Origin: an uncultured Verrucomicrobiae bacterium
GTDB taxonomy: Bacteria; Verrucomicrobiota; Verrucomicrobiia; Chthoniobacterales; JAFAMB01
Length of the DNA stretch: 64,000 bases
Direction: 5' to 3'
Assembly: GCA_963813025.1 (NCBI GenBank)
Contig: CAWEXO010000003.1
Span: 22,607 to 86,606 of the forward strand
The translations under genes were made by a program, and so were the position numbers. Positions 1 through 64,000 of this stretch are shown in pieces (the first letter of the stretch is position 1; the number at the start of each line of letters is the position of its first letter). The notes below the pieces were generated by a model, which saw only the letters and a program-made list of their open reading frames with translations, made no database searches and was not told where the DNA came from.

Positions 1-209
1 CCCCTGGAAAAGCATCTAAGTATTCCCTTTCGATTGCCTGCTAAAAGACTCTTAGTTCCCTTCGAGTCCCAACTGCTTATGCTCGCCTTTTCGGTCAAAA
101 TAGGTTTGTTCCGAACGAATTTTATCATCTTCAGCCGGGGTGAAGCTTGCCCTCGGGACCGTGACTTTTCGACCGCACAGTGACGACTTCCGGGAAAGGG
201 TGAGGGTGC

Positions 210-505
210 GACTAAGGTCGCTGCTCGGAGGTTCGTTATGCTACTATTAAGGGTATTTTCATTATCACCTCGGAAGATTTAGGATCGTTTGTCGCCTAAC
301 GACTTGGTGCGGGTTTTCTCACGTCGCCAGATAACATCCGTGTCGCTGGGGGCAGAAGGAACAACGCCTTTAATCAAAGGTCGCTGGAAGCGACAAATAC
401 GTTTACACGCCCATCCCCTATTGGAAATCAACGAGTATTCAATATCTCTTTGGTATAACTTCACTAGTCCTTTTGGACTAAGGTCGTTGCTCGGAGGTTC
501 GTTAT
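210..505. repeat. 30-bp direct repeat pair (210-239 and 476-505)
   Basis: GACTAAGGTCG(C/T)TGCTCGGAGGTTCGTTAT occurs twice with one mismatch. Confidence 0.85.
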
Positions 506-1299
506 TTAATCTACTTCACCGGTAACATCGGACGTGTCGATCCAAAAGGATTTTAGGTTACTCTGCGCCTCTTGCACGCCAGACGCCCACCTGTTCGCTT
601 GGCTCTTTGAGCAGCTTCTTTAAGCGCGGCTGCTGTCTGCAGCAGGGCGGGCCTGGAAGGAACTCGGCGTCGCGAAGCAATATGCCGGGCTTGCCTCACC
701 GGTCGAACGCGAACTCATCGAAGCGCTCAGCCAACGCTATGCAAACTGGCAGCCTAAAGAACGCAGCCAGGCCTCCTCGGTAGATCATCGGTTTGATTGT
801 TAACCTGCGTTTTGCTATAACCTGCTTCGGAGTGGCAAGCTAACTATGGGCTCCTCTCAGCGCAAAGACGTCTGGACTGCTGGTACTTTTTATGAACAGC
901 GCGCCGCGCAACAAGCCAATGTAAGATAGCGGGCACTCGATCTGTATGCTAAGTACGTAAGCCTTTCCTGCAACATGAGTTTTTCCGCCTTTGCAAACGA
1001 CTACATAGTCTTGCCAGTCAGATTCGACCAAGCAAAGAACCTTGAGAAACTGAATGCGAAGTCTAAACTTTATCAGGAGAGTTTGAAGCGCTTGGTAGAC
1101 AATAGCGACGGGTTCGTGGAACAAATTGTTGAGGTGTTTTCTACCATACCGGAACGATTGAGGTAATATCTTAAAGTTTGAGTAATTATTTTCTCATCGA
1201 ATGTACTAATCATTTAATCCCTTTCCATTGAGAATCTGCTGCATAGATTTTTCAACCCTTGACTCCCGAGTTTTGGATTGTTTGGGTGCAGAAAAATAA

Positions 1300-1830
1300 A
1301 GAGTGTATGCTCTTTGCCGTCCCGGCGTCAATGCACCGAAAGCAGTTTTCAAAGCAGGGATTTCATCGAAGGATATGTTTGATCAAGCCCGACGAGCGGG
1401 GGGACGATTAAATGGTCGACCATGAAGTCCTCAAACCGTGCAGTGAAGCGGGAGTTTCTCCGCCGAAAGCCGTGAAATGCCAAACCGAAGACGGGCACGT
1501 GCCTGCAGGTGCGAGAGAGCAGGCGTCCACTACATCGTCGGACTGGCCAAGAATGAGCGCTTGCCTGCGCTCTCGGCCAAGTTGCAGAAACGGGCCGTAG
1601 CGCAAGTACCAAAGAAGGGGCAAAAAGTGCGGCTCTTCACGGAATTTAAGTATAAGGCCTAGAGTTGGGACAGGAAGCGACGGGTCATTGCCAAAGCCAA
1701 ACATTCTCTCAAGGTATTAATCCGCGGTATGTTTTGACCAATCTGGAAGGTCGCGCCCAAGGACTCTAGATGAGATTTATTGCGCGCGGCGTGAGATGGA
1801 AAATCGCATCAAGGAACAACAACTTGGTCT
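1300..1830 (+). pseudogene. IS1380-family transposase remnant
   Basis: Broken frames read ...GVHYIVGLAKNERL...FTEFKYKA*SWDRKRRVIAK...NPRYVLTNL...YCARREMENRIKEQQL, typical IS1380 C-terminal motifs, with stops and deletions. Confidence 0.8.
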
Positions 1831-2244
1831 CCTTAGTTGGTGATAGAGCTCAATGCCACTGTGGTTTCAGGTCCGGTCGACGACTCACAGCGACGGGTCC
1901 TCGCACCAGTCGCCCGCAATAGCTTTCAGGTTCCGGAGTGAAGTCGATTATCAGGGACATTGAATGGATGTCCCGTAGGGTCACCATTCTTTAAAGGAGC
2001 TGGACGTTCTTCCGACGTCGCGGTCCGGTTTTCACGAGCATGCTTTTTCGGTCAGCTTGACAACCCGGATATTCGTAGCCTATTAAACCGAAAGCTATTC
2101 GAAAGCTTCGTTCGTGCGTATGCTTTCCGAGAACTTACAGCTTCTTCCCCCAGAACTTCGTGACCGCGTGGAGATTGCTGCTTCATCAGGAAAACCCACC
2201 GCAATTTCCCCCAACATTCAAATACCCCCAACCCAAATATTTCG

Positions 2245-3237
2245 ATGATAGCGTCTTCTAAAACATCCTGTCGGTCCCTTTTTACAGCGCTCTTGGCCGC
2301 TGCGTTCGTGATTCCTTCGATCGTCGTTTCGCAGGAGAGCATTAAGTTCGAAAAGAAGAGTCCGGTGAAAATCGGGTACTCGGTTTTCGATCTGCAGCAA
2401 CCTTACTGGCAGGCGTATACGAAGGGAGTTCAAGATGCGTGTAAAGCGGCCAGTTACCAATTCATCATTTCCGACCAGAAGAGCAGCCAGCAAGCTGAGG
2501 TGTCTGGGAGCATCGACCTGATCAACCAGGGGATTAGCGCCCTGATCAATTCACCGATTGAGCCTGCCGCCTTGCCGGCGGTCATCGACAAGGCACATCA
2601 GGCCAAAATACCGGTAGTTATTGGCGACGTTGGTGTCGCGGGCAAATACGATGCCTTTATCCTATCGAACAATGAAGAGGGGGGTAAGCTCGCAGCCCAG
2701 TATATGGTTGACCATCTCAAGGACAAGTCTGGGACGAAAGAGATTCTTGTGATCGAATTGCATCCTGGCGCCGCAGTCGGCGTGCCGCGGACCAAAGGGT
2801 TCGTCGATGAAATCAAGAAGCACTCTGACTGCAAAATCGTCGCATCTCTTAACGGCAACGACACAGTGCAAGGCGGCTACCAGGCAACGCAGAACGCGTT
2901 GTCGGCTAATCCGAACCTGGCAGGGATCTATGCGACGAACGATCCTGAGGCCGAAGGAGCGGTACAGGCGTTGAAGGCCGCGGGCAAAAACGCGGTGAAG
3001 GATGTCTTTCTGGTCGGATTTAACGGAGATCCCCCTGCACTGGAGCTGATTAAAAACGGTCAGATGGCCGCAACGATCCGTCAGGACCCTTACGGCCAAG
3101 GGCAGAAATGCGTTGAGATCGCAACGAAGTTGATGAATAACGAGGCCGTTGAATATTCGGACACCGCGACAAAGTCGATTTTCTTTCCGGTAAAGGTGAT
3201 CGACAAGGAGAACGTCGACCAAGTTCTCCAGAAGTAG
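2245..3237 (+). CDS. Sugar ABC transporter periplasmic substrate-binding protein (RbsB-like)
   Basis: 330-aa ORF with signal peptide, periplasmic binding protein motifs (IYATND, VGFNG, TIRQDP), first gene of an ABC operon. Confidence 0.92.
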   Translation: MIASSKTSCRSLFTALLAAAFVIPSIVVSQESIKFEKKSPVKIGYSVFDLQQPYWQAYTKGVQDACKAASYQFIISDQKSSQQAEVSGSIDLINQGISALINSPIEPAALPAVIDKAHQAKIPVVIGDVGVAGKYDAFILSNNEEGGKLAAQYMVDHLKDKSGTKEILVIELHPGAAVGVPRTKGFVDEIKKHSDCKIVASLNGNDTVQGGYQATQNALSANPNLAGIYATNDPEAEGAVQALKAAGKNAVKDVFLVGFNGDPPALELIKNGQMAATIRQDPYGQGQKCVEIATKLMNNEAVEYSDTATKSIFFPVKVIDKENVDQVLQK

Positions 3238-3288
3238 GGGTGCAACGAATTTGGGACCGCAGACGAAAATAGCCTCGTTCCTGTTACG

Positions 3289-4845
3289 GTGGAAGAGGTA
3301 AGGACAGACCAGGCATCAAGAGATAGCCCGGAGCCGCTTCTCAGTCTGACTGGTATCTCGAAGCAATTTCCAGGGGTAAGAGCCCTTGACGGCGTCGACT
3401 TCAATCTCTTTGCCGGAGAGGTTCACGCCCTGATCGGAGAAAACGGTGCGGGAAAGAGCACACTGATTAATGTCATCAGCGGGCTCTTACAGCCGACATC
3501 CGGGAAAATTTGCGTAGCTGGTCAGGAGGTGGTCTTCGCCAGTTCGATGCAAGCGCAAAGGGCGGGTATCAGCACGATTACCCAAGAATTTAACCTCGTG
3601 CCCCAGCTGACGGTGGCGGAGAATATTTTTCTCGGGCGCGAGCCGACCGGAAGAATGGGTCTGCTGAACTGGCGAGAGATCAAGCGTCACGCTTCGGAGG
3701 TACTTAACGAACTGGGTCTCAAGGTCCCGCTCGATCAGCGTGTCGCTTATCTGAGTGTTGGAGACCGGCAGCTTGTCGAGATTGCAAAAGCTCTGTCGAT
3801 GGAGTTTCGCATTATCACGATGGATGAACCGACGGCGGCCCTGAACGCCGCGGAGGTAGCACGGCTGTTTGAGATCGTTGAAAAATTGAAGGGGCGCAAA
3901 ATCGCGGTTCTTTATGTTTCTCATCGCCTGGGGGAAATATTCCGGATAGCAGATCGCGTGACCGTTCTGCGGGACGGCAAGCGTGTTAATACACAACTCG
4001 TCCATGAACTCACGGAAAACGACGTTGTTACGATGATGCTCGGTCACGCCCTAAAGAAAGAAACGGCACTTTATCAAACGATCCCGGCTTCCAAAAGGAC
4101 GGCACTTTCCGTAAATAACATGGCGGTTCCGGGTCTTCTTTCAAATGTCTCGTTCGATCTGCGTATTGGAGAGGTATTAGGTTGCGCCGGGTTGGTTGGA
4201 TCCGGGCGCTACGAGTTGACGCGCACGCTGTTTGGTCTTCTCCAAATCTCAGCCGGCGAGGTCAAGATAAACGATCAGCCTGCCCGGCTTGGCTCCTCAA
4301 TCAACGCAATTCGTCGCGGCATTTATATGCTGCCAGAAGAACGGAAAGTCGAAGGCATTTTCCCGGATTTGACCGTCCGCGAAAATTTAGTGATCAGCGC
4401 AAAACGCTTGTTTAAGCGATTATCGGAGCTGTTGATCGACGCCAACGAGGAAGAAAAACAGTATGAACAGATGCGAAACTCGCTCGATATTCGTGCCTCT
4501 ACTTCAGCGCAGAAAATAACGAAGCTGAGTGGCGGAAATCAACAGAAGGTAATGCTAGGGCGAGCCTTGCTGAGCAACTCGCGCATTCTTTTATTGAACG
4601 AACCTACTCGAGGTGTCGACATCGGGACGAGGGTCGAGATTCATGCAGTCATCCGCAAATTGGCTCAAAATGGTTACGCGATCATGGTGAGTTCTTCCGA
4701 CATCCCCGAACTTGTCAGTGTCAGTGATCGTTGTCTCATCTTGACGGCGGGCCGTGTAAACGGGTTGTTAAATCGAACTCAAATTAGCGAGGACAACATT
4801 ACGGCGCTCGCAATCGGCCAAGAGATCGCAGGAGATGACAGATGA
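3289..4845 (+). CDS. Sugar ABC transporter ATP-binding protein (RbsA/MglA-like, two NBDs)
   Basis: Walker A GENGAGKS, MDEPT, LSGGNQQK signature. Confidence 0.95.
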   Translation: MEEVRTDQASRDSPEPLLSLTGISKQFPGVRALDGVDFNLFAGEVHALIGENGAGKSTLINVISGLLQPTSGKICVAGQEVVFASSMQAQRAGISTITQEFNLVPQLTVAENIFLGREPTGRMGLLNWREIKRHASEVLNELGLKVPLDQRVAYLSVGDRQLVEIAKALSMEFRIITMDEPTAALNAAEVARLFEIVEKLKGRKIAVLYVSHRLGEIFRIADRVTVLRDGKRVNTQLVHELTENDVVTMMLGHALKKETALYQTIPASKRTALSVNNMAVPGLLSNVSFDLRIGEVLGCAGLVGSGRYELTRTLFGLLQISAGEVKINDQPARLGSSINAIRRGIYMLPEERKVEGIFPDLTVRENLVISAKRLFKRLSELLIDANEEEKQYEQMRNSLDIRASTSAQKITKLSGGNQQKVMLGRALLSNSRILLLNEPTRGVDIGTRVEIHAVIRKLAQNGYAIMVSSSDIPELVSVSDRCLILTAGRVNGLLNRTQISEDNITALAIGQEIAGDDR

Positions 4846-5855
4846 GCAACTCTTCGGATGCGCTAGGCTTGCGGACCATCTTTAGTGTAGCGAATGCGAC
4901 TCGTTTCATCCAAGTTGCGGAAAGCCTCGGGGTTCTCGCGTTGCTGGGGATCGTCATAGTGGGAGCATCAATAATGGCGCCGGGGTTCTTCACGTACACA
5001 AATTTGACGAACACGCTCATTACGGCCTCCATAACGGCGGTAACCGGTTTTGGGATGACATTTGCTATTGCGATGGGAGGCTTTGATCTTTCGGTCGGCT
5101 CTGTTCAAGTACTAACCGCAATCGTGGCCGCAGGTTTGCTTTCCGTGGTTGATCCGCCGCTAGCGATTCTCGGCGCCCTCCTCGCCGGTCTGGCTGTCGG
5201 GCTGCTTAATGGAGTCCTGATCAGTAAGCTCAGGCTCCCTGCTTTTGTCGTGACGTTTGGAATGATGAGTATCGTGCGTGGTGTCGCACTACTCATTACG
5301 CAAGGACAATCGGTGATGATCACGAAGCATATAGAATTCGGATTGCTTAACAATGGTAAGATCGTGGGGTTACCTTCTCCATTCATTATACTGATGATCG
5401 TGTTCATCATCCTCAGCGTCCTGCTTAAGCATACGCCCTTCGGGCGCCATGCCTGTGCAATCGGAGGAAGTCGGACAACGGCAATCGTGTCCGGCATCAA
5501 CATTGACCGTGTTACTATAGCCGTGTTTGGCCTCGTCGGTGTGACCGCCGCAATTTCCGGAGTGATGCTTAGCTCCCAACTGATGATTGTGGATGCAACG
5601 CTTGGAATCGGGTTCGAGCTTCAGGCGATCACGGTCAGCGTCTTGGGCGGCACTAGTCTCTCTGGGGGGCACGGGAATCTGGTGGGAACCTTGTTTGCCG
5701 CTTTACTTTTAGCAACGATTGCTAGTGCCCTAAACATTCTGAAGGTGATTCCGTCTTACCAATACTTGGCGCTGGGAGTGCTCCTGATTTTCGCATTGGC
5801 AATCGACACGCTGCGTCGCGCGATCATTTCCAAAGCCCTTCTAAGCCGGGTCTAG
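4842..5855 (+). CDS. Sugar ABC transporter permease
   Basis: Hydrophobic 337 aa with GGFDLSVG and GGTSLSGG motifs; overlaps the ATPase stop. Confidence 0.93.
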   Translation: MSNSSDALGLRTIFSVANATRFIQVAESLGVLALLGIVIVGASIMAPGFFTYTNLTNTLITASITAVTGFGMTFAIAMGGFDLSVGSVQVLTAIVAAGLLSVVDPPLAILGALLAGLAVGLLNGVLISKLRLPAFVVTFGMMSIVRGVALLITQGQSVMITKHIEFGLLNNGKIVGLPSPFIILMIVFIILSVLLKHTPFGRHACAIGGSRTTAIVSGINIDRVTIAVFGLVGVTAAISGVMLSSQLMIVDATLGIGFELQAITVSVLGGTSLSGGHGNLVGTLFAALLLATIASALNILKVIPSYQYLALGVLLIFALAIDTLRRAIISKALLSRV

Positions 5856-5865
5856 AGTTATTATC

Positions 5866-6858
5866 ATGCACCTGAGCCAAGTGACAAATAGGAGACTCGG
5901 CGCTCAGCGTCACGGAATAACCGCCCTAAACTTTTTCACGAGATTCTATATTCAGTTATTGCTGGCTGTGGCGGTCGTACTTCTTGCGGCAGCGAATCCC
6001 TACTTCAGGACATTAGCAAATGCGGAGAATATTTTGCTTCAGGCTTCGTTTTCCGCGATCGGGGCCGCAGGCATGACACTCTTGATCGTTTCCGGTGCTT
6101 TCGATTTGTCCGTAGCCGGCCTACTCGGGCTTTGCGGCGTCATGACTGCCGAACTGTTACCTTCCTTCGGCGTAGTCTTAACCATCATAGCTTCTATAGT
6201 CCTGGGCATTCTCTTGGGTTTTCTAAATGGGCTGGTGGTAACCAAACTGCGAATCCCTGCTTTTATCGCGACTTTAGGAATGATGAACGTCTATCTCGCG
6301 CTTGCGTTTATCTGGACCCAGGGTAGCCGGGTGATCTCCGTCTCAGCCCCAAGCTTTGATTCCCTCGGTACCGGGACTTTGCTCGGTGTTTTACCAATAC
6401 CGTTTGTGGTGACGATTGTGACATACTTCTTTTGTTTCGGAATTTTGAATCGGAGTGTTTATGGCCGTTACCTTCGCGCCGTGGGAAGCAGTGAAATCGC
6501 AGCACGGACTGCCGGCCTTCCAGTGGACCTGATCAGAATTCTGGCGTTTGCAATCGTCGGGGGTTGCACGGCTTTGGCCGGTGTCTTCCTCACTGCGGAG
6601 CTATCCTCTGCCAGCGCGATAATGGCCACCGGTTACGAACTGACGGTTATAGCCGTGGTAGTGATCGGCGGCACGAGTTTGAAGGGAGGCGAGGGTAGCC
6701 TTTCCGGTTCATTCACGGGAGCTCTTTTTTTCGCGGTGATCAGCAGTGCGCTCAACATTTTGAATGTCGCAGCCTATTGGCAATATGTTGTCACTGGTGT
6801 CTTCCTCATTAGCGCGCTTGGTGTACAGGCGCTGCGTAGCTATATTGTGGTAGACTAG
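5866..6858 (+). CDS. Sugar ABC transporter permease
   Basis: Hydrophobic 330 aa with GAFDLSV and GGTSLKGG motifs. Confidence 0.93.
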   Translation: MHLSQVTNRRLGAQRHGITALNFFTRFYIQLLLAVAVVLLAAANPYFRTLANAENILLQASFSAIGAAGMTLLIVSGAFDLSVAGLLGLCGVMTAELLPSFGVVLTIIASIVLGILLGFLNGLVVTKLRIPAFIATLGMMNVYLALAFIWTQGSRVISVSAPSFDSLGTGTLLGVLPIPFVVTIVTYFFCFGILNRSVYGRYLRAVGSSEIAARTAGLPVDLIRILAFAIVGGCTALAGVFLTAELSSASAIMATGYELTVIAVVVIGGTSLKGGEGSLSGSFTGALFFAVISSALNILNVAAYWQYVVTGVFLISALGVQALRSYIVVD

Positions 6859-7092
6859 GCAATGACGTAAGCGTTTGAGTGACTCGTAGTGCGAAATGCC
6901 AACAACCCCGGGGGTTATGCCGCGGAAAGTTTCCTACAGTCGATCTCATCATTTCCCACGACAAATCGCCTGGGAACCGTTTTGTATTTAAGCGGCTGTC
7001 CTCGCCGGGGAGCGGCCGTGACTGCGTCGAAGGCTGGCGAGCGTGCCTTCTGTTAGACAGCCGCGAAGAACGGAAAGAGGCAGCGCTCGGTT

Positions 7093-7377
7093 TTGAAAGA
7101 GAGCCCTTATCGGTATGAAGCGGAGACCTGGCAAAGCGTTGCGCCTTCCGTAAACGCGGACGGCCTCGTCCGTACTCGGGGGGGCAGTCTGCAGAATTAT
7201 CTGCGCACCCACGAGGAGCTGATGCAGCGCGCCAATGACGTCATCGCGGGAATACGAGCGGGCTGGCTGGAATTGAACATCGGCCGCGTGCTGCCGCTGG
7301 CTCAAGCTGCACAAGCCCATGAGCTCCTGGAAACTCGAAAGACACAGGGCAAGCTCGTATTGTCCGTCGCGAATTGA
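7093..7377 (+). pseudogene. Quinone oxidoreductase (Qor-like) C-terminal fragment
   Basis: Ends in LPLAQAAQAHELLETRKTQGKLVL, the typical MDR/Qor C-terminus; the N-terminal part is missing. Confidence 0.7.
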
Positions 7378-7484
7378 CAGCCATTGTCATAAGAGCACTT
7401 TGACCCTCAGGTTAAGATCCATCCCTCTCGGGCGCAGCCAATCCGCTATCAATCCGGACCTACAGGCCGCTTTAGCGTGAGTGC

Positions 7485-9557
7485 TCAAATCCCGGCGTGG
7501 ATGGCGGGGCGATGCTCTGGGTCGGGCTCTGCCTTGCGTAGCACTTCCCGGGTCACGGGAGCAATGTCACCTTCGCCGCTGAGCACGTAGTAGATGAGGT
7601 ATAAGAGGGGGTTACCCTCGCTCCAATTAAAATAAGCATGCGGTACTTTTCCCTTATCGTCGCGTAAATAGAGCAAAAAAGCGGCAATCGCATTTGGTAC
7701 TGCCGCACTTTGTCCGCGCAGAACGCGATGATGGCCTACGTTGACGCCCTGGACGTTCAGATCGGCCGAGAACTCGCTGGGGTCGCGCACGTAGATCTCC
7801 AAAAATACGACTGGATCATCTGGAGGGATGTTATTGTCCTCGCGCATTTCTTGTTCGCGGTAACTATACTCGGCGTCGTCACACCGGCGAGGGTGGTTGG
7901 CGATGATGCGCAGTTCGCCGTGGGCAGCCATGTCTTTGAGGAAGCGCTCGGCCTCATTATCGAGCGTAATCTTCTCGACACGTAGTTCGGTCGTGCGCCA
8001 AACGCGCGAGACGAGAGAGCTCAGGACGATAGCGACAATAAAAAAGGCGCCGATTTTGACGCCGTCTGGCCGCTCGATAACATTGACCAAAGTCGTGTAA
8101 ACAAACACGAGTGTGATCAAGCCAAAGCACACACCGGCAACTGACTGCGCCCGCCGCCATGTGGAAAGCGTCACGGCCACCGCGGCCGAAGTCATCAGGA
8201 CGAGCACCCCAGTTGCATACGCGCCACCTTGCGCGTCCACGCTTGCGCGGAAGATCAGGGTTACTGCAAACCCGAGGGCCGTGTAGATCAGAACTAGCGG
8301 CCGACTCGCCCGAGTCCATTCCGGGGCCATCCCGTAGCGCGGCAAATAGCGCGGCACGATATTCAGAAGTCCTGCCATAGCGGATGCTCCGGCGAACCAA
8401 AGAATCGCGATTGTGGAAAGATCATAGGCAGTTCCGAATCCGTCACCCAGGAATTGATGCGCTAAATAGGCGAGCGCACGCCCGTTGGCGGGGCCGGCGG
8501 GCTCCCCGTCAGCACCCGCGGAACGGAAAGCCTCCGAGGGGATAAGTAACGTTGTAACGAGCGCTGTGCTCAAAAGAAAAAGGCTCATAATCAGCGCGGC
8601 TGTAAACAGAAGATGATGGGTGTGACGTATCTTACCGGCAGGGCGGGGCTCCTGATCGTCGAGCGATCCTTTGACTAATGGCATCATCGCCACACCAGTT
8701 TCAAAGCCAGACAATCCCAGGGCTAACTTTGGGAACAGGAGCAGACTGACACCAACCATCACGAGCGGGTTGCCATGGGCGGCAAAAAGTGCACTTTTCC
8801 AATCCACGAACACGTGAGGATTAGTCGCAAGATGCTCGAGGCCGACGCTAACGACAATCAGATTGAGCGTTAAATAAACGCCCACCAGGGTGACCGCAAT
8901 ACCGATGGCTTCCTTAAATCCTTTCAGGAACACCGCGCCCAGTAGCCCAACAAGAAAGAGTGTGACTGGCACCTGTTGACCATGGAGAAGGCGAGAAACA
9001 AACGGATTTTCGATCAAATGCGCACTCGCGTCGGCCGCCGACAAGGTAATGGTGATAATGAAATCAGTTGCAGCGAAGCCCAAGAGTGTCAGCACAAAGA
9101 GCTTCCCTTTCCACCACGTCAGCAGGTGCTCCAGCATAGCAATCGACCCTTCTCCGTGCGGGCTTTCCCTGGCCACGTGACGGTAAATGGGCAACGCACC
9201 AAAGAGCGTCAGTAGCACGAGGACGAAGGTAGCCACAGGTGAAAGCGCGCCCGCAGCTAAAAAGGCAATGCCGGGCTGATAGCCGAGCGTCGAAAAGTAA
9301 TCGACGCCCGTCAGACACATCACCTTCCACCAGGGCTGTTCAATCTCCCCTTTGGTGTGTGGCCCTTGGGTGCCTTTGACTGGTAAGTCGGCGATTAGCC
9401 ATCGCTTGAACGGGTGTGCCGTTGATGAATTAGCAGTCTGCGGCGGAACATTGCTCGACGATGCGTTAATGTCGCTCAAAGCGCCTTCTAGCAAGTTCCC
9501 CAGAACTCTGCGCGTTCTTTTTGCGGCAAGAAACACTGGATTGATTGCCTTGGGCAT
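7485..9557 (-). CDS. APC-superfamily amino acid/cation transporter (YdaO/KimA-like)
   Basis: 690 aa with many TM segments, [21 protein letters not shown] motif and a soluble C-terminal domain. Confidence 0.8.
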
Positions 9558-10453
9558 CTCGACGTAGAAAGTAGGCAGCAGTGGGTCGGCAGTTAAGACC
9601 GGTGTGGCATTGGAGCTTTATGCCCGATAGCTAGTTTGGTTCCGAGCGTTTTGGTTGTTGCATTAGCGAAGCTCCAGATCGGGTTGTTTGCCGATCTGGA
9701 GCTATCCTGTTTAGGAGATTTCTCTCTATCTACCAACTCGGGCCGATGCGCTGCAGTGTGAAAGCAAGAACAACATCTAACCCAAGAGAGGTATGGCAAA
9801 GAAAACCACGACCAAGCGAAAGAACAAATCAAAAACTCACCGGAGTGTTCTGGAACGGATCAATCTCAAGGCCGCAGGAATCGATATCGGGGCGAATTTT
9901 CACCTGGTGGCCATTCCCGAAGACCGCGGCTCAGAAACGGTGCGCAAGTTTGGCCCTTTTACGAGCGATCTGCAGCGGATGGCTGACTGGCTGAGCGAAC
10001 ACCACATTGAGACCGTAGTGATGGAATCAACGGGGGTTTATTGGATACCGGTGTTCCAGATTCTGGAGCAGAGAGGGTTGGAGGTAAAATTGGTCAACGC
10101 AGCTCATGTCAAGAATCTGCCTGGACGCAAAAGCGACGTCTCGGACTGCCAATGGCTTCAACAACTCCACACCTTTGGTCTTTTAAACGGCTCGTTCCGA
10201 CCCAAGGACGAGGTCTGCGTCTTGCGCAGCTTCCTGCGCCTGCGCGACACCTTGGTTAAGGACTGCAGCAGCCATGTGTTACGCATGCAGAAGGCCTTAA
10301 CCGAAATGAATATCCAAGTGCACCGCGTGTTGAGCGACATCACCGGTTATAGTGGCATGGCGATGATTCGGGCGATTTTGGCCGGAGAACGCAATCCGCT
10401 CAAGCTTGCCCAGATGAAACACCCCCAAGTGAAAGCATCCACTGATCAGAAGA

Positions 10454-11861
10454 GAGATATTGTCAAAAGTTGTGTATTGGGAACGGGCGCATCCTTTGAA
10501 ATGATCGATTAAGCGGCCTGTTGGGTTTGTTCTTCGCCATCGACGAACCGGACACCAGTAACTACCTTTGGGATCAGTTCGAAGCCCTGAAGCCGGCGCC
10601 AATGCTTTTGGGCTTCCAGACCGAGTTTAAAGACCATTGTCAGTGTCGCGATTCGTGAACCGCAACCCTTTGTTCGGTGAGTTCGTAATCGGACGGTAGC
10701 AAAGGTGGATTCGATGGGGTTGGTGGTCCGTAAATGCGGCCAATGTTGGGCTGGGAAGTCGTAAAAGGTAAACAGGACTTCTTTATCTTTGTCCAAGCAT
10801 TCGCAGGCTTTTGGGAACTTGATTTGGTAACTGGAGATGAACTGATCGTAGGCCGCCAGAGCTGCTTTGCGGGTCGGCGCCAGGTACATTTCATGGATGA
10901 GTTGCTTAGCTTTACCTTGCACACTCTTGGGCATTTTATCCAGGATGTTGGCTGTCTTATGCACCCAACAACGTTGCTGGGCGATCGGGCCATATTCTTC
11001 CTGCAGAGCGATCCAGAAGCCGAGCGAACCGTCACCGATGGCCAACTTCGGCGCGGCGGACAGGCCTAGGCGTTTGAGCTGCCCAAGCAGTTCACGCCAG
11101 GATTGGGTGCTTTCGCGATAACCGTCGACAACAGCTAAGAGTTCTTTGGTGCCATCCTCGGTGGCTCCGATCAAGACCAGCACGCAGGTTCGCTCTTCGT
11201 CGAGTCGGACGTTGAAATAGACGCCGTCGGCCCACCAATAAACGTAACGCTTCTGCCTCAAGTCACGCTGAGTCCATGCCTTGTAATCGGCTTCCCAACT
11301 GCTCTTGAGTCTGACGATGTTGGTGGCTGAAAGCCCACTGGCTCCTTCGCCCAAAATCGCTGTCAACGCTTCGCTGAAATCTCCGGTTGAGATCCCTTTG
11401 AGGTAAAGGGCTGGAATCAAAGCATCGACGCTGGGAGCCCGACGCATATACTTGGGCAGAATCGCGCTGGAAAATCGACCTTGGTCGCGATGCCGGATCC
11501 GTGGCTGACGAACCCGGATCGGACCCACTCCACTGACCACCTCCCGCTCCGGCAGATGTCCATTGCGTACCACCAGCCGCTGCCCATTCTCATCCCGCTG
11601 ATCTTTGTGGAATTGGATATAGTCGATCACCTCATTCTCGATTGCCGCCTGTAACAGCTTCCTGGCCCCTTCCTGCAGTAACTGTTCCAGGAAGGGCTTC
11701 TCTTCATCTTTTGCTCGCTCATCAAGCGAGACCACTTTATTCTCTGGCATTGGTGCATCCTTTCTTTTTGGCGTCCTCGAGTGAGGCTGCCGTGTTTCTT
11801 TTTCTCACTGAAAGGATGCGCCTTTCTTTATCTCCTCATCCACAAAATTCGGTTATAGCTC
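10454..11861 (-). mobile_element. IS256-family element, apparently intact
   Basis: Imperfect TIRs GAGATATTGTCAAAAGTTGTG and (reverse complement) GAGCTATAACCGAATTTTGTG. 9-bp direct repeat CTGATCAGA at 10442-10450 and 11862-11870, with 3 extra nt on the left side. Confidence 0.92.
10509..11750 (-). CDS. IS256-family (Mutator-like) DDE transposase
   Basis: 413 aa with WADGVY, IGDGSLGF, QRCWVHK and RTTNPIES motifs. Confidence 0.95.
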   Translation of the reverse strand: MPENKVVSLDERAKDEEKPFLEQLLQEGARKLLQAAIENEVIDYIQFHKDQRDENGQRLVVRNGHLPEREVVSGVGPIRVRQPRIRHRDQGRFSSAILPKYMRRAPSVDALIPALYLKGISTGDFSEALTAILGEGASGLSATNIVRLKSSWEADYKAWTQRDLRQKRYVYWWADGVYFNVRLDEERTCVLVLIGATEDGTKELLAVVDGYRESTQSWRELLGQLKRLGLSAAPKLAIGDGSLGFWIALQEEYGPIAQQRCWVHKTANILDKMPKSVQGKAKQLIHEMYLAPTRKAALAAYDQFISSYQIKFPKACECLDKDKEVLFTFYDFPAQHWPHLRTTNPIESTFATVRLRTHRTKGCGSRIATLTMVFKLGLEAQKHWRRLQGFELIPKVVTGVRFVDGEEQTQQAA

Positions 11862-12018
11862 CTGATCAGATCGTCAAAGCCTTACAGGGAGATTACCGAG
11901 CCGAGCATCTCTTCGCCTTGCAAACGGCCCTGGAACTCTATGACACCTACCAGCTCAAGATCACCGCCTGCGAAAGCAAGATTGAGCAACAACTTGAGCA
12001 ATTCGACACTAAACTAGA

Positions 12019-13890
12019 CCTTAAGGAAGCGTGATTTAACCGCATGAGGGGACAAAAAAGCTCGAAATGCGCTTCGATGCTTGGTTTGCTGGGAAGTGCA
12101 AAGCTAACCAGACCAAGGAAGAAAGGCATTTCGAGTGAGTAGAAGTTATCCGAAGATCCTGCGTAATCGCAAGCGCCGAATCGAACGTCGTTTGGATCCT
12201 GAGCGGCGATGGAGTGAACAGCCGACACCGATGCTGAGTGCCAGCAACATCCATTTTGAGATGGCTGAACGTAACCGGGCGGTAAACTACGGCGGTATTG
12301 GCGCGATCCATCTAATGGGGCAGCGGCTAGGATTAGCCGAGGAGATCGATGGGCGGGTGCAGCTTCTCAAACGGCATTTGCCCTATCACGAAAGCGATCA
12401 TGTGTTGAACCTGGCCTACAATGCACTGTTGGATGGCCAACGGCTGGAAGATATCGAGTTGCGGCGCAACGATGAAGCTTTCCTGGAGGGTCTGGGCGCG
12501 CAACGTATCCCTGATCCGACTACCAGCGGAGATTTCACCCGGCGCTTTGACCAAGGCTCGATTCTGGATTTGCTGGAAGCCATCAACACGACTCGGCAGC
12601 GGGTGTGGAAAAAGCAGCCTCGGGCTTTTCTTGCCCAAGCCTTTCTTGATATCGATGGCACAATGGCTCCGACTTTAGGGGCGTGCAAAGGCGGAGTAGG
12701 GCTTTCCTACAAAGGCATCTGGGGTTATGCGCCCTTGATTGTCTCGTTGGCAAACACCCGAGAAGTGCTTTATCTGGTTAATCGGCCGGGCAACGTCGTC
12801 AGCCATGAAGGATGTGTGCCATGGATTGAGCGGGCCATCGAGTTGGTGCGCCCCCATGCCGGTGAGATCACGCTGCGCGGGGACAGCGATTTTACGCTCA
12901 GCGCCGAGTTAGATCGCTGGGATAGCCAAGGGATCAAATTTCTCTTTGGCATGGATGCTCATCAGAAAGTAGTGCAACTGGCCGAAGCCTTGCCGGAAGC
13001 AGGCTGGCAGCCGCTGGAACGCTTGGCTCGCTATGAAATTGCCACTGAGCCGCGACGTAAGCCCCTTCGGGTCAAGGAGGCAATTGTGCGGTTTAAGGGG
13101 TACTTGAACAAAAAGTTGGTGGGCGAAAGCGTGGCCGAGTTTAATTATCAGCCACTCAAATGCGGACGCAGCTATCGGCTGGTGGTGATGCGCAAAAACA
13201 TCAGCCTCCAGAAAGGGGAAACGGTGCTCTTGGAAGAGATTAGATACTTCTTCTATCTCACCAACCACACCAATTATCGGGCCCAAGAGATCGTGGCGCT
13301 GGCCAACCAGCGGTGTGACCAGGAGAATGTGATCGAGCAACTCAAAAATGGGGTTAACGCCATGCGCATGCCGGTAGACGATCTCCTCAGTAATTGGGCT
13401 TACATGGTCATCAGTGCCCTGGCCTGGAATCTCAAATCCTGGTATGGACTGCTTATGCCCAATCGGCAAAGGGGGCTGGAGCTAGTCCAGATGGAGTTCC
13501 GGCGCTTCCTGCATGCCATTGTGTTGTTGCCGGCACAGATCGTGCGCAGCGGTCGGAGGATCATTTATCGGATCATGGGTTACAACAGTTGGCTAAAAGA
13601 CTTCTTCGCTGCCTGGGAAAATCTTCGGCGGATGGCACCTGCCTGAAGCAGGCCTATTGACGATACTCTAGGCGGAACGCTCAAATTTCCAAGGCAGAGC
13701 TATGCCCTGGCGAGGCATGTATCGGCGCCCAAAATCGCACTAACTCCAAAAACTTTCATTGTTTTGGCCTGAGAAAAGCAAACCTGGGCCTTCGGTCGCC
13801 AGAACCAACCGGATTTGCACCATTTTCTAAGAATTTGCCTGGCCGAACGGGAAGTTCGTCGCGTCGCATTCGGAACTCGCTTATTTTGAG
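12019..13890 (+). mobile_element. IS1380-family element, apparently intact
   Basis: Ends CCTTAAGGAAGCG and (reverse complement) CTCAAAATAAGCG; 6-bp duplication ACTAGA at 12013-12018 and 13891-13896. Confidence 0.9.
12135..13646 (+). CDS. IS1380-family transposase
   Basis: 503 aa with LDIDGT, LRGDSDF and QRCDQENVIEQLK motifs. Confidence 0.93.
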   Translation: MSRSYPKILRNRKRRIERRLDPERRWSEQPTPMLSASNIHFEMAERNRAVNYGGIGAIHLMGQRLGLAEEIDGRVQLLKRHLPYHESDHVLNLAYNALLDGQRLEDIELRRNDEAFLEGLGAQRIPDPTTSGDFTRRFDQGSILDLLEAINTTRQRVWKKQPRAFLAQAFLDIDGTMAPTLGACKGGVGLSYKGIWGYAPLIVSLANTREVLYLVNRPGNVVSHEGCVPWIERAIELVRPHAGEITLRGDSDFTLSAELDRWDSQGIKFLFGMDAHQKVVQLAEALPEAGWQPLERLARYEIATEPRRKPLRVKEAIVRFKGYLNKKLVGESVAEFNYQPLKCGRSYRLVVMRKNISLQKGETVLLEEIRYFFYLTNHTNYRAQEIVALANQRCDQENVIEQLKNGVNAMRMPVDDLLSNWAYMVISALAWNLKSWYGLLMPNRQRGLELVQMEFRRFLHAIVLLPAQIVRSGRRIIYRIMGYNSWLKDFFAAWENLRRMAPA

Positions 13891-14531
13891 ACTAGATTTG
13901 GAGCAAGCCCTCGAGCAAAGCGGGGCGGCCCAAGCACGGTCGGCCCAAGTTCGCCTAGCCCTGCAGCGCCGAGCGCATCTGGCCAGCGTTTGTGGTGTCG
14001 ATCTGAGTCAGTTGCCTGGCTTGAGCACCTTGGCGGTGGAAGTCATCATTTCGGAAACGGGTTTAGACATGACCTGTTGGAAAAGCGAAAAACACTTTTG
14101 CTCCTGGCTTAAACTCTGTCCGAACAATCGCATCAGCGGCGGCAAACTGCTCAGTTCCAGCCCCAGAAAAACCAAGAATCGCGCGGCGGCCATGTTCCGG
14201 CTGGCGGCCCAAGGAGCCATGCAAAGTAAGACGGCCATCGGCGCTTTTATCCGCCGCATCAAAGCCCGATTGGGGGCACCCACCGCCATCAACGCCGGAG
14301 CTCATAAACTGGCACGCTTGTTCTATCGCATGCTCAAGTTCGGAGCTGCCTATGTCGAGCAAGGGCAACTCTACTACGAGAAAAAATACAAAGACCGCCT
14401 ACTTCACAATCTCAGCCGACGAGCCAAAGAATTCGGACTCCAACTCACGCCTCTAGACCCAGCCACGGATTTAGTTTCTTAGGAGCTGTGGGGAGACCGT
14501 CTCATGCCACTGCCTGATCGCTCTTGAGCTC

Positions 14532-15224
14532 CTAATCGGTCGGCTTACCGCGAGTGATTGCCAATCTGGCCTGGTGATCGATTCGTTCTCTGGAACAGAA
14601 GTCTTCAGGCTGTCGGATCTGAACTCCTCCTCGAGCTGCTGGTCGTCTTGGGCCAGAGGGGAGCACCTCGAGAGAGTAGTGGTTTGGGCAGCCGTACGCG
14701 GCCAAATCCGGTCGGAACCCCGGAGTCGAGTTCGGCGCCGGCAGGTCAGCCAGCAACGCTTCGTGAGCCAGATACGTCCGCTTCGAAAGGGCCTGCGCCA
14801 GCCGCAAACTGGCCGGCATCGCGGCACGCAGCTCCCCGTTGATGATTGGGCCCAACAGCGCCTCCAGCGCGGGCCCGATCCGCGCATCGTCCACCAGTTT
14901 ATTCAGCTCCGCCGAAGCCCCCGGCGTGGCGTAGGAATAAAATTCGGACTCGATGGTCTCCGGCCGGATGCGGTCGGTCAGCGGCACCCATTTGGCATAG
15001 GTTCCCAGCTTGGCGGCGTCGGTCCTCGACCCGATCACGTGGCCAGGCGCATTATTGAAGTTGTAGTAGCCCGGCGCGAGCTCGTCACAGGTCAGCAGCA
15101 CGTAGGGCCGCCCTGGCGCGTTGGCCGACTTCAGCATCGCGATCAGGTCGTGGCGACCGCCGTACAGCGCCCCGGCATCACCCGTCAACCATTGCTGGCC
15201 GCCGTTGTAGCCTAAGCTCACCAC
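14532..15224 (-). CDS. Hypothetical protein, probably a gene fragment
   Basis: GC-rich 230-aa ORF with protein-like composition; no family recognised. Confidence 0.35.
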   Translation of the reverse strand: MVSLGYNGGQQWLTGDAGALYGGRHDLIAMLKSANAPGRPYVLLTCDELAPGYYNFNNAPGHVIGSRTDAAKLGTYAKWVPLTDRIRPETIESEFYSYATPGASAELNKLVDDARIGPALEALLGPIINGELRAAMPASLRLAQALSKRTYLAHEALLADLPAPNSTPGFRPDLAAYGCPNHYSLEVLPSGPRRPAARGGVQIRQPEDFCSRERIDHQARLAITRGKPTD

Positions 15225-15559
15225 AGCCGCCCAGATCGACCTTCGTCAAAGCCAGGTTAGAGTGGGAGGTTAAATTGGGAAACAGGAACATGAGCAAAAA
15301 AAACTCTCTATCTATTTAAACGACCATCTGGCCGGATCCGTCGTCGCCCTGGAACTGGTCGATCATCTCGTCGAGACCTATAAAGGAAAGCCAATCGGGC
15401 AGTTCTTCAAAGATCTGCGCAAGGAAATCGAGGAGGATCAAGATGGGAAGCAGGTGCCGTTTCCTAAATCCGATGTGGTGCAAAGCTCAGCGATCGTTAG
15501 ACAGCTGCCGGTTTGGATTGGAGCAACGCCTGATATTCACGCTAGGCGTCCAGTAGCAC

Positions 15560-16390
15560 GTCTAGGATGTATTCCAGGGTTGCATCTAAGCGGGAGTGAG
15601 TTGTCGCTGGGTCCGCCAGCGAGTGACCTTCCGGCAGCAGGAAAACTCGCAGAAGGTTGCGCTCTGCGTTCCGGGGCCAAGTCCGCTTAGTCGCCCAGGT
15701 GTCCCGGCTGTATTACGAAGAGCGCATTTTTTGGAGACAACCTTGAGGCCGCTGGAGGTCATTGGTGTGGCCTCTTGGAGCGCCACGTTGCGGTCGATGG
15801 TCGAGCAGATGCGCCCGATTTGGAAAGTTGCCGATTGCCAGGTAGTCCAGCTTTTGGCGGAGTGGGCGATCCTTCAGTCGAACAACACCACAATTATCTG
15901 ATGACGCAATTGGCGAATTTGGTCCACGGGGAACCGCATTTTTTCCGGCACCTTGCCTGGTAGAGTCTAAAGATGCGGCCGACGTCCTCGCGCAGGACCC
16001 GCACCTTAGCAAAACGATGGCGCTGTTCGATCGGATTACCATGGCGCTAACTAGGTCGGGATTGACTCCGTCGAGCCCTCGCCGTTGTTCGTCGGCCTCG
16101 GGAGACATTTCTTGACCAAAAAACCCCAAAAAGCCCCGAAGCGAAAGGGGCGGTGGGTAACATTTGCCTTCGTTTTTACGAAAACCGACGGAGAACAGAT
16201 AGATAACTCGCTGGGCGCCCGGGTCTTCGGACTGGAATTGGCCCAATTAAAAAGTATTCCTCGAACAGTGGGAATTGCCGGCGGGAAGCGGAAACGCCAA
16301 GCCATTCTAGGGGCGTTGCGGGGGACGCTGGGTCAATGTGTTGATCACCGACGAATTTAGTGCAGAAGCACTCGTCAGGGCATGAGGGGC
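15560..16390 (+). pseudogene. Degenerate SorC/LsrR-type sugar-binding transcriptional regulator
   Basis: Fragments LETTLRPLEVIGVASWSATL and GIAGGKRKRQAILGALRG closely parallel the regulator at 18308-19314; many frameshifts. Boundaries are approximate. Confidence 0.75.
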
Positions 16391-16595
16391 TGCAGTGCGC
16401 CAAATCTTGGGTTCGTTTTAGTCAAGCTGCTGGTTCCGTCCTCGCCGGGAACTTGGGAGTTGGCTGGTTTGAGGCGGAACTAGGCGTTAGGACGAGCTTT
16501 CCGAGAGCCTACAAAAGTTCGATCACTTAAACGGTTGCCATTGACAACCAAGCGGCGTTCGTCTTTCAGTGACTTAGCGATGATATAACACAAAG

Positions 16596-16609
16596 TGCAT
16601 ATTTATTCA
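16596..16609. promoter_or_regulatory. Candidate operator TGCATATTTATTCA upstream of the kinase operon
   Basis: Quasi-palindrome; a related 14-mer lies at 20399-20412. Confidence 0.5.
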
Positions 16610-16722
16610 GAAGATTGTTATTCACCCGTATGTTTATACATCACACTTAATTTACGCGCCGAATAGAGCGATCTCTTGCCAACTGATTTGAGAGAGGCGC
16701 TTTGAAAAGGAGCCCATTCTTT

Positions 16723-18196
16723 ATGAAAGTCATTCTTGCGCTGGACGCCGGGACTACCAACGTAAAGGCGATTTTGGTTGATCGCCAGGCCAACGTGCTA
16801 GCCCGAGTTCGGTACCTCTAGCGATCGACTTTCCCAAAAGCGGCTGGGTCGAACAGTCGGCCCAAGAAGTTTGGCGCGCCGCACGACAAGCGTTGGAAGA
16901 CTGTTTGGCCCAGGGCGGCGGACATGAGGTGGTCGCGCTAGGGATTTCCAACCAGAGGGAAACCCTTGTGGCCTGGAACCGAGGGACGGGCGAGCCTGTG
17001 GCCCCGTGCATCGTCTGGCAGTGCCGTCGCAGCGCGGAAATCTGTCAGTCGCTGCGCCAAAAAGGCTTAGAGGAAACCATTCGAGCCAAGACCGGCCTGC
17101 AGGTCGATCCCCTGTTTCCCGCGAGTAAAGTTCAGTGGCTACTGGAGAATCGTTCTGACGTCCGCAAGCTTGCGGAAGCGGGCGATCTTTGCCTGGGCAC
17201 CGTGGACGCGTGGCTCGTGTGGAACCTCACCGGCGGTAAACGGTTTGTGACTGATTTCAGCAATGCTTCCCGAACGCAGCTCTTTCAATCTTGCAAAGGG
17301 CGCGTGGGATCCAGAGTTGCTTACGCTTTTTGGGGTGCCGATGTCCGCCCTCCCAGAAGTGGTTGCCTCCAACGAGGCGCTGGGCGACGCCACTTTAGGT
17401 GGGGACAAAGCGATCCCGATCTGCGGCATTTTGGGCGATTCCCACGCCGCGTTGCTCGGTCACGGCGTGCTCGCGCGGGGCAAAGTGAAGGCCACTTACG
17501 GCACCGGTTCATCGCTTATGACTCTCTGCGATAGCCCGCAGGGCGACGACAAGGGCATCTCGAGCACCATCGCTTGGAAATTTGACCGAATTCAATACGC
17601 CTACGAAGGAAATATTACCGTGACTGGCTCCGGGCTGTCTTGGGCATTGGCGCTTACTGGCTTCAAGGATTTAGAGCCGGCGGTTAAGCTTGCGACCGAA
17701 CTGGATGGCAACGGAGAGCGTCTATTTTGTGCCCGCCCTGGCCGGCTTGGGCGCGCCCCACTGGGACGAAAGGGCGCGCGGTGCGATCGTGGGTTTATCA
17801 TTTGGCGCGCGAAAGGAACACGTGGTGCGCGCCGCCCTGGAGGCGATCGCTTTTCAGGTAAAGGACGTGTTTGACGCGATGCAGCAGGCGGCTGGCGCAC
17901 GGCTGGAAGCGCTCTTGACCGATGGCGGGGCAAGCAAAAACGATTGGCTGATGCAATTCCAAGCCGACGTGATTGACCGGCCGGTCCTGCGCAGCCAAAC
18001 GGCTGAGCTCTCTGGGCTGGGGGCGGCGTTTGCCGCCGGGCTGGGTTGCGGGTTTTGGTCCTCGACCGAGGAAGTCGCAAAGGTGGTGGCCTCGCACGAC
18101 GAGTTTAATCCAAGGCTTGAGGAGAGCGATCGAAAGCGCCTCGTGCGCCGTTGGAATGGGGCGGTGGCTTCGGTTAAGTCGTACGGGTTAACCTGA
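16723..18196 (+). CDS. FGGY-family carbohydrate kinase (glycerol kinase-like), frameshifted
   Basis: ILALDAGTT, GISNQRET, IVWQCRR, TDFSNASRT, KATYGTGS, FVPALAGLGAPHWD and DGGASKN across several frames. Confidence 0.88.
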
Positions 18197-18307
18197 TGGA
18201 TGGGATGCCAACTATTCGCCAAGGCACTCCGTTTCGCCCGGCCGCTCAGGCCAAGCCCTTGCGTAACCGCGGTTGGTGACAGAAGGGATCGGAGCAACTG
18301 TGCTACC

Positions 18308-19314
18308 ATGATTAACCACGGCCCAGATCTCAGGCTCATAACCCGTGTCGCTCGACTCTACTATGAGGAAGGGCTAAACCAAATCGAGGTGGCCCGCCGA
18401 CTCGGGATCACGCAGGTGGCGGTGTCTCGCTTGCTAAAAAAAGCGCAGGAGCACGGAATCGTGCGAACAACGGTAGTCACGCCACCGGGAGCGTTTGCCG
18501 AACTGGAAGAGTTAATTGAGCGCAGGTTTGAGCTTGGCCAGGTAATTATCGGCGAAGCCACAAGCGATTCGGAGGATGCAGTTCGTGCCGCGATCGGCTC
18601 CGCCGCGGCGCAGTTTCTTGAATCCACCCTCAAAGCCGGAGAGGTAATCGGGATCTCGTCGTGGAGCGCGTCGCTCTTGTCGATGGTGGAGCACATGCAT
18701 CCCCCGAGGAAATCCGCAAACTGCCTAGTGGTGCAAATATTGGGTGGGGTGGGCAACCCGGCTGCCGAACAACACGCCAATCGCCTAGCCGTTCGTTTGG
18801 GCGGGTTGGTACACGGCGACGTGCGGTTTTTGCCGGCCCCGGGTGTGGTGGGCTCTGCCAGAGCGGCCAAGGTTCTGTGTGCAAGATCCTTACGTGCGCG
18901 AGACCGTGGCACTCTTTGAAAAAGTCACCTTGGCGCTGGTGGGCGTCGGCGCCCTTGAACCCTCGGAATTTGTCGCCAGCAGCGGGAACACCTTTTCCCA
19001 GGGTGGAACTGGAAGCGCTGCAAAAGAATGGCGCTGTCGGAGACATCTGCTTGCGCTTCTATGACACCAATGGCCATGAGGTGAGGGGCACTCTGGATGG
19101 CCGCGTAATCGGGATGGAGCTGGAAAGCTTACGCCGGGTGCAGCGGTCGGTCGCGCTCTGCGGCGGCAAAAAGAAGTTCCCGGCGATCCTTGGCGCATTG
19201 CGCGGCAAATGGGTCAATACCCTGATCACGGACCAATACACGGCGCAACGGTTGGTCAAAGCACAACCTGCCAAAACTATCGCCGGTGTATCGGCGGTAC
19301 CCAAGCCATCGTGA
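18308..19314 (+). CDS. SorC/LsrR-family sugar-binding transcriptional regulator, frameshifted
   Basis: N-terminal HTH (VARLYYEEGLNQIEVARRLG), GAVGDICLRFYD and WVNTLITD. Confidence 0.9.
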
Positions 19315-19476
19315 TAAGAAAAATGGTGGACGCCAACTGGAAAATGAACCTCACGCACGATGAGGCGAAACCTGATCTGGACAAGTTAGCCGAAGTCGGA
19401 GAGGGGGCGAGGTGCAAGATCGAGTCCCCGATTCACCGCGGCTACCCGACTAAAGCTAAATCAACACTCCCCCCCT

Positions 19477-20260
<784 letters not shown>

Positions 20261-20348
20261 GCGCATACCCTCGTTTCGCCTGGGTAACTTCCAACGAAAG
20301 CGGAGCGCACGTGTCCACAACGTTTTTTAAGTTTTTTACGCGTCCCAC

Positions 20349-20412
20349 TTGACAGGGAAACCAGATCTCACCTTAATCTGGATTATATAATAACGTAGTG
20401 AATTTTTATTCA
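20349..20412 (+). promoter_or_regulatory. Sigma70-like promoter with downstream candidate operator
   Basis: TTGACA (20349-20354), 17-nt spacer, CTTAAT; quasi-palindrome TGAATTTTTATTCA at 20399-20412. Confidence 0.5.
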
Positions 20413-20462
20413 ACGTAACTTTTGTTCAGCTTGTCGCAACTCGATCCCTCAAAAAAAATTTT

Positions 20463-21296
20463 ATGCTGACTGAACGCGAGCTTCAGCGAAAGTCGGTCCA
20501 ATACCGCAAAGCCCTGCTCCGGCTCATTAAAGCATGCGGGGCCGGCCATACCGGCGGCGATCTCTCCTGCCTCGACATCCTCAACGTGCTCTACAACCGC
20601 GTCCTGCGGGTCAGCCCGGAGACCTTTAAGAGCCCCGACCGCGACTACTACATCCAGAGCAAGGGTCACTGCGCCGAGGCGCTCTTTGTGGTGCTGGCCG
20701 ATCGCGGCTTCTTTCCCGAAAAAGACCTTGAAACCTTAAATCGCTACGGCTCGCATTACATCGGCCACCCCACGCGCGACGTCAACGGGGTCGAGCAAAA
20801 TACCGGTGCGCTCGGGCCACGGACTGGCGGTGGCCGTCGGGATTGCCTTGGCCGGGAAAATGGATCGTAAAGATTACCGGGTCTTTACACTGCTTGGGCG
20901 ACGGCGAATTGGCCGAAGGCTCCAATTGGGAGGCGGCTATGATGGCGGCCCACTATCGACTGGATAACCTCATTGCCATCGTTGACCGCAACGGGCTGCA
21001 GATTACCGGTTCGACCGAGGACGTCTGCCAACTATCGCCGCTGGATGAGAAGTTTGAAGCCTTCGGTTTTGCGGTACAGCGCTGCGACGGCAACGACGTC
21101 GGGGAGTTAGTTCGCGCGCTTTGAAGCGGTGCCCTTTCGGCCGGGCAAACCGAGTTTGGTGTTGGCCAAAACCCGCAAGGGCAAAGGCGTCAGCTTCATG
21201 GAGAACGTCGCCAAGTGGCATCACGGGGTGCCCAATGATGATGAGTTTAGCCGGGCCATGGCCGAACTGGAGGCAGCGGAAGCCGCTGTTGCATGA
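20463..21296 (+). CDS. Transketolase N-terminal (ThDP-binding) subunit, frameshifted
   Basis: GHTGGDLS, QSKGH, NTGALG, GDGELAEGSNWEA, KGKGVSFME...WHH. Confidence 0.9.
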
Positions 21297-22241
21297 TGGA
21301 ACAAGCGCAAGCAAATTTAGAGATTTTCGCGGCCGCGCTCCTGGAACTGGCGCGTCAGGATTCTGATCTTTTGGTGGTCACCAGCGATTCGCGGGGCTCG
21401 GCCAAGCTGGCCTCATTCGCTAAAGCCGCGCCGGGCCAGATCGTGGAAGTGGGCATCGCCGAACAAAACCTGGTGGGGGTGGCGGCGGGCCTCGCTGCGG
21501 CCGGCAAAAAGGTTTTTGCGGTATCCCCGGCATGCTTTCTCACGGCTCGATCCCTGGAGCAGATTAAGAATGACCTTTGCTATTCCGATCGGCCGGTTAG
21601 AGCGGTAGGCATTAGCGCGGGAGTTAGTTACGGCGCCCTGGGCACCACCCACCATTCGTTGCACGATTACGCTGCGCTGCGCGCGATCCACAACATTGTG
21701 ATTGTTGCGCCGGCCGACAATTTTGAGACCCGGGAAGCGGTTCGGGCGGCCGCTCAATTGCCGAAACCAGCTTACCTGCGCTTTGGTAAGAAACGGATGC
21801 CGCACTTGCCGCGGGTAGAGCCTGATTTTGAACTGGGCAAAGCCTCATTGATCCGGCGAAGGCACAGACTTGAGTTTTCTGGCCTGCGGCGAGACGGTGG
21901 CTCTCGCCTTTGACGCGGCGGAATTGCTGGCAAAGGAGAGTATTCAGTGCCGGGTCTTAAGCCTGCATACGATTAAGCCGCTGGACCAAGCCGCGGTGCG
22001 GCGAGCCGCGGTCGAAACAGGGGGCTTAATCACGGTGGAGGAGCACAGCGTCAACGGCGGCTTAGGCGAAGCCTGCGCCGGATTGCTGCTCCAAGAAGGC
22101 ATCATCCCTACGCGGTTCAAAATCGCAGGTTTCCCGGATGACCACACCGTAACGGGGAGCCAGGAGGAAATCTTCCGCCACTACGGCATCGATGGCCCGG
22201 GGCTCGCGGTCGCCGCTCGTAATCTTTTAGCAAAACGTTAA
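21293..22241 (+). CDS. Transketolase C-terminal subunit, frameshifted
   Basis: EVGIAEQNLVG, GTTHHS, TIKPLD, TVEEHSVNGGLG. Confidence 0.9.
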
Positions 22242-22253
22242 CTGAGAATCGAC

Positions 22254-23269
22254 ATGGCCACTCCCCAGACAAACAAAGACGCCGCCGCAACGCAGACAGC
22301 GGCCGCCCCAGCCGCCCGGCCCGGAGCCTCATGGGCTAGTAAGCTCATTGGCGTGCAAGGCCCCCTAATCGGGCTGGTGGTGCTTTGCATCGTATTTTCC
22401 TTCGCGACCAGCGCGTTCCTTTCGTTTCGAAACCTACTGAATGTTCTGGATCAGGTCACGGTGCTAGGGATCCTGTCGATCGGCATGACGGCGGTGATCG
22501 TGATCGGCGGCATCGATCTATCCGTAGGATCGATCCTGGCCTTTTCCATGATGATCCTGGGATGGCTGAGTCACGATTGTAATCTGCCGCTGATCGTTGC
22601 GATCGTAGTGGCTCTCCTGGTGGGTGCTCTGTGCGGTTGGGTCAATGGTTTGCTTGTTACCAGGGCCAAGCTGCCAGCCTTCATCGCCACCTTAAGCATG
22701 ATGACCATCGCTCGCGGCCTGGCGAACATCATCACTGACGGACGCCAGATCGTAGGTTATCCCGATTGGTTCGACAGCTTTGCTACCCTCCGTTATTTTG
22801 GATTTCTCTCTCTAACGGTCACGTTGGCCGTCGTGTTGGTCATCGCAAGTTGGATTTTCTTGCGTTACCGCGCGGCGGGCCGCGGGCCTTTACGCCATCG
22901 GCGGCAGCGCCGAGGTGGCGCGCCTGGCGGGGTATACGCGTTCGACAAATGACGACGTGGGTCTACGTGGCGTCCGGACTCCTTTCGGGCCTGGCGGGCA
23001 TCGTTCTGGCAAGCCGGTTGGATTCTTCCCAGCCCAGTGCCGGCCTGGGTTACGAACTTGACGCAATCGCGGCCGTGGTCATCGGCGGCGCCAGTTTGAG
23101 CGGCGGCGTTGGCGGAATCGGCGGCACGGTGGTGGGCGTCCTGATCATCGGCGTGCTGCACAACGGCCTGAACTTGACGGGCGTTTCCCCCTTCATCCAG
23201 CAGGTGGTCATCGGCGTAGTGATCGCGCTGGCGGTCAGCTCCGATACGCTGCGCCGCCGAGCAGCTTGA
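22254..23269 (+). CDS. Sugar ABC transporter permease, frameshifted
   Basis: GGIDLSVG and [19 protein letters not shown] motifs. Confidence 0.9.
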
Positions 23270-23379
23270 TCATGACAAAAAACCAATACGTGTGCGTTGG
23301 GCCGCCAGTCTCTAAATTCTCATCCTAAAGAAAAACAAACCCTAAAAAAACCTAACCTTAGCATTTCCATTATACTAAT

Positions 23380-24320
23380 ATGTTCCTCCGAAAAGCATTC
23401 TTTGCCACTGCCCTCACCGCTTCGAGTCTGTTGCTTAGCCCTGCAACCGGCTCAGCCCAGGAGAAAAAATTGGTCGGCTTGGCCGTTGCCAACTTGCAGG
23501 CGGATTTTTTCAATCAGATCAAGCAATCCGTGGACGCCGAAGCCAAGGCCAAAGGCGTTAACCTCATCGTGGTCGGATGCGAAAGGCGACGCGGCCACCC
23601 AAGTCGACCAGATACAAGACCTGATCACCCGCGGGATCAAAGCGATAATCTACATCCCGGCGGGCGCCACGGCCGCGGGGGTCCCAGTAAAAGCGGCCAG
23701 AAAGGCCAATATTCCCGTCGTCAACGTGGATCGAAACGCCCCCGACGCGCCGGGCGATACCTTCATTGCGACAGACAGCGTTGCGGCGGCCAAAACGCTC
23801 GGGGAACACGTTTGCAAGGTCACCGGCGGTAAAGCCAATATCGCCATCATTCAAGGCCAACTGGGCACCACGCCTGAAATGGATCGCGATAAAGGCTTTA
23901 ACGAGGCGGTGGCCAACTGCCCCGGCATCAAGGTGGTGGCAAAGCAACCCAGCAAGGCGTGGATGCAAGATGAGGGCTTTGCGATAGCCCAGGACATGCT
24001 GCAGCGCTACCCCAACATCAGATACCTTTTTCGGCCGGGCGGACGCACTGGCCCTCGGGGCGGCTCATGCCGTGAAGGTGGCCAACGTGGGCCACAAGGT
24101 TTGGATCTTCGGCTTTGACGGTGACGTGGCCGGACTCAAAGCCGTTCGTGATGGAACGCTGGATGCGACCATGACTCAGAAGACGCAGTATATGGGTAGG
24201 CTGGCGCTGGATTCGGCCCTGGACCTCATCGGCGGCAAGCAGCTGCCGAAGGAACAGCTGCAAGAGGCGGTCCTGACGACTAAGGAAAACGTGGGTACCT
24301 TTATCGATAAACATCCCTAG
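23380..24320 (+). CDS. Sugar/polyol ABC transporter substrate-binding protein, frameshifted
   Basis: Signal peptide, VANLQADFFNQIK, PVVNVDR, FGFDG, ATMTQ. Confidence 0.88.
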
Positions 24321-24342
24321 ACAACAACAGGAACACAGCCGG

Positions 24343-25883
24343 ATGAGTTCACGCAGTGCCAATGCGGTCGCCGACGGGGCGCAGGACGCCTCTCAACGGG
24401 AAGCCGAGCCGAGGCTATCCTTGCGCGGCATCGAGAAAAGCTTCGACACCAACGTGGTTCTGTCCGGTATCGACTTGGACGTTTATGAAGGGGAGCTCGT
24501 TGCCTTGCTTGGAGAAAACGGGGCAGGCAAGTCTACAATGTCGTCGATCATCGCGGGGATTTTTCCGCCCATCTGCTGGCACGATGACGTGGGAGGGTAA
24601 GCCCTACGCGCCCACCCGGCCGGGGGAGGCCATCGAAACCGGCATCGGGCTGATTCACCAGGAAATGCGGCTCTTGCCCGATTTGTCGATAGCCGAAAAC
24701 GTCTTCGTCGGCCGGCTTTTAATGAAAGGAGGCAGGATCGACCGCGAGACCATGAATCAGCGCGCGGCCGAGCAACTCCGCACGGCTCGGCCTGGACGTC
24801 TCGCCAACGACCCTCGTTCGGACCTTAAGGGTCGCCGCGCAGCAACAGGTCGAAATCGCCAAAGCCCTCACGCTCAAAGCGAGGCTCTTGATTCTGGATG
24901 AACCTACCGCGGCACTGGGCGGAGAGGAAACGGAACGGCTTTTTGCGCAAATCGACCAGCTGCGCAAACAAGGAGTAAGCTTCATCTACATCAGTCATCG
25001 CCTTGAGGAGATAGCGCGTATCGCGAACCGTATCGTGGTGTTGCGCGACGGCCGGCTGGTGGCCACGCATTCTTCGGCGCAGGTGCCTGTAAACGTGTTG
25101 CTCGAAAACATGGTGGGGCGAAATGTCGACCGAATTTTTCCAAAGCTTGAGGAGCCCACCGGCAAGGAAGTCTTCCGCGTGGAGGGATTGACGGGAGCCA
25201 ATAGCGCGTTTCGGGACGTCAGCTTTTCGGTGAAGGCCGGTGAGATTTTTGGCATTGCCGGTATCGTCGGGGCTGGGCGCACGGAGCTGGTTCGCGCGAT
25301 CGCGGGCGCGGATCCGCTCGTGGCCGGTTCGGTCTTCGTCGATGGAAAAGAGGTTCAACTCAAGGCGCCTGAGGATGCGATCAAAGCAGGAGTAGTGCTG
25401 GTACCGGAAGACCGCAAAGCGCAAGGGGTAGTGCTGAATCATACGGTCGCCACCAACCTCGCGCTCGGCAACTTTGATCGACTGGCTCCCGCTGGCTGGC
25501 TGATGCCGGCGGAAGTCGCCTCCTTTGCTGCAAACGCTATTAAGCGCCTCGGAGTCAAGGGTCAGGCCAATCAGTTGATGCGTTTTCTTTCCGGCGGTAA
25601 TCAGCAGAAAGCGATCATAGCCCGGTGGATTTCCCGTTCGCCAAAGGTCTTCATGCTCGATGAACCCACCCGCGGGATCGACATGGGCGCGCGGGCTGCA
25701 ATCTATGAGACCATCGCCGGACTAGCCAGAGAGGGAATGGCGGTCATCGTCGTCAGCTCGGACCTTGAGGAGGTTATCGGCCTGTCTCACCGGGTGCTTG
25801 TGCTCGCCCGCGGCCGATTACAGGGCACTTTAAAACATAGTGAAGTAACCAACGTCGCAATCATGGAATTAGCAACACGCTAA
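24343..25883 (+). CDS. Sugar ABC transporter ATP-binding protein, frameshifted
   Basis: GENGAGKS, LDEPT, LSGGNQQK, DEPTRGID. Confidence 0.9.
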
Positions 25884-25925
25884 AGCAGCATGCGCGTTGC
25901 ACAAAAGCCTAACTAAACTATTGGA

Positions 25926-26693
25926 ATGATGGATTTATTCAGCCTTGAAGGAAAGATTTCGTTTGTTACCGGAGCGGGCAGCGGCATCGGCCAACGCATC
26001 GCCCTAGGGTTGGCCGAAGCGGGCGCCTCCGTCGGATGCTTCGACTTGAGGTCGAGTAAGGGCCTGGAAGGCACGGCCGAACAGATTAAAGGTCTTGGCC
26101 GTCAAGCCATCGCATTAATGGGCGACGTCACGCAAGCCACTGATCTGCGCCAAGCCATCGACGCCGTGGAAAAGGAGCTTGGGCCGCTCACGGTCGCAGT
26201 CAATTGCGCCGGCATCGCCAACGCCGCGCCCGCCGAAGAAATGCCGCCGGAGCAATGGCAGCGGGTGATCGACATTAACCTCACGGGCACCTTCCTTTCG
26301 TGCCAGGCGGAGGGGAAAGTTATGCTGCCGCGCAAACAGGGTTCGATCGTTAACATCGCTTCCATGTCAGGCATCATCGTGAACCGCGGGCTCTTGCAAG
26401 CCCATTACAACACTTCCAAAGCCGGGGTCATTCACTTGTCCAAAAGCTTGGCTATGGAATGGAGCAATCGCGGCGTTCGCGTTAACTCGATCAGCCCCGG
26501 CTACACGGCCACGCCGATGAACCTGCGCCCGGAGGTGGCGGAACAAGTCAAGCAGTTCGAGGCCGACACACCGCTGGGACGCATGGCCACCGTCGATGAG
26601 TTGGTCGGGCCGGCTGTGTTCTTGTCAAGCCCAGCGGCGTCCTTCTGCACGGGCATTGATCTGGTTGTCGATGGCGGATTCGTTTGCTGGTGA
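25926..26693 (+). CDS. SDR oxidoreductase (polyol dehydrogenase-like)
   Basis: TGAGSGIG, NIASMSG, YNTSK motif; intact 255 aa. Confidence 0.92.
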   Translation: MMDLFSLEGKISFVTGAGSGIGQRIALGLAEAGASVGCFDLRSSKGLEGTAEQIKGLGRQAIALMGDVTQATDLRQAIDAVEKELGPLTVAVNCAGIANAAPAEEMPPEQWQRVIDINLTGTFLSCQAEGKVMLPRKQGSIVNIASMSGIIVNRGLLQAHYNTSKAGVIHLSKSLAMEWSNRGVRVNSISPGYTATPMNLRPEVAEQVKQFEADTPLGRMATVDELVGPAVFLSSPAASFCTGIDLVVDGGFVCW

Positions 26694-27063
26694 GGTGTTC
26701 ACCATCGACCCGTGATTTTCCGTTACATTGGGAGAGAACTCGTTGGGGTCGTCGCCACTAACTCCGCGAGCGTAGTTGATTCCCCGGGTGTTCATCGCTC
26801 TTTGCTAGAGCTGCACGTTGTGAGTGGCGCTGTTGGCAAGAAAAAAGTTCCGCGCTTCCGGGGAGCGCCAAATGGCCCCTCATGACACAACTGTTGGAAA
26901 GGCTAGAATGCATGAAGTCGATTTCAAAAAGGAGGGGTGATGACGTCCATTTGTCCATTCTCGTCCTGCGCCCACCGCAGCCAAGTACTGCCAAATTGAG
27001 AAGAGGGTTCGCCAAGATTGGCCCAGCGAGGTTGGCGCCTTTGTACATGATTTAGATCTGTAG

Positions 27064-27306
27064 ATGAAACTCGATGATCACGGAAGGGAGACATTACCAA
27101 GGGCTTCCGTTATTATCGAATTTGACGGCAAGAGCGTGACCGACAGCTGCCATTTTCGACTCATGGTGGCCGAGAAACCGCCTGGGTCTGAGGTAAGCGT
27201 CAAAGTCTTTCGTGACGGCAAACAGCAAACTTTCACTGTCGAGCTCGGCGAATTGGCTTCGGAGGATCTGTTCCAGCCCGGCGGACCTAGCGACACTTGG
27301 CGGTAA
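27064..27306 (+). pseudogene. PDZ-domain fragment of a DegP/HtrA-type protease
   Basis: IIEFDGKSV...LMVAEKPPGSEVSVKVFRDGKQQTFTVELGEL; no protease domain upstream. Confidence 0.6.
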
Positions 27307-27778
27307 CGAGCGAAGATGCCGGCTTCGGCTATGGGAGATTACGCGTGTTGCTGGTACGTTAATGGTCGCCATTCCAAAAATAACTCCAACGTCGGACAAC
27401 TCGGAATCTAGGGACTCTCCGAAATCGGTAAGCTGACGACGCTAACGTACTTCGTCGTCATTCTTTGGTCCTTCGCTGACAAGGATCTCCATAGAAATCA
27501 AGAGCCCACTTTTCGTAAGCTGCATTATTCGGAGTGACGTTGCCGTTGAAAATCTCATGCACGTGAAAGACCAGAAGACTTGCAGGAATCGGAAACGCAC
27601 ACCATAGGAGGGCGAAACTAATTTTTTGCGAAACTATTTTTTTCTTCGTAGCCGGTTGCCGAGCACAAGTTTGGAGGATACTTCACCAAAATTCGCAAAG
27701 CGGCTTCGTCGTCCACTGATAAGCTCGAGAAAGTTCTCTGTTCTTCAATGGACGAGCCGCAGAATCACGAACATCATT

Positions 27779-28443
27779 ATGACAACGAACAAGCAGACAC
27801 GAAGCGATGATTCGATTCGAGACGATGTCCTTTTTGAATTGAAATGGGACCCGAAAATTAACTCCAGCGATATCGCTGTAGCCGTCAAAAACGGGGTGGC
27901 GACGCTAAGTGGGTTTGCGTCGAGTTATTGGGAAGACTGGAAGCCGAAAAGGCGGCGAAACGCGTCTACGGAGTCCGTGGAGTTGCGAACGATATCCGCG
28001 TGAAGCCGCTTTTTAGCCGAACTGACCCCGAAGTTGCGCGGGACGCGGTACCCGAACTGGAGAGCCACGTCAGTATCCCCGCCGATCGAATTCAAGTAAC
28101 CGTAAAAGATGGATGGGTAACGCTGGAAGGAACCGTGGACTGGCAATTTCAGCGGACCTTGGCCGAGTCGGCGGTGAAGAAGCTGCGTGGAGTGGTCGGG
28201 ATTACCAACAGCATCCAGGTTAAGTCGAAGGTCTCTCCGACGGAAATCAAAAACAAGATCGAAGATGCCCTGCGCCGGAGTGCGGAGTTGGATGCTAATC
28301 AGATTACGGTGCAAGTGGATGGCGGAACGGTAAAACTTTATGGCCTTGTGCGATCCTGGGCGGAGAAAGACGAGGCAGAAAGAGCGGCTTGGTCAGTTCC
28401 TGGAACGGTAAACGTGGAGAACCACATTGATGTAGAGCCATAA
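27779..28443 (+). CDS. BON-domain (OsmY-like) protein, one frameshift
   Basis: Three repeats of the type V.VK.G.VTL.G.V...GV.GV.N.I.V. Confidence 0.88.
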
Positions 28444-28509
28444 GGTAGACAGTGAATCAGCGCTCCCGAGGAGTGCGATAAAGAAAGTCAAAATACAAAG
28501 AGCTATACC

Positions 28510-29076
28510 GTGGATAAATTGGATATGAACGCGCCACTTCTACGCGAAGTGGCTGGCTATGATTGGTTGAACCTCGCCCTGCGCGGAGCGGTAGCGGTGG
28601 TCTTCGGTTTGATAACGTTCTTCCTGCCGGGAATTACCCTGTTCTTTCTCGTGATGCTTTTCGGGGTCTACGCCCTGGTCGACGGCATCCTCAGCTTGAT
28701 CTCGGCTTTCCGCGCTCCTGCCCGGCATTGGCCGCTCTTCCTGGAAGGGATTGTGGGATAGCCGCTGGACTTCTGACGTTTTTCTGGCCGGGCATTACGG
28801 CGGGAGTGCTGGTCTGCCTCATCGGTTTTTTGGGCGATCGTTACCGGCGTTCTTGAGATCGTGGCGGGCATCCGTTTGCGCAAAAGAAATCCATCGTGAG
28901 TGGCTGTTGATCGGAATGGTATTTTATCAGTATTATTTGGAGTGCTGGTTTTTCTGTTTCCGGTAGCTGCCGCGTTGGCGATAGTATTCTGGATTGGCGC
29001 TTACGCGCTGGTTTTCGGTGCGTTTCTAAGCGCGTTGTCGCTGCGCGTTCGCGGTCAATCTCATCTGGCTACCTAG
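28510..29076 (+). CDS. HdeD/DUF308-family membrane protein, frameshifted
   Basis: LALRGAVAVVFGL..FFLPGITL..LV.LFGVYALVDG; repeated hydrophobic hairpins. Confidence 0.8.
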
Positions 29077-29229
29077 GTGATGTCTGCCTGGGAGACTTTT
29101 ACATCGATCTTAGGGATCCAAACTTCGCCAAAATGCAGGGGTGGCTCTTTGCGACCTCAGATCCAACGTGAGAGGCTAGAATTGGGGTGGGAGGCATTCT
29201 TAAAGAAATTCGCCTTTTAGTTCTTCGCC

Positions 29230-30333
29230 AGTTTCTCCGACGAATTCTATAAAGGGCCGGTTGAGAAACGTGGGCTCGGAAGGCGTCGGATGGAAGTCGA
29301 CGGACAATGCGAAGGTAAGCGATTGGTTGAGGTGAAATTGGCTGGGATCCAGCGCAACAGCAGCGGACCGGGAACCTGCTCTTTGGAAGTAGGGTTGGCC
29401 GAAGGCCGGCGCATTGAAGTCAGGCGGGACTTTGATGCTGAAACTTCAGCGCGCTTGATCCGAACCCTCGAGGAGATCTGATCGGTGTTTGGGCTTGGAC
29501 CGACAACCAGGATCTATGTCGCTCTTGGAGCCATCGACCTGCGCAAGGGACTGAGGTTCGCAGAGTATAAGGTCCGGGTATTGGCAGAGAGACTGCGTCT
29601 GGTACGGATCGAGAAGTACGGGCCCGAAAGCGAGAAGCTCTCCGACGCGCAACTGGAATTGCTCGAATTGGAGCCCGGGGTCAGCAGGGCCGAAGTAGAG
29701 GCCGAGAGTCAACGAGACTAAACGCAACGCCGCTTAAAGCTGCGCGCAAGCATCCGGGCCGGCAGGAACTACCAGCGGTCCAGATGCACGATGGCAGAGG
29801 AAAAAACCACCAAGCCGACCTTTGGCAATACAGTCGGCCGGCCGGGGCGGCGGTCTTCGACTTTCGAATGGGTCGCGAGCAAGAAGGACCCAAACGGTTC
29901 CTGGGTAATTTCGAAGGCATTCTGCAGTGTGATGGTTACGGGGCGTACGATCATGTCGGTGGACCCAAGATCGTGCTTACAGCGTGTTGGGCGCATGCCA
30001 GGCGCAAGTTCTTCGAAACGGTCAAACTCAATCCCAAAGATCAAACTTCGATCCGGATCGTGGCGCAGATGGATTTGCTTTCTGCCATCGATGAAAAGGC
30101 TCGGGCTCAGAAATTAACCCAGAGTGATCGTCACCTTCACGACAGCAAAAAGCGCGGCCGCTGCTGGAGCAGATTAAAGAGGCAATCGAAGCGGCACGGG
30201 TGCTCAGTGCTGCCCGGGTTAGGCGATTTTCCAATCGGCCGAATCGCCGAGCTCACTCCAACAGAATGGGCGGACCGAAACTGACGAACTAAATCCGGTG
30301 GCCCCGCCAATCGTGTGTTTGCTACCCGGATAC
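29230..30333 (+). mobile_element. Internally deleted IS66-family element (TnpA/TnpB/TnpC fragments)
   Basis: MFGLGPTTRIYVALGAIDLRKG (TnpB start) is fused to TnpC pieces (LQCDGYGAY, ACWAHARRKF, IAELTPTEW); the end ...CCGGATAC resembles an IS66 TIR. Left boundary is approximate. Confidence 0.85.
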
Positions 30334-30436
30334 GTAACTGGTGCGTTTTTAGTTCCGCTATGGGACCAAAGAAGTCGTATGTGCATGCAGCGCAATGTGA
30401 TTAATTGATGGATCGACAGGAAGTCGTTTTCCCTCC

Positions 30437-32704
30437 ATGAAAAGAAAAACCCTCGTTCTATTTATGCAGGCAATAGTCGCCTGCGCGGCAGTTTACGTTG
30501 GTCAGCAATCGATCAAAGCTCAAGGCGTCGCTCCCGGCGGCCCCGGCGGTAACGCAGATTGGTTGCCATCGAACAAAACCGGTTTCGGCACGAGCTACAC
30601 CACCGCGAGCAACGTATGGTTCACTCTGGAGGGCGGCCGTCTAAGCGAGGTCTACTACCCTCTCCTCGACACGCCCAGCGTCCGTAACCTCGATTTTGTC
30701 GTCACCGATGGGCAGAGCTTTGCGGTCAAGGCCCAGGACGCGTCCACTTCCACGCGGCTTGTGAACCCGAATCAAGGGCGGCGTGAAGAGGATCACGGGT
30801 GGCGTATGGACGGAGACGATCCCAACAGCCTGACCTACCAGATTGTCAACACTGACACCGCCAATCGGTGGCGCCTCACCACCACCTTCGTTACGGATCC
30901 CTCTCGGACAACCCTGCTCATCGAGGTTGAGTTTACCTCTTTGAACGGCCAGCCTTACCAGCTCTACGCAATCTTCCATCCGCAGCTTAACAACCCGACG
31001 GTGGAGGCACCCCTTAACGAGTCAGGGATGACGCAGGGCAACGCGCTACTGGCCTCTGACGCGCAGGGCAAGGTCGCGAGCGCGTTTGTCGCGTCGCCCG
31101 CCTTTACGGAGACCTCCAACGGCTACCTGGGTACGAGTGACGGCGGGACGGACTTGAGCCAGCACTACCGGCTAACCGCCCACTACAGCTCCGCGCCGAA
31201 CGGAACCGTGGTGCAGACCGGCCGGTTACCCCTGACGGGGCTCTGGGGCAGTCGCCACCTCACGCTCGCGCTCGGCTTTGCCGCCGCCGAGTCCGCTGCG
31301 CTCGATACGGCAAACGCCTCGCTGGGGGCCGGGTTCCACCAAATCTCTGAGGAATACGCCGAGGGTTGGGACCAATACCTGAACTCTTTGCACGATGCTC
31401 CGCCGAGCCTTTTTACCAAGCACCAACGCCAGCTGTACGCCGTTTCTGCGATGGTGCTCGCCGCCAGCGAGGACAAGACCTTCCGGGGTGGCTTCGTCGC
31501 CTCCCCGACGATGCCGTGGGCGTGGGGAACCGGCTTGTTTAATCCCTCCGCCCCCTACCACGCGGTGTGGTCCCGCGACCTGTACGAAATCGTAACGGCG
31601 CTTCTCGTCGACGGGGACCTGGCCGGCGCGGGCCGCGCCTTGGACTACCTCTTTAATGTCCAGCAAAAGCCCGATGGCTCCTTCCCCCAAAACTCCAAGC
31701 TCGACAGCACGCCGGTTTTCGGCGGCTTGCAGCTTGACGAAGTGGGCGACCCGATCATTCTCGCTTACCAGCTCGGCCACACGGACGCCGCCACTTGGTC
31801 GCACGTCAAACGGGCAGCTGACTTCCTGGTGAACTTCATGACGACCGACACGTTCGGCACGCACCACGCCCCCTACACCCCGGGCGAGCGGTGGGAAAAC
31901 CAGAGCGGCTATTCCCCCTCGTCCACCGCCAGCGAGATCGCCGGCCTGGTGTGCGCGGCCCACATTGCCCAAGCCAACGGCGACGCGGTATCCGCGCAGC
32001 TTTACCTTAACACGGCCGACTCCTGGCAGTCGCAGTTGGAAATATGGATGGTGACCACAAACGGGCCCTTCAGCCCGTTGCCGTACTACCTGCGCCTGAC
32101 CAAGGACGGCATGCCCAACGTCGGCACCACCTACGGCCTCGGGGACGGCGGTCCGAGTGTCATCGACCAACGCAAGGTAGCTGACGCCGGTTTCCTTGAG
32201 TTGGTGCGCCTTGGAATCAAGCCCGCCTACGACGTGGTGATTATCAACAGCCTCCAGGTAGTCGATGCGCAGATCGCCACGACGACCCCCAACGGCACCT
32301 TTTGGCACCGCTACAACTTCGACGGATACGGCGAGACGGCCACCGGTGCCCCGTGGGGCGTGACTTCACCTGACACTTTCACGACCCATGGCCGGCTCTG
32401 GCCCATTTTCGCCGGAGAACGCGGTGAATACGACTTGGCGGCTTACAACGTGTTTGGAGCGGAGGCGCACCTTATTGCTATAAGCCGTACCTCGAACGAT
32501 GGTGATTTGCTGCCCGAGCAGGTCTGGGATAACCAGCCGCCGATTGGCCAGCCTGGCTTCGCGTCAGGCACCGGCACTTTCTCGGCCACTCCCCTGGCCT
32601 GGACGCACGCCCAGTTCATTCGGCTTGCCTTCGACATCGCGGCCGGCCGCTTACTCGAGCAACCTGCAATCGTCGCGGATCGCTATCTCCATCGCCAGCA
32701 TTAG
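30437..32704 (+). CDS. Secreted glycoside hydrolase family 15 (glucoamylase/glucodextranase-like)
   Basis: Signal peptide, glucodextranase-type N-domain (VWFTLEGGRLSEVYYP), YHAVWSRDLY, ERWENQ, LPEQVWD, SATPLAWTHAQF. Confidence 0.92.
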   Translation: MKRKTLVLFMQAIVACAAVYVGQQSIKAQGVAPGGPGGNADWLPSNKTGFGTSYTTASNVWFTLEGGRLSEVYYPLLDTPSVRNLDFVVTDGQSFAVKAQDASTSTRLVNPNQGRREEDHGWRMDGDDPNSLTYQIVNTDTANRWRLTTTFVTDPSRTTLLIEVEFTSLNGQPYQLYAIFHPQLNNPTVEAPLNESGMTQGNALLASDAQGKVASAFVASPAFTETSNGYLGTSDGGTDLSQHYRLTAHYSSAPNGTVVQTGRLPLTGLWGSRHLTLALGFAAAESAALDTANASLGAGFHQISEEYAEGWDQYLNSLHDAPPSLFTKHQRQLYAVSAMVLAASEDKTFRGGFVASPTMPWAWGTGLFNPSAPYHAVWSRDLYEIVTALLVDGDLAGAGRALDYLFNVQQKPDGSFPQNSKLDSTPVFGGLQLDEVGDPIILAYQLGHTDAATWSHVKRAADFLVNFMTTDTFGTHHAPYTPGERWENQSGYSPSSTASEIAGLVCAAHIAQANGDAVSAQLYLNTADSWQSQLEIWMVTTNGPFSPLPYYLRLTKDGMPNVGTTYGLGDGGPSVIDQRKVADAGFLELVRLGIKPAYDVVIINSLQVVDAQIATTTPNGTFWHRYNFDGYGETATGAPWGVTSPDTFTTHGRLWPIFAGERGEYDLAAYNVFGAEAHLIAISRTSNDGDLLPEQVWDNQPPIGQPGFASGTGTFSATPLAWTHAQFIRLAFDIAAGRLLEQPAIVADRYLHRQH

Positions 32705-32877
32705 CCAAACGTGCAGCCAAAACCAATTCTGGACTAGCGCTACAACAAAGTCTGGGACAAGCGCGTGCCTATCCACCGGCTTCAATTCCTCTGAGCTTTT
32801 CTGACTCCGGTTGATGCTCTGAATCTGCCCGTTCTGCGAGAGTCAACTCGTCGATGAGTTGGCGCATTCGCTTATAA

Positions 32878-33396
32878 ATCGACGAATCGGACGCAAGTAA
32901 CTACCTTTGGGAGCAGTTCGAAGCCCTGGAGCCGGCGCCAATGCTTTTGGGCTTCCAGGCCGAGTTTAAAGACCATGGTCAGTGTCGCGATTCGTGAACC
33001 GGAACCCTTGGTTCGGTGAGTTCGCAGCCGAACGGTAGCGAAGGTGGATTCGATGGGATTGGTGGTCCGTAAATGCGGCCAATGTTGGGCCGGGAAGTCG
33101 TAAAAGGTAAACAGGACTTCTTGATCTTTCTGCAGGCACTCGCAGGCTTGAGGGAATTTAGCCCGGTAACTGGAGATGAACTGATCATAGGCTGCCAGAG
33201 CTGCTTTGCGGGTCGGCGCCAGGGCTGGAATCAGCGCATCAATGCTGGGAGCGCGACGCATGTACTTGGGCAGAATCGCACTGGAAAATCGACCCCTGTC
33301 ACGAGGCGTCCTCGAGTAAGGCTGCCGTGTTTCTTTTTCTCACTGAAAGGATGCGGCTTTCTTCATCTCCTCATCCACAAAATTCGGTTATAGCTC
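32878..33396 (-). mobile_element. Internally deleted, truncated copy of the IS256 element
   Basis: Near-identical to parts of 10454-11861, including the CACAAAATTCGGTTATAGCTC end; frame jumps IPAL|APTRKAAL. Confidence 0.9.
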
Positions 33397-33860
33397 TAAT
33401 TGATGGAGGCCAAAGCGTAACCATCCCCTAAAAGTTGTAAATCATTTGGATTCAAACTATCGCCAAACTTATCTCCGTGAGCAGATCCCGCCGCAGTGAA
33501 CGTAAACAATCAGCGGCATATTCTTTTGGTTAGTTGGCCAATAAAGATCTAGCTGCTGTTGGTAATCCAATTCATTGTTTCCGTTAAGCGGGGGGTGAAG
33601 AAGCTTTTTACCATCGGGTTTGCTTAAACGGGATTTGATCACAGTAGAACCTACATGCCTACATGCGCCGGTTCATCTCGGCCTTTTCCGCGCACGCGTA
33701 CGTCCTTCTCCCAAAATTGCCCGATAGGTGTCACTTCCGCTATTCGACCTTAGTGCAATGTATTGTCTCTGCCGGGGCGAGCAGGCGGCACTTCTCGTGA
33801 ATGTTGCGCGAGTAGATGTTCCACGATTGACAAACAGCGTGCATTGCAAGAGGGAACCTT

Positions 33861-34898
33861 ATGAAATTTGCCGCACTTGTTTTCCTCTCCACAGTCGCCT
33901 ACGCTATGGCGCAAGGCGAGTCTTCGTCCGCTCCGGAGCTAAAATTTGGAGATCTTGGGGACTTCAAGCTCGAAAGTGGCGCGGTCATACGGGAGTGCCG
34001 CATCGGCTACCACACGTTGGGGAAGTTAAATGATGATAAGTCGAACGTGGTGCTGTGGCCGACCTGGTTCACCGGCAGCTCAAAGCAGCTCATTCCCCTC
34101 GTGGGTCCCGACGGGTATGTTGACCCTTCGCGCTTCTTCGTAATTTTCGTTGACGCTCTCGGCAACGGGGTCTCTTCCTCTCCATCCAACAGCTCCGTCC
34201 AGCCTCGCATGGCCTTTCCCGTCTTCACGATCGGCGACATGGTCAATTCTCAGTACCGCCTGCTTACGGAGAACCTCGGGATCAATCATATTCGCGCGGT
34301 GATGGGCATCTCGATGGGAGGCATGCAGACATTCCAGTGGATTGTTTCTCACCCCGAATTTATGGACAAAGCCGTGGCAATTGTCGGCTCACCGCGGCTC
34401 ACCGCCTACGATCTGCTGCTTTGGCGCAGCGAGCAGAGCGCAATCGAAGAGGACAAGGACTGGAACGGCGGCAATTATACCACCGAGCCACGTCTCGACA
34501 CTGTCGCAGAGATCCACAACCTGGCTCTCACCACCCCTTCTTATCGCGTTCGCGAAACCGCGGCGGCCAAGTTTCCGGAGTTTCTTGATGGAATCGATAA
34601 GGACGGTCTCGGGCGCATGGACGCCAACGATTGGCTGCGTCAGCTCCAAGCGATGATGACCCACAACATTGCCGCACCTTTCGGCGATTCCCTCGAGAGC
34701 GCCGCTAAGCAAGTCAAGGCGAAGGTGATGGTGGTGGCAGCAACGCAGGACCATATGGTGAATCCCACACCGGCCATGGAGCTTGCCGGGATTCTCCATG
34801 CCACAGTTGTGCAGCTGACGGGCGACTGCGGCCACCTTGAGCCGGGCTGCGACAAAGCCGAGGCTGCTCCGAAGGTCAGGGAGTTTATCGCTCAGTGA
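33861..34898 (+). CDS. Alpha/beta hydrolase, homoserine O-acetyltransferase-like fold, with signal peptide
   Basis: GDFKLESG, GISMGG nucleophile elbow, C-terminal D and GH catalytic residues. Confidence 0.85.
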   Translation: MKFAALVFLSTVAYAMAQGESSSAPELKFGDLGDFKLESGAVIRECRIGYHTLGKLNDDKSNVVLWPTWFTGSSKQLIPLVGPDGYVDPSRFFVIFVDALGNGVSSSPSNSSVQPRMAFPVFTIGDMVNSQYRLLTENLGINHIRAVMGISMGGMQTFQWIVSHPEFMDKAVAIVGSPRLTAYDLLLWRSEQSAIEEDKDWNGGNYTTEPRLDTVAEIHNLALTTPSYRVRETAAAKFPEFLDGIDKDGLGRMDANDWLRQLQAMMTHNIAAPFGDSLESAAKQVKAKVMVVAATQDHMVNPTPAMELAGILHATVVQLTGDCGHLEPGCDKAEAAPKVREFIAQ

Positions 34899-35191
34899 GC
34901 ACGGGTGCCTAGTCCGGACCGGCTAAGTCAGGGCGCGGCCGTTCAGGTTCGCGACTTGGTTGTGGACCGCCACTACAGACTTGGAGCATTGACCGGACTC
35001 GTCTTTTTGGCCCACGAAGGGGTCGGCGAAAGACAACTGCCGTGAGGCGGAGAATCGTGAAAGCGAGTGACTTTTCTGCCCAGGTAGACACCTTTGCGTC
35101 CTTGGCCGACAATGTGTCCGCCAAAACTTTGGCGACGGCGGAGACCTTGTTAAGTCTGCTTTGCGCGAGGGCTTTTTCGCGTGCACAGCAA

Positions 35192-35797
35192 TTATGGCCT
35201 TGGCATGTATGGCAATTCCGCTATCCGTTCCGTAACTAAAGCGCTACCCTCCAGGAGTTCGCCAATTGGGTCCCAACGACCGTTAATCAGTGCATCACGC
35301 GCGCTGGACCGAATAGAGGCCGGAAAACAATCATCTCCAAAACGAATCTTCTCGGCGACCAAATCGATGCTCATCTCGTGGTTTGGTTCGGACTCGACCA
35401 TTTGGCGGATCTGGTTGAGGTCGTGTCGTGAAGCGCTCACACAGGGGAGCCCTAACGTCGTCGAATTTCCGAAGAAAATTTCAGCAAAACTCTCCGCAAC
35501 GACCGCGCGAAAACCATAACGGTAGATCGCTTGGGGAGCGTGCTCACGGGAACTACCGCACCCGAAATTTCTGCTGCCGATCAAGATCGCTGCTCCTTTG
35601 AATCGGGGATCATTCAGGGAGCAGGTTGTGGGCTGTCCATTCTGGTCGAAGCGCACGTCGTAAAACAAGAACTCGCCCAAACCTTCAAAGGTGACGCATT
35701 TCAAGTATCTGGCCGGAATGATCCGGTCCGTATCCACGTCATCCCCTGGGACCGAGACGCAACGACCGCTTACTTCGAGAATCTTTCTTAAGGCCAT
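35192..35797 (-). CDS. leuD: 3-isopropylmalate dehydratase small subunit
   Basis: DVDTDRIIPARYLK and NFGCGSSREHAP; directly follows leuC. Confidence 0.96.
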   Translation of the reverse strand: MALRKILEVSGRCVSVPGDDVDTDRIIPARYLKCVTFEGLGEFLFYDVRFDQNGQPTTCSLNDPRFKGAAILIGSRNFGCGSSREHAPQAIYRYGFRAVVAESFAEIFFGNSTTLGLPCVSASRHDLNQIRQMVESEPNHEMSIDLVAEKIRFGDDCFPASIRSSARDALINGRWDPIGELLEGSALVTERIAELPYMPRP

Positions 35798-35828
35798 GAC
35801 GTTAGTTTTGAATTCAAAGTCTTCATGA

Positions 35829-37235
35829 TCATCGGCTAAACAATTCCCGGGCATCCGTAATCTCACCCGCAATTGCCGCCGCTGCGACCATGACCGGGCT
35901 CATTAGTACGGTCCGGCCGGTGGCGCTCCCTTGCCGGCCCTTGAAGTTCCGGTTGCTGGAACTGGCGCAAAGCTGATCGCCGACCAGCTTATCTGGATTC
36001 ATCGCGAGGCACATCGAGCAACCAGCCTCGCGCCATTCAAACCCAGCCGCGGTGAAGATCCGATCAATCCCTAGTTCCTTGCAAGCAGCTCCGACGGCCT
36101 GCGAGCCAGGAACCGCGATGGCTCTAATGCCTCGTGCGACATGCCGGCCTTCTATATATTTAGCGACTTCTTTGAAGTCCGACAGCCGGCCGTTGGTGCA
36201 ACTCCCAAGAAATGCGACTTGGATTGGAGTTCCTTTAATTGGTTGCCCCGGTCGCAAGTTCATATGTTCGAGGGCTTCCGCGAGCGATCCGCGCTCATCC
36301 GCGGAGGTCGTTTCTGGGGTGGGTAATTTCTCTGAAATGAAAACTGCCTGGCCGGGATTGATACCCCACGTCACCGTCGGCTCAATCTCTGCGGCATCGA
36401 AATCGGCCACATCGTCGTAAACACAGTCGGAATCCGAGACGTATGACTCCCATCGGTTGATCGCCTTCTTCCATTCGTCACCTTTTGGGCTGTAGGGACG
36501 GCCCTCAAGATAAGCGTATGTTGTCTCGTCCGGGTTGACGTACCCGGCACGGGCGCCGCCCTCGATCGACATGTTGCAGACGGTCATCCGCTCTTCCATT
36601 GTAAATCTGTCGAAGACTTCTCCGCCGTATTCGTAAGCAAATCCATTGCCTCCGTTTACCCCCAATTTCCGAATAATGTGAAGGATCACATCCTTAGCAT
36701 AGGTTCCCGCCGGCAGCTTCCCATCGACATTGATCCGCCGGGCTTTCAATTTGCCGATTGCCATTGTCTGGGTTGCCAGCACGTCACGCACTTGGCTTGT
36801 ACCAATCCCAAAAGCAATCGCGCCAAAAGCACCGTGGGTCGAGGTGTGAGAATCTCCGCAAGCGATCGTCGTCCCTGGTTGCGTGATACCCTGCTCCGGA
36901 CCCACCACATGAACGATGCCTTGCTTACCAGAAAAAACGTCAAAGTAGGTGATTCCAAATTCCGCGCAATTCTTGCGCAGTTCCTTAATCATCGCGTCGG
37001 CCAGCGGATCTGAAAACGGCTCGGTCCGTTGATCAGTCGGAATAATGTGATCGACCGTCGCAAATGTCCGATGAGGAAAGGCGACGGGAAGCCTCATTTC
37101 CCGAAGCATTGCGAACGCCTGTGGGCTGGTGACCTCGTGGATGAGATGAGTTCCGATGAGCAACTGGGTTTGGCCATTTCGCAATTCGCGCACTGAGTGC
37201 GCCTCCCATACTTTCTCAAAAAGTGTTTGTCCCAT
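35829..37235 (-). CDS. leuC: 3-isopropylmalate dehydratase large subunit
   Basis: [46 protein letters not shown]. Confidence 0.97.
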
Positions 37236-37421
37236 TTTGCAGTATTGTACTCCGTTGTTCTTATAAGGAAAGTTTGCCGCCTGCACAACTGTTTGGCACG
37301 TCGACTTTAGCTTTCCGGCTCCTGGCTATCGGTTTGAACCGCATTTGGCTATATCCGTCCGCTTTCTGCTCCAGCTGCCGTCTTCGTTGTCTCGAATATC
37401 AAATAGTAGGCAGATCGAAGC

Positions 37422-37805
37422 ATGACCGATCTCAATCCGCAGCCAAAGCAGATGGCCGATGAGTCCATGGTACGTGCATTATCCGCGCAGGCGCGGCCGC
37501 TCGCAAAAACAGATCCTTCGAATCTTCCGCCCATGCAAAGTCGCGAATCTACTTTAGCTCCGGCGTCACCAAAACTATGGCCGCCACATCAGTCGAACAA
37601 GCCGGACCAATCCTTGAAGGATTCAGCCAGGCCAGCAAATCTAGACACAGCGTTTGCCGAAATAGACGAGGAATTGAAGTTCGATTGGCCGGAAAGTTTG
37701 GCGGTGGAGCGAGTCTACAGTGGAATTGCGGAAATTGTAGCCGCTGCCTTCGGGTTGATCGGATTTGTCGTGCTCGCTCTGCGAGCGATTGCTAGGTTTG
37801 GATGA
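37422..37805 (+). CDS. Hypothetical protein with C-terminal TM anchor
   Basis: 127-aa ORF divergent from leuC, low-complexity N-terminus and hydrophobic C-terminus. Confidence 0.45.
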   Translation: MTDLNPQPKQMADESMVRALSAQARPLAKTDPSNLPPMQSRESTLAPASPKLWPPHQSNKPDQSLKDSARPANLDTAFAEIDEELKFDWPESLAVERVYSGIAEIVAAAFGLIGFVVLALRAIARFG

Positions 37806-38091
37806 GTGCCTGGTGACGGAGAATCGTTGGCTGGGATGTATTCGTTGTACGCGTCGCCGGACACCTCCTTGTTGCTTGGAGAGGCCGTCGCGCTTAGCTA
37901 AGAGAATGAGCCAAGGCGAAATAGGCATCGCTTGAAGAAGGGAATCGCCCGAATTTGAGGCGGTTCGCCCTCGTGAAGCACCAACGCAGATTCTGACATT
38001 GGCGTCGAAACCGAACGTCCCTATTGAGAACTGTTCTTCTAGCACAATATGGTTCGATGCATATTATCCCGTATAGCCGGTCGTTAGATAC

Positions 38092-38480
38092 TCAGGTGCT
38101 CCCCATCGTCTGGACAGGTTCGATGGGTTTGTTAGCTATAAATTTCCTTCAAAAGGAGCGGGGAAAACCAGCCGATTCTTCCGCGCGACCTTTTGTCGGA
38201 GTTTTGTAGGGATTCTGTTATATACGGCAGCAGGCGACCGATTGGCAAGACTGCTGTGCGGCCGCTGATCGTTGTAGAAGGAGAAGTAGCGACCGATACT
38301 CCGCCAGGCGGGTTCGCTTGTGGTTGACGGACCAACCCTGGTCGTGCAACGCAAGGGTCATCCGGCGTACCCCGTAAAAGGGCCAGCGGGTATAGAGTCG
38401 GTCCAGGGCGCTCATCAGCACCAGATCTCCAGGTCTTTTTTCTATCTTAGCGACCTGTCCAGATTTTGGGGAGCAATTCA
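38092..38480 (-). mobile_element. Miniature IS3-family derivative with both TIRs
   Basis: Inverted ends TCAGGTGCTCCCCATCGTCTGGACAGG and TGAATTGCTCCCCAAAATCTGGACAGG; internal pieces PFYGVRRMT...VNHKR and FYNDQRPHSSL. Confidence 0.85.
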
Positions 38481-38846
38481 CTCACTTCTACTGAGATAGG
38501 GTCGGGAAGTGTTCAAACTCATAAACGCGACCAATCACAGCAGAGTCGCCATCGAGCGGCCTGCAGGACATTTGCAGATCCATCAGTATCTTGGATGCGA
38601 GCCGCGATCAAGGACAGTTGTCAATAATGTCTCCTGTGCTCGTTTCGGGAGATAAAGCTACACGGTAAAGTTTTCGGCCATCAAAAGCTATCGCACCAAC
38701 CATTCAGTGAGCAACCAGGGGGGACCCAAGGACCTCGCGGGGGATGGAAGAGCGACTCGTTAAGGGTGACAAGGGTGGCCCAGGTTCCAGCTTAGGGGAG
38801 TCTTGCAATCATCTTTTGGGGAGATTAAGATTCGCGCTCCGGAAGA

Positions 38847-39503
38847 ATGAAATTCAAGCTGTGGTGTTTCTTTATCGTCTTAGCCCATACATGTCTGGGA
38901 CAAAGCCCAACGGACGCATGGAGTGTGTTTCTTACAATTAATAGTGACATCGTTATTATCGAGAACGGCGTAAAGAGCCCAATATTGAAGAAAAAGGCAT
39001 CAAGGCTAGATGCTGTCTTATTAAAGTATCACCCTATTAGCAGAGATTCTGGTGAGTGGAATCAAATCACCTTGGCGGAAGACTATCTTTCGCAACTGAA
39101 TCATGACGCTTTAGTGCTCAAGACCGCTTACGCTTTAATCCATGATAAAAAGGATATAGACTCTTATGACCCGCTTGGTCCTGCCCTTGATGACTTGTAC
39201 TTGAAAGCCAATGCTTGCCTTCTCAATAATGGATATGCTGTGGGGTCAGTTCCCGTGAAAGTGCACACGAAAAAAGCGGGCATCGAAGTGTCCAATTGGC
39301 GAGTGGTCTGCATGGCAAAAATTCTCCGATTTTTCACTAATTTTTCACCCACGGCATTTCCTCAGTTGAGCAGTCCTACGAAATGGGAGCTTGCTCCAGG
39401 GAATTATATTATGTGGGCGGAGGATCCGGAGACTGGAAGGAAATCCTCGCAGCAAGAAATTCCTGTAGATCGAAATCAGGAATGTGACCTTGCCGTCCCA
39501 TAA
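38847..39503 (+). CDS. Hypothetical secreted protein
   Basis: 218-aa AT-richer ORF with N-terminal signal-like segment. Confidence 0.7.
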   Translation: MKFKLWCFFIVLAHTCLGQSPTDAWSVFLTINSDIVIIENGVKSPILKKKASRLDAVLLKYHPISRDSGEWNQITLAEDYLSQLNHDALVLKTAYALIHDKKDIDSYDPLGPALDDLYLKANACLLNNGYAVGSVPVKVHTKKAGIEVSNWRVVCMAKILRFFTNFSPTAFPQLSSPTKWELAPGNYIMWAEDPETGRKSSQQEIPVDRNQECDLAVP

Positions 39504-40140
39504 GGAAATCAGGCTCCTGATGACCGCTACTGAGCACATTGGTTGGTCCGCGATTGGTAGGAATTGGACTACTTTGACGCAGGTCGCAACTGGGGTAATG
39601 ACAGTCGTGGCAACGATTGTTACTCCACCCCCGACACCTGCAGGCACGCAGGGAATTCGGCCCTTCGCTAGTTTTGTCGTGGCTATTCTGGCCGGAATCT
39701 TTTTCCTCGCACTAAGACGGTTCAGAAGACAAGAAGACACACGGTTGTGGGCTGCAGTTGCAGCTATCCTGCTGGCGCTGACCGTTGTGGCGTATTTTTG
39801 GTATGCCAATTTGACCGATAGCCTAACAGTGATGTGGCAGGAACATACTTTCGTTTGTGGAACGGAGCTACGATCAGAAATACAAAAGGTTTACGGATCG
39901 ACTATTTCGAAGCCCTTAGTTAGAGAGCTAATCAAGGACGCTGCAGGCGATCCCGCCTTAATTTGGACCGATCAATCTATTCATTCGAGCAAGGACCTAC
40001 TGAGTATCTCCTATCTCGTTATGGTTCCGCTCATCGGTGGGTGCATTATGGCGGCTTCACAGATCGTAATTTGCGTGACACTACCGCGCTCTCGTGAGAA
40101 ATCTGCGAAGACCAACAAGAAAAGACCACGGACTCACTAA
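39484..40140 (+). CDS. Hypothetical membrane protein (3-4 TM)
   Basis: 218-aa ORF coupled to the upstream gene, several hydrophobic segments. Confidence 0.7.
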   Translation: MTLPSHKEIRLLMTATEHIGWSAIGRNWTTLTQVATGVMTVVATIVTPPPTPAGTQGIRPFASFVVAILAGIFFLALRRFRRQEDTRLWAAVAAILLALTVVAYFWYANLTDSLTVMWQEHTFVCGTELRSEIQKVYGSTISKPLVRELIKDAAGDPALIWTDQSIHSSKDLLSISYLVMVPLIGGCIMAASQIVICVTLPRSREKSAKTNKKRPRTH

Positions 40141-40341
40141 TGCACCAAGCCTCTTTTGATGACTAGCGGCGAGACCTACGCTACTGCTTTGCGACGGGAG
40201 ACGAAGCCTACGCCGAACGATACTAAATTCAATTGAACAAGGATCGATAACTGCGTCAACTAAATAGCCAGAATTGCCAACCACAGATACTGGTGAGCCT
40301 GGATTGCCCACAAATCTCTAAAGGATTTGTGAGCAATCAGG

Positions 40342-41142
40342 CTAGGGGTGCAACTCACTTGACAAGAATGTCGACACGTCCCGACGCAACATCTGGTAGC
40401 CAAGGCCGCTAAGGTGAATTTGGTCCTGAACGAAAAGGGCAGGATTAGGTTTTTGGTCTGATCCGAGCATCGCCGTGTAAATATCGATGTATTGGGTCGC
40501 CGGCTGGTTCTGCAGGAACGTCTGCACCATCTGATTCAAGCGAAGGATGTTGTCGAGGTAGCGGAGTCGAGCCGGGGACGGTTTAACCGAGATATAGGCA
40601 ATTGGCATCTGCTCCGAATAGCCGCGTAGTGCACGGTAAAGATCCCGGAACGAGGCAAACGCCTGCTCTGGCAGGGCGCCTTGCGCCAAGTCGTTATCAC
40701 CTGCGTAGACCACCACCGCCGCAGGCTTAAGGCGTAAGACCAGGCGGGACACATACCGAACGCAATCGCTCAGGCGCGAACCGCCGAACCCGCAGTTGAC
40801 GACCGGGTACCCGATAAAATCCTGGCTCAGAGTCTTCCAGCGGCGAATGGACGAACTTCCATAAAATATAATCGGCCGTTGCGAAAACTCAATTCGCCGG
40901 TTTTCGAGTAGGATGACTTCCTGCTCAAACGGACCAACGGAAGGAGCGTGGGACGCCAGTGAAGGAGTGCCACCGGGCATCACCCGCACGCGCAGGTTGA
41001 GAGTTGGAGTTGCTGAGGCAGAACCGGACGTAGAAGCAATGTCGGGGGCGACCTGAGCGTCTGCCGTAAACGCGTTGGCATAAATCGAGATTGCCAACAG
41101 GCCCTCAGCGAATCGTAAATGGTTGCCAGCCTTGAGGCTCAT
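40342..41142 (-). CDS. SGNH/GDSL hydrolase
   Basis: FYGSSSIRRW, NCGFGGS, YAGDNDL, DQIH blocks. Confidence 0.9.
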   Translation of the reverse strand: MSLKAGNHLRFAEGLLAISIYANAFTADAQVAPDIASTSGSASATPTLNLRVRVMPGGTPSLASHAPSVGPFEQEVILLENRRIEFSQRPIIFYGSSSIRRWKTLSQDFIGYPVVNCGFGGSRLSDCVRYVSRLVLRLKPAAVVVYAGDNDLAQGALPEQAFASFRDLYRALRGYSEQMPIAYISVKPSPARLRYLDNILRLNQMVQTFLQNQPATQYIDIYTAMLGSDQKPNPALFVQDQIHLSGLGYQMLRRDVSTFLSSELHP

Positions 41143-41354
41143 CTTCTACAGAGGGTGTAAAACTGGTTGCCTGACGGTGCGAGAAGGCAATGGATGCCTT
41201 TTCAGGCGTGTCTCCGCGAGCGAGATGTAATGGTTAGCGCCCAGCGCCGGAGGTACTGGGCGAGCCGATTGCATAGCGACCGACCGCAATTCCAAAAACC
41301 AGGCGAACAGGGGTGCGGTGAGCAGCTGACAGATTACTAAAGCGGAGGTCATCG

Positions 41355-42392
41355 GTATCCGTCTTTCTAACTGCACGGTAATCCCGGCGACGCCGGACTT
41401 CGACTGTTAGATCCTGGCCGCCCAAGCGCTGGGCGTGAGTTCAGGAACTCGACTGATCGGAAAGTCGGCCAAGCCCGGGAGGACAGAGCCGAGGTAGTCG
41501 CGGACCGGCAGGCTCAGGCGGCGACAAGTTTCGACGATCGAAATGATGGCGGCTATTCTTGGTCCAGCCTCTTTACTTCCGACGTGTATCCAATTTCGGC
41601 GTCCAAGAACTACCGGACGCATCGCGTTCTCAGCCAGGTTGTTGCTCAATTCCAACTCCGGATATTCCAGGAAGCGACTGAGGCGACTCCAAAGCGTCAG
41701 CGTGTAATCGCAGGCCTTGGCTAGAGCACTCTTGGGCAGTGCGCCTATGCGGCCCGCTTGGATTGACGCCTTGATCTGCTCGAGCAACGGCTTGCTTTTC
41801 TTCAGGCGCAGAACGTGACGATCGATTTGGCTCATGCCTTCGTAACGGGCCTGGGCGTCGATAGCAAAAAGCTCATCCATCTGTGCCACGATCTGAATCG
41901 AGGTTGTATCTTTGGGATTGAGCATGACCGCATCGAAGAACTTTCGTCTGGCGTGCGCCCAGCACGCGGCGTGCACGAGCTTTGGGCCACCGATATGATC
42001 GTAAGCGCCCGTAACCGTCGCTTTGCAGTAGGCCTTCGAAGTTGCCCAGGAACCGCTTGGGACCTTCCCGCTCCCTACCAAGCCGGAAGTCAAAGACCAC
42101 CGGTCCGGTCGGATGGCTGTATTGCCAGAGGTAAGCCTGGTGATTTTGCCCCGACCATCGTGCATCTGGACTCCCACGGTGGTTTCATCGGCTTGGATAT
42201 AGGAACCGCGCAATAATTCCTGGCCCATCGCGGCGGTGATCGGCCGCAGTAACTCGCCCACTCGCATCACCCAGCCATCCAGAGTCGCTCGGGACAGTTC
42301 AATGCCAGTTCCTCTCTAAAATCGCACTTTGCCTGTAGATCGGTAAGTGGTCAGCATATTTGCTGACCACCGTATCAATGACGACTCGATAC
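41355..42392 (-). mobile_element. IS66-family TnpC 3' fragment with terminal repeat
   Basis: IQADETTV, ACWAHARRKF, LSNNLAENAMRPVVLGRRNW; GTATCC end at 41355; frameshifts. Confidence 0.9.
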
Positions 42393-42419
42393 GTAAGACC
42401 GCTCTGCCTGCCCGCTTCC

Positions 42420-42612
42420 GGCACGATGCACCTTAGCTAAACCGCGAAGAAGTATGCTCTCGTCACGGTCTGGGAGTGAGGACGAATAAGCGCCGAGCTC
42501 GTCTGTCGAGTCGCCTTCGTGCGCTGGACCGATGCCGGCCACCTGCGCCACTGCACGTTCATCGCGTTGCGCGATGATAAGAATGCCGTTGAAGTCGCGC
42601 GGGAAACATAGA
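42420..42612 (+). pseudogene. ATP-dependent DNA ligase (LigD-like) C-terminal fragment
   Basis: ...W..PELVCRVAFVRWTDAGHLRHCTFIALRDDKNAVEVARET* OB-fold tail. Confidence 0.65.
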
Positions 42613-42967
42613 GCTATGAATCGAAAGCATCAAAGCCGGTTGGTAACGCACTTTCGAACGGGCCAATCTCCAGGCAAACAAAGGCGGTCGGCATCACGTA
42701 CGAGCCCGTGAGCGCGGAGGACACGCTTTAGGCTATCAAGCTTTGGGGACTAAGGACCAAGGAATAATCCGGTCGACAACGAAAAGGCTTGCTAAGCACT
42801 GCCTGGAGCACTTCAGTTCATTACCGGCTTTTTAGCTCAACGCAAAAATGTTTAAATAGATTGTTTGTCAGTCATTATCAACGGCTACAGCACTCTGGGT
42901 TGAGTTTTGCACCGCCGCTGGCCCAGAGAGGCTTCCCTGGTCACCCGCCTTAGCCAATTAACAGAAA

Positions 42968-44473
42968 ATGGATCCAACGTCTCCTGCCCAAGTCCCGACC
43001 GGCGTTGCTGGGCTCGACCGCATTCTTCACGGGGGCCTGCCCGCCTACGAACTTTACCTGGTGACAGGCAAAGCCGGCACGGGCAAGACCACTCTGGCTC
43101 TCCAGTTTTTGCGCTCAGGCATCGACCTCGGTCAGCGAGTGCTTTACGTCACCTTGTCGCAGACCACCGAGGCTCTGCACAAGCTAGCGCACTCACACGG
43201 TTGGTCGCTCGAGGGGGCAGACATTTACGAAATAACCTCCTTTGGCGTAACCGAGCAAGGCCTTGGCGAACAGACGATTTTTCGTAGTGCCGAGGTCGAG
43301 CTGGGCGAAGTCACGACCGAGTTCTTTGCGGCCCTTGAGCGCGTACAACCTGAGCGGCTAGTCTTCGATTCCCTGGTTCAGTTGCGCCTTCTGGCCAATG
43401 ACTCGCTTCGCTTTCAAAGGCAGCTCTTCGCATTGCGACAGTATTCAGCGAGCCGCCGCTGCACAGCAATGCTCATCGACGTTGCCGTCGACGAACGTGC
43501 CAGCGAAGATGTCCAGGACCTCACACATGGCGTCGTGCGGTTGGAGCGCTGGGCACCCGACTATGGCAACGTGCGCAGGCGACTCCTGATCGCGAAAATG
43601 CGCGGCTTGGCGGTGCACGGCGGTTACCACAATTTTACCGTTCGCACTGGCGGACTCGAGGTTTACCCCCGGCTAGTGGCGGGCACGCGACGCGACCGCC
43701 AGAGGGCAGCCCCGATCTCAAGCGGCCTAGAATCCCTCGACATGCTTCTGGGCGGCGGACTGGAGGCCGGCAGCACGACACTCATTTTGGGTGCGACCGG
43801 CACGGGCAAGACTTCCCTGGCGAGCCTTTACGCGAGGGCCGCGGCCCAGCGGGGCGACCGGGTGTCGATCTTCTTATTTGAGGAACGGTTCGAGACATTT
43901 TTTGCGCGCGCCACCGGCTTAGGCATGGACCTGCGGTCCTTCGCCGAGCGCGGACTTCTCACCGCGCAGGAGGTCATCGCGGGCGATTTGTCGGCAGGCG
44001 AATTTAGCGATGTAGTGCGACGTGCCGTGGACCAGGACGGCGCGCGCCTGGTGCTCATAGACAGCTTGTCAGGTTATTTCCACGCGATGCCACAAGAAGA
44101 GCAACTGCTGACCCAAATGCACGAACTCTTGGGCTTTCTGTCCGCCAACGCCGTGCTCGCCTTATTGATCGCTGGCCAACACGGCATTGCGGGTCAGGGC
44201 GTCGCAGGGCCGCTGGACATCAGCTACATGTGCGACACGCTGCTCTTGTTGCGGCACGCCGACGCCGGCGGCGAGATCCGGAAGACCATCGCCGTCATCA
44301 AAAAGCGCTCTGGACCACACGAGAGCACGATCCGCGAGCTGCGCTTTGACTCCGGTGGCATTCTGGTCGGCCAGCCGCTGCGACAGTTCGATGGTTTGCT
44401 GACCGGCACGCCGCATTTTCACGGAGAGCTGGCCACGCTTTTGACGGGCGAACCGCCGAACAAAGAGCCATGA
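42968..44473 (+). CDS. KaiC-like double-domain RecA-family ATPase
   Basis: Two Walker A motifs (GKAGTGKT, GATGTGKT), TGVAGLDRILHGGLP, LVFDS/VLIDS, KMRG and KKRSG arginine-finger segments. Confidence 0.92.
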   Translation: MDPTSPAQVPTGVAGLDRILHGGLPAYELYLVTGKAGTGKTTLALQFLRSGIDLGQRVLYVTLSQTTEALHKLAHSHGWSLEGADIYEITSFGVTEQGLGEQTIFRSAEVELGEVTTEFFAALERVQPERLVFDSLVQLRLLANDSLRFQRQLFALRQYSASRRCTAMLIDVAVDERASEDVQDLTHGVVRLERWAPDYGNVRRRLLIAKMRGLAVHGGYHNFTVRTGGLEVYPRLVAGTRRDRQRAAPISSGLESLDMLLGGGLEAGSTTLILGATGTGKTSLASLYARAAAQRGDRVSIFLFEERFETFFARATGLGMDLRSFAERGLLTAQEVIAGDLSAGEFSDVVRRAVDQDGARLVLIDSLSGYFHAMPQEEQLLTQMHELLGFLSANAVLALLIAGQHGIAGQGVAGPLDISYMCDTLLLLRHADAGGEIRKTIAVIKKRSGPHESTIRELRFDSGGILVGQPLRQFDGLLTGTPHFHGELATLLTGEPPNKEP

Positions 44474-45681
44474 GCAGCCAGAATCAGGGGTCCTGGGCGC
44501 CGGACCGAGTGCTGATCTTAGCCCCATGGGGCCGCGACGCTGCCCTCCTTGCCCAGGTACTGGGTCGAGCCGGGATCCTCACCGAGACTTGTTCGGACGC
44601 CGGCGCCTTAGCTGTGAACCTCGCGAAAGACGCGGGGGCCGCGATGCTGACCGAAGAAGCGCTCTCGATACGGACGCTGGAACACCTTCGCTCGGCGCTG
44701 CAGGTCCAGCCGCCATGGTCCAACCTGCCGGTGATCCTGCTGCTCGATGCATCCCGCCGCCGCCAGGGTCCGCTAAGTGTAGAGGCCCTTGTACATTGGC
44801 TCGGCCCGTGCCGGCGTATAATTGTGCTCCAGCGGCCACTGCCAGTCGCCACTGTGGTCTCGGTGGTGCAAGCCGCACTTGCCGCTCGCCGCCACCAATA
44901 CCAAGTGCGTGACCTGCTGGCCCAGCTACAGGCCATAAACCAGGATCTGGACCGACGTGTGACCGAGCGCACTGCCGTGGCGCGCCACCAAGCCGAACAG
45001 TTGCGCATGCTAGCGGGCGAGCTAGTGTTAGCCGAGGAGCAGGAGCGCCGCAGATTGGCGGAGCTGCTCCACGATGACCTGCAGCAGATGCTGGTGGCCG
45101 CTCAGTTCCAGCTCACGCTTCTGGGTCGCGCGGGAACCGTATCCGAACAGGGTAAAACCTTGGAGGAACTCGAACGCGTGCTCGGCCGCTGTGCGGAGGC
45201 GGCCCGCTCCCTGACTCTCGAGCTCAGCCCTCCGTCGCTACACCAAGAAGGCTTGGGGGCGGCGCTGGTTCAATTAGCCGCTCAGTTCCATCAACAACAC
45301 GGGCTCAAGGTCACCGTCGAAGCCGATGTCGCGGCTGAGCCCGAAACGGCGCAGTTGCGGATTTTTTTGTTCAGAGCTGTGCGGGAACTGTTGCTCAATG
45401 CTGTCAAACACGCCAGCGGCAGCGCGGTCGACCTGAGTCTTGCGCGCGTAACCGACGAGACGGTTCGGCTGGTGGTTGCGGATAAAGGCCCAGGGTTCTG
45501 TCCCTCGGCGTTGGCTGCGCGGCACCCCGGTGCCGGCGGCTTCGGTTTGGCCAATCTGCAGGATCGCGTGGCGGCTCTCGGAGGAGAACTGCGAATCGAC
45601 AGCGCACCCGCTCAGGGCGCTCGATTCACGCTGCTGACTCCGATCCGAATATCGAAGCAGAAAAGCCCTTCGTCTACGTAG
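44470..45681 (+). CDS. Cytoplasmic sensor histidine kinase (HisKA_3/NarX-type) with degenerate receiver-like N-terminus
   Basis: ERRRLAELLHDDLQQ H-box, ELLLNAVKHA N-box, DKGPGF, GFGL; overlaps the stop of the KaiC-like gene. Confidence 0.9.
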   Translation: MSSQNQGSWAPDRVLILAPWGRDAALLAQVLGRAGILTETCSDAGALAVNLAKDAGAAMLTEEALSIRTLEHLRSALQVQPPWSNLPVILLLDASRRRQGPLSVEALVHWLGPCRRIIVLQRPLPVATVVSVVQAALAARRHQYQVRDLLAQLQAINQDLDRRVTERTAVARHQAEQLRMLAGELVLAEEQERRRLAELLHDDLQQMLVAAQFQLTLLGRAGTVSEQGKTLEELERVLGRCAEAARSLTLELSPPSLHQEGLGAALVQLAAQFHQQHGLKVTVEADVAAEPETAQLRIFLFRAVRELLLNAVKHASGSAVDLSLARVTDETVRLVVADKGPGFCPSALAARHPGAGGFGLANLQDRVAALGGELRIDSAPAQGARFTLLTPIRISKQKSPSST

Positions 45682-45785
45682 AATCGGCACTGACAATCGT
45701 CTTTAAACTGGCCAGGGAAGCCCAAAGCATTGGCGCCGCTCCTAGCGTTTTGAACTCATCCGAAAGGTAGTTATTGGCGCCCGTT

Positions 45786-45857
45786 TCGTCGATGGGCGAA
45801 GAACAAACCCGACAAGCCGCAACCAAGTCATTTCCACGAGGATGCGCCTGTCCCATG
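45786..45857 (+). mobile_element. Short remnant of the IS256 transposase 3' end
   Basis: GTCGATGGGCGAAGAACAAACC...GGATGCGCC resembles the 3' end of 10509-11750. Confidence 0.6.
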
Positions 45858-45896
45858 CGAGTTATTAGGCCAACCTGGCGATCCAGTTTGGAGAGA

Positions 45897-46391
45897 ACTA
45901 GTCACCTGTCCGCTAAATACATATATTATCCGTCAGTCGCGACTGCCCAGGCTTTATTGATCTTACGGAGCACTTCTGCGCCGTCCGCTCGCCACACGTA
46001 GCGTTTGGCCCTTAGATTATGTTGGGCGAGGTAAGCGTCGATCGCCTCGATCAGGACCCGAACGTTCTCAAAGCTTCCTCCTACAATAGCTTGCTGGGTA
46101 AGGTCCCGGAAAAAACGCTCGACCAAGTTGAGCCAAGAAGCGCTGGTTGGAGTAAAATGCAGGTGAAAGCGTCGATGGCGTGCCAGCCAGGCTTTCACCT
46201 TGGGATGCTTGTGGGCGGAGTAGTTATCGACAAGGAGATGTAACCCAACCTGGGGCGGAGTCTGCTCATCGATGTGTTTAAGAAAGCGCAACCACTCTCG
46301 ATGAGTGTGACGCCGATCGGTGCGCGCGATGATCTTGCCTTGGAGATAATCGAGAGCTGCAAACAGCGTGACGGTACCGTGGCGGTAATAG
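45897..46391 (-). pseudogene. IS630-family transposase 3' fragment
   Basis: YYRHGTVTLFAAL, LLVDNYSAHKHP, FTPTSASWLNLVERFF; truncated at the TIR of the neighbouring element. Confidence 0.9.
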
Positions 46392-46546
46392 TGTAGCGAT
46401 GCGCGCTATTTCCGGAAACGGGAAGCAGATTGAGCCCGGAAGGGGTGAGAAAGTTTCCGGTTTGAGCGTGAGTACAGCGACGAGGTTATCGCGGCCGATA
46501 GTTTTGTCGTGGCTGTAAGGAGAGAGTGGAGCTACAACCCCGGGGC

Positions 46547-47103
46547 ATGCAGAGGATAGTGAAGCTTGGGTGGAGTCCGGAACAGTACGCCGAAAAAGGA
46601 CTGGAACGGACCATTGGCCGGCCGGCAGAGTGTCCCAATTGCACGAAGAGCCAGCTGGAAGCACATGGTTACTATCAACGCTGGATCAGCGCGATGGGTG
46701 AAGTTGGGAAATTAATGCAGATTCGGGTGCGGCGTTTTTTTGCCACGGCTGCCGGCGCACCGTGAGTCTGTTGCCGAGTTTTGCGCTCTCCTATCGGCTG
46801 CTGCACACGGGCCTGGTGGAACGTTTTTTTGCGGGTCAAGAGCTCACGCCAGCTGAACGGCGGTGGGAGGAGCTTTTGAAGCGTTACCGGCAGCGAGTGC
46901 AACAGTTCAGCCCGAAACTACTGGCCCTGGTTGGCCTGGGCTTTGGCCTGGCGCCGCCGCCGCCAGGCGAAGTGGGTAAGCTGACCGATTGGCTTACCAG
47001 ACTCTGTGGCGGATTAGGTCCCGCCACAGAGCAATTGGTCAACCGATGGGCGGTAACCCTCTTCGGTCTCAATCGTTGTCACCAGCGGATGGCTGACAGC
47101 TAA
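46547..47103 (+). CDS. Zn-finger transposon accessory protein (DUF6431-like), frameshifted
   Basis: CPNC...HGYYQR...RVRRF then a second Cys pair and TVSLLPSF after the frameshift. Confidence 0.7.
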
Positions 47104-47206
47104 AAACTCCGGAAAAAGAGCGTCTTTGGCAAGAAGAGCTTTGCCCACACAACCAAATAATGGCTCGACTTGGGAGGGTGCGCTAGCTGTCGGTGCGCGA
47201 AGCAAA

Positions 47207-48458
47207 ATGACGACTTATCGGGAACGAGCCGGCGAGCCTTGCTGCGACACAGCGCGGTCAGTTGGATTGAACAGTGCCGGAACCAGGGACACGGCTTTGG
47301 CGAGTGCGTCAAAAAAGCCGCGGAATTGGACTGGGCAGGACGGTTTTTTTCGCCGCGGACCTTGGAGGATTGGTATTACGCCCATCGCCACGGTGGTTTT
47401 CGCCGACTGCAAGGGCAGCGCCGCAACGACGCTGGGACCCTGCGCGCATTGGACCCCCAAGTAGCACAAGGCCATCCTGGAGTTACGCCAAAACCAGCCG
47501 CGCTTAACGGTGACGGCGATTTTGGAACGACTAACAGGCCAAGGTCTCATCGAACCGGGTAATGGGTGCAGCCGCTCGACCGTTTACCGCTTCTTGCAAC
47601 GCCAGGGGCTGGATCGACAACGTCTGCGGGCGATCGTCAACGAAGCGGGAGGTCCGAGCAAAGCCTGGGAAAGCGAAGCACCCAATGCGTTGTGGATGGC
47701 CGATGTCATGGACGGACCCAGTCTCAAAAGCAATGCCAAAGGTGGCGCCCAGCGTACTTGGTTGATTGCCACATTGGACGATCACAGTCGCTTGATCCCT
47801 CATGCGCAGTTTTACGCTCAGCCCAAAATTACGCAGTTACTGGACTGTCTGCGGCGAGGTTTTGAGCGCCGGGGACTACCGGAGGCCCTCTATACTGATC
47901 AAGGCAAGATCTTCACCGGCAGCCAGCTCAAATTAGTCTGTGCCAATTTGGGGATCCGATTGCTGCACGCCCCGGCCTTATGCGGCCTGGAGCAAAGGAA
48001 AAATCGAACGCTTCTTCCGCACCCTCCAGGAATCGTTTTTGCCACAATTGAAATTTGAGCCGGCCAGCGATCTGGAGCAACTCAACCGCCGACTTTGCCA
48101 TTGGATCGAGAACCACTATCACAACCGAGCACACGCGGGCCTTGGGGGTAAAACGCCGCGGGAACGTTTTGGCCCGGTGCGGATGCGTCTTTTACCGGAA
48201 AACTGGCAGACGCTCTTTTACGAGCGCATCAGCCGCCGGGTGCGCTTGGATGCAACCGTCTCACTGGAAGGCCAGCTCTGGGAGGTGCCGGTCCACTTGC
48301 GTGGCCAAGCGATCCAATTATTGCGTGATCCGTTCGATCCTGAGCGGATCGAAGTCTGGTGCCAGGGCGCTCTGTGCGGACGAGCTACCCGCTGTGACAA
48401 GATACTCAACAATCACTTCTCCAGTAATAACTATGAAGCCCGCCAGCGCCGCCGATAA
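47207..48458 (+). CDS. DDE transposase (rve/Mu-like) with HTH and C-terminal beta domain, frameshifted
   Basis: WMADVMDGP, LDDHSR, LYTDQGKIF, KGKIERFFRT, RRVRLDATVSLEG. Confidence 0.88.
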
Positions 48459-49294
48459 TCTTCCCCTGGCCTTCAAGAGCTTATGGGGAGCCAGCGCGAT
48501 CCCTTTTTGCGCTGGCGCCAAACCCGCCTTTGAACCTCCACACTTTGAGGCCCTCTGCGCTCGACTTGCTCAACTCTGTGCGCTCGGTTCCAGCGGAGTG
48601 CTGCACGGCTCCAACGGCAGCGGCAAAAGCTATCTGATCAATCATCTACTAAGCGTACGATTATCGGAAAAACAGTTCAAGATCTTGGTCTTAACCCATT
48701 CCTCGCTCACGGGGAGCGATCTGTTACGAGCGCTCTGTTTACTGCTCGAAATCCAACCCAAGTTCCGGCGTAGCGACAATGTCGCCGCCATTACCCAAGC
48801 CTGGAAAGAACTGGGAAATCGCTGGCCGGTGGTGATCCTCGAAGAAGCTCAAAATCTCTCGGCCGTTGCTCTCGAAGAGCTGCGATTACTCTCCTGTTGC
48901 CCGGCTCGACACGGTTCCTTTTAGCCTCATTTTAATCGGTGACAGTTCGCTGTTGCCTAAACTCAAACTAGGCGTCCACGCTCCCCTGCGCAGCCGGCTC
49001 GGCTACTGTCTGGAACTCACACCCTTCGATGCCCAACTCGCTCGTCAATACATCGAACACTCCTTGCGCAGTGCCAGCATTCACCTCAACCCCTTCCAGC
49101 CCGATGCGCTCGAACTCTTGATCCAGGCCAGCGGCGGACTGGCCCGTACCATCAATCACTTGGCCCAACGTGCGATGGAAGCCGCGGCCAGCAGCGGCAG
49201 TCTCGAAGTCAGCGCCGCTCACGTCCAGGCCGCAATCGATCGGCTCCCGTGGCTTGTTAACTTGTTGCAGCACCATGACAGAACCCAGCCCTAA
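48433..49294 (+). CDS. ExeA/TniB-like AAA+ ATPase, frameshifted
   Basis: Walker A GSNGSGKS, Walker B VILEEAQ, LILIG, SGGLARTIN. Confidence 0.88.
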
Positions 49295-49691
49295 AATCCG
49301 CTTGCCGGCAATCCGTCAACTCCATCAGCTCTACTGTCGAACGACCGGGCAAAATCTTATTCTGCGCCTCGACCGCGAGCGGCTCTGGTACGAGTTCCTC
49401 CAGGCCGGCTTTAATGCGGCGGACTTGCAGCGCGTCCTGACTTATCTACAAAAAGAGATCTGCGCCGCCCGCCGCAACATCGGCGCACTTAAACTGTCCA
49501 ATCTCCTGCAGCTCGATCGCTTTGAGGAAGACCTCAATATCAGTCGCGCGCGACTCCGTATCCCAGTCACACGCTCCCTTCCACCAGCCGCAGCAAACCT
49601 GCCCCCGCCGACCGACCTACCACAACCACAACCCAATCAAATCCTCAACCAACTCCGAGACCTTCGGTGCCAGCTCCGGCGCGGCTCCTAG
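49275..49691 (+). CDS. Hypothetical protein inside the transposon
   Basis: 138-aa ORF overlapping the ATPase stop and ending before the right TIR. Confidence 0.65.
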   Translation: MTEPSPKIRLPAIRQLHQLYCRTTGQNLILRLDRERLWYEFLQAGFNAADLQRVLTYLQKEICAARRNIGALKLSNLLQLDRFEEDLNISRARLRIPVTRSLPPAAANLPPPTDLPQPQPNQILNQLRDLRCQLRRGS

Positions 49692-49786
49692 AGCTTCTTG
49701 ATCACCACACCGTTCCTTCCAAACACTGTCAAAAATCCGTCGCTTTTAATTTGAGAAAAGTTCCGGAAATAACGTGCTCCGTTACA

Positions 49787-50237
49787 ACCTTTTACCGGCT
49801 GCCTAAAGAACACCATAAACACCTCAAGAGCACCAACGTGCTCGAACGGCTTAACCAGGAGCTCAAACGCCGGACCCAGGTCATCCGCATCTTTCCTCAT
49901 CCCGAGAGCTGTCTGCGGCTGGTCCGAGCCTTGGCGGTCGAAATCCACGAGGCTTGGCTCGAAAGTCCCCGCTACCTCAACATGGAGCCTTTAGCCGAAC
50001 AGAAAAAGAGCCAGCTCCGCGGTTTGGATTTAGCCGCCGCCTAACTAAAGCCATGAAACCCCAAGGCATTTGGAAAGTGCGGCCTGACGGCCGGGTGCTC
50101 TTGGGGGCGCTGCCCCCAAACCCCCGGTTCGGGGGGAACAGTCAGCTAGCGCCAGATGGAAAACTCAAAGCCCTAAATCAACCCGATCATTCCAGCCCTA
50201 CCGAATTTCCCTTTTGTTGAACTTGACGCACACAACT
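49787..50237 (+). mobile_element. 3' fragment of a second IS256-family element
   Basis: TFYRLPKEHHKHLKSTNVLERLNQELKRRT..IRIFP; terminal ...AACTTGACGCACACAAC. Confidence 0.85.
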
Positions 50238-50339
50238 GGCAAAATTTGAGCGGCAAGCGGACCGGTTCCGGGCGCAGCGCTTTCCGAGCGTGCCCGCGCG
50301 GCGGCGCGCAGCACACGGCCAAGCGGTGGTACCCTTCAA

Positions 50340-50511
50340 AAACTGACCGATATCCCGGTGGACGCTCTCCGAACGCGGGAGTGATCGGGCCTGCTGATGC
50401 GATTAAGCTCGCCATCCCTAACCGTGACAGAAAGGTGCGGCGAGAGGATTTTCCAAATTCGAAGCGGCTCTCCGCTTCAGGCTTTTCGTCATTCTCGCTT
50501 TGATCGGACAT
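50340..50511 (-). pseudogene. N-terminal fragment of a Tat-exported protein
   Basis: SSRRTFLSRLG twin-arginine motif; the frame then runs into unrelated sequence. Confidence 0.45.
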
Positions 50512-50752
50512 CCAAAACTCCGCTAAGGTCTCGGTATGAAACAGCGGTTCAATGCGAACTCTGCCGGTAAAGTGGTCGGCCGGTGCTTCCGTGGGCGGCT
50601 GCGAACCACGTCGTTGATTTCAATACGCGACTCCTGTTTCTCGGCGACGCCGTCTTGGGCGCGGAGAATTGCGGGCCAGGCGAGCACAATGACACCACCG
50701 GCTTTCACTAACGTCCCGCAAGAAGCAGGAATAAAATTGTACTCCGCGTGGC

Positions 50753-51787
50753 TCAGGGCTTGACCATGACCTTGATCGCTTCCCGGTCGTTCATCGCCCG
50801 GTAGCCGGCTGGCACTTCGTCGAGCCCGATGACGCGGTCGAAGACGCGGCCAGGCTCGATCCTTCCCTCAAGGACATCCGGCAAAAGCTCCTCGATGTAG
50901 GCGCGGACCGGGGCAGGGCCGCCGCTCACGGTGACATTGTTGTAGAATGCCGGCTGGGATGCGGGCATCAGCTCGTGCTGGGGAACGCCAACGCGGCCGA
51001 CTGCGCCGCCCGGACGGGCGATACTGATCGCGGTGAGCATCGACTCGTCGAGGCCGACGCACTCGAGAACAGAGTGGACGCCAAACCCGCCGGTCAACTC
51101 GCGCACGCGCTCGACTGCCTCGGCGCCTCGCTCGCTCACGACGTCTGTTGCGCCGAATTCCCTGGCGAGCGCGATCCGATCGGCATGCCGTCCGAGCATG
51201 ATGATCTGCTCGGCCCCGAGACGCCGTGCGGCGATCACGCCACACAAACCGACGGCGCCGTCCCCGACAACGGCCACTGTCTCGCCCGGCGCTACCTTCG
51301 CGGCAATCGCGGCATGATGGCCAGTGCCCATTACGTCCGATAGCGTGAGAAGCGAGGGCATCAGCGCGTCGTCCTTGCCGACCGGCAGGACGAAGAGTGT
51401 TCCGTCCGCCTGCGGGATACGCACTGCTTCGGCCTGTGCTCCGGCGAGCTCAGTCGTGCCGAAGAACCCGCCGTGGATGCACGAGGTCTGCAATCCTTCA
51501 TGGCAGAAGATGCAATTGCCGTCGGAGTAGGCGAACGGCATGACAACGAGATCACCGGCTTTGATCGTGCCAACGTCGGCTCCGACGGCTTCGACGATGC
51601 CGATCGCCTCGTGTCCCATGACACGACCGCTATCGGTATGTTCCATCGTCTTGTATGGCCAGAGATCGCTGCCGCAGATGCAGGCGCGGGTGACGGTGAC
51701 GACCGCGTCGGTTGGCTCGATAAGGCGGGCGTCGGGGACGTTTTCGATACGAATGTCGCCGGCGCCGAACATGACAGTTGCGCGCAT
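50753..51787 (-). CDS. Zinc-dependent alcohol dehydrogenase (MDR family)
   Basis: CICGSDL, GHEAIG, C..C.....C Zn site, GDGAVG. Confidence 0.93.
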   Translation of the reverse strand: MRATVMFGAGDIRIENVPDARLIEPTDAVVTVTRACICGSDLWPYKTMEHTDSGRVMGHEAIGIVEAVGADVGTIKAGDLVVMPFAYSDGNCIFCHEGLQTSCIHGGFFGTTELAGAQAEAVRIPQADGTLFVLPVGKDDALMPSLLTLSDVMGTGHHAAIAAKVAPGETVAVVGDGAVGLCGVIAARRLGAEQIIMLGRHADRIALAREFGATDVVSERGAEAVERVRELTGGFGVHSVLECVGLDESMLTAISIARPGGAVGRVGVPQHELMPASQPAFYNNVTVSGGPAPVRAYIEELLPDVLEGRIEPGRVFDRVIGLDEVPAGYRAMNDREAIKVMVKP

Positions 51788-51917
51788 GGTGATTTACCTC
51801 CGGTTTTCGCCGGACTCGGCAGCCCCGCTGATGACGATGACTTTTGCTTCGATGTTATTGTTCATAATTCTGTTGGGTTAAGTGATCGCGGCTCCTGAGC
51901 GGTTGAATGTTTTTGTT

Positions 51918-52403
51918 CTACTCATGCATTACCTCGATCTTGACCTCCGCAGAGCTGGGCACGTTGAAAGCATCCACGCCGGAATCCAATTTGCCGATGA
52001 CGATGATGCCCGGCTTGGGAATCTTCTCGCCGTCATGCTGATAGTAGATGGCTACGTCAGGGCCGGGAGACCAGTAGGCGATGTCTCCGACTTCGTATGT
52101 GTCCGTCCGCTTCCCTTCAGTCGAGATCGCTCGCGGCAGGTGAGCGAACTTTTCCCTGCCGAACAGATCGTTCATCGTCAGCGTCAAAGGCAACAGGGAA
52201 ACGAAGTCCTGCGCGGTTTTGCTGCCGATCAAAGTGCCTGTAAGTGCCCTGTTTCCGATTCTTAGTCTGATCTTCATATTGTCTCCGTGCGTTGTCGTAG
52301 TGTTATCCCCGCCACACGCCGCCTGACTAAGGGCCATAGCCGACACGAGGGCCAAAAGAATATGTCTCGTCATCGTTTGTCTCCCTTCAGCTTTCGTCAT
52401 CAC
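51918..52403 (-). CDS. Cyclophilin-like fold protein, possible lipoprotein
   Basis: [17 protein letters not shown]...EK...LP...[16 protein letters not shown] lipobox-like motif. Confidence 0.8.
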
Positions 52404-53161
52404 CGTGCGGTGTATCCGCCATCGACAACGAGCGCGTGGCCGATCACGAAGCTTGCGCCAGGGCTACACAGCCAAAGAACGGCAGAGGCGATCTCCTCCG
52501 GCCGACCGAGTCGCCCGATTGGCTGGTCTTTTAAGATATCTTTCATGACGTCTGGTTCCTTAGCCAACATGTTCGTAACCATCGGCGTATCGATCGTTCC
52601 CGGGCACACCGCATTGATGCAAATTCCTCGGGAGGCATATTCGAGCGCAGCGCTCTTCGTCAGCCCTATCACTCCGTGCTTGGATGCATGGTAGGCTGCG
52701 CGGCCGGCGATACCGATCAGACCGCCAATCGAAGAGTTGTTGACGATCGCGCCGCTTCCTTGCTCGCGCATCTGGCGGAGCTCGTATTTCATGCAGTTCC
52801 AGACGCCTCGCAGATTGATCCCATTCACGCGGTCGAATTCTTCGCCGCTAACGTCAGCCATTTCCACGGCAGGAGACTGAATGCCGGCGTTGTTGAACGC
52901 CGCATCGAGGCGACCAAAGGCGGATACAGTCTGCGCGACCATCGCTGCTACTTCAGCCTCGTCGGCGACATTGCACCGGATGGCAATCGCCTTGTGTCCG
53001 GCGGAGACGAGTTCTTCTGCTGCAGAGCGAACCGCATTCTCGTTGACGTCTGCCAGCGCCACCGCAGCTCCCGCCTTCGCGAAGGCTCTAGCGGTCACCA
53101 GACCCATGCCAGAGCCCGCGCCAGTGATGAGGGCGACTTTGTTTTCAAAAGATGAGTTCAT
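52400..53161 (-). CDS. SDR oxidoreductase
   Basis: [17 protein letters not shown]. Confidence 0.93.
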
Positions 53162-53192
53162 ATGTGTGATGTGGTTTGATATGATCGTCGGG

Positions 53193-53954
53193 CTACGGCA
53201 CGGTCTGCCCGCCGTCCACGACCATGGCATGCCCCACAACGAAGGAGGCCGCGTCGGAACACAGCCAGAGCACGGCCGCAGCGATCTCTTCGGGATTCCC
53301 CATCCGCCCGATCGGCTCCTGCGCGATGACTCGTGCCCGTCCCTCCGGGGTAGCCCCGGTGAACCGCTCCATCATCGGGGTCTCGATGATCCCGGGGCAG
53401 ACCGCGTTAACTCGGATGTTTGATTCGGCGTAGTCCAGTGCCGCAACCTTGGTGAGACCAATAACTCCGTGCTTGGCCGCGGTGTAGGCGGCCTGCCCCT
53501 TGACGCCGATGACACCGGCGCCCGAGGAGGTGTTCACGATTGCGCCGCCCCCGTACTTGAACAACAGCGGAATCTCGTATTTGATGCACAAGAAGACGCC
53601 ACGCAGATTGATTGCGACGATCCGATCCCACTCATCCTCAGCGATGTCGGTTGTGGCCCCAATAGGTTGTTCGATCCCCGCGTTGTTGAACGCGACGTCG
53701 AGTCGCCCAAACGCTTCGACCGTCCGGTCCAGAGCTGCCTTCACGTCCTCACTGCGTGTCACATCACACTTGACGGCGAGTGCGCGACCACCGAGGTCCT
53801 CGATCAGACGAGCCGTCTCTTGGTTGCCCGCTTCGGCAATGTCGGCGACCACTACGCTAGCGCCCTCGCGCGCGAACGCCATTGCTGTCGCGCGACCAAT
53901 GCCGCTCGAAGCGCCGGTAACGAATGCGACTTTGTTTTGAAAAGATAAGTTCAT
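53193..53954 (-). CDS. SDR oxidoreductase
   Basis: [17 protein letters not shown]; paralogue of the adjacent SDR. Confidence 0.93.
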
Positions 53955-53991
53955 TTCGAATTGTTGTTTCAGAGTATGATGCTGTTTGTTG

Positions 53992-54387
53992 TTACTTGCG
54001 GTATTGCTGGTCGCTGACCTTTTCCATCCAGTCCACGACCTTGCCGTTCGAGCGCCTCTTGAGTAGCGATGTGTGTCATGGCTGTCGTTAGTGCAGCGCC
54101 ATGCCAATGTTTCAATCCTGGCGGAAACCAGACCACATCACCGGGCCTGATTTCTTCGATCGGCCGCCCTCGCGCTGCACCCAACCCACGTCTGATGTGA
54201 CAATGAGGGTCTGACCAAGCGGATGCGTGTGCCACGCTGTGCGAGCGCCCGGCTCGAACGTCACACTCGCGCCGGCGGCGCGTGCTAGAGCATTTGCCTG
54301 GAAAAGCGGGTCGATTCGAACCGTTCCGGTGAACCAATCGGCGGGACCTTTGCTGGACGGTTGTGTCCCAACTCTTTTGATTTCCAT
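53992..54387 (-). CDS. Cupin-domain protein, frameshifted
   Basis: [48 protein letters not shown]. Confidence 0.88.
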
Positions 54388-54508
54388 CTCTAACTCCTTC
54401 GGTTGAATTGCCGATGCGGTCGCTTGGGCGAGGAGGATCGCCGGGAGGAACGAGCGCGGCAGCTCCGGTGGCTTTCAGGAATGTGCGGCAGAGGAGTGGC
54501 ATAGAATG

Positions 54509-55785
54509 TCAGCCGGCGGCCTTCGTGGAAGCCATGTCGATGACAAAGCGGTAACGCACGTCCTTGCTCACGACGCGTTCGTATGCTCGGTTGATCTCCT
54601 CGGGGCGGATCAATTCAATCTCTGCCTTGATGTTGCGGGCCGCGCAGTAGTCTATGACCTCTTGAGTCTCGGCAATGCCTCCGATCATTGATCCCGCAAG
54701 ACTCTTCCGGCCGAGCACCAGATCAATGCCGTTGACGCCCTGAAACTGCTCCATGGCACCGACGTTGACCAGGGTCGCGTCAAGTTTCAGGACGTTCACG
54801 AATTGCTGCATCGGGTAGGCCTGGGGCACGGTGGAGATCAGCAGATCGAATTGGTTGACGAGTCGCTTCATCGCCGCCACGTCGCTCCACAGAACTGCTT
54901 CCCGCGCGCCCAACCGTTGTGCATCCGCAACTTTACCGGGGGAGGTGGTGAAGACGGTGACATCCGCTTTGCGCGCCACAGCCAATTTCACCGCCATGTG
55001 ACCCAAGCCGCCGAGCCCGATCACGCCCACGCGCTGGCCCCTCGCGAGCTTCCAGTGCTGCATCGGCGAGAAGGTCGTGATGCCAGCGCATAGCAGTGGC
55101 GCTGTCGCCGCAAGATCGACGCCTGGCGGAATACGGATCACGAAATGCTCGGGGACGACGATCTTATCCGAATAACCGCCGAAGGTGTGCCCGCCTGTTG
55201 CAGGGTCGGGCGAATTGTAGGTAAAGGTGGCTTCTTTGAGGCAATTCTGCTCGCGATCAGCGCGCGCCGGAGCTTTGTTTTGTCCGCAGCATAAAACATG
55301 AGAAATCCACCTAGGCAGTTCTCGCAGGTGCCGCAGGAATTGACCATGCAGCCCACGCCGCCGATATCGCCAACTCTAAACTTAGTTACCGCGCTGCCCA
55401 CCGCCTGCACCTGACCGATGAACTCGTGGCCCGGGACACACGGATACCGGGTCGGATTCCACGATGCCCATTCATCGCGCGCCTGATGGATATCGGAGTT
55501 GCAAATGCCGCAGTAGAGCACATCGAGCAGCACGTCGTTTGCACCGATGGCACGGCGCTCGATCTCCATCGCTCCCAGAGGGCTGGTGGCGCTGCCCGCA
55601 CCCCAGGCGCGGACCGAAAACGGATTTTTGCCGACGGGCGTATCCGTCCGTGCGGCGGGTGCGCCGGCGGCCGCACGCGTCAGCCACGGCGCTGCAACCA
55701 ACCCCATCCCCGCGACAAGGAATTTACGGCGGTCCGGCATGGCGGGGCCGTGATCGACATTGGGTTCATTGAATTGATCGTTCAT
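54509..55785 (-). pseudogene. NAD(P)-dependent Zn alcohol dehydrogenase (CAD/YahK-like) disrupted by a 50-bp insert
   Basis: CGICNSD, PGHE, GVGCMVNSCGTC, APLLCAGIT, GLGGLGHM, RYRFVID; foreign sequence at 55262-55311 shifts the frame. Confidence 0.88.
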
Positions 55786-55923
55786 ACGTGTCTGTGTGAT
55801 GCGGTGGTCGAGCGCCAGAACCAGTTTCCGGCGCGACGTTATCATTGCGCATCCCACGCAGTGTTTCTCGCCCGATCGTGCTTGGCTTAGCCCGATCTTG
55901 CGGAAAAAGAAGTGTCGGCCTTT

Positions 55924-56829
55924 TCAGAGGGAGCTACGGAATTCGGTGGGCGTCACGCCCGTGACGCGCCGAAAGACTTTCGTGAAATAGCTTGGACTCG
56001 TGTAGCCGACCTCCAGGCCAATATCGATAAGGCTGCGGCGGGTTTCGCGGATGAGCTGCTGCGCGTGGGTAATCCGCTCTCGCGTCACAAACTGTAGCGG
56101 CGACATCCCCGTTGCATGCTTGAACACGCGGGAAAAGTGGAAGGGACTCAAGTCCACCAGCTCGGCCAAGGCTTCAACGGAAATATCCTCAGCGAACCGC
56201 TCATGCACGTAGTCCTCTACCTTACGGAGCTGCCGAATCGGCAAGCCACCACGGAAGTCGGGCTTCTCTGAGGTGACGTCCGTGTATTTCTCCACGAGAA
56301 ATGAAGCGATAAGCCTCGTAAGATCAGCTACGCGTTTGGACTTACCGAGCGTCCCTGCGGAAAGCATCTCGGCGCACGCAAAGCAGAGGTAAGCGAGCGC
56401 TTGATCGCGTCCGAAAAAGTCGATCACGTCCACCTCGTAAGCCTTGCCTGGATACACCGCTTCCAAAGACGCAAGCCAGTGATCGACCGCAACGTGGACT
56501 TGGATGATTTCAAGCTCTTCGCCGACACGCGAACTGTGGCGCACTTCGTAGGGCGTCTTCGAGCGGGTGACAAAGATGTCACCGCGCCCGATCTGTCGCT
56601 TCACCCAGGTCTCGCCAAGCTCGCGCTCCCGGAACTCCGCTGAGCCCGCGAGGCCGCAGGAGATCAACGGCTCGGGAGTGGCGGGCACGAGGAATCGATC
56701 CACCACGCGTGGAAACCGATAGCGCCGCACATAAAGTCCCGGCCATTGGAGAGAGGCGCTGTCGGCCAGCACCTCGCCAGCCGCATACCGAGGAAATGCC
56801 GCCGCGGTCGTTCGGTCGGGGGTCTTCAC
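55924..56829 (-). CDS. AraC-family transcriptional regulator
   Basis: C-terminal double HTH: LSPFHFSRVFK...IGLEVGYTSPSYFTKVFRRVTGVTP. Confidence 0.95.
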   Translation of the reverse strand: MKTPDRTTAAAFPRYAAGEVLADSASLQWPGLYVRRYRFPRVVDRFLVPATPEPLISCGLAGSAEFRERELGETWVKRQIGRGDIFVTRSKTPYEVRHSSRVGEELEIIQVHVAVDHWLASLEAVYPGKAYEVDVIDFFGRDQALAYLCFACAEMLSAGTLGKSKRVADLTRLIASFLVEKYTDVTSEKPDFRGGLPIRQLRKVEDYVHERFAEDISVEALAELVDLSPFHFSRVFKHATGMSPLQFVTRERITHAQQLIRETRRSLIDIGLEVGYTSPSYFTKVFRRVTGVTPTEFRSSL

Positions 56830-57110
56830 AGCAGCAATTGAACGCGTGTATCACGATGAACGCTACCAGAAATGGCGTCCGGAGTGCAGCGGCCCTCGTT
56901 GGCCATTCGGTGTCGCCGGCGCCTTCCGGTATGCGCCGCTGTCGACGCAACCGAGCACCGTCAAACCAACGCACGTCAAAAATAGTTGCAGACGTTGTAA
57001 TTGAGACCCGACTGGCGCAACTAGGCTAGGCTCTGTTCTTCCGGGCTTAGCTAACTTCCCGGCCAATCGGATGTAAGCGTCTAAGCAACCGCACCTGATC
57101 ATCGCCTGAA

Positions 57111-57575
57111 TTGTTTGTGCTGCACTTGCTGGATGGCAAGACGGTGCGAAAAAGCCTTATGGAACCCCAAGAAGATGCTATCGTTGATATCCCCAAAGAC
57201 CGCGTAAAATTCTTTGGTGGTACCGGAAAAATGCTGTTACCAAGTCGTGCGACCGTGGCAGCCCTGATAAAGAAAATCCCTGAGAGCAAACTCATTACGA
57301 CCAAGCTGCTTTGTAAGGAACTCGCTGATCAATTCAAGGTGCGAGGGACTTGTCCTGTTACGACCCAAAAGGCTCTCCAAGCGATCGCTTGTGACTCAAG
57401 CAAAAATATCGCTTACTGGCGGGTGATAAATGCGAACGGAGGGCTAATCGCTCGGTTTCCTGGCGGCGCAGCCGGTCAGGCAGCACTATTGGAAGAAGAG
57501 GGTTTCACCATCGACACAGAAGGGAAAATACCAAAGGTAAAAGGCTTCAAAGAAAGCCTCGTTCGCTTTGATTAG
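57111..57575 (+). CDS. MGMT/alkyltransferase-like DNA-binding protein
   Basis: KKIPESKLIT...AYWRVINANG; the active-site PCHR is replaced, as in ATL-type proteins. Start codon uncertain. Confidence 0.7.
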   Translation: MFVLHLLDGKTVRKSLMEPQEDAIVDIPKDRVKFFGGTGKMLLPSRATVAALIKKIPESKLITTKLLCKELADQFKVRGTCPVTTQKALQAIACDSSKNIAYWRVINANGGLIARFPGGAAGQAALLEEEGFTIDTEGKIPKVKGFKESLVRFD

Positions 57576-57739
57576 CACTTCGTCATCGACGTGTCTTCCA
57601 AGACGATCCGCTCGGTCCACACACAGAAAGGCGGATCCTACCTTGCGTACTGAGAGGCTAAGAACTCTCATTGAAGAAAAAATGTTGACTGACGGTTAGC
57701 CATGCTCACTGAAATGTCTCGTCACTTGACTGGGTACTT

Positions 57740-58850
57740 ACCTGAAAAAAGAAGCGATGTTATCACGCATTGGCTGTTGTTTGATTTCTTATTCACCCGT
57801 CTCGCCGTCGATAAGAATTTCGCGGCCCTCTGCAAGTTTACCGAGGACGTTGAGCTTTTCTCCGAAGAAACATGAGCGTCCATCGCTCCGGTGGTTGCCC
57901 TAGCCCGAGGACCAGCCGGTCAATCGCAAACGTATTGTCGCCTTGCAAGTCCCCTTGACCGCATTGACCCGAGGGGAGCCTTCAAATCGATCATCAAAAT
58001 CATGGTAGGTTAGCTCTCCCCTTCGATACAGTCCGTCCAGTCCGATCGGGCCGGTAAATCTCGGCCCGGATTTGGTTTCGTCACGGGCGTAAGTCACGAT
58101 GTCGTAATGCGGCTGCTGACCAGTCAAGATTAGCGACAACGACTTCACATTTATTTCGTTAGGGGGAAACCTATACACCTTTCCTGAGATGAGAGCCGTC
58201 GTGTTCGGGATCGGGCCGACATCGGTGGGCTTCTCGGTTGAGACATCGAGTATCTTGTTTGCCAGCAGCTTCGCGCCCGCGGCGTCAGCCGGGAGCGACG
58301 TATCCGATTTTACTGCCCTGGAAATAGTGTCGGCGAATTTGCTCATTGAGTAATCATTGGCGCTTGCCCGTGGTCACCGTCACAACATCTAAATCGGGAG
58401 AGACCATGATCACCTGGCGATGATGGCCGGCCGCCATGTAGACATTCTTTTCTGGGAGAGCCCAAAAAAGGTTGGAATACCGGAGTTTTGGCTCCCAAGA
58501 GGCACGCATATCCACTGTGGCGTTGCTCACTTTATTGATCCAGGCGGCCGGCAGCAGTTGCTTACCTTCCCACACGCCATTGCGCAGGTAGAGATAACTA
58601 ATCTTCGCCATATCGCGAGGCTGCAAGGGACAATCCGTATCCCCCAATCGAGATGCCTTGAGGATCGTGCCGCCAGTACACATCGTTGATTCCTAGAGGG
58701 CCAAAAAGCTTGGTTTGCTTATTCCAAGGCACTCATTCCGGTGAGTTTAGTGAAAATCGCGGAAAGGAGGTGAGGATTGCCGCTGTTATAGTAGAAGATC
58801 TCCCCTGGAGCACTCGACATCGGTCTGTCGAGGATGAATTTGACCCAGTC
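57740..58850 (-). pseudogene. Serine hydrolase (beta-lactamase class C-like) fragments
   Basis: LQPRDMAKISYLYLRNGVWEGKQLLPAAWI...YSNLFW...YMAAGHHRQ; multiple frameshifts, N-terminus absent. Confidence 0.75.
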
Positions 58851-59263
58851 AGGGCTGCGCGCCATTTCGAGCACGGCAAAGATTTAGAAGCTCTTCCTGC
58901 TCCGGTTGATAAATGATCTTGGTAGGTCCGACGCCAACCATCTCACCGTTTGAGTGGCGGCAGATGAAATCAGGTGCTTCGCTATCGCAGACTAGGGTTA
59001 ATTGCTCGCCAATAGCGGACTGTCGTGCACGGAGGAAATACTCCAAATGCTCTCGTTCTTGCTCTTTTATTAGCGTAAGCCATTGTGGCGCAAATTCACG
59101 ATAAGGGAACTTGGTGTCATAGAGCCAATAGCGCATTTTTCTGGAAAATCGGCAATCCTTGGAACTCGGCAAAAGCGTTACCATACACTGTTACCACAAG
59201 CAAAGTTCACCTGCTGATTTTTTCTCATGTAAGTCCCTGCGATCCAGCTTGTTGCAGTTTTAA

Positions 59264-59309
59264 GCGACCCTAACGGGATTCGAACCCGTGTTACCGCCGT
59301 GAAAGGGCG
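59264..59309 (-). other. 3' half of tRNA-Glu(TTC), probable att site of an integrative element
   Basis: Reverse complement CGCCCTTTCACGGCGGTAACACGGGTTCGAATCCCGTTAGGGTCGC gives anticodon arm, T arm and 3' acceptor strand; no D arm or 5' strand. Confidence 0.9.
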
Positions 59310-59606
59310 CAGCATGTTATTTATAACATATTGTTAATAAGCAACTTATGAAAGTCATTGAAAGATGTAGCGCATTTTGTAGCTCAAGAAGAAGAGATCT
59401 CAGTGTGAGTGGTCACGTCCAGCACCCCGGCAATCCACGACGAACCGCTCGCAGCGTGCACGGTGGGAGACTCAGGTTGAGGCCTCACCGTGAGGCTGTA
59501 GCAGCGGTCTAGGGCGCAAATGGGTGAGGGCGTCGATTTCAGTGAAATCGTAGACTAACCCCGCTTTTTTCCGCGAAATCGTAGACCGTTTGCACTCTCC
59601 AAAGGG

Positions 59607-59726
59607 GTTGGGCTGAAAAATTGGCGGCGGCTGCGTTGCTCGTCGGTCACGTCTCGCTTCAGATATGCTCCCTTCTTACCGCCAGTCCGGCTCGGACCGC
59701 CTTGCCGGCGGCCATTTGCGCCCAAC
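59607..59726. repeat. Imperfect long inverted repeat (REP/MITE-like hairpin)
   Basis: GTTGGGCTGAAAAATTGGCGGCGGC pairs imperfectly with GCCGGCGGCCATTTGCGCCCAAC. Confidence 0.55.
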
Positions 59727-59822
59727 GCTGCTATCCATTCCTCTGACTTGGTGCACTAGAGCCCGGCTTAGTTGAGAAGAGTCTTGTTCAAGGTGGGGCT
59801 CGACGCAATATTGTCTGCAACG

Positions 59823-59963
59823 ATGAATCGGAAATTGTTGCCCTGGTTTTTGGCACTCGCAGCCGCGACGCTCGTTTTGAACTCTTGCGCTAGCGAGGAG
59901 GGTGTAGCCCCGGCGAGCGGTGAGCTGACAGAAGTCACGGTGGCTACTAGTGGCACCGTCTAG
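59823..59963 (+). CDS. Small putative lipoprotein (46 aa)
   Basis: MNRKLLPWFLALAAATLVLNSC: basic start, hydrophobic core, LNSC lipobox. Confidence 0.5.
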   Translation: MNRKLLPWFLALAAATLVLNSCASEEGVAPASGELTEVTVATSGTV

Positions 59964-60098
59964 TGCACCAGGAGGCCGTGACCGCTCTCCCACGGCTCTT
60001 ATCCTGGCAAAGCGGCGGACCTCATAGCAAATTCCAGAGTCTACACCCGCCGGCAATGCTGGAAACCCTTAAGACCAAGCCAAACCGGTCGGATCCGA

Positions 60099-60203
60099 AT
60101 GTATTCGTTAAAGAGCGCATTTGAGAAGGTCCTGTGGAATAGCCGCTTCGTTGTTCTGTTTGCAGTGATCACTAGCGTTCTGGCTGGGGTGGTTTTGTTC
60201 TGC
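60099..60203 (+). pseudogene. YqhA/UPF0114-like membrane protein N-terminal fragment
   Basis: MYSLKSAFEKVLWNSRFVVLFAVITSVL, cut by IS256-derived sequence. Confidence 0.55.
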
Positions 60204-60399
60204 GTCGATGGCGAAGAACAAACCCAACAGGCAGCCTAACCATCATTTAATTAACGCGATCGTTTTCGAAGGATGCGCCAGTAACCCGATACACAACTGA
60301 TACCAGTCTCAAAGTTGTTCACGTCGGCGGAAAGAACGCCGCTGACGAGAGCGTCATAACCGCCGCCGATGTGAATAACTTTGCCGCAGCCAAGGGGAC

Positions 60400-60600
60400 G
60401 ATTGTGAATGCCGCCGTTTCAAAACACAATCCGATGGGCTCAGGCAACTTTGGGCCAGCACGGTCTTACACAACCCGCCCTGAGAGGGCTTTCAAAAGAG
60501 CACCGACTGGCTGGAAGGCGCGGCGTCGAGAAGTCTGAGAGAACACCATCCCACGAGGATTCCAGTATCAGTTCGACTAGTGACGCGCGAGCGCTGGGCA
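60400..60600 (+). ncRNA. Predicted IS110 bridge RNA with target- and donor-binding loops
   Basis: Guides TACACAAC (60467-60474) and TCAAAAG (60492-60498) match the target; AGAGAACA (60538-60545) and GTATCAG (60565-60571) match the donor junction. Each pair flanks a hairpin and is closed by a stem. RNA ends are approximate. Confidence 0.85.
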
Positions 60601-60626
60601 CAATCAACCGTAAGAAAGGCAAAGAC

Positions 60627-61892
60627 ATGAAAAACTGGAATGAATTCACCCATTTCGCCGACATCGACTGGGCCAAGAACAAGCACGAGGTCGTCATTCT
60701 GGATCAATCCGGAAAAATCGTCGCTCGGTCTACGCTCACCCATGACGCGGCCGGCTGGCAGAACTGGAATCAATCGATTGTTAGCTACCGCGGGAATCTG
60801 GCCGTTTGCGTAGAAACGAATCAAGGTGCCGTGATCGAACGACTGCTTCAAAGTGATTGCCGCGTTTATCCGGTTCATCCACCCCGAGCCAAGCAATACC
60901 GCCAACGCAAGATCTCCAGTGGAAACAAGACCGATTTTCTTGACGCGTGGGCCTTGGCGGATGCGTTGCGCATGGACGGCTATAGCTGGCGGGCGCTGGG
61001 ACCGAGCGATCCACTGATCAATGAACTGCGTCTGCTGTGCCGCGATGAGGAGAGCTTCATCGAACAGAGGACGGCTTTGGTTAACCAACTCCAGCAAGCC
61101 CTCTACGAGTATTATCAAACCGCGCTGGATGCTTTCGAGGAATGGACCCTTCCCAGCGCTTGGGCGTTCGTGGAGCGTTTTCCCACCCCCGAGCTTCTGA
61201 TCGCTGCCGGCAAGCGCATGTGGCAGAAATTTCTCCACACTCATCGACTCGCTCATCCAAAGACCTTCGCCAAGCGATTGGACGTCTTTGCCAAAGCCGA
61301 CCGGTTCTTGGTTCGTAGCGAGATCAGCCGAGCCAAAAGTCGACAGGTATTGACTCTTATTCGGCTGCTGCGGGCCTTGGAAAGCCAGCTCGATGCTTAT
61401 CGTGATGAGATCGAGCGCTTGTTCGCCCAACATTCCGACTGCGATCTTTATCGCTCGTTGCCAGGAGTGGGCAAGAAACTCGGCCCACGCCTGCTTGGAG
61501 AAATTGGTTCGGACCGCTCAATGTTTTCCAGCTCACAAGCCTTGCAATGCGTGGCAGGAACGGCCCCCGTGAGCTACCAATCCGGCCAGATCCACAAGGT
61601 TTATCTTCGCCGTCACTGCAACAAGTTTCTGCGCCATACCGTTCACCTGTGGGCTGACCTAAGTCGCGCTCGCTCGCCCTGGGCCCAAATTTATTACCAG
61701 CAACAACGTAGTCGCGGCAGAAGCCATGCCTGTGCCATCCGCGCCTTGGGCCAACGTTGGCTGAAAATCCTTTGGAAAATGTGGGTCTCAAACACGTCTT
61801 ACAATCCTGATTTCCACACTAAGAACCAACTCGAACATGGTTCTTGGGTCCTCAAACTTCTTACCCAGAGCCCCAACTCATTAGGTCAATAA
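60627..61892 (+). CDS. IS110-family DEDD recombinase (421 aa)
   Basis: ADIDWA, CVETN, KTDFLDA (DEDD), SLPGVG, APVSYQSG catalytic Ser region; AAGAAAGG RBS before ATG 60627. Confidence 0.95.
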   Translation: MKNWNEFTHFADIDWAKNKHEVVILDQSGKIVARSTLTHDAAGWQNWNQSIVSYRGNLAVCVETNQGAVIERLLQSDCRVYPVHPPRAKQYRQRKISSGNKTDFLDAWALADALRMDGYSWRALGPSDPLINELRLLCRDEESFIEQRTALVNQLQQALYEYYQTALDAFEEWTLPSAWAFVERFPTPELLIAAGKRMWQKFLHTHRLAHPKTFAKRLDVFAKADRFLVRSEISRAKSRQVLTLIRLLRALESQLDAYRDEIERLFAQHSDCDLYRSLPGVGKKLGPRLLGEIGSDRSMFSSSQALQCVAGTAPVSYQSGQIHKVYLRRHCNKFLRHTVHLWADLSRARSPWAQIYYQQQRSRGRSHACAIRALGQRWLKILWKMWVSNTSYNPDFHTKNQLEHGSWVLKLLTQSPNSLGQ

Positions 61893-62051
61893 CTTGATAA
61901 ACAAGCGCTTGAGAACACAGAGAACATCTTTTGACAATATCTCGTTCTGTGTAGAGCCTCAGCTCAGCGTCAAAGATTGTGGAGGGCCATTTGCCTCCCA
62001 GGAAGACTTCGGCGACAGTTTAAGGTGAAATAATCTCCCTTTCTAAAAACC

Positions 62052-62951
62052 TTGTCAGAGCAAGGATCGGAAGGGAAAACACAATCACAAACCACCGGAA
62101 ACCCGATGAGCCAGAACCTCAATCTGCTCCGGCAGAATTATTGCCGGCCTGCCATCGTGACTGGCAAGGAAGTCTCTTACCTCTTTCCGTTAGAGAAAGA
62201 GTGCGAGCAGGGGAAAGCCCTCCTCGCAAAAGCACCAAAAACGTTACTTCACCTGCAAAAGTTCAATCCATACGGCCTTCAACAAACCTATCGAGACGAA
62301 ACTACCGGCGCGGAACTACCGGTCTTCGCGGTCTTCAACCTCGAAGGCGACCACCGATCCGCTTTCGAAATCACCACAGACTCCGTCCCCATAACCGCTG
62401 AGTCTGGCAGCCTTCCCGCCTACATTCCATTTCATAGAACTCAAGCGTTCGTAAGGAAAATCAACGAAGGGCGGATGAAGGTCGAACGGCCAGCGGCTCG
62501 AATCTCTGTGATCCTGGGTAGCTTCCCTGTACTGGCTTATCTCTTCTCCCACATCGCGGTATTGGCCAGCCCCAGAGCCCCCTTCATTTTTGCGGGCGGA
62601 TGGGCCCTTGGCGCATTCCTCGCGTACGTACTAAGTTTGTGCGTGCTCGATCGGCTTTGCCCCTGGAAGAAATTGGTCATCACCGCAGAATTTAACGGTA
62701 TCCTTCCGAAAGAAGTCCGGGAAAAAGCACGCGCGGCCAGAGACCGCTTCGACAACCTCTACCTCATCGTCGATCAGCAACACCGTTGGGAAAGTGCTTT
62801 CTTGCCTGATCCAAGGATGCGCGCCTTAGACCCGCTTTTGATCGGCGAGCTCAAGCACGGCGGCCGGCATCAATTTTTCCTGATCGACCAATTCGATCTC
62901 ACCGAAGCAGAGCAGTACCTCGCTGACGAATTTGCTACTAAGCTGGCTTGA
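62052..62951 (+). CDS. Hypothetical protein with two central TM segments
   Basis: 299-aa ORF (alternative start MSQNLN), two hydrophobic helices between soluble domains. Confidence 0.7.
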   Translation: MSEQGSEGKTQSQTTGNPMSQNLNLLRQNYCRPAIVTGKEVSYLFPLEKECEQGKALLAKAPKTLLHLQKFNPYGLQQTYRDETTGAELPVFAVFNLEGDHRSAFEITTDSVPITAESGSLPAYIPFHRTQAFVRKINEGRMKVERPAARISVILGSFPVLAYLFSHIAVLASPRAPFIFAGGWALGAFLAYVLSLCVLDRLCPWKKLVITAEFNGILPKEVREKARAARDRFDNLYLIVDQQHRWESAFLPDPRMRALDPLLIGELKHGGRHQFFLIDQFDLTEAEQYLADEFATKLA

Positions 62952-63376
62952 GCCTTTGCCCGGCGACCGGCACAGCGATGTGATACGGACAGGTCTGGAA
63001 TTTACAGGTAGCCGACGCGTCTCAAGAAATCCGCCAGCGGGGTTCAGAAACTATCGCCGACCGTTGATGAAACAACGTTTTCATGGTTTGGGGATATTCC
63101 AACAAAGGTACGTAAAACGCCACGGAATTGTCGCCACTGACACAGTCCTGTTCACACGAGAAGCGGTGAGGCGTTAGACCCTTAATATCGTCCATGGCAT
63201 CAACCACGCCGGAGCACGCCGGGAGCCGTCCGGTTTCGATCGCGGGTCCCAACGCCCAAAAGCCCTTGGAGCTGCGGAGTATTGCCGCCGGCGCGGCTCC
63301 AGATATCCGTGAGCCTTTCGTTCGATTATCCTGGCAAATGCGCTAATCCCTGTGCTCGTTTTCGGTTTCAACGTTC

Positions 63377-63840
63377 CGGGTACTCAGTTAAAGATAAGGC
63401 TCTGTCCAATACGCCCGGTCAGGCGAACTCGTGAAAAAGCCCTCATACAATTTGGAGCACCACTATGTCCAGAATGAAGATTTTAAATGCCGTCGAACAG
63501 GAACAGTTTGAGTCCCCGCCGGTCTTCAATAGCGTCCAGCGGAAACAGTATTTTGATTTCTCCTCAGAGCTGCTGACTCTCGCCCAGGACCTTCAAACAC
63601 CCACGAATCAAGTCTGCTTTCTGGTGAGTTGCGGCTACTTCAAGGCCGCCAAGCGCTTCTTCCCGAACCGCCGGTGCTCGCGACGAGACCTCGACTACGT
63701 CGCGCAACAGCTTGGGTTTCAGCCCGAGTCGATCGATGTGAACAGCTATTCTGCAACGACCCGCCTTCGACACGAAAGGCTCATCCTCGACTTCTATGGC
63801 TTTCGACCCTTTGATTCGACGGCCAAGTCGTTCGCTGCTC
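63377..63840 (+). pseudogene. Tn3-family transposase N-terminal fragment (DUF4158-like) with possible TIR
   Basis: From ATG 63465: MSRMKILNAVEQEQFESPPVFNSVQRKQYFDF...GYFKAAKRFF; upstream CGGGTACTCAGTTAAAG...TACG resembles a Tn3-type end. Confidence 0.7.
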
Positions 63841-64000
63841 ACCGACTCCGACACCGCAAAATCCAGCAGGCCTTTCAGGCCCATGATGCAGATGAAGAAG
63901 CTAGATATCGAAGGTCTGCAGCGCGCATTTGCCGGACAACAACGGATCAGCTCAGGAAAGGGAAATTACGTACGCTTACGATGTCACAGGGATGGCTTTT

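Follow-up and report, generated by a model that had tools for sequence, protein, structure and literature searches.

The window, as we call the whole 64,000-nucleotide stretch analyzed here, carries an insertion sequence of the IS110 group on its forward strand at 60299 to 61929. The element is 1631 bp long, starts with GATACC, and ends in GAGAACAT plus a single copy of the core dinucleotide CT. The left junction reads ...GATACACAA-CT/GATACC, with the core at 60297-60298, and the right junction reads ...GAGAACAT-CT/TTTGACAATATCTC, with the core at 61928-61929 (slashes mark the element boundaries). These are the CT flanks described by an earlier, sequence-only reading of this DNA. Inside the element lies an intact recombinase gene (60627 to 61892, + strand), and the RE-LE junction contains a weak candidate for a -35/-10 promoter, judged by eye.

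The DNA on either side derives from an IS256-family element. Upstream, a remnant of approximately 96 bp is left (60203 to 60298, + strand). It comprises the transposase tail and the inward portion of the right terminal repeat, whose last bases are the left target TACACAA (60290-60296) followed by the core CT. The downstream flank consists of the second core CT and the outer 14 bp of the same repeat (TTTGACAATATCTC, tip at 61930-61943), together 61928 to 61943, with unrelated DNA beyond; the core thus sits at positions 15 and 16 from the IS256 right tip. As the sequence-only reading had noticed, the upstream flank encodes VDGEEQTQQAA and a stop codon (60204-60239), as does the intact IS256 copy in the window. 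A host membrane-protein gene, of which an N-terminal fragment is left (60099 to 60202, + strand), runs in frame into the remnant; the fragment resembles Pfam UPF0114 with an E value of 0.0054, below the curated cut-off (residues 12 to 36 against profile positions 1 to 25). Contigs from four soil runs that match 60203-60242 continue upstream into IS256 transposase, not into the host gene.

The intact IS256-family element is located at 10454 to 11861 on the reverse strand (1408 bp), with a 413-aa transposase at 10509-11750 that matches Pfam Transposase_mut (PF00872) with an E value of 2.3e-61 over 374 residues. It was compared with the marks of the family, which are a Mutator-type DDE transposase, imperfect terminal inverted repeats, and an 8-bp target duplication. 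By our own count its ends align at 18 of 28 positions, and CTGATCAG flanks it on both sides, on one side 4 nt off the tip, so that the duplication is not clean. Once the flanks of the IS110-group element are rejoined, they reproduce the right end of this intact copy (10454-10476) in reverse complement, exactly as had been claimed. The copy holds an unoccupied target of the window element at 10463-10476 and, at 11753-11766, an unoccupied target of a second IS110 lineage discussed below.

The 421-aa recombinase has the domain structure of the IS110 group, with an N-terminal DEDD RuvC-like domain bearing four acidic residues (PF01548, DEDD_Tnp_IS110; E value, 2.6e-28) and a C-terminal Tnp domain bearing a serine (PF02371, Transposase_20; E value, 6.4e-15). 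In an alignment to PDB chain 8wt6_A, residues D14, E63, D103, D106, and S319 fall on the five catalytic residues of IS621, whose roles were taken from PMC11208158. The acidic residues face D13, the E of CIEA, D104, and D107 of the chain, which would be D11, E60, D102, and D105 of PMC11208158 if the chain is offset by two residues. S319-G320 faces the ESG of IS621 (S241-G242) and is invariant across eight relatives. The ends are also of the IS110-group type: there are no terminal inverted repeats, the noncoding arms are long on the left (328 nt) and short on the right (37 nt), and the two junctions have the core dinucleotide in common. The arrangement differs from that of the IS1111 group, since the guide RNA lies upstream of the gene and merely 37 nt remain 3′ of it. 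The ends CT/GATAC...GAGAACAT/CT were kept in 14 of the 20 loci recovered by a recombinase search of genome contigs, as well as in relatives within the same genome.

As expected of an IS110-group bridge RNA, the left end encodes an RNA with two loops, complementary to the target and to the joined ends, respectively. The consensus fold of 18 aligned sequences places the target-binding loop in stem-loop 1 (60446 to 60519) and the donor-binding loop in stem-loop 2 (60520 to 60588), both on the + strand, as are all of the guides. In stem-loop 1, the left target guide (60467-60475) consists of TACACAAC (60467-60474, 8 nt) and a C at 60475, the position of the core T, where relatives show T (three of the four soil runs, X2, X3, and X7, and the metagenome contig L041). 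It is followed by the right target guide TCAAAAG (60492-60498, 7 nt) and the handshake bases at 60499-60500. The window RNA also carries one extra base near 60512 that is absent from all four soil runs. In stem-loop 2, the left donor guide AGAGAACA (60538-60545) is identical to the right end of the element, the right donor guide GTATCAG (60565-60571) is the reverse complement of CT plus GATAC, and the handshake bases UU (60572-60573) face the AA of the target. The fold comprises 30 pairs with 92.6% of the alignment cells paired, and compensatory changes were present in 21 of the 30 pairs, a number reached by none of 500 shuffles, with slid controls at 6 to 13. Folding of the single sequence 60420-60600 was no better than that of shuffles (z = -0.99) and paired part of the guides; the support for the structure comes only from the alignment. 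An Rfam scan of 60100-62100 at E values up to 1 returned no family, although Rfam 15 may lack a bridge-RNA model.

On the left, the window guides match the flank of their own element over 8 nt, and on the right over 7 nt, corresponding to the two halves of the IS256 site, at the same segments (60467-60474 and 60492-60498) that the sequence-only reading had singled out. Cognate left guide matches across 16 elements spanned 3 to 9 nt, with at least 5 nt in 12 of the 16, and cognate right guide matches in the 14 flanks long enough to be scored spanned 3 to 8 nt, with at least 5 nt in 11. The 189 noncognate guide-flank pairings used as a control gave mostly 2 to 4 nt; matches of at least 5 nt occurred in 14 of them on the left and 15 on the right, 8 nt on the left in a single pairing, and 7 nt on the right in none. 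Handshake pairing was scored at the base that follows each right guide: behind the donor guide it pairs with target position 7 in 14 of the 16 elements, and behind the target guide with donor position 7 in all 16. Each guide also lies on the strand and the side expected under the IS621 model (PMC11208160). Two exceptions were found in the clade, namely the left flank of locus L002 and copy B of the second lineage, both of which mismatch their guides. Together with the covarying two-loop fold, the in-register guides and the handshake base bear out the proposal that the IS256 terminal repeat is what the bridge RNA is programmed to recognize.

To place the target in its genomic setting, we searched the source assembly (4.4 Mb, 80% complete) for the 14-mer target TACACAACTTTTGA. 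There were 16 exact matches compared to approximately 0.03 expected by our own estimate, and all 16 of these, along with both one-mismatch matches, sit in the right ends of IS256-family elements. Since the exact matches are so far above expectation and confined to IS256 right ends, and the guide matches exceed nearly all noncognate pairings, the association between the IS110 element and IS256 is greater than chance. All 16 exact sites are unoccupied, and the window element is present as one copy in its own genome. The IS256 flank variant of the window is also found unoccupied elsewhere in the assembly (C13:451028).

Relatives with readable flanks were recovered from metagenomic DNA. A metagenome contig, L041, shows the same junctions, and so do contigs from three of the four soil runs, with differing IS256 variants or outer flanks. 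L041 is 93% identical to the window element and has 581 bp of contiguous IS256 on the left; its two junctions are those of the window element, and its outer flank is a new one. The second record of run X1 spans the left junction with the IS256 variant of the window itself, whereas in run X7 the left junction lies within a different IS256 end variant. The right junction is covered up to the IS256 tip (61943) in X1, X2, and L041, after which three different flanks follow. In total, all five further contexts with readable flanks (L041, two in X1, X2, and X7) have the same junction, in line with the suggestion that the lineage specializes in the IS256 right end. A metagenomic cluster with 43 member sequences shares 96% identity with the window element, which points to a young and spreading lineage. 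Open reading frames that run through the left junction read YTT/DT (P0131 and P0004) or YTS/DT (P0152) across the boundary, and YTT/DT back-translates to TACACAACT/GATAC. BLASTP of their N termini against IS256-end frame translations gave short, nonsignificant matches (best E values, 1.2 for P0152 and 0.035 for P0131), and these frames are therefore graded as consistent with, but not decisive for, insertion into IS256 ends.

Among more distant relatives, none of the 20 loci of the recombinase search (54 to 72% identical in the best segment) lies in an IS256 end, and tblastn of the IS256 transposase against L001 to L040 matched only L035, from the window's own genome, plus one weak, nonadjacent match in L018. 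A search of 60 related genomes returned no close copy of the element, the best match being approximately 65% at the nucleotide level. When a 59-aa segment specific to the lineage was used to scan a metagenome collection, 594 pattern matches came up, none of which was confirmed; the collection seemingly lacks the short JGI contigs that carry protein clusters P0001 to P0004, which total roughly 64 member sequences.

The genome harbors a second IS110 lineage that is not the sister of the first among those sampled. In the loop positions of the window guides it has GGUGCAUCC and AAGAAAG, and it occupies GGTGCATC-CT-TTCTT three times, in the 5′ leaders of IS256 elements. This target is the spacer that separates the ATG of the IS256 transposase gene from an AAGGA resembling a ribosome-binding site, and all nine exact genomic copies of the site are in IS256 leaders. 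Copy B of this lineage lies in an approximately 70-bp repeat present at dozens of sites in the genome and has neither a guide nor a handshake match, which could possibly reflect an off-target event or a later exchange of flanks.

Taken together, these data make it very probable that the window element is an IS110-group insertion sequence, consisting of a bridge recombinase and a bridge RNA, whose RNA directs insertion at one exact site within the right terminal inverted repeat of IS256-family elements. By homology to IS621, the element would excise as a circle joining GAGAACAT-CT-GATACC, and the donor loop would pair with the circle junction through AGAGAACA and GTATCAG. The DEDD residues and the serine of a recombinase tetramer would then carry out strand exchange at the CT core. 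We infer this chemistry, the expression of the RNA, and any present activity of the window copy. No joint across the RE-LE junction was among those listed for the four soil runs, all of them assembled contigs, in which a circle would not be seen. The likeliest biological logic is that a multicopy, horizontally traveling site permits insertion free of host cost, with the splitting of the IS256 repeat as a side effect.

A single copy alongside 16 empty perfect targets suggests that the window element may be inactive or barely active in its own genome, and its bridge-RNA differences from metagenomic relatives suggest that the copy may be slightly decayed. It is possible, though we do not consider it probable, that the insertion was once RNA guided and the element is now an immobile relic whose association with IS256 is a fossil. 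The position inside a truncated 96-bp remnant speaks for this reading, as do the C at 60475, where T would complete a 9-nt guide, and the extra base near 60512. The recombinase frame is, however, intact over 421 aa with all five catalytic residues, the identity to the 43-member metagenomic cluster is high, and IS621 tolerates some guide mismatches, though poorly (PMC11208160).

A further alternative, which appears unlikely, is that the targeting serves to disable IS256, an “anti-transposon” effect that would benefit the host or the IS110 element and would go beyond the use of a neutral repeat. In its favor, two nonsister lineages in one genome hit two critical IS256 sites, and where the second lineage occupies IS256, the transposase frames are broken (199 and 259 aa). 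Broken frames are likewise present in five unoccupied IS256 copies, however, and the four intact 413-aa copies are the youngest (100% identical), so that occupancy and decay may both reflect age. The view of the sequence-only reading that the copies hit are probably immobilized goes beyond what these frames show; such copies may be immobilized. A sequence present in 10 to 20 copies would also be attractive to any IS110 element, as REP sequences are for IS621 (PMC11208160). The broader proposition that two nonsister lineages of one bridge-RNA IS110 clade were each retargeted to a different critical IS256 site (the right terminal repeat and the spacer between ribosome-binding site and start codon), and thereby constitute a natural, heritable, RNA-guided interference of transposon against transposon, an IS-on-IS parasitism that silences IS256 rather than exploiting a convenient repeat, strikes us as distinctly doubtful. 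A chance landing in an IS256 end with coincidental RNA matches, compatible with the one insertion in the genome, was rejected as practically negligible on the strength of the guide-flank control and the junctions recurring in metagenomic contigs and L041, given 8- and 7-nt guide matches in the correct loops, strands, and register, the same junction in at least four further DNA contexts, and guide blocks that differ between lineages in step with their targets.

The probable RNA-guided insertion into the IS256 right end relates the window element to several known systems. Like IS621 of Escherichia coli, an IS110-group element with a bridge RNA (Durrant et al. 2024, PMC11208160; Hiraizumi et al. 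2024, PMC11208158), it has a two-domain recombinase with aligned catalytic D/E/D/D and S residues, a bridge RNA in the left end with two internal loops, a CT core, and handshake bases. It differs in that the proteins are only distantly related (phmmer E value, 3.5e-10; 421 aa compared to a 328-residue PDB chain), the target is an IS256 end and not a REP sequence, and the right target guide has 7 nt compared to 4 nt in wild-type IS621. IS1383 of Pseudomonas putida H reportedly integrates into the inverted repeats of IS1384 (Muller, Lauf, and Herrmann 2001, Mol Genet Genomics 265:1004; reference 13 in PMC11208160 and also cited in PMC11208158) and is likewise an IS110-family element that specifically targets the inverted repeat of another IS, although in a different host phylum and a different target family and at a time when the guide-RNA basis was not yet known. 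IS4321 and IS5075, which insert in Tn21 repeats, also enter the terminal repeat of a different mobile element at one set position and in one orientation. They are members of the IS1111 group, however, whose subterminal inverted repeats and guide RNA downstream of the gene (PMC11187229) set them apart from the window element with its upstream RNA and no such repeats.

The second lineage has its own precedent. IS110 elements of the IS900/IS901/IS902 type enter the gap that separates a gene's ribosome-binding site from its start codon, as the second lineage does between AAGGA and ATG; its site, however, belongs to the transposase gene of another IS and is explained by a guide match.

The sequence-only reading had offered IS256-end targeting as possibly undescribed, and this stands for the target family, whereas the principle of IS110 homing into mobile-element repeats is already known, having been published in 2001 for IS1383 in IS1384. 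Within the text accessible to our literature search, no paper was found that names IS256 as an IS110 target, and IS256 is unmentioned in the available parts of PMC11187229 and of preprint 10.64898/2026.08.14.744561. The window element reveals no new mechanism. With it, IS256-family ends join the other mobile-element ends into which IS110-family elements home, and it displays the natural reprogramming of bridge-RNA guides in fine detail, with one scaffold bearing guide blocks for two sites of an abundant transposon and handshake bases that change together with the guides. A single genome that holds 16 empty sites beside 1 occupied site also provides a compact natural test case for whether such insertions restrain the transposon that they target.

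The only long open reading frame (ORF) of the IS110 element at 60299–61929 (1,631 bp), located at 60627–61892, encodes a 421-aa recombinase that matches the Pfam families DEDD_Tnp_IS110 (E 2.6e-28) and Transposase_20 (E 6.4e-15). The sole solved relative of this protein is the IS621 recombinase (chain 8wt6_A, E 3.5e-10), and residues D14, E63, D103, D106, and S319-G320 align opposite IS621 residues D11, E60, D102, D105, and S241-G242, as named by Hiraizumi et al. (PMC11208158), presuming an inferred two-residue offset of the PDB chain. The element starts with GATACC and ends with GAGAACAT-CT; a CT dinucleotide is also present immediately 5′ of its first base. The window covers positions 22607–86606 of contig C3 in a 4.4-Mb, 16-contig genome, where the element is single copy and the next best matches have 65 to 73% nucleotide identity. 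Relatives of the recombinase in public genomes were all located in Verrucomicrobiota-type metagenome bins, with the exception of one bin labeled Bacteroidetes.

The left flank of the element (60203–60298) is an IS256-family tail, and the right flank (61930–61943) is an IS256 tip, TTTGACAATATCTC. Direct sequence comparison confirmed the sequence-only reading on two points: the flanks rejoined around a single CT are the reverse complement of 10454–10476, and the upstream flank codes for the transposase tail VDGEEQTQQAA*, as does the intact IS256 copy at 10454–11861 (1,408 bp; 413-aa transposase; Pfam Transposase_mut, E 2.3e-61). When IS256 is read in the direction of its transposase, the core CT falls at positions 15 and 16 counted from the right tip, inside an imperfect terminal repeat of ∼28 bp whose two ends agree at 18/28 positions by manual count. 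Only a remnant of the IS256 copy hit by the element is present. To the left of 60203 is a host gene start that weakly matches UPF0114 (E 0.0054), whereas contigs from four soil metagenome runs that match 60203–60242 run leftwards into IS256 transposase sequence instead. A chimeric 46-codon ORF (60099–60239), in which the start of the UPF0114-like membrane-protein gene is in frame with the final 11 transposase codons of IS256, marks the deletion that took most of this copy.

Other IS256-family sequences are present nearby. More decayed pieces, sharing 77 to 97% identity with segments of the intact copy, are located at 32878–33396 and 45710–45795. The intact copy belongs to a nest of insertion sequences (9793–13646), where it splits another IS110-family transposase gene, with the DEDD domain in 9793–10453 and an open frame resuming after 11862; further along, 12135–13646 holds a DDE_Tnp_1_4 transposase gene. 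The 39 bp to the right of the intact IS256 were found at 12 other genome sites with 100% identity. The palindrome CTGATCAG flanks the copy on both sides (10442–10453 and 11862–11869), and because four extra bases separate it from the tip on the right-end side, the 8-bp target duplication expected of IS256 is not clean. The reverse case is found on contig C5 of the same genome (∼276.3 to 278.9 kb), where a full-length IS256 (277053–278464) interrupts a gene related to the IS110 recombinase gene.

A 181-nt segment of the left arm of the window element was aligned with the matching stretch of 17 relatives from its own genome, public genome contigs, and related genomes. The RNAalifold consensus consists of two stem-loops that both contain a large internal loop; 92.6% of the cells in the consensus structure pair, and 21/30 pairs have changes on both sides. 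Each of five covariation measures was attained by 0/500 shuffles, and when the partners were slid by 1 to 3 columns as a control, 6 to 13 pairs had changes on both sides. The single-sequence fold of the left arm was not significant (z = −0.99), and an Rfam scan of the element region matched no family.

In stem-loop 1 (60446–60519), which contains the predicted target-binding loop, the 5′ side TACACAAC (60467–60474) corresponds on the top strand to the left target followed by the core C, and the 3′ side TCAAAAG (60492–60498) is the reverse complement of CT+TTTGA. Both guides that the sequence-only reading had matched to the two halves of the IS256 site are found in one loop. In stem-loop 2 (60520–60588), with the predicted donor-binding loop, AGAGAACA (60538–60545) is the right end of the element and GTATCAG (60565–60571) is the reverse complement of CT+GATAC. 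The guides are the same in strand, side, and order as those described for IS621 in PMC11208160, and by homology, the mechanism of the window element would be bridge recombination of the IS621 type. Position 60475 is T in soil runs X2, X3, and X7 and in metagenome contig L041 and is C in the window and soil run X1; with a T at this guide base, which faces the core T, the left guide fits perfectly over 9 nt (TACACAA+CT). One base near 60512 is extra in the window copy and absent from all four runs. Given these two positions, the window copy may be slightly decayed.

The correspondence between guides and flanks was assessed for 16 elements with mapped junctions as the length of the longest stretch that the loop segments share with the flanks of the same element, with the shared CT always counted. 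Left matches were 8, 5, 4, 6, 5, 7, 7, 7, 6, 6, 3, 7, 8 (window), 3, 9, and 9 nt, and right matches, for the 14 elements with enough flank, were 6, 8, 7, 7, 4, 3, 8, 5, 8, 8, 7 (window), 3, 7, and 7 nt. Among 189 noncognate pairings, matches of at least 5 nt occurred in just 14 left and 15 right comparisons. In 16/16 elements, donor position 7 pairs with the base that follows the right target guide, and in 14/16, target position 7 pairs with the base that follows the right donor guide; the left flanks of the two exceptions, the relative L002 and a copy of a second IS110 lineage (copy B), also fail the guide test. The handshake bases of the window element are UU, facing AA in the target.

The target sequence TACACAACTTTTGA has 16 exact matches in the genome, all unoccupied and all in the context of an IS256 right end, with ...GGATGCGCC... 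upstream and CAATAT(C/T)TC downstream. Both matches with one mismatch are also IS256 right ends; among the 13 with two mismatches, 2 resemble IS256 ends and 11 do not. The site is absent from the left IS256 end. An intact 413-aa ORF is present in four IS256 copies, every one unoccupied. Broken ORFs are found in both copies that the second lineage occupies (199 and 259 aa) and also in five unoccupied copies.

No close copy of the window element was found among 60 related genomes or among 20 loci in public genome contigs, where best-segment identity was 54 to 72%. Close relatives are known solely as metagenome protein clusters, with 96, 94, 90, and 86% identity and 43, 13, 6, and 2 members, respectively. 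At the DNA level, the 2,381-bp contig L041 bears an element 93% identical to the window element. Its left side consists of 581 bp of contiguous IS256 sequence (90% identical to reference-copy positions 823 to 1394) that ends in ...GATACACAACT directly before GATACC, and its right side reads GAGAACAT-CT-TTTGACAATATCTC and then enters a new flank. Contigs from X1 and X2 span the right junction to 61943 and then part into two further distinct flanks, such that the right outer flanks of the window, L041, X1, and X2 are four and mutually different. The left junction is crossed in X1 (record 2) within the window's own IS256 variant and in an X7 contig (∼97% identical) within a different IS256 end variant; X3 record 15 also crosses it, with 58 unaligned bases before 60285. 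The junctions in L041, X1, X2, and X7 therefore place the element at the same base of IS256 right ends in 5/5 further contexts with a readable flank. Read-through ORFs over the left junction (YTT followed by DT in metagenome proteins P0131 and P0004; YTS followed by DT in P0152) are consistent with the same junction, although this support is weaker; BLASTP of the P0152 and P0131 N termini against frame translations of IS256 ends was not significant.

Related Verrucomicrobiota IS110 elements from one metagenome bin (L003 to L005) and one complete chromosome (L014 to L017) are located in multicopy sequences of their hosts. Three of these copies share the same 30-nt flank on each side, four are at NNACCC-CT-CNC-like sites, and the guides fit their own flanks to varying degrees.

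The second IS110 lineage, on contig C13 of the same genome, has a recombinase ∼57% identical to that of the window element and ends reading CT-GATACGG...GAGAACAT-CT. It occupies GGTGCATC-CT-TTCTT, corresponding to IS256 positions 101/102, three times (C13 ∼451.0 to 454.1, 350.9 to 355.2, and 254.5 to 255.0 kb), as two complete or interrupted elements and one right-end fragment. The insertions lie between an AAGGA and the ATG of the IS256 transposase and have the opposite orientation. Aligned left arms give the guide blocks as UUACACAAC...UUUCAAAAG in the window element and CGGUGCAUC...UCAAGAAAG in the second lineage, whose guides match its own site in what reads as one base out of the window's register; the guide blocks change in step with the targets. 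IS256 leaders account for all nine exact genomic occurrences of GTGCATCCTTTCTT and for neither of the two one-mismatch matches. Copy B (L038, C13 ∼18.5 to 20.2 kb), a fourth, intact copy with identical guides, is located in a ∼70-bp repeat present at dozens of genome sites; its flanks fit neither its guides nor its handshake base, and on the right it ends in GAGAACGT, not GAGAACAT. In a maximum-likelihood tree of 25 rows, with an unresolved backbone and a very long outgroup branch, the window lineage forms a clade (support 100/100) with the metagenome protein P0005 as sister (99/98). Copy B is placed elsewhere, amid lineages with other targets, and the window and second lineages are thus not sisters among those sampled. 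IS256 targeting may have arisen independently in each of the two lineages.

Homing of IS110-family elements into the terminal repeats of other mobile elements is already in print: IS1383 enters those of IS1384 (Muller et al. 2001), and IS4321/IS5075 enter those of the Tn21 family (Partridge and Hall 2003), both as cited in PMC11208160 and PMC11208158. Like IS1383, the window element is an IS110-family member sited in a terminal repeat that belongs to a different mobile element; unlike IS4321/IS5075, of the IS1111 group, it is without that group's defining features. The novelty proposed from the sequence alone consequently narrows to the identity of the target: no publication that lists IS256 among the targets of IS110 elements was found in searches of main texts, and an ISfinder entry may exist. 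The proposal that the bridge RNA is programmed against the IS256 end is itself supported by the guide matches, the covarying fold, the target distribution, and the recurrent junctions. The window element represents a well-resolved natural case of guide reprogramming.

What the first reader, a model, noticed from the sequence alone, without database searches (positions are those of the whole stretch)
60400..60600. Fully readable two-loop bridge-RNA architecture
Seen in sequence, target loop: stem GCCAGCACGGT / ACCGACTGGC encloses guide TACACAAC, hairpin GCCCT-GAG-AGGGC and guide TCAAAAG. Donor loop: stem GCGTC..AGTC / GACT..GACGC encloses AGAGAACA (as in the right end CAGAGAACATCT), hairpin ATCC-CACGA-GGAT and GTATCAG (reverse complement of core plus left end, CTGATAC). 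All four guides occur in the order expected from IS621. Both right guides match for 7 nt including the core. Inference: a natural orthologue for programmable recombination with a 421-aa recombinase.
Basis: partly seen in the sequence, partly recalled or inferred. Interest (0 to 1): 0.85.

Follow-up and report, generated by a model that had tools for sequence, protein, structure and literature searches.

The report
IS110 bridge RNA targeting IS256 ends
This is a real RNA-guided jumping gene of a known family (IS110) whose guide RNA aims it at the end of another jumping gene, and its relatives show an apparently undescribed looseness in how far the left guide sits from the cut site.

Summary
Confirmed. 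60299-61929 is an IS110-group element (421-aa DEDD/Ser recombinase, CT cores at 60297-8 and 61928-9). Its left end holds a bridge RNA with a 5' stem-loop, a target loop and a donor loop. Across 35 orthologue guide clusters the helices covary, guides follow their targets (right 4.5/5 vs 1.6 shuffled; left 5.6/7 vs 2.6), and handshake bases have the post-exchange pattern (32/33; 26/33). The target is the right terminal repeat of a multicopy IS256; close relatives sit at the same site, and a paralogue in this genome hits another spot of that IS256. Bridge RNAs are known in tens of thousands, so the element itself is ordinary. One clade feature departs from IS621: the right guide is register-fixed, but the left target guide starts 7, 8 or 9 bp from the core (14/18/3 of 35), and the left donor guide starts 9 bp away and misses the core. 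Offset 1 was confirmed by empty sites for four elements; one empty-site check disagreed. This copy carries a private G12D beside catalytic D14. No transcript or circle was seen.

The parts
60203..60296 (+). 3' remnant of an IS256-family element (last codons of the transposase and first part of its right terminal repeat), the host of the insertion
   Evidence: blastn to many genome copies; intact copy at 10454-11861 encodes NF033543 IS256 transposase
60290..60296 (+). left target (T1-T7)
   Evidence: identical to guide 60467-60473; 16 perfect empty sites in the genome
60297..60298 (+). left CT core
   Evidence: empty-site reconstruction
60299..60303 (+). right donor (first bases of the element)
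   Evidence: complement of guide 60565-60571; 27 of 27 donor/guide combinations match 7/7
60312..60381 (+). 5' stem-loop of the bridge RNA, 19 bp
   Evidence: fold; 34 of 35 orthologues fold a long stem here
60454..60511 (+). target-binding loop: invariant A 60460, stem 60461-4/60502-5, left guide 60467-60475, hairpin 60477-60489, right guide 60492-60498, handshake AG 60499-60500
60523..60586 (+). donor-binding loop: outer stem 60523-7/60582-6, invariant A 60531, stem 60532-5/60575-8, left guide 60538-60546, hairpin 60548-60560, right guide 60565-60571, handshake TT 60572-60573
60627..61892 (+). IS110 recombinase, 421 aa; D14, E63, D103, D106, S319; helical insertion about 164-230; private G12D (base 60661)
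   Evidence: PF01548+PF02371; NF033542 183 bits over cut-off 140; invariant columns; model and Foldseek
61909..61914 (+). -35-like hexamer of the predicted circle-junction promoter
   Evidence: 34 of 35 orthologues have 4/6 or better at 16-18 nt; -10 TAnnnT in 28 of 35, not in this copy
61919..61927 (+). left donor, 9 bp (D-1..D7)
   Evidence: 8 of 9 match guide 60538-60546
61928..61929 (+). right CT core
61930..61943 (+). right target (61930-61934) and rest of the IS256 terminal repeat
   Evidence: contigs of runs X1 and X2 match to 61943 and then diverge

Best explanation
An IS110-group element of the long-recombinase type. Inferred from IS621: the element copies or cuts itself out as a circle, the junction forms a promoter, and the left end is transcribed as a bridge RNA of roughly 280 nt that the recombinase binds. 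Shown here by covariation: the target loop reads 7 bp left of the CT core on the bottom strand and core plus 5 bp on the top strand; the donor loop reads the element's own joined ends; handshake bases pair with the incoming strand, which favours insertion. The programmed target is the right terminal repeat of an abundant IS256, a renewable site. In this clade the right guides and core fix the top-strand cut, whereas the 9-nt left guides start at a fixed place in the RNA but bind DNA 7-9 bp (target) or 9 bp (donor) from the core. This copy is the 7-bp, IS621-like case on the target side and the 9-bp case on the donor side, and it may be decayed.
For: Domains and catalytic residues; fold like IS621/ISCro4. 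Five helices: 92.7% of 825 cells paired, 17 of 25 pairs with two-sided changes, 0 of 500 shuffles as high, slid controls 23-44%; RNAalifold finds the same stems unaided. Guide-target match in 35 clusters beats all 10,000 shuffles. Handshake: target-loop base 1 with D7 32/33 (shuffled 18.4), donor-loop base 1 with T7 26/33 (9.8), pre-exchange pairing with D7 0/33. Same IS256 site in L051, L052 and in contigs of X1, X2, X7. Left offsets 14/18/3 of 35 against null means 0.5/1.0/0.4; right guide at offset 0 in 28 of 32, 0 at plus or minus 1. Offset 1 matches real empty sites: 9, 3, 5, 1 orthologous site identical over 122 nt.
Against: No RNA cover of the bridge RNA and no circle joint in the 4 runs laid (contigs only, weak). 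G12D and a disturbed outer stem at 60512-14 are private to this copy. The -10 box lacks its last T. Second handshake base of the donor loop does not covary with T6 (4/33) and rather matches D6 (27/33). For L003-L005, 3 of 3 empty sites hold 2 more bases than the filled sites imply, so offsets read from filled sites can mislead. Offset 2 rests on 3 clusters plus L002, whose right flank is cut by a contig end. Relatedness inflates all shuffle tests.
Confidence: 0.9

Rival explanations
1. Bridge RNA is real, but the left-guide offsets are only tolerated one- or two-base DNA bulges or off-target events of a complex with plain IS621 geometry.
For: The same guide occurs at offset 0 (L071, L075) and 1 (L061); L006 can be read as one extra target base. 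Offsets are scattered on the tree, 15 changes among 63 rows. Half-match and off-target insertion are documented for IS621.
Against: Offset 1 is the commonest class (18 of 35) and there all nine guide positions match in register (13-18 of 18 each), so those guides were selected for that spacing; every parsed donor is read at offset 2, with compensatory changes at D0 (4 of 4) and D5.
Confidence: 0.3
2. Only the short target-loop RNA (seekRNA) is the working guide; the donor loop is not needed or acts separately.
For: ISEc21 moves with a 58-74-nt target-loop RNA; target-loop-only RNA is 90% of CazIS110-1 transcripts.
Against: The donor loop is as well conserved as the target loop (helices 96-99% paired), its right guide follows donor changes in 27 of 27, and its handshake base tracks the target.
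Confidence: 0.12
3. This copy is a dead relic: correct anatomy, no activity.
For: Single copy in the genome with 16 perfect empty targets left; G12D in strand 1 two residues before D14; host IS256 is a 110-nt remnant.
Against: ORF intact, all five catalytic residues present, guides match; genome is 80% complete; an assembly error cannot be excluded. This rival concerns the copy, not the family.
Confidence: 0.4
4. The matches are chance or leftovers of duplicated ends.
For: The guides are only 7-9 nt; the two-loop segment alone is not unusually stable.
Confidence: 0.01

Closest known systems
IS621 and ISCro4/IS622 bridge recombinases (PMC11208160, PMC11208158, 10.1101/2025.05.14.653916)
   Same: RNA in the left end with 5' stem-loop and two loops; CT core; first guide base 7 nt after a conserved A; 9-nt left target guide, 7-nt right guide, handshake pair after it, 9-nt right donor segment; DEDD plus Ser; Foldseek top hits 8wt9 and 9t56.
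   Different: 17-18% identity; 421 vs about 326 aa with a helical insertion; 328-nt left end; left donor guide starts 9 bp from the core and omits it (IS621: D1-D8); left target guide slides 0-2 nt in the clade; the conserved syn-G positions of IS621 are C/T here.
Long IS110 subgroup, 395-455 aa (IS110, IS117; PMC11187229 section 6)
   Same: Length, upstream non-coding region, large variable region between the coiled-coil helices; 31-36% identity to plasmid IS110/IS117-type proteins.
   Different: No solved structure of this subgroup among PDB hits; role of the variable region stated as unknown in that paper.
ISEc21 (targets IS3 elements) and IS4321/IS5075 (target Tn21 terminal repeats)
   Same: IS110/IS1111 elements that use another mobile element as target (IS4321 seen only as a reference title).
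   Different: Target here is an IS256 terminal repeat; two different IS110s in one genome aim at two places of the same IS256. Not found in one search.
CazIS110-1 (10.1101/2025.10.25.684509)
   Same: Two-loop bridge RNA; top-strand insertion reported over 1,300-fold above bottom-strand, which would allow a loose left guide.
   Different: No variable register reported in the parts read; relationship to this clade not tested.

Membership tests
IS110 family, IS110 group | RuvC-like DEDD domain PF01548 plus Tnp domain PF02371 with catalytic Ser | tested here: met
   D14, E63, D103, D106, S319 invariant in 42 sequences
IS110 family, IS110 group | CT core at both ends, no target duplication beyond it, no long terminal repeats | tested here: met
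   empty sites in the genome restore one CT
IS110 family, IS110 group | long non-coding end upstream of the gene | tested here: met
   left end 328 nt, right end 35 nt
bridge RNA | conserved 5' stem-loop and two internal-loop modules | tested here: met
bridge RNA | target guides covary with both target arms on opposite strands | tested here: met
bridge RNA | donor guides covary with both donor arms | tested here: met
   few variants, all but one concordant; donors were found by consensus-like patterns, so divergent donors are under-sampled
bridge RNA | handshake bases pair after strand exchange | tested here: met
   first base of both loops, second base of the target loop; second base of the donor loop not met
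IS621-type geometry | 14-bp target and donor, left guides include the core | tested here: not met
   donor 16 bp, left donor guide omits the core; targets 14-16 bp in the clade; this copy's target is 14 bp
bridge RNA | junction promoter in the circle | tested here: inconclusive
   consensus-like in most orthologues, weaker -10 here
bridge RNA | RNA is expressed, binds the recombinase and directs recombination | not testable with these tools
   one RNA run laid, contigs only, no cover of the left end

The most novel reading that the evidence does not exclude
Long-type IS110 recombinases place the cut with the right guide and core alone; the left guides are elastic anchors that bind 7-9 bp away, so target and donor arms may be unequal (14 vs 16 bp in this element). 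A symmetric Holliday-junction exchange would then give unequal overlaps, so these elements would insert by top-strand transfer finished by replication, and could retarget by a slip of register. The helical insertion of the long recombinases may supply the reach.
Probability: 0.4. Interest if true: 0.65.

Novelty: new variant of a known kind. Interest (0 to 1): 0.42.

Why it matters
The element gives a clean, fully readable guide code for the long IS110 subgroup, for which no structure was found, with natural 7-nt right guides and longer donor recognition. The sliding left guide matters for guide design and off-target prediction, and makes a current dispute directly testable: two-strand Holliday-junction exchange (PMC11208158) against top-strand insertion (10.1101/2025.10.25.684509). 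Without that feature it is one more bridge RNA among many thousands.

Tried and rejected
Rfam has no model for it. Single-sequence structure prediction was useless (pLDDT 41); the alignment model was used. The 494-aa ORF from 60408 was rejected: relatives lack one base at 60512, so the extension is not kept. Empty-site searches for L023 and L010 found nothing. A search of 43 family genomes for the L003 target found nothing. RNA run X19 covers only pieces of the ORF and a bit of right flank, from relatives; no joint was listed; absence in contigs proves nothing. Discontiguous pairing of the right donor guide as in IS621 was looked at by eye and not supported (contiguous 7/7 fits). The tree is the quick tree; the careful search did not finish. 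Earlier scan notes: three look-ups returned nothing. A hairpin-like inverted repeat around the empty target was considered as an attC- or REP-type site and dropped once the site proved to be an IS256 end.

Full report
Observation. None of 200,000 shuffles of the 328-nt left end held all four 7-mers. The whole left end folds better than 100 of 100 shuffles, but the two-loop segment alone does not (40 of 200 as good), so the case rests on covariation, not energy.

The element. The ORF 60627-61892 (421 aa) has PF01548 and PF02371 and passes NCBIfam NF033542. D14, E63, D103, D106 and S319 are invariant in 42 aligned proteins. A model from that alignment (pLDDT 86) matches IS621 and ISCro4 best (E 7e-13, 17-18% identity) and has extra helices at about 164-230, where PMC11187229 places the variable region of long IS110 proteins. 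Removing 60299-61929 restores a site present 18 times in the genome with at most one mismatch, 16 of them perfect. It lies in the right terminal repeat of an IS256-family element: an intact copy is at 10454-11861. The host copy here is only a 3' remnant of about 110 nt. L051 (95% protein identity) and L052 have IS256 as left flank; contigs of soil runs X1 and X2 carry the right junction to the IS256 end and then differ, and X7 carries the left junction. A paralogue (57% identity) in this genome has nearly the same donor loop and another target loop; two of its three copies sit near the 5' end of the same IS256 family.

Data set. I fetched 20, 30 and 80 loci and added 3 cuts of the own genome. 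Of 133, 125 rows with at least 40% identity were parsed. Junctions were found from the conserved element ends, not from the guides. 72 were complete; dropped were 27 without a target loop, 14 without left and 9 without right junction, 2 with another loop length and 1 mis-parsed. They fall in 35 guide clusters, one of them this element. Named records are mostly Verrucomicrobiota.

Covariation. On 33 orthologues the five helices pair in 92.7% of 825 cells, with two-sided changes in 17 of 25 pairs; no shuffle of 500 reached this and slid partners give 23-44%. The outer target-loop pairs are weaker (83% for that helix) because two registers are mixed in the alignment. RNAalifold finds the same stems. 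Right target guides match 4.54 of 5 (shuffled 1.59, maximum 2.43), left guides 5.63 of 7 in the better of two registers (2.64, maximum 3.49). Right donor guides match 7 of 7 in 27 of 27 distinct combinations, with concordant changes in L008, L097 and C13d (L009, L049, L088 left out, L023 and L025 unparsed). Handshake bases follow the rule of PMC11208158: target-loop base 1 with D7 32 of 33, base 2 with D6 25 of 33, donor-loop base 1 with T7 26 of 33; donor-loop base 2 with T6 only 4 of 33. In this copy three of four handshake bases pair after exchange and one before. Relatedness makes all these tests look stronger than they are.

Departure from IS621. The target loop has IS621's layout (first guide base 7 nt after the conserved A). 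The right guide is fixed: 28 of 32 clusters match at offset 0, none at plus or minus 1, two at plus 2. The first seven bases of the left guide match the flank 0, 1 or 2 nt away from the core in 14, 18 and 3 of 35 clusters (40, 27, 3 and 2 unclear of 72 loci; null means 0.5, 1.0, 0.4); with a strict rule 11, 15 and 3 clusters remain. In offset-1 clusters all nine positions match in register, up to the core C. The label changes 15 times on a quick tree of 63 of the 72 rows, and one guide occurs at both offsets. Real empty sites confirm offset 1 without added bases for the paralogue (9 sites, none of the shorter form), L001 (3 of 3), L028/L044 (5 of 5) and L006 (one orthologous site). Two searches found no empty site. 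One check went against the simple model: for L003-L005, 3 of 3 empty sites carry a second CT; reading frames of that IS3 suggest the longer form is the broken one, a footprint or resistant allele (my inference), but a 2-base loss at insertion is not excluded, and then that cluster is offset 2. On the donor side the left guide is at offset 2 in all 27 combinations (0.96-1.0 for seven positions, then 0.63, 0.19, 0.78), with guide and donor changing together at D0 in 4 of 4.

Mechanism. Shown: anatomy, guide code, target, handshake pattern. Inferred from IS621: circle, junction promoter (consensus-like in 34 and 28 of 35), RNA binding, catalysis. In IS621 the top strand is cut after the core and the bottom strand between 9* and 10*. 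If the left guide set the bottom cut here, this element would join a 4-nt to a 6-nt overlap. None of 70 left junctions carries the donor's D6-D7 bases (partly conditioned by my seed filter). That fits top-strand transfer as reported for CazIS110-1, but bulge tolerance in an otherwise standard complex is a serious rival.

State of this copy. G12D is private: Gly in 41 of 41 other proteins and G at 60661 in 3 of 3 DNA runs. The outer stem at 60512-14 also differs from relatives, which pair perfectly. L051, X2 and X7 have a perfect 9-nt left guide. No transcript of the left end and no circle joint were seen.

Literature. Seen: PMC11208158 (parts 1-2 of 9, passages, section 12); PMC11208160 (passages, supplement search with one file unreadable and two cut); PMC11187229 (passages, section 6); 10.1101/2025.10.25.684509 (parts 1-2 of 5); 10.64898/2026.08.31.748434 (abstract, term search); 10.1101/2025.05.14.653916, PMC13626964, 10.64898/2026.08.14.744561, 10.64898/2026.03.19.712850 (passages); 10.64898/2026.10.21.760802 (passages, three sections). 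Longer guides are known (up to 17 bp a site, 32,190 RNAs scored), that work aligned guides within a band of 2, and one preprint notes donor matches that shift within a loop. A left guide that slides against a fixed core was not found in searches or in the term look-ups; Durrant et al. kept only gap-free guides with CT core. IS256 ends as IS110 target were not found in one search. Figures, preprint supplements and subscription papers were not visible and may hold either point.

Verdict. As an element it is a new member of a known family; the loose left register of its clade makes it a variant worth a test. Interest 0.42.

Noticed in passing
window 10454-11861 (-): Intact IS256-family element, 413-aa transposase, identical copies on three other contigs; most full copies have 8-9-bp target duplications.
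   Followed up: partly
G000 C13 about 452.3-453.9k, 352.9-353.9k, 18.5-20.1k (L042): Paralogous IS110 in three copies: one frameshifted, one truncated by another insertion; L042 sits at a site that does not match its guide and has a right end like another IS110 of the genome, perhaps a chimera or off-target event.
   Followed up: partly
G043 (L002-L005, L139, L140): All three empty copies of an IS3-like element carry a doubled CT at the site where three other copies hold the IS110; the doubled form breaks the IS3 reading frame. One such copy took a new insertion about 50 nt away at an offset-2 site. Possible excision footprint.
   Followed up: partly
L068, L130 right ends: The right core is followed directly by the element's own left end: tandem dimer or circle junction.
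   Followed up: no
window 61909-61938 (+): In the inserted state the element's -35 hexamer and a hexamer of the IS256 repeat give an outward promoter-like match (9 of 12); weak.
   Followed up: no
window 59265-59335 (-): tRNA-like fragment, Rfam 22.3 bits under the cut-off of 29, not called by ARAGORN; looks like the duplicated tRNA end of an integrated element.
   Followed up: no
window 63465-64000 (+): DUF4158 ORF running off the window; this domain is recalled as the N-terminus of Tn3-family transposases.
   Followed up: no
window 60382-60453: [quoted passage not shown]
   Followed up: no
G000, at least 11 places: A second, more distant multicopy IS110 (32% identity) is abundant in the genome.
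   Followed up: no
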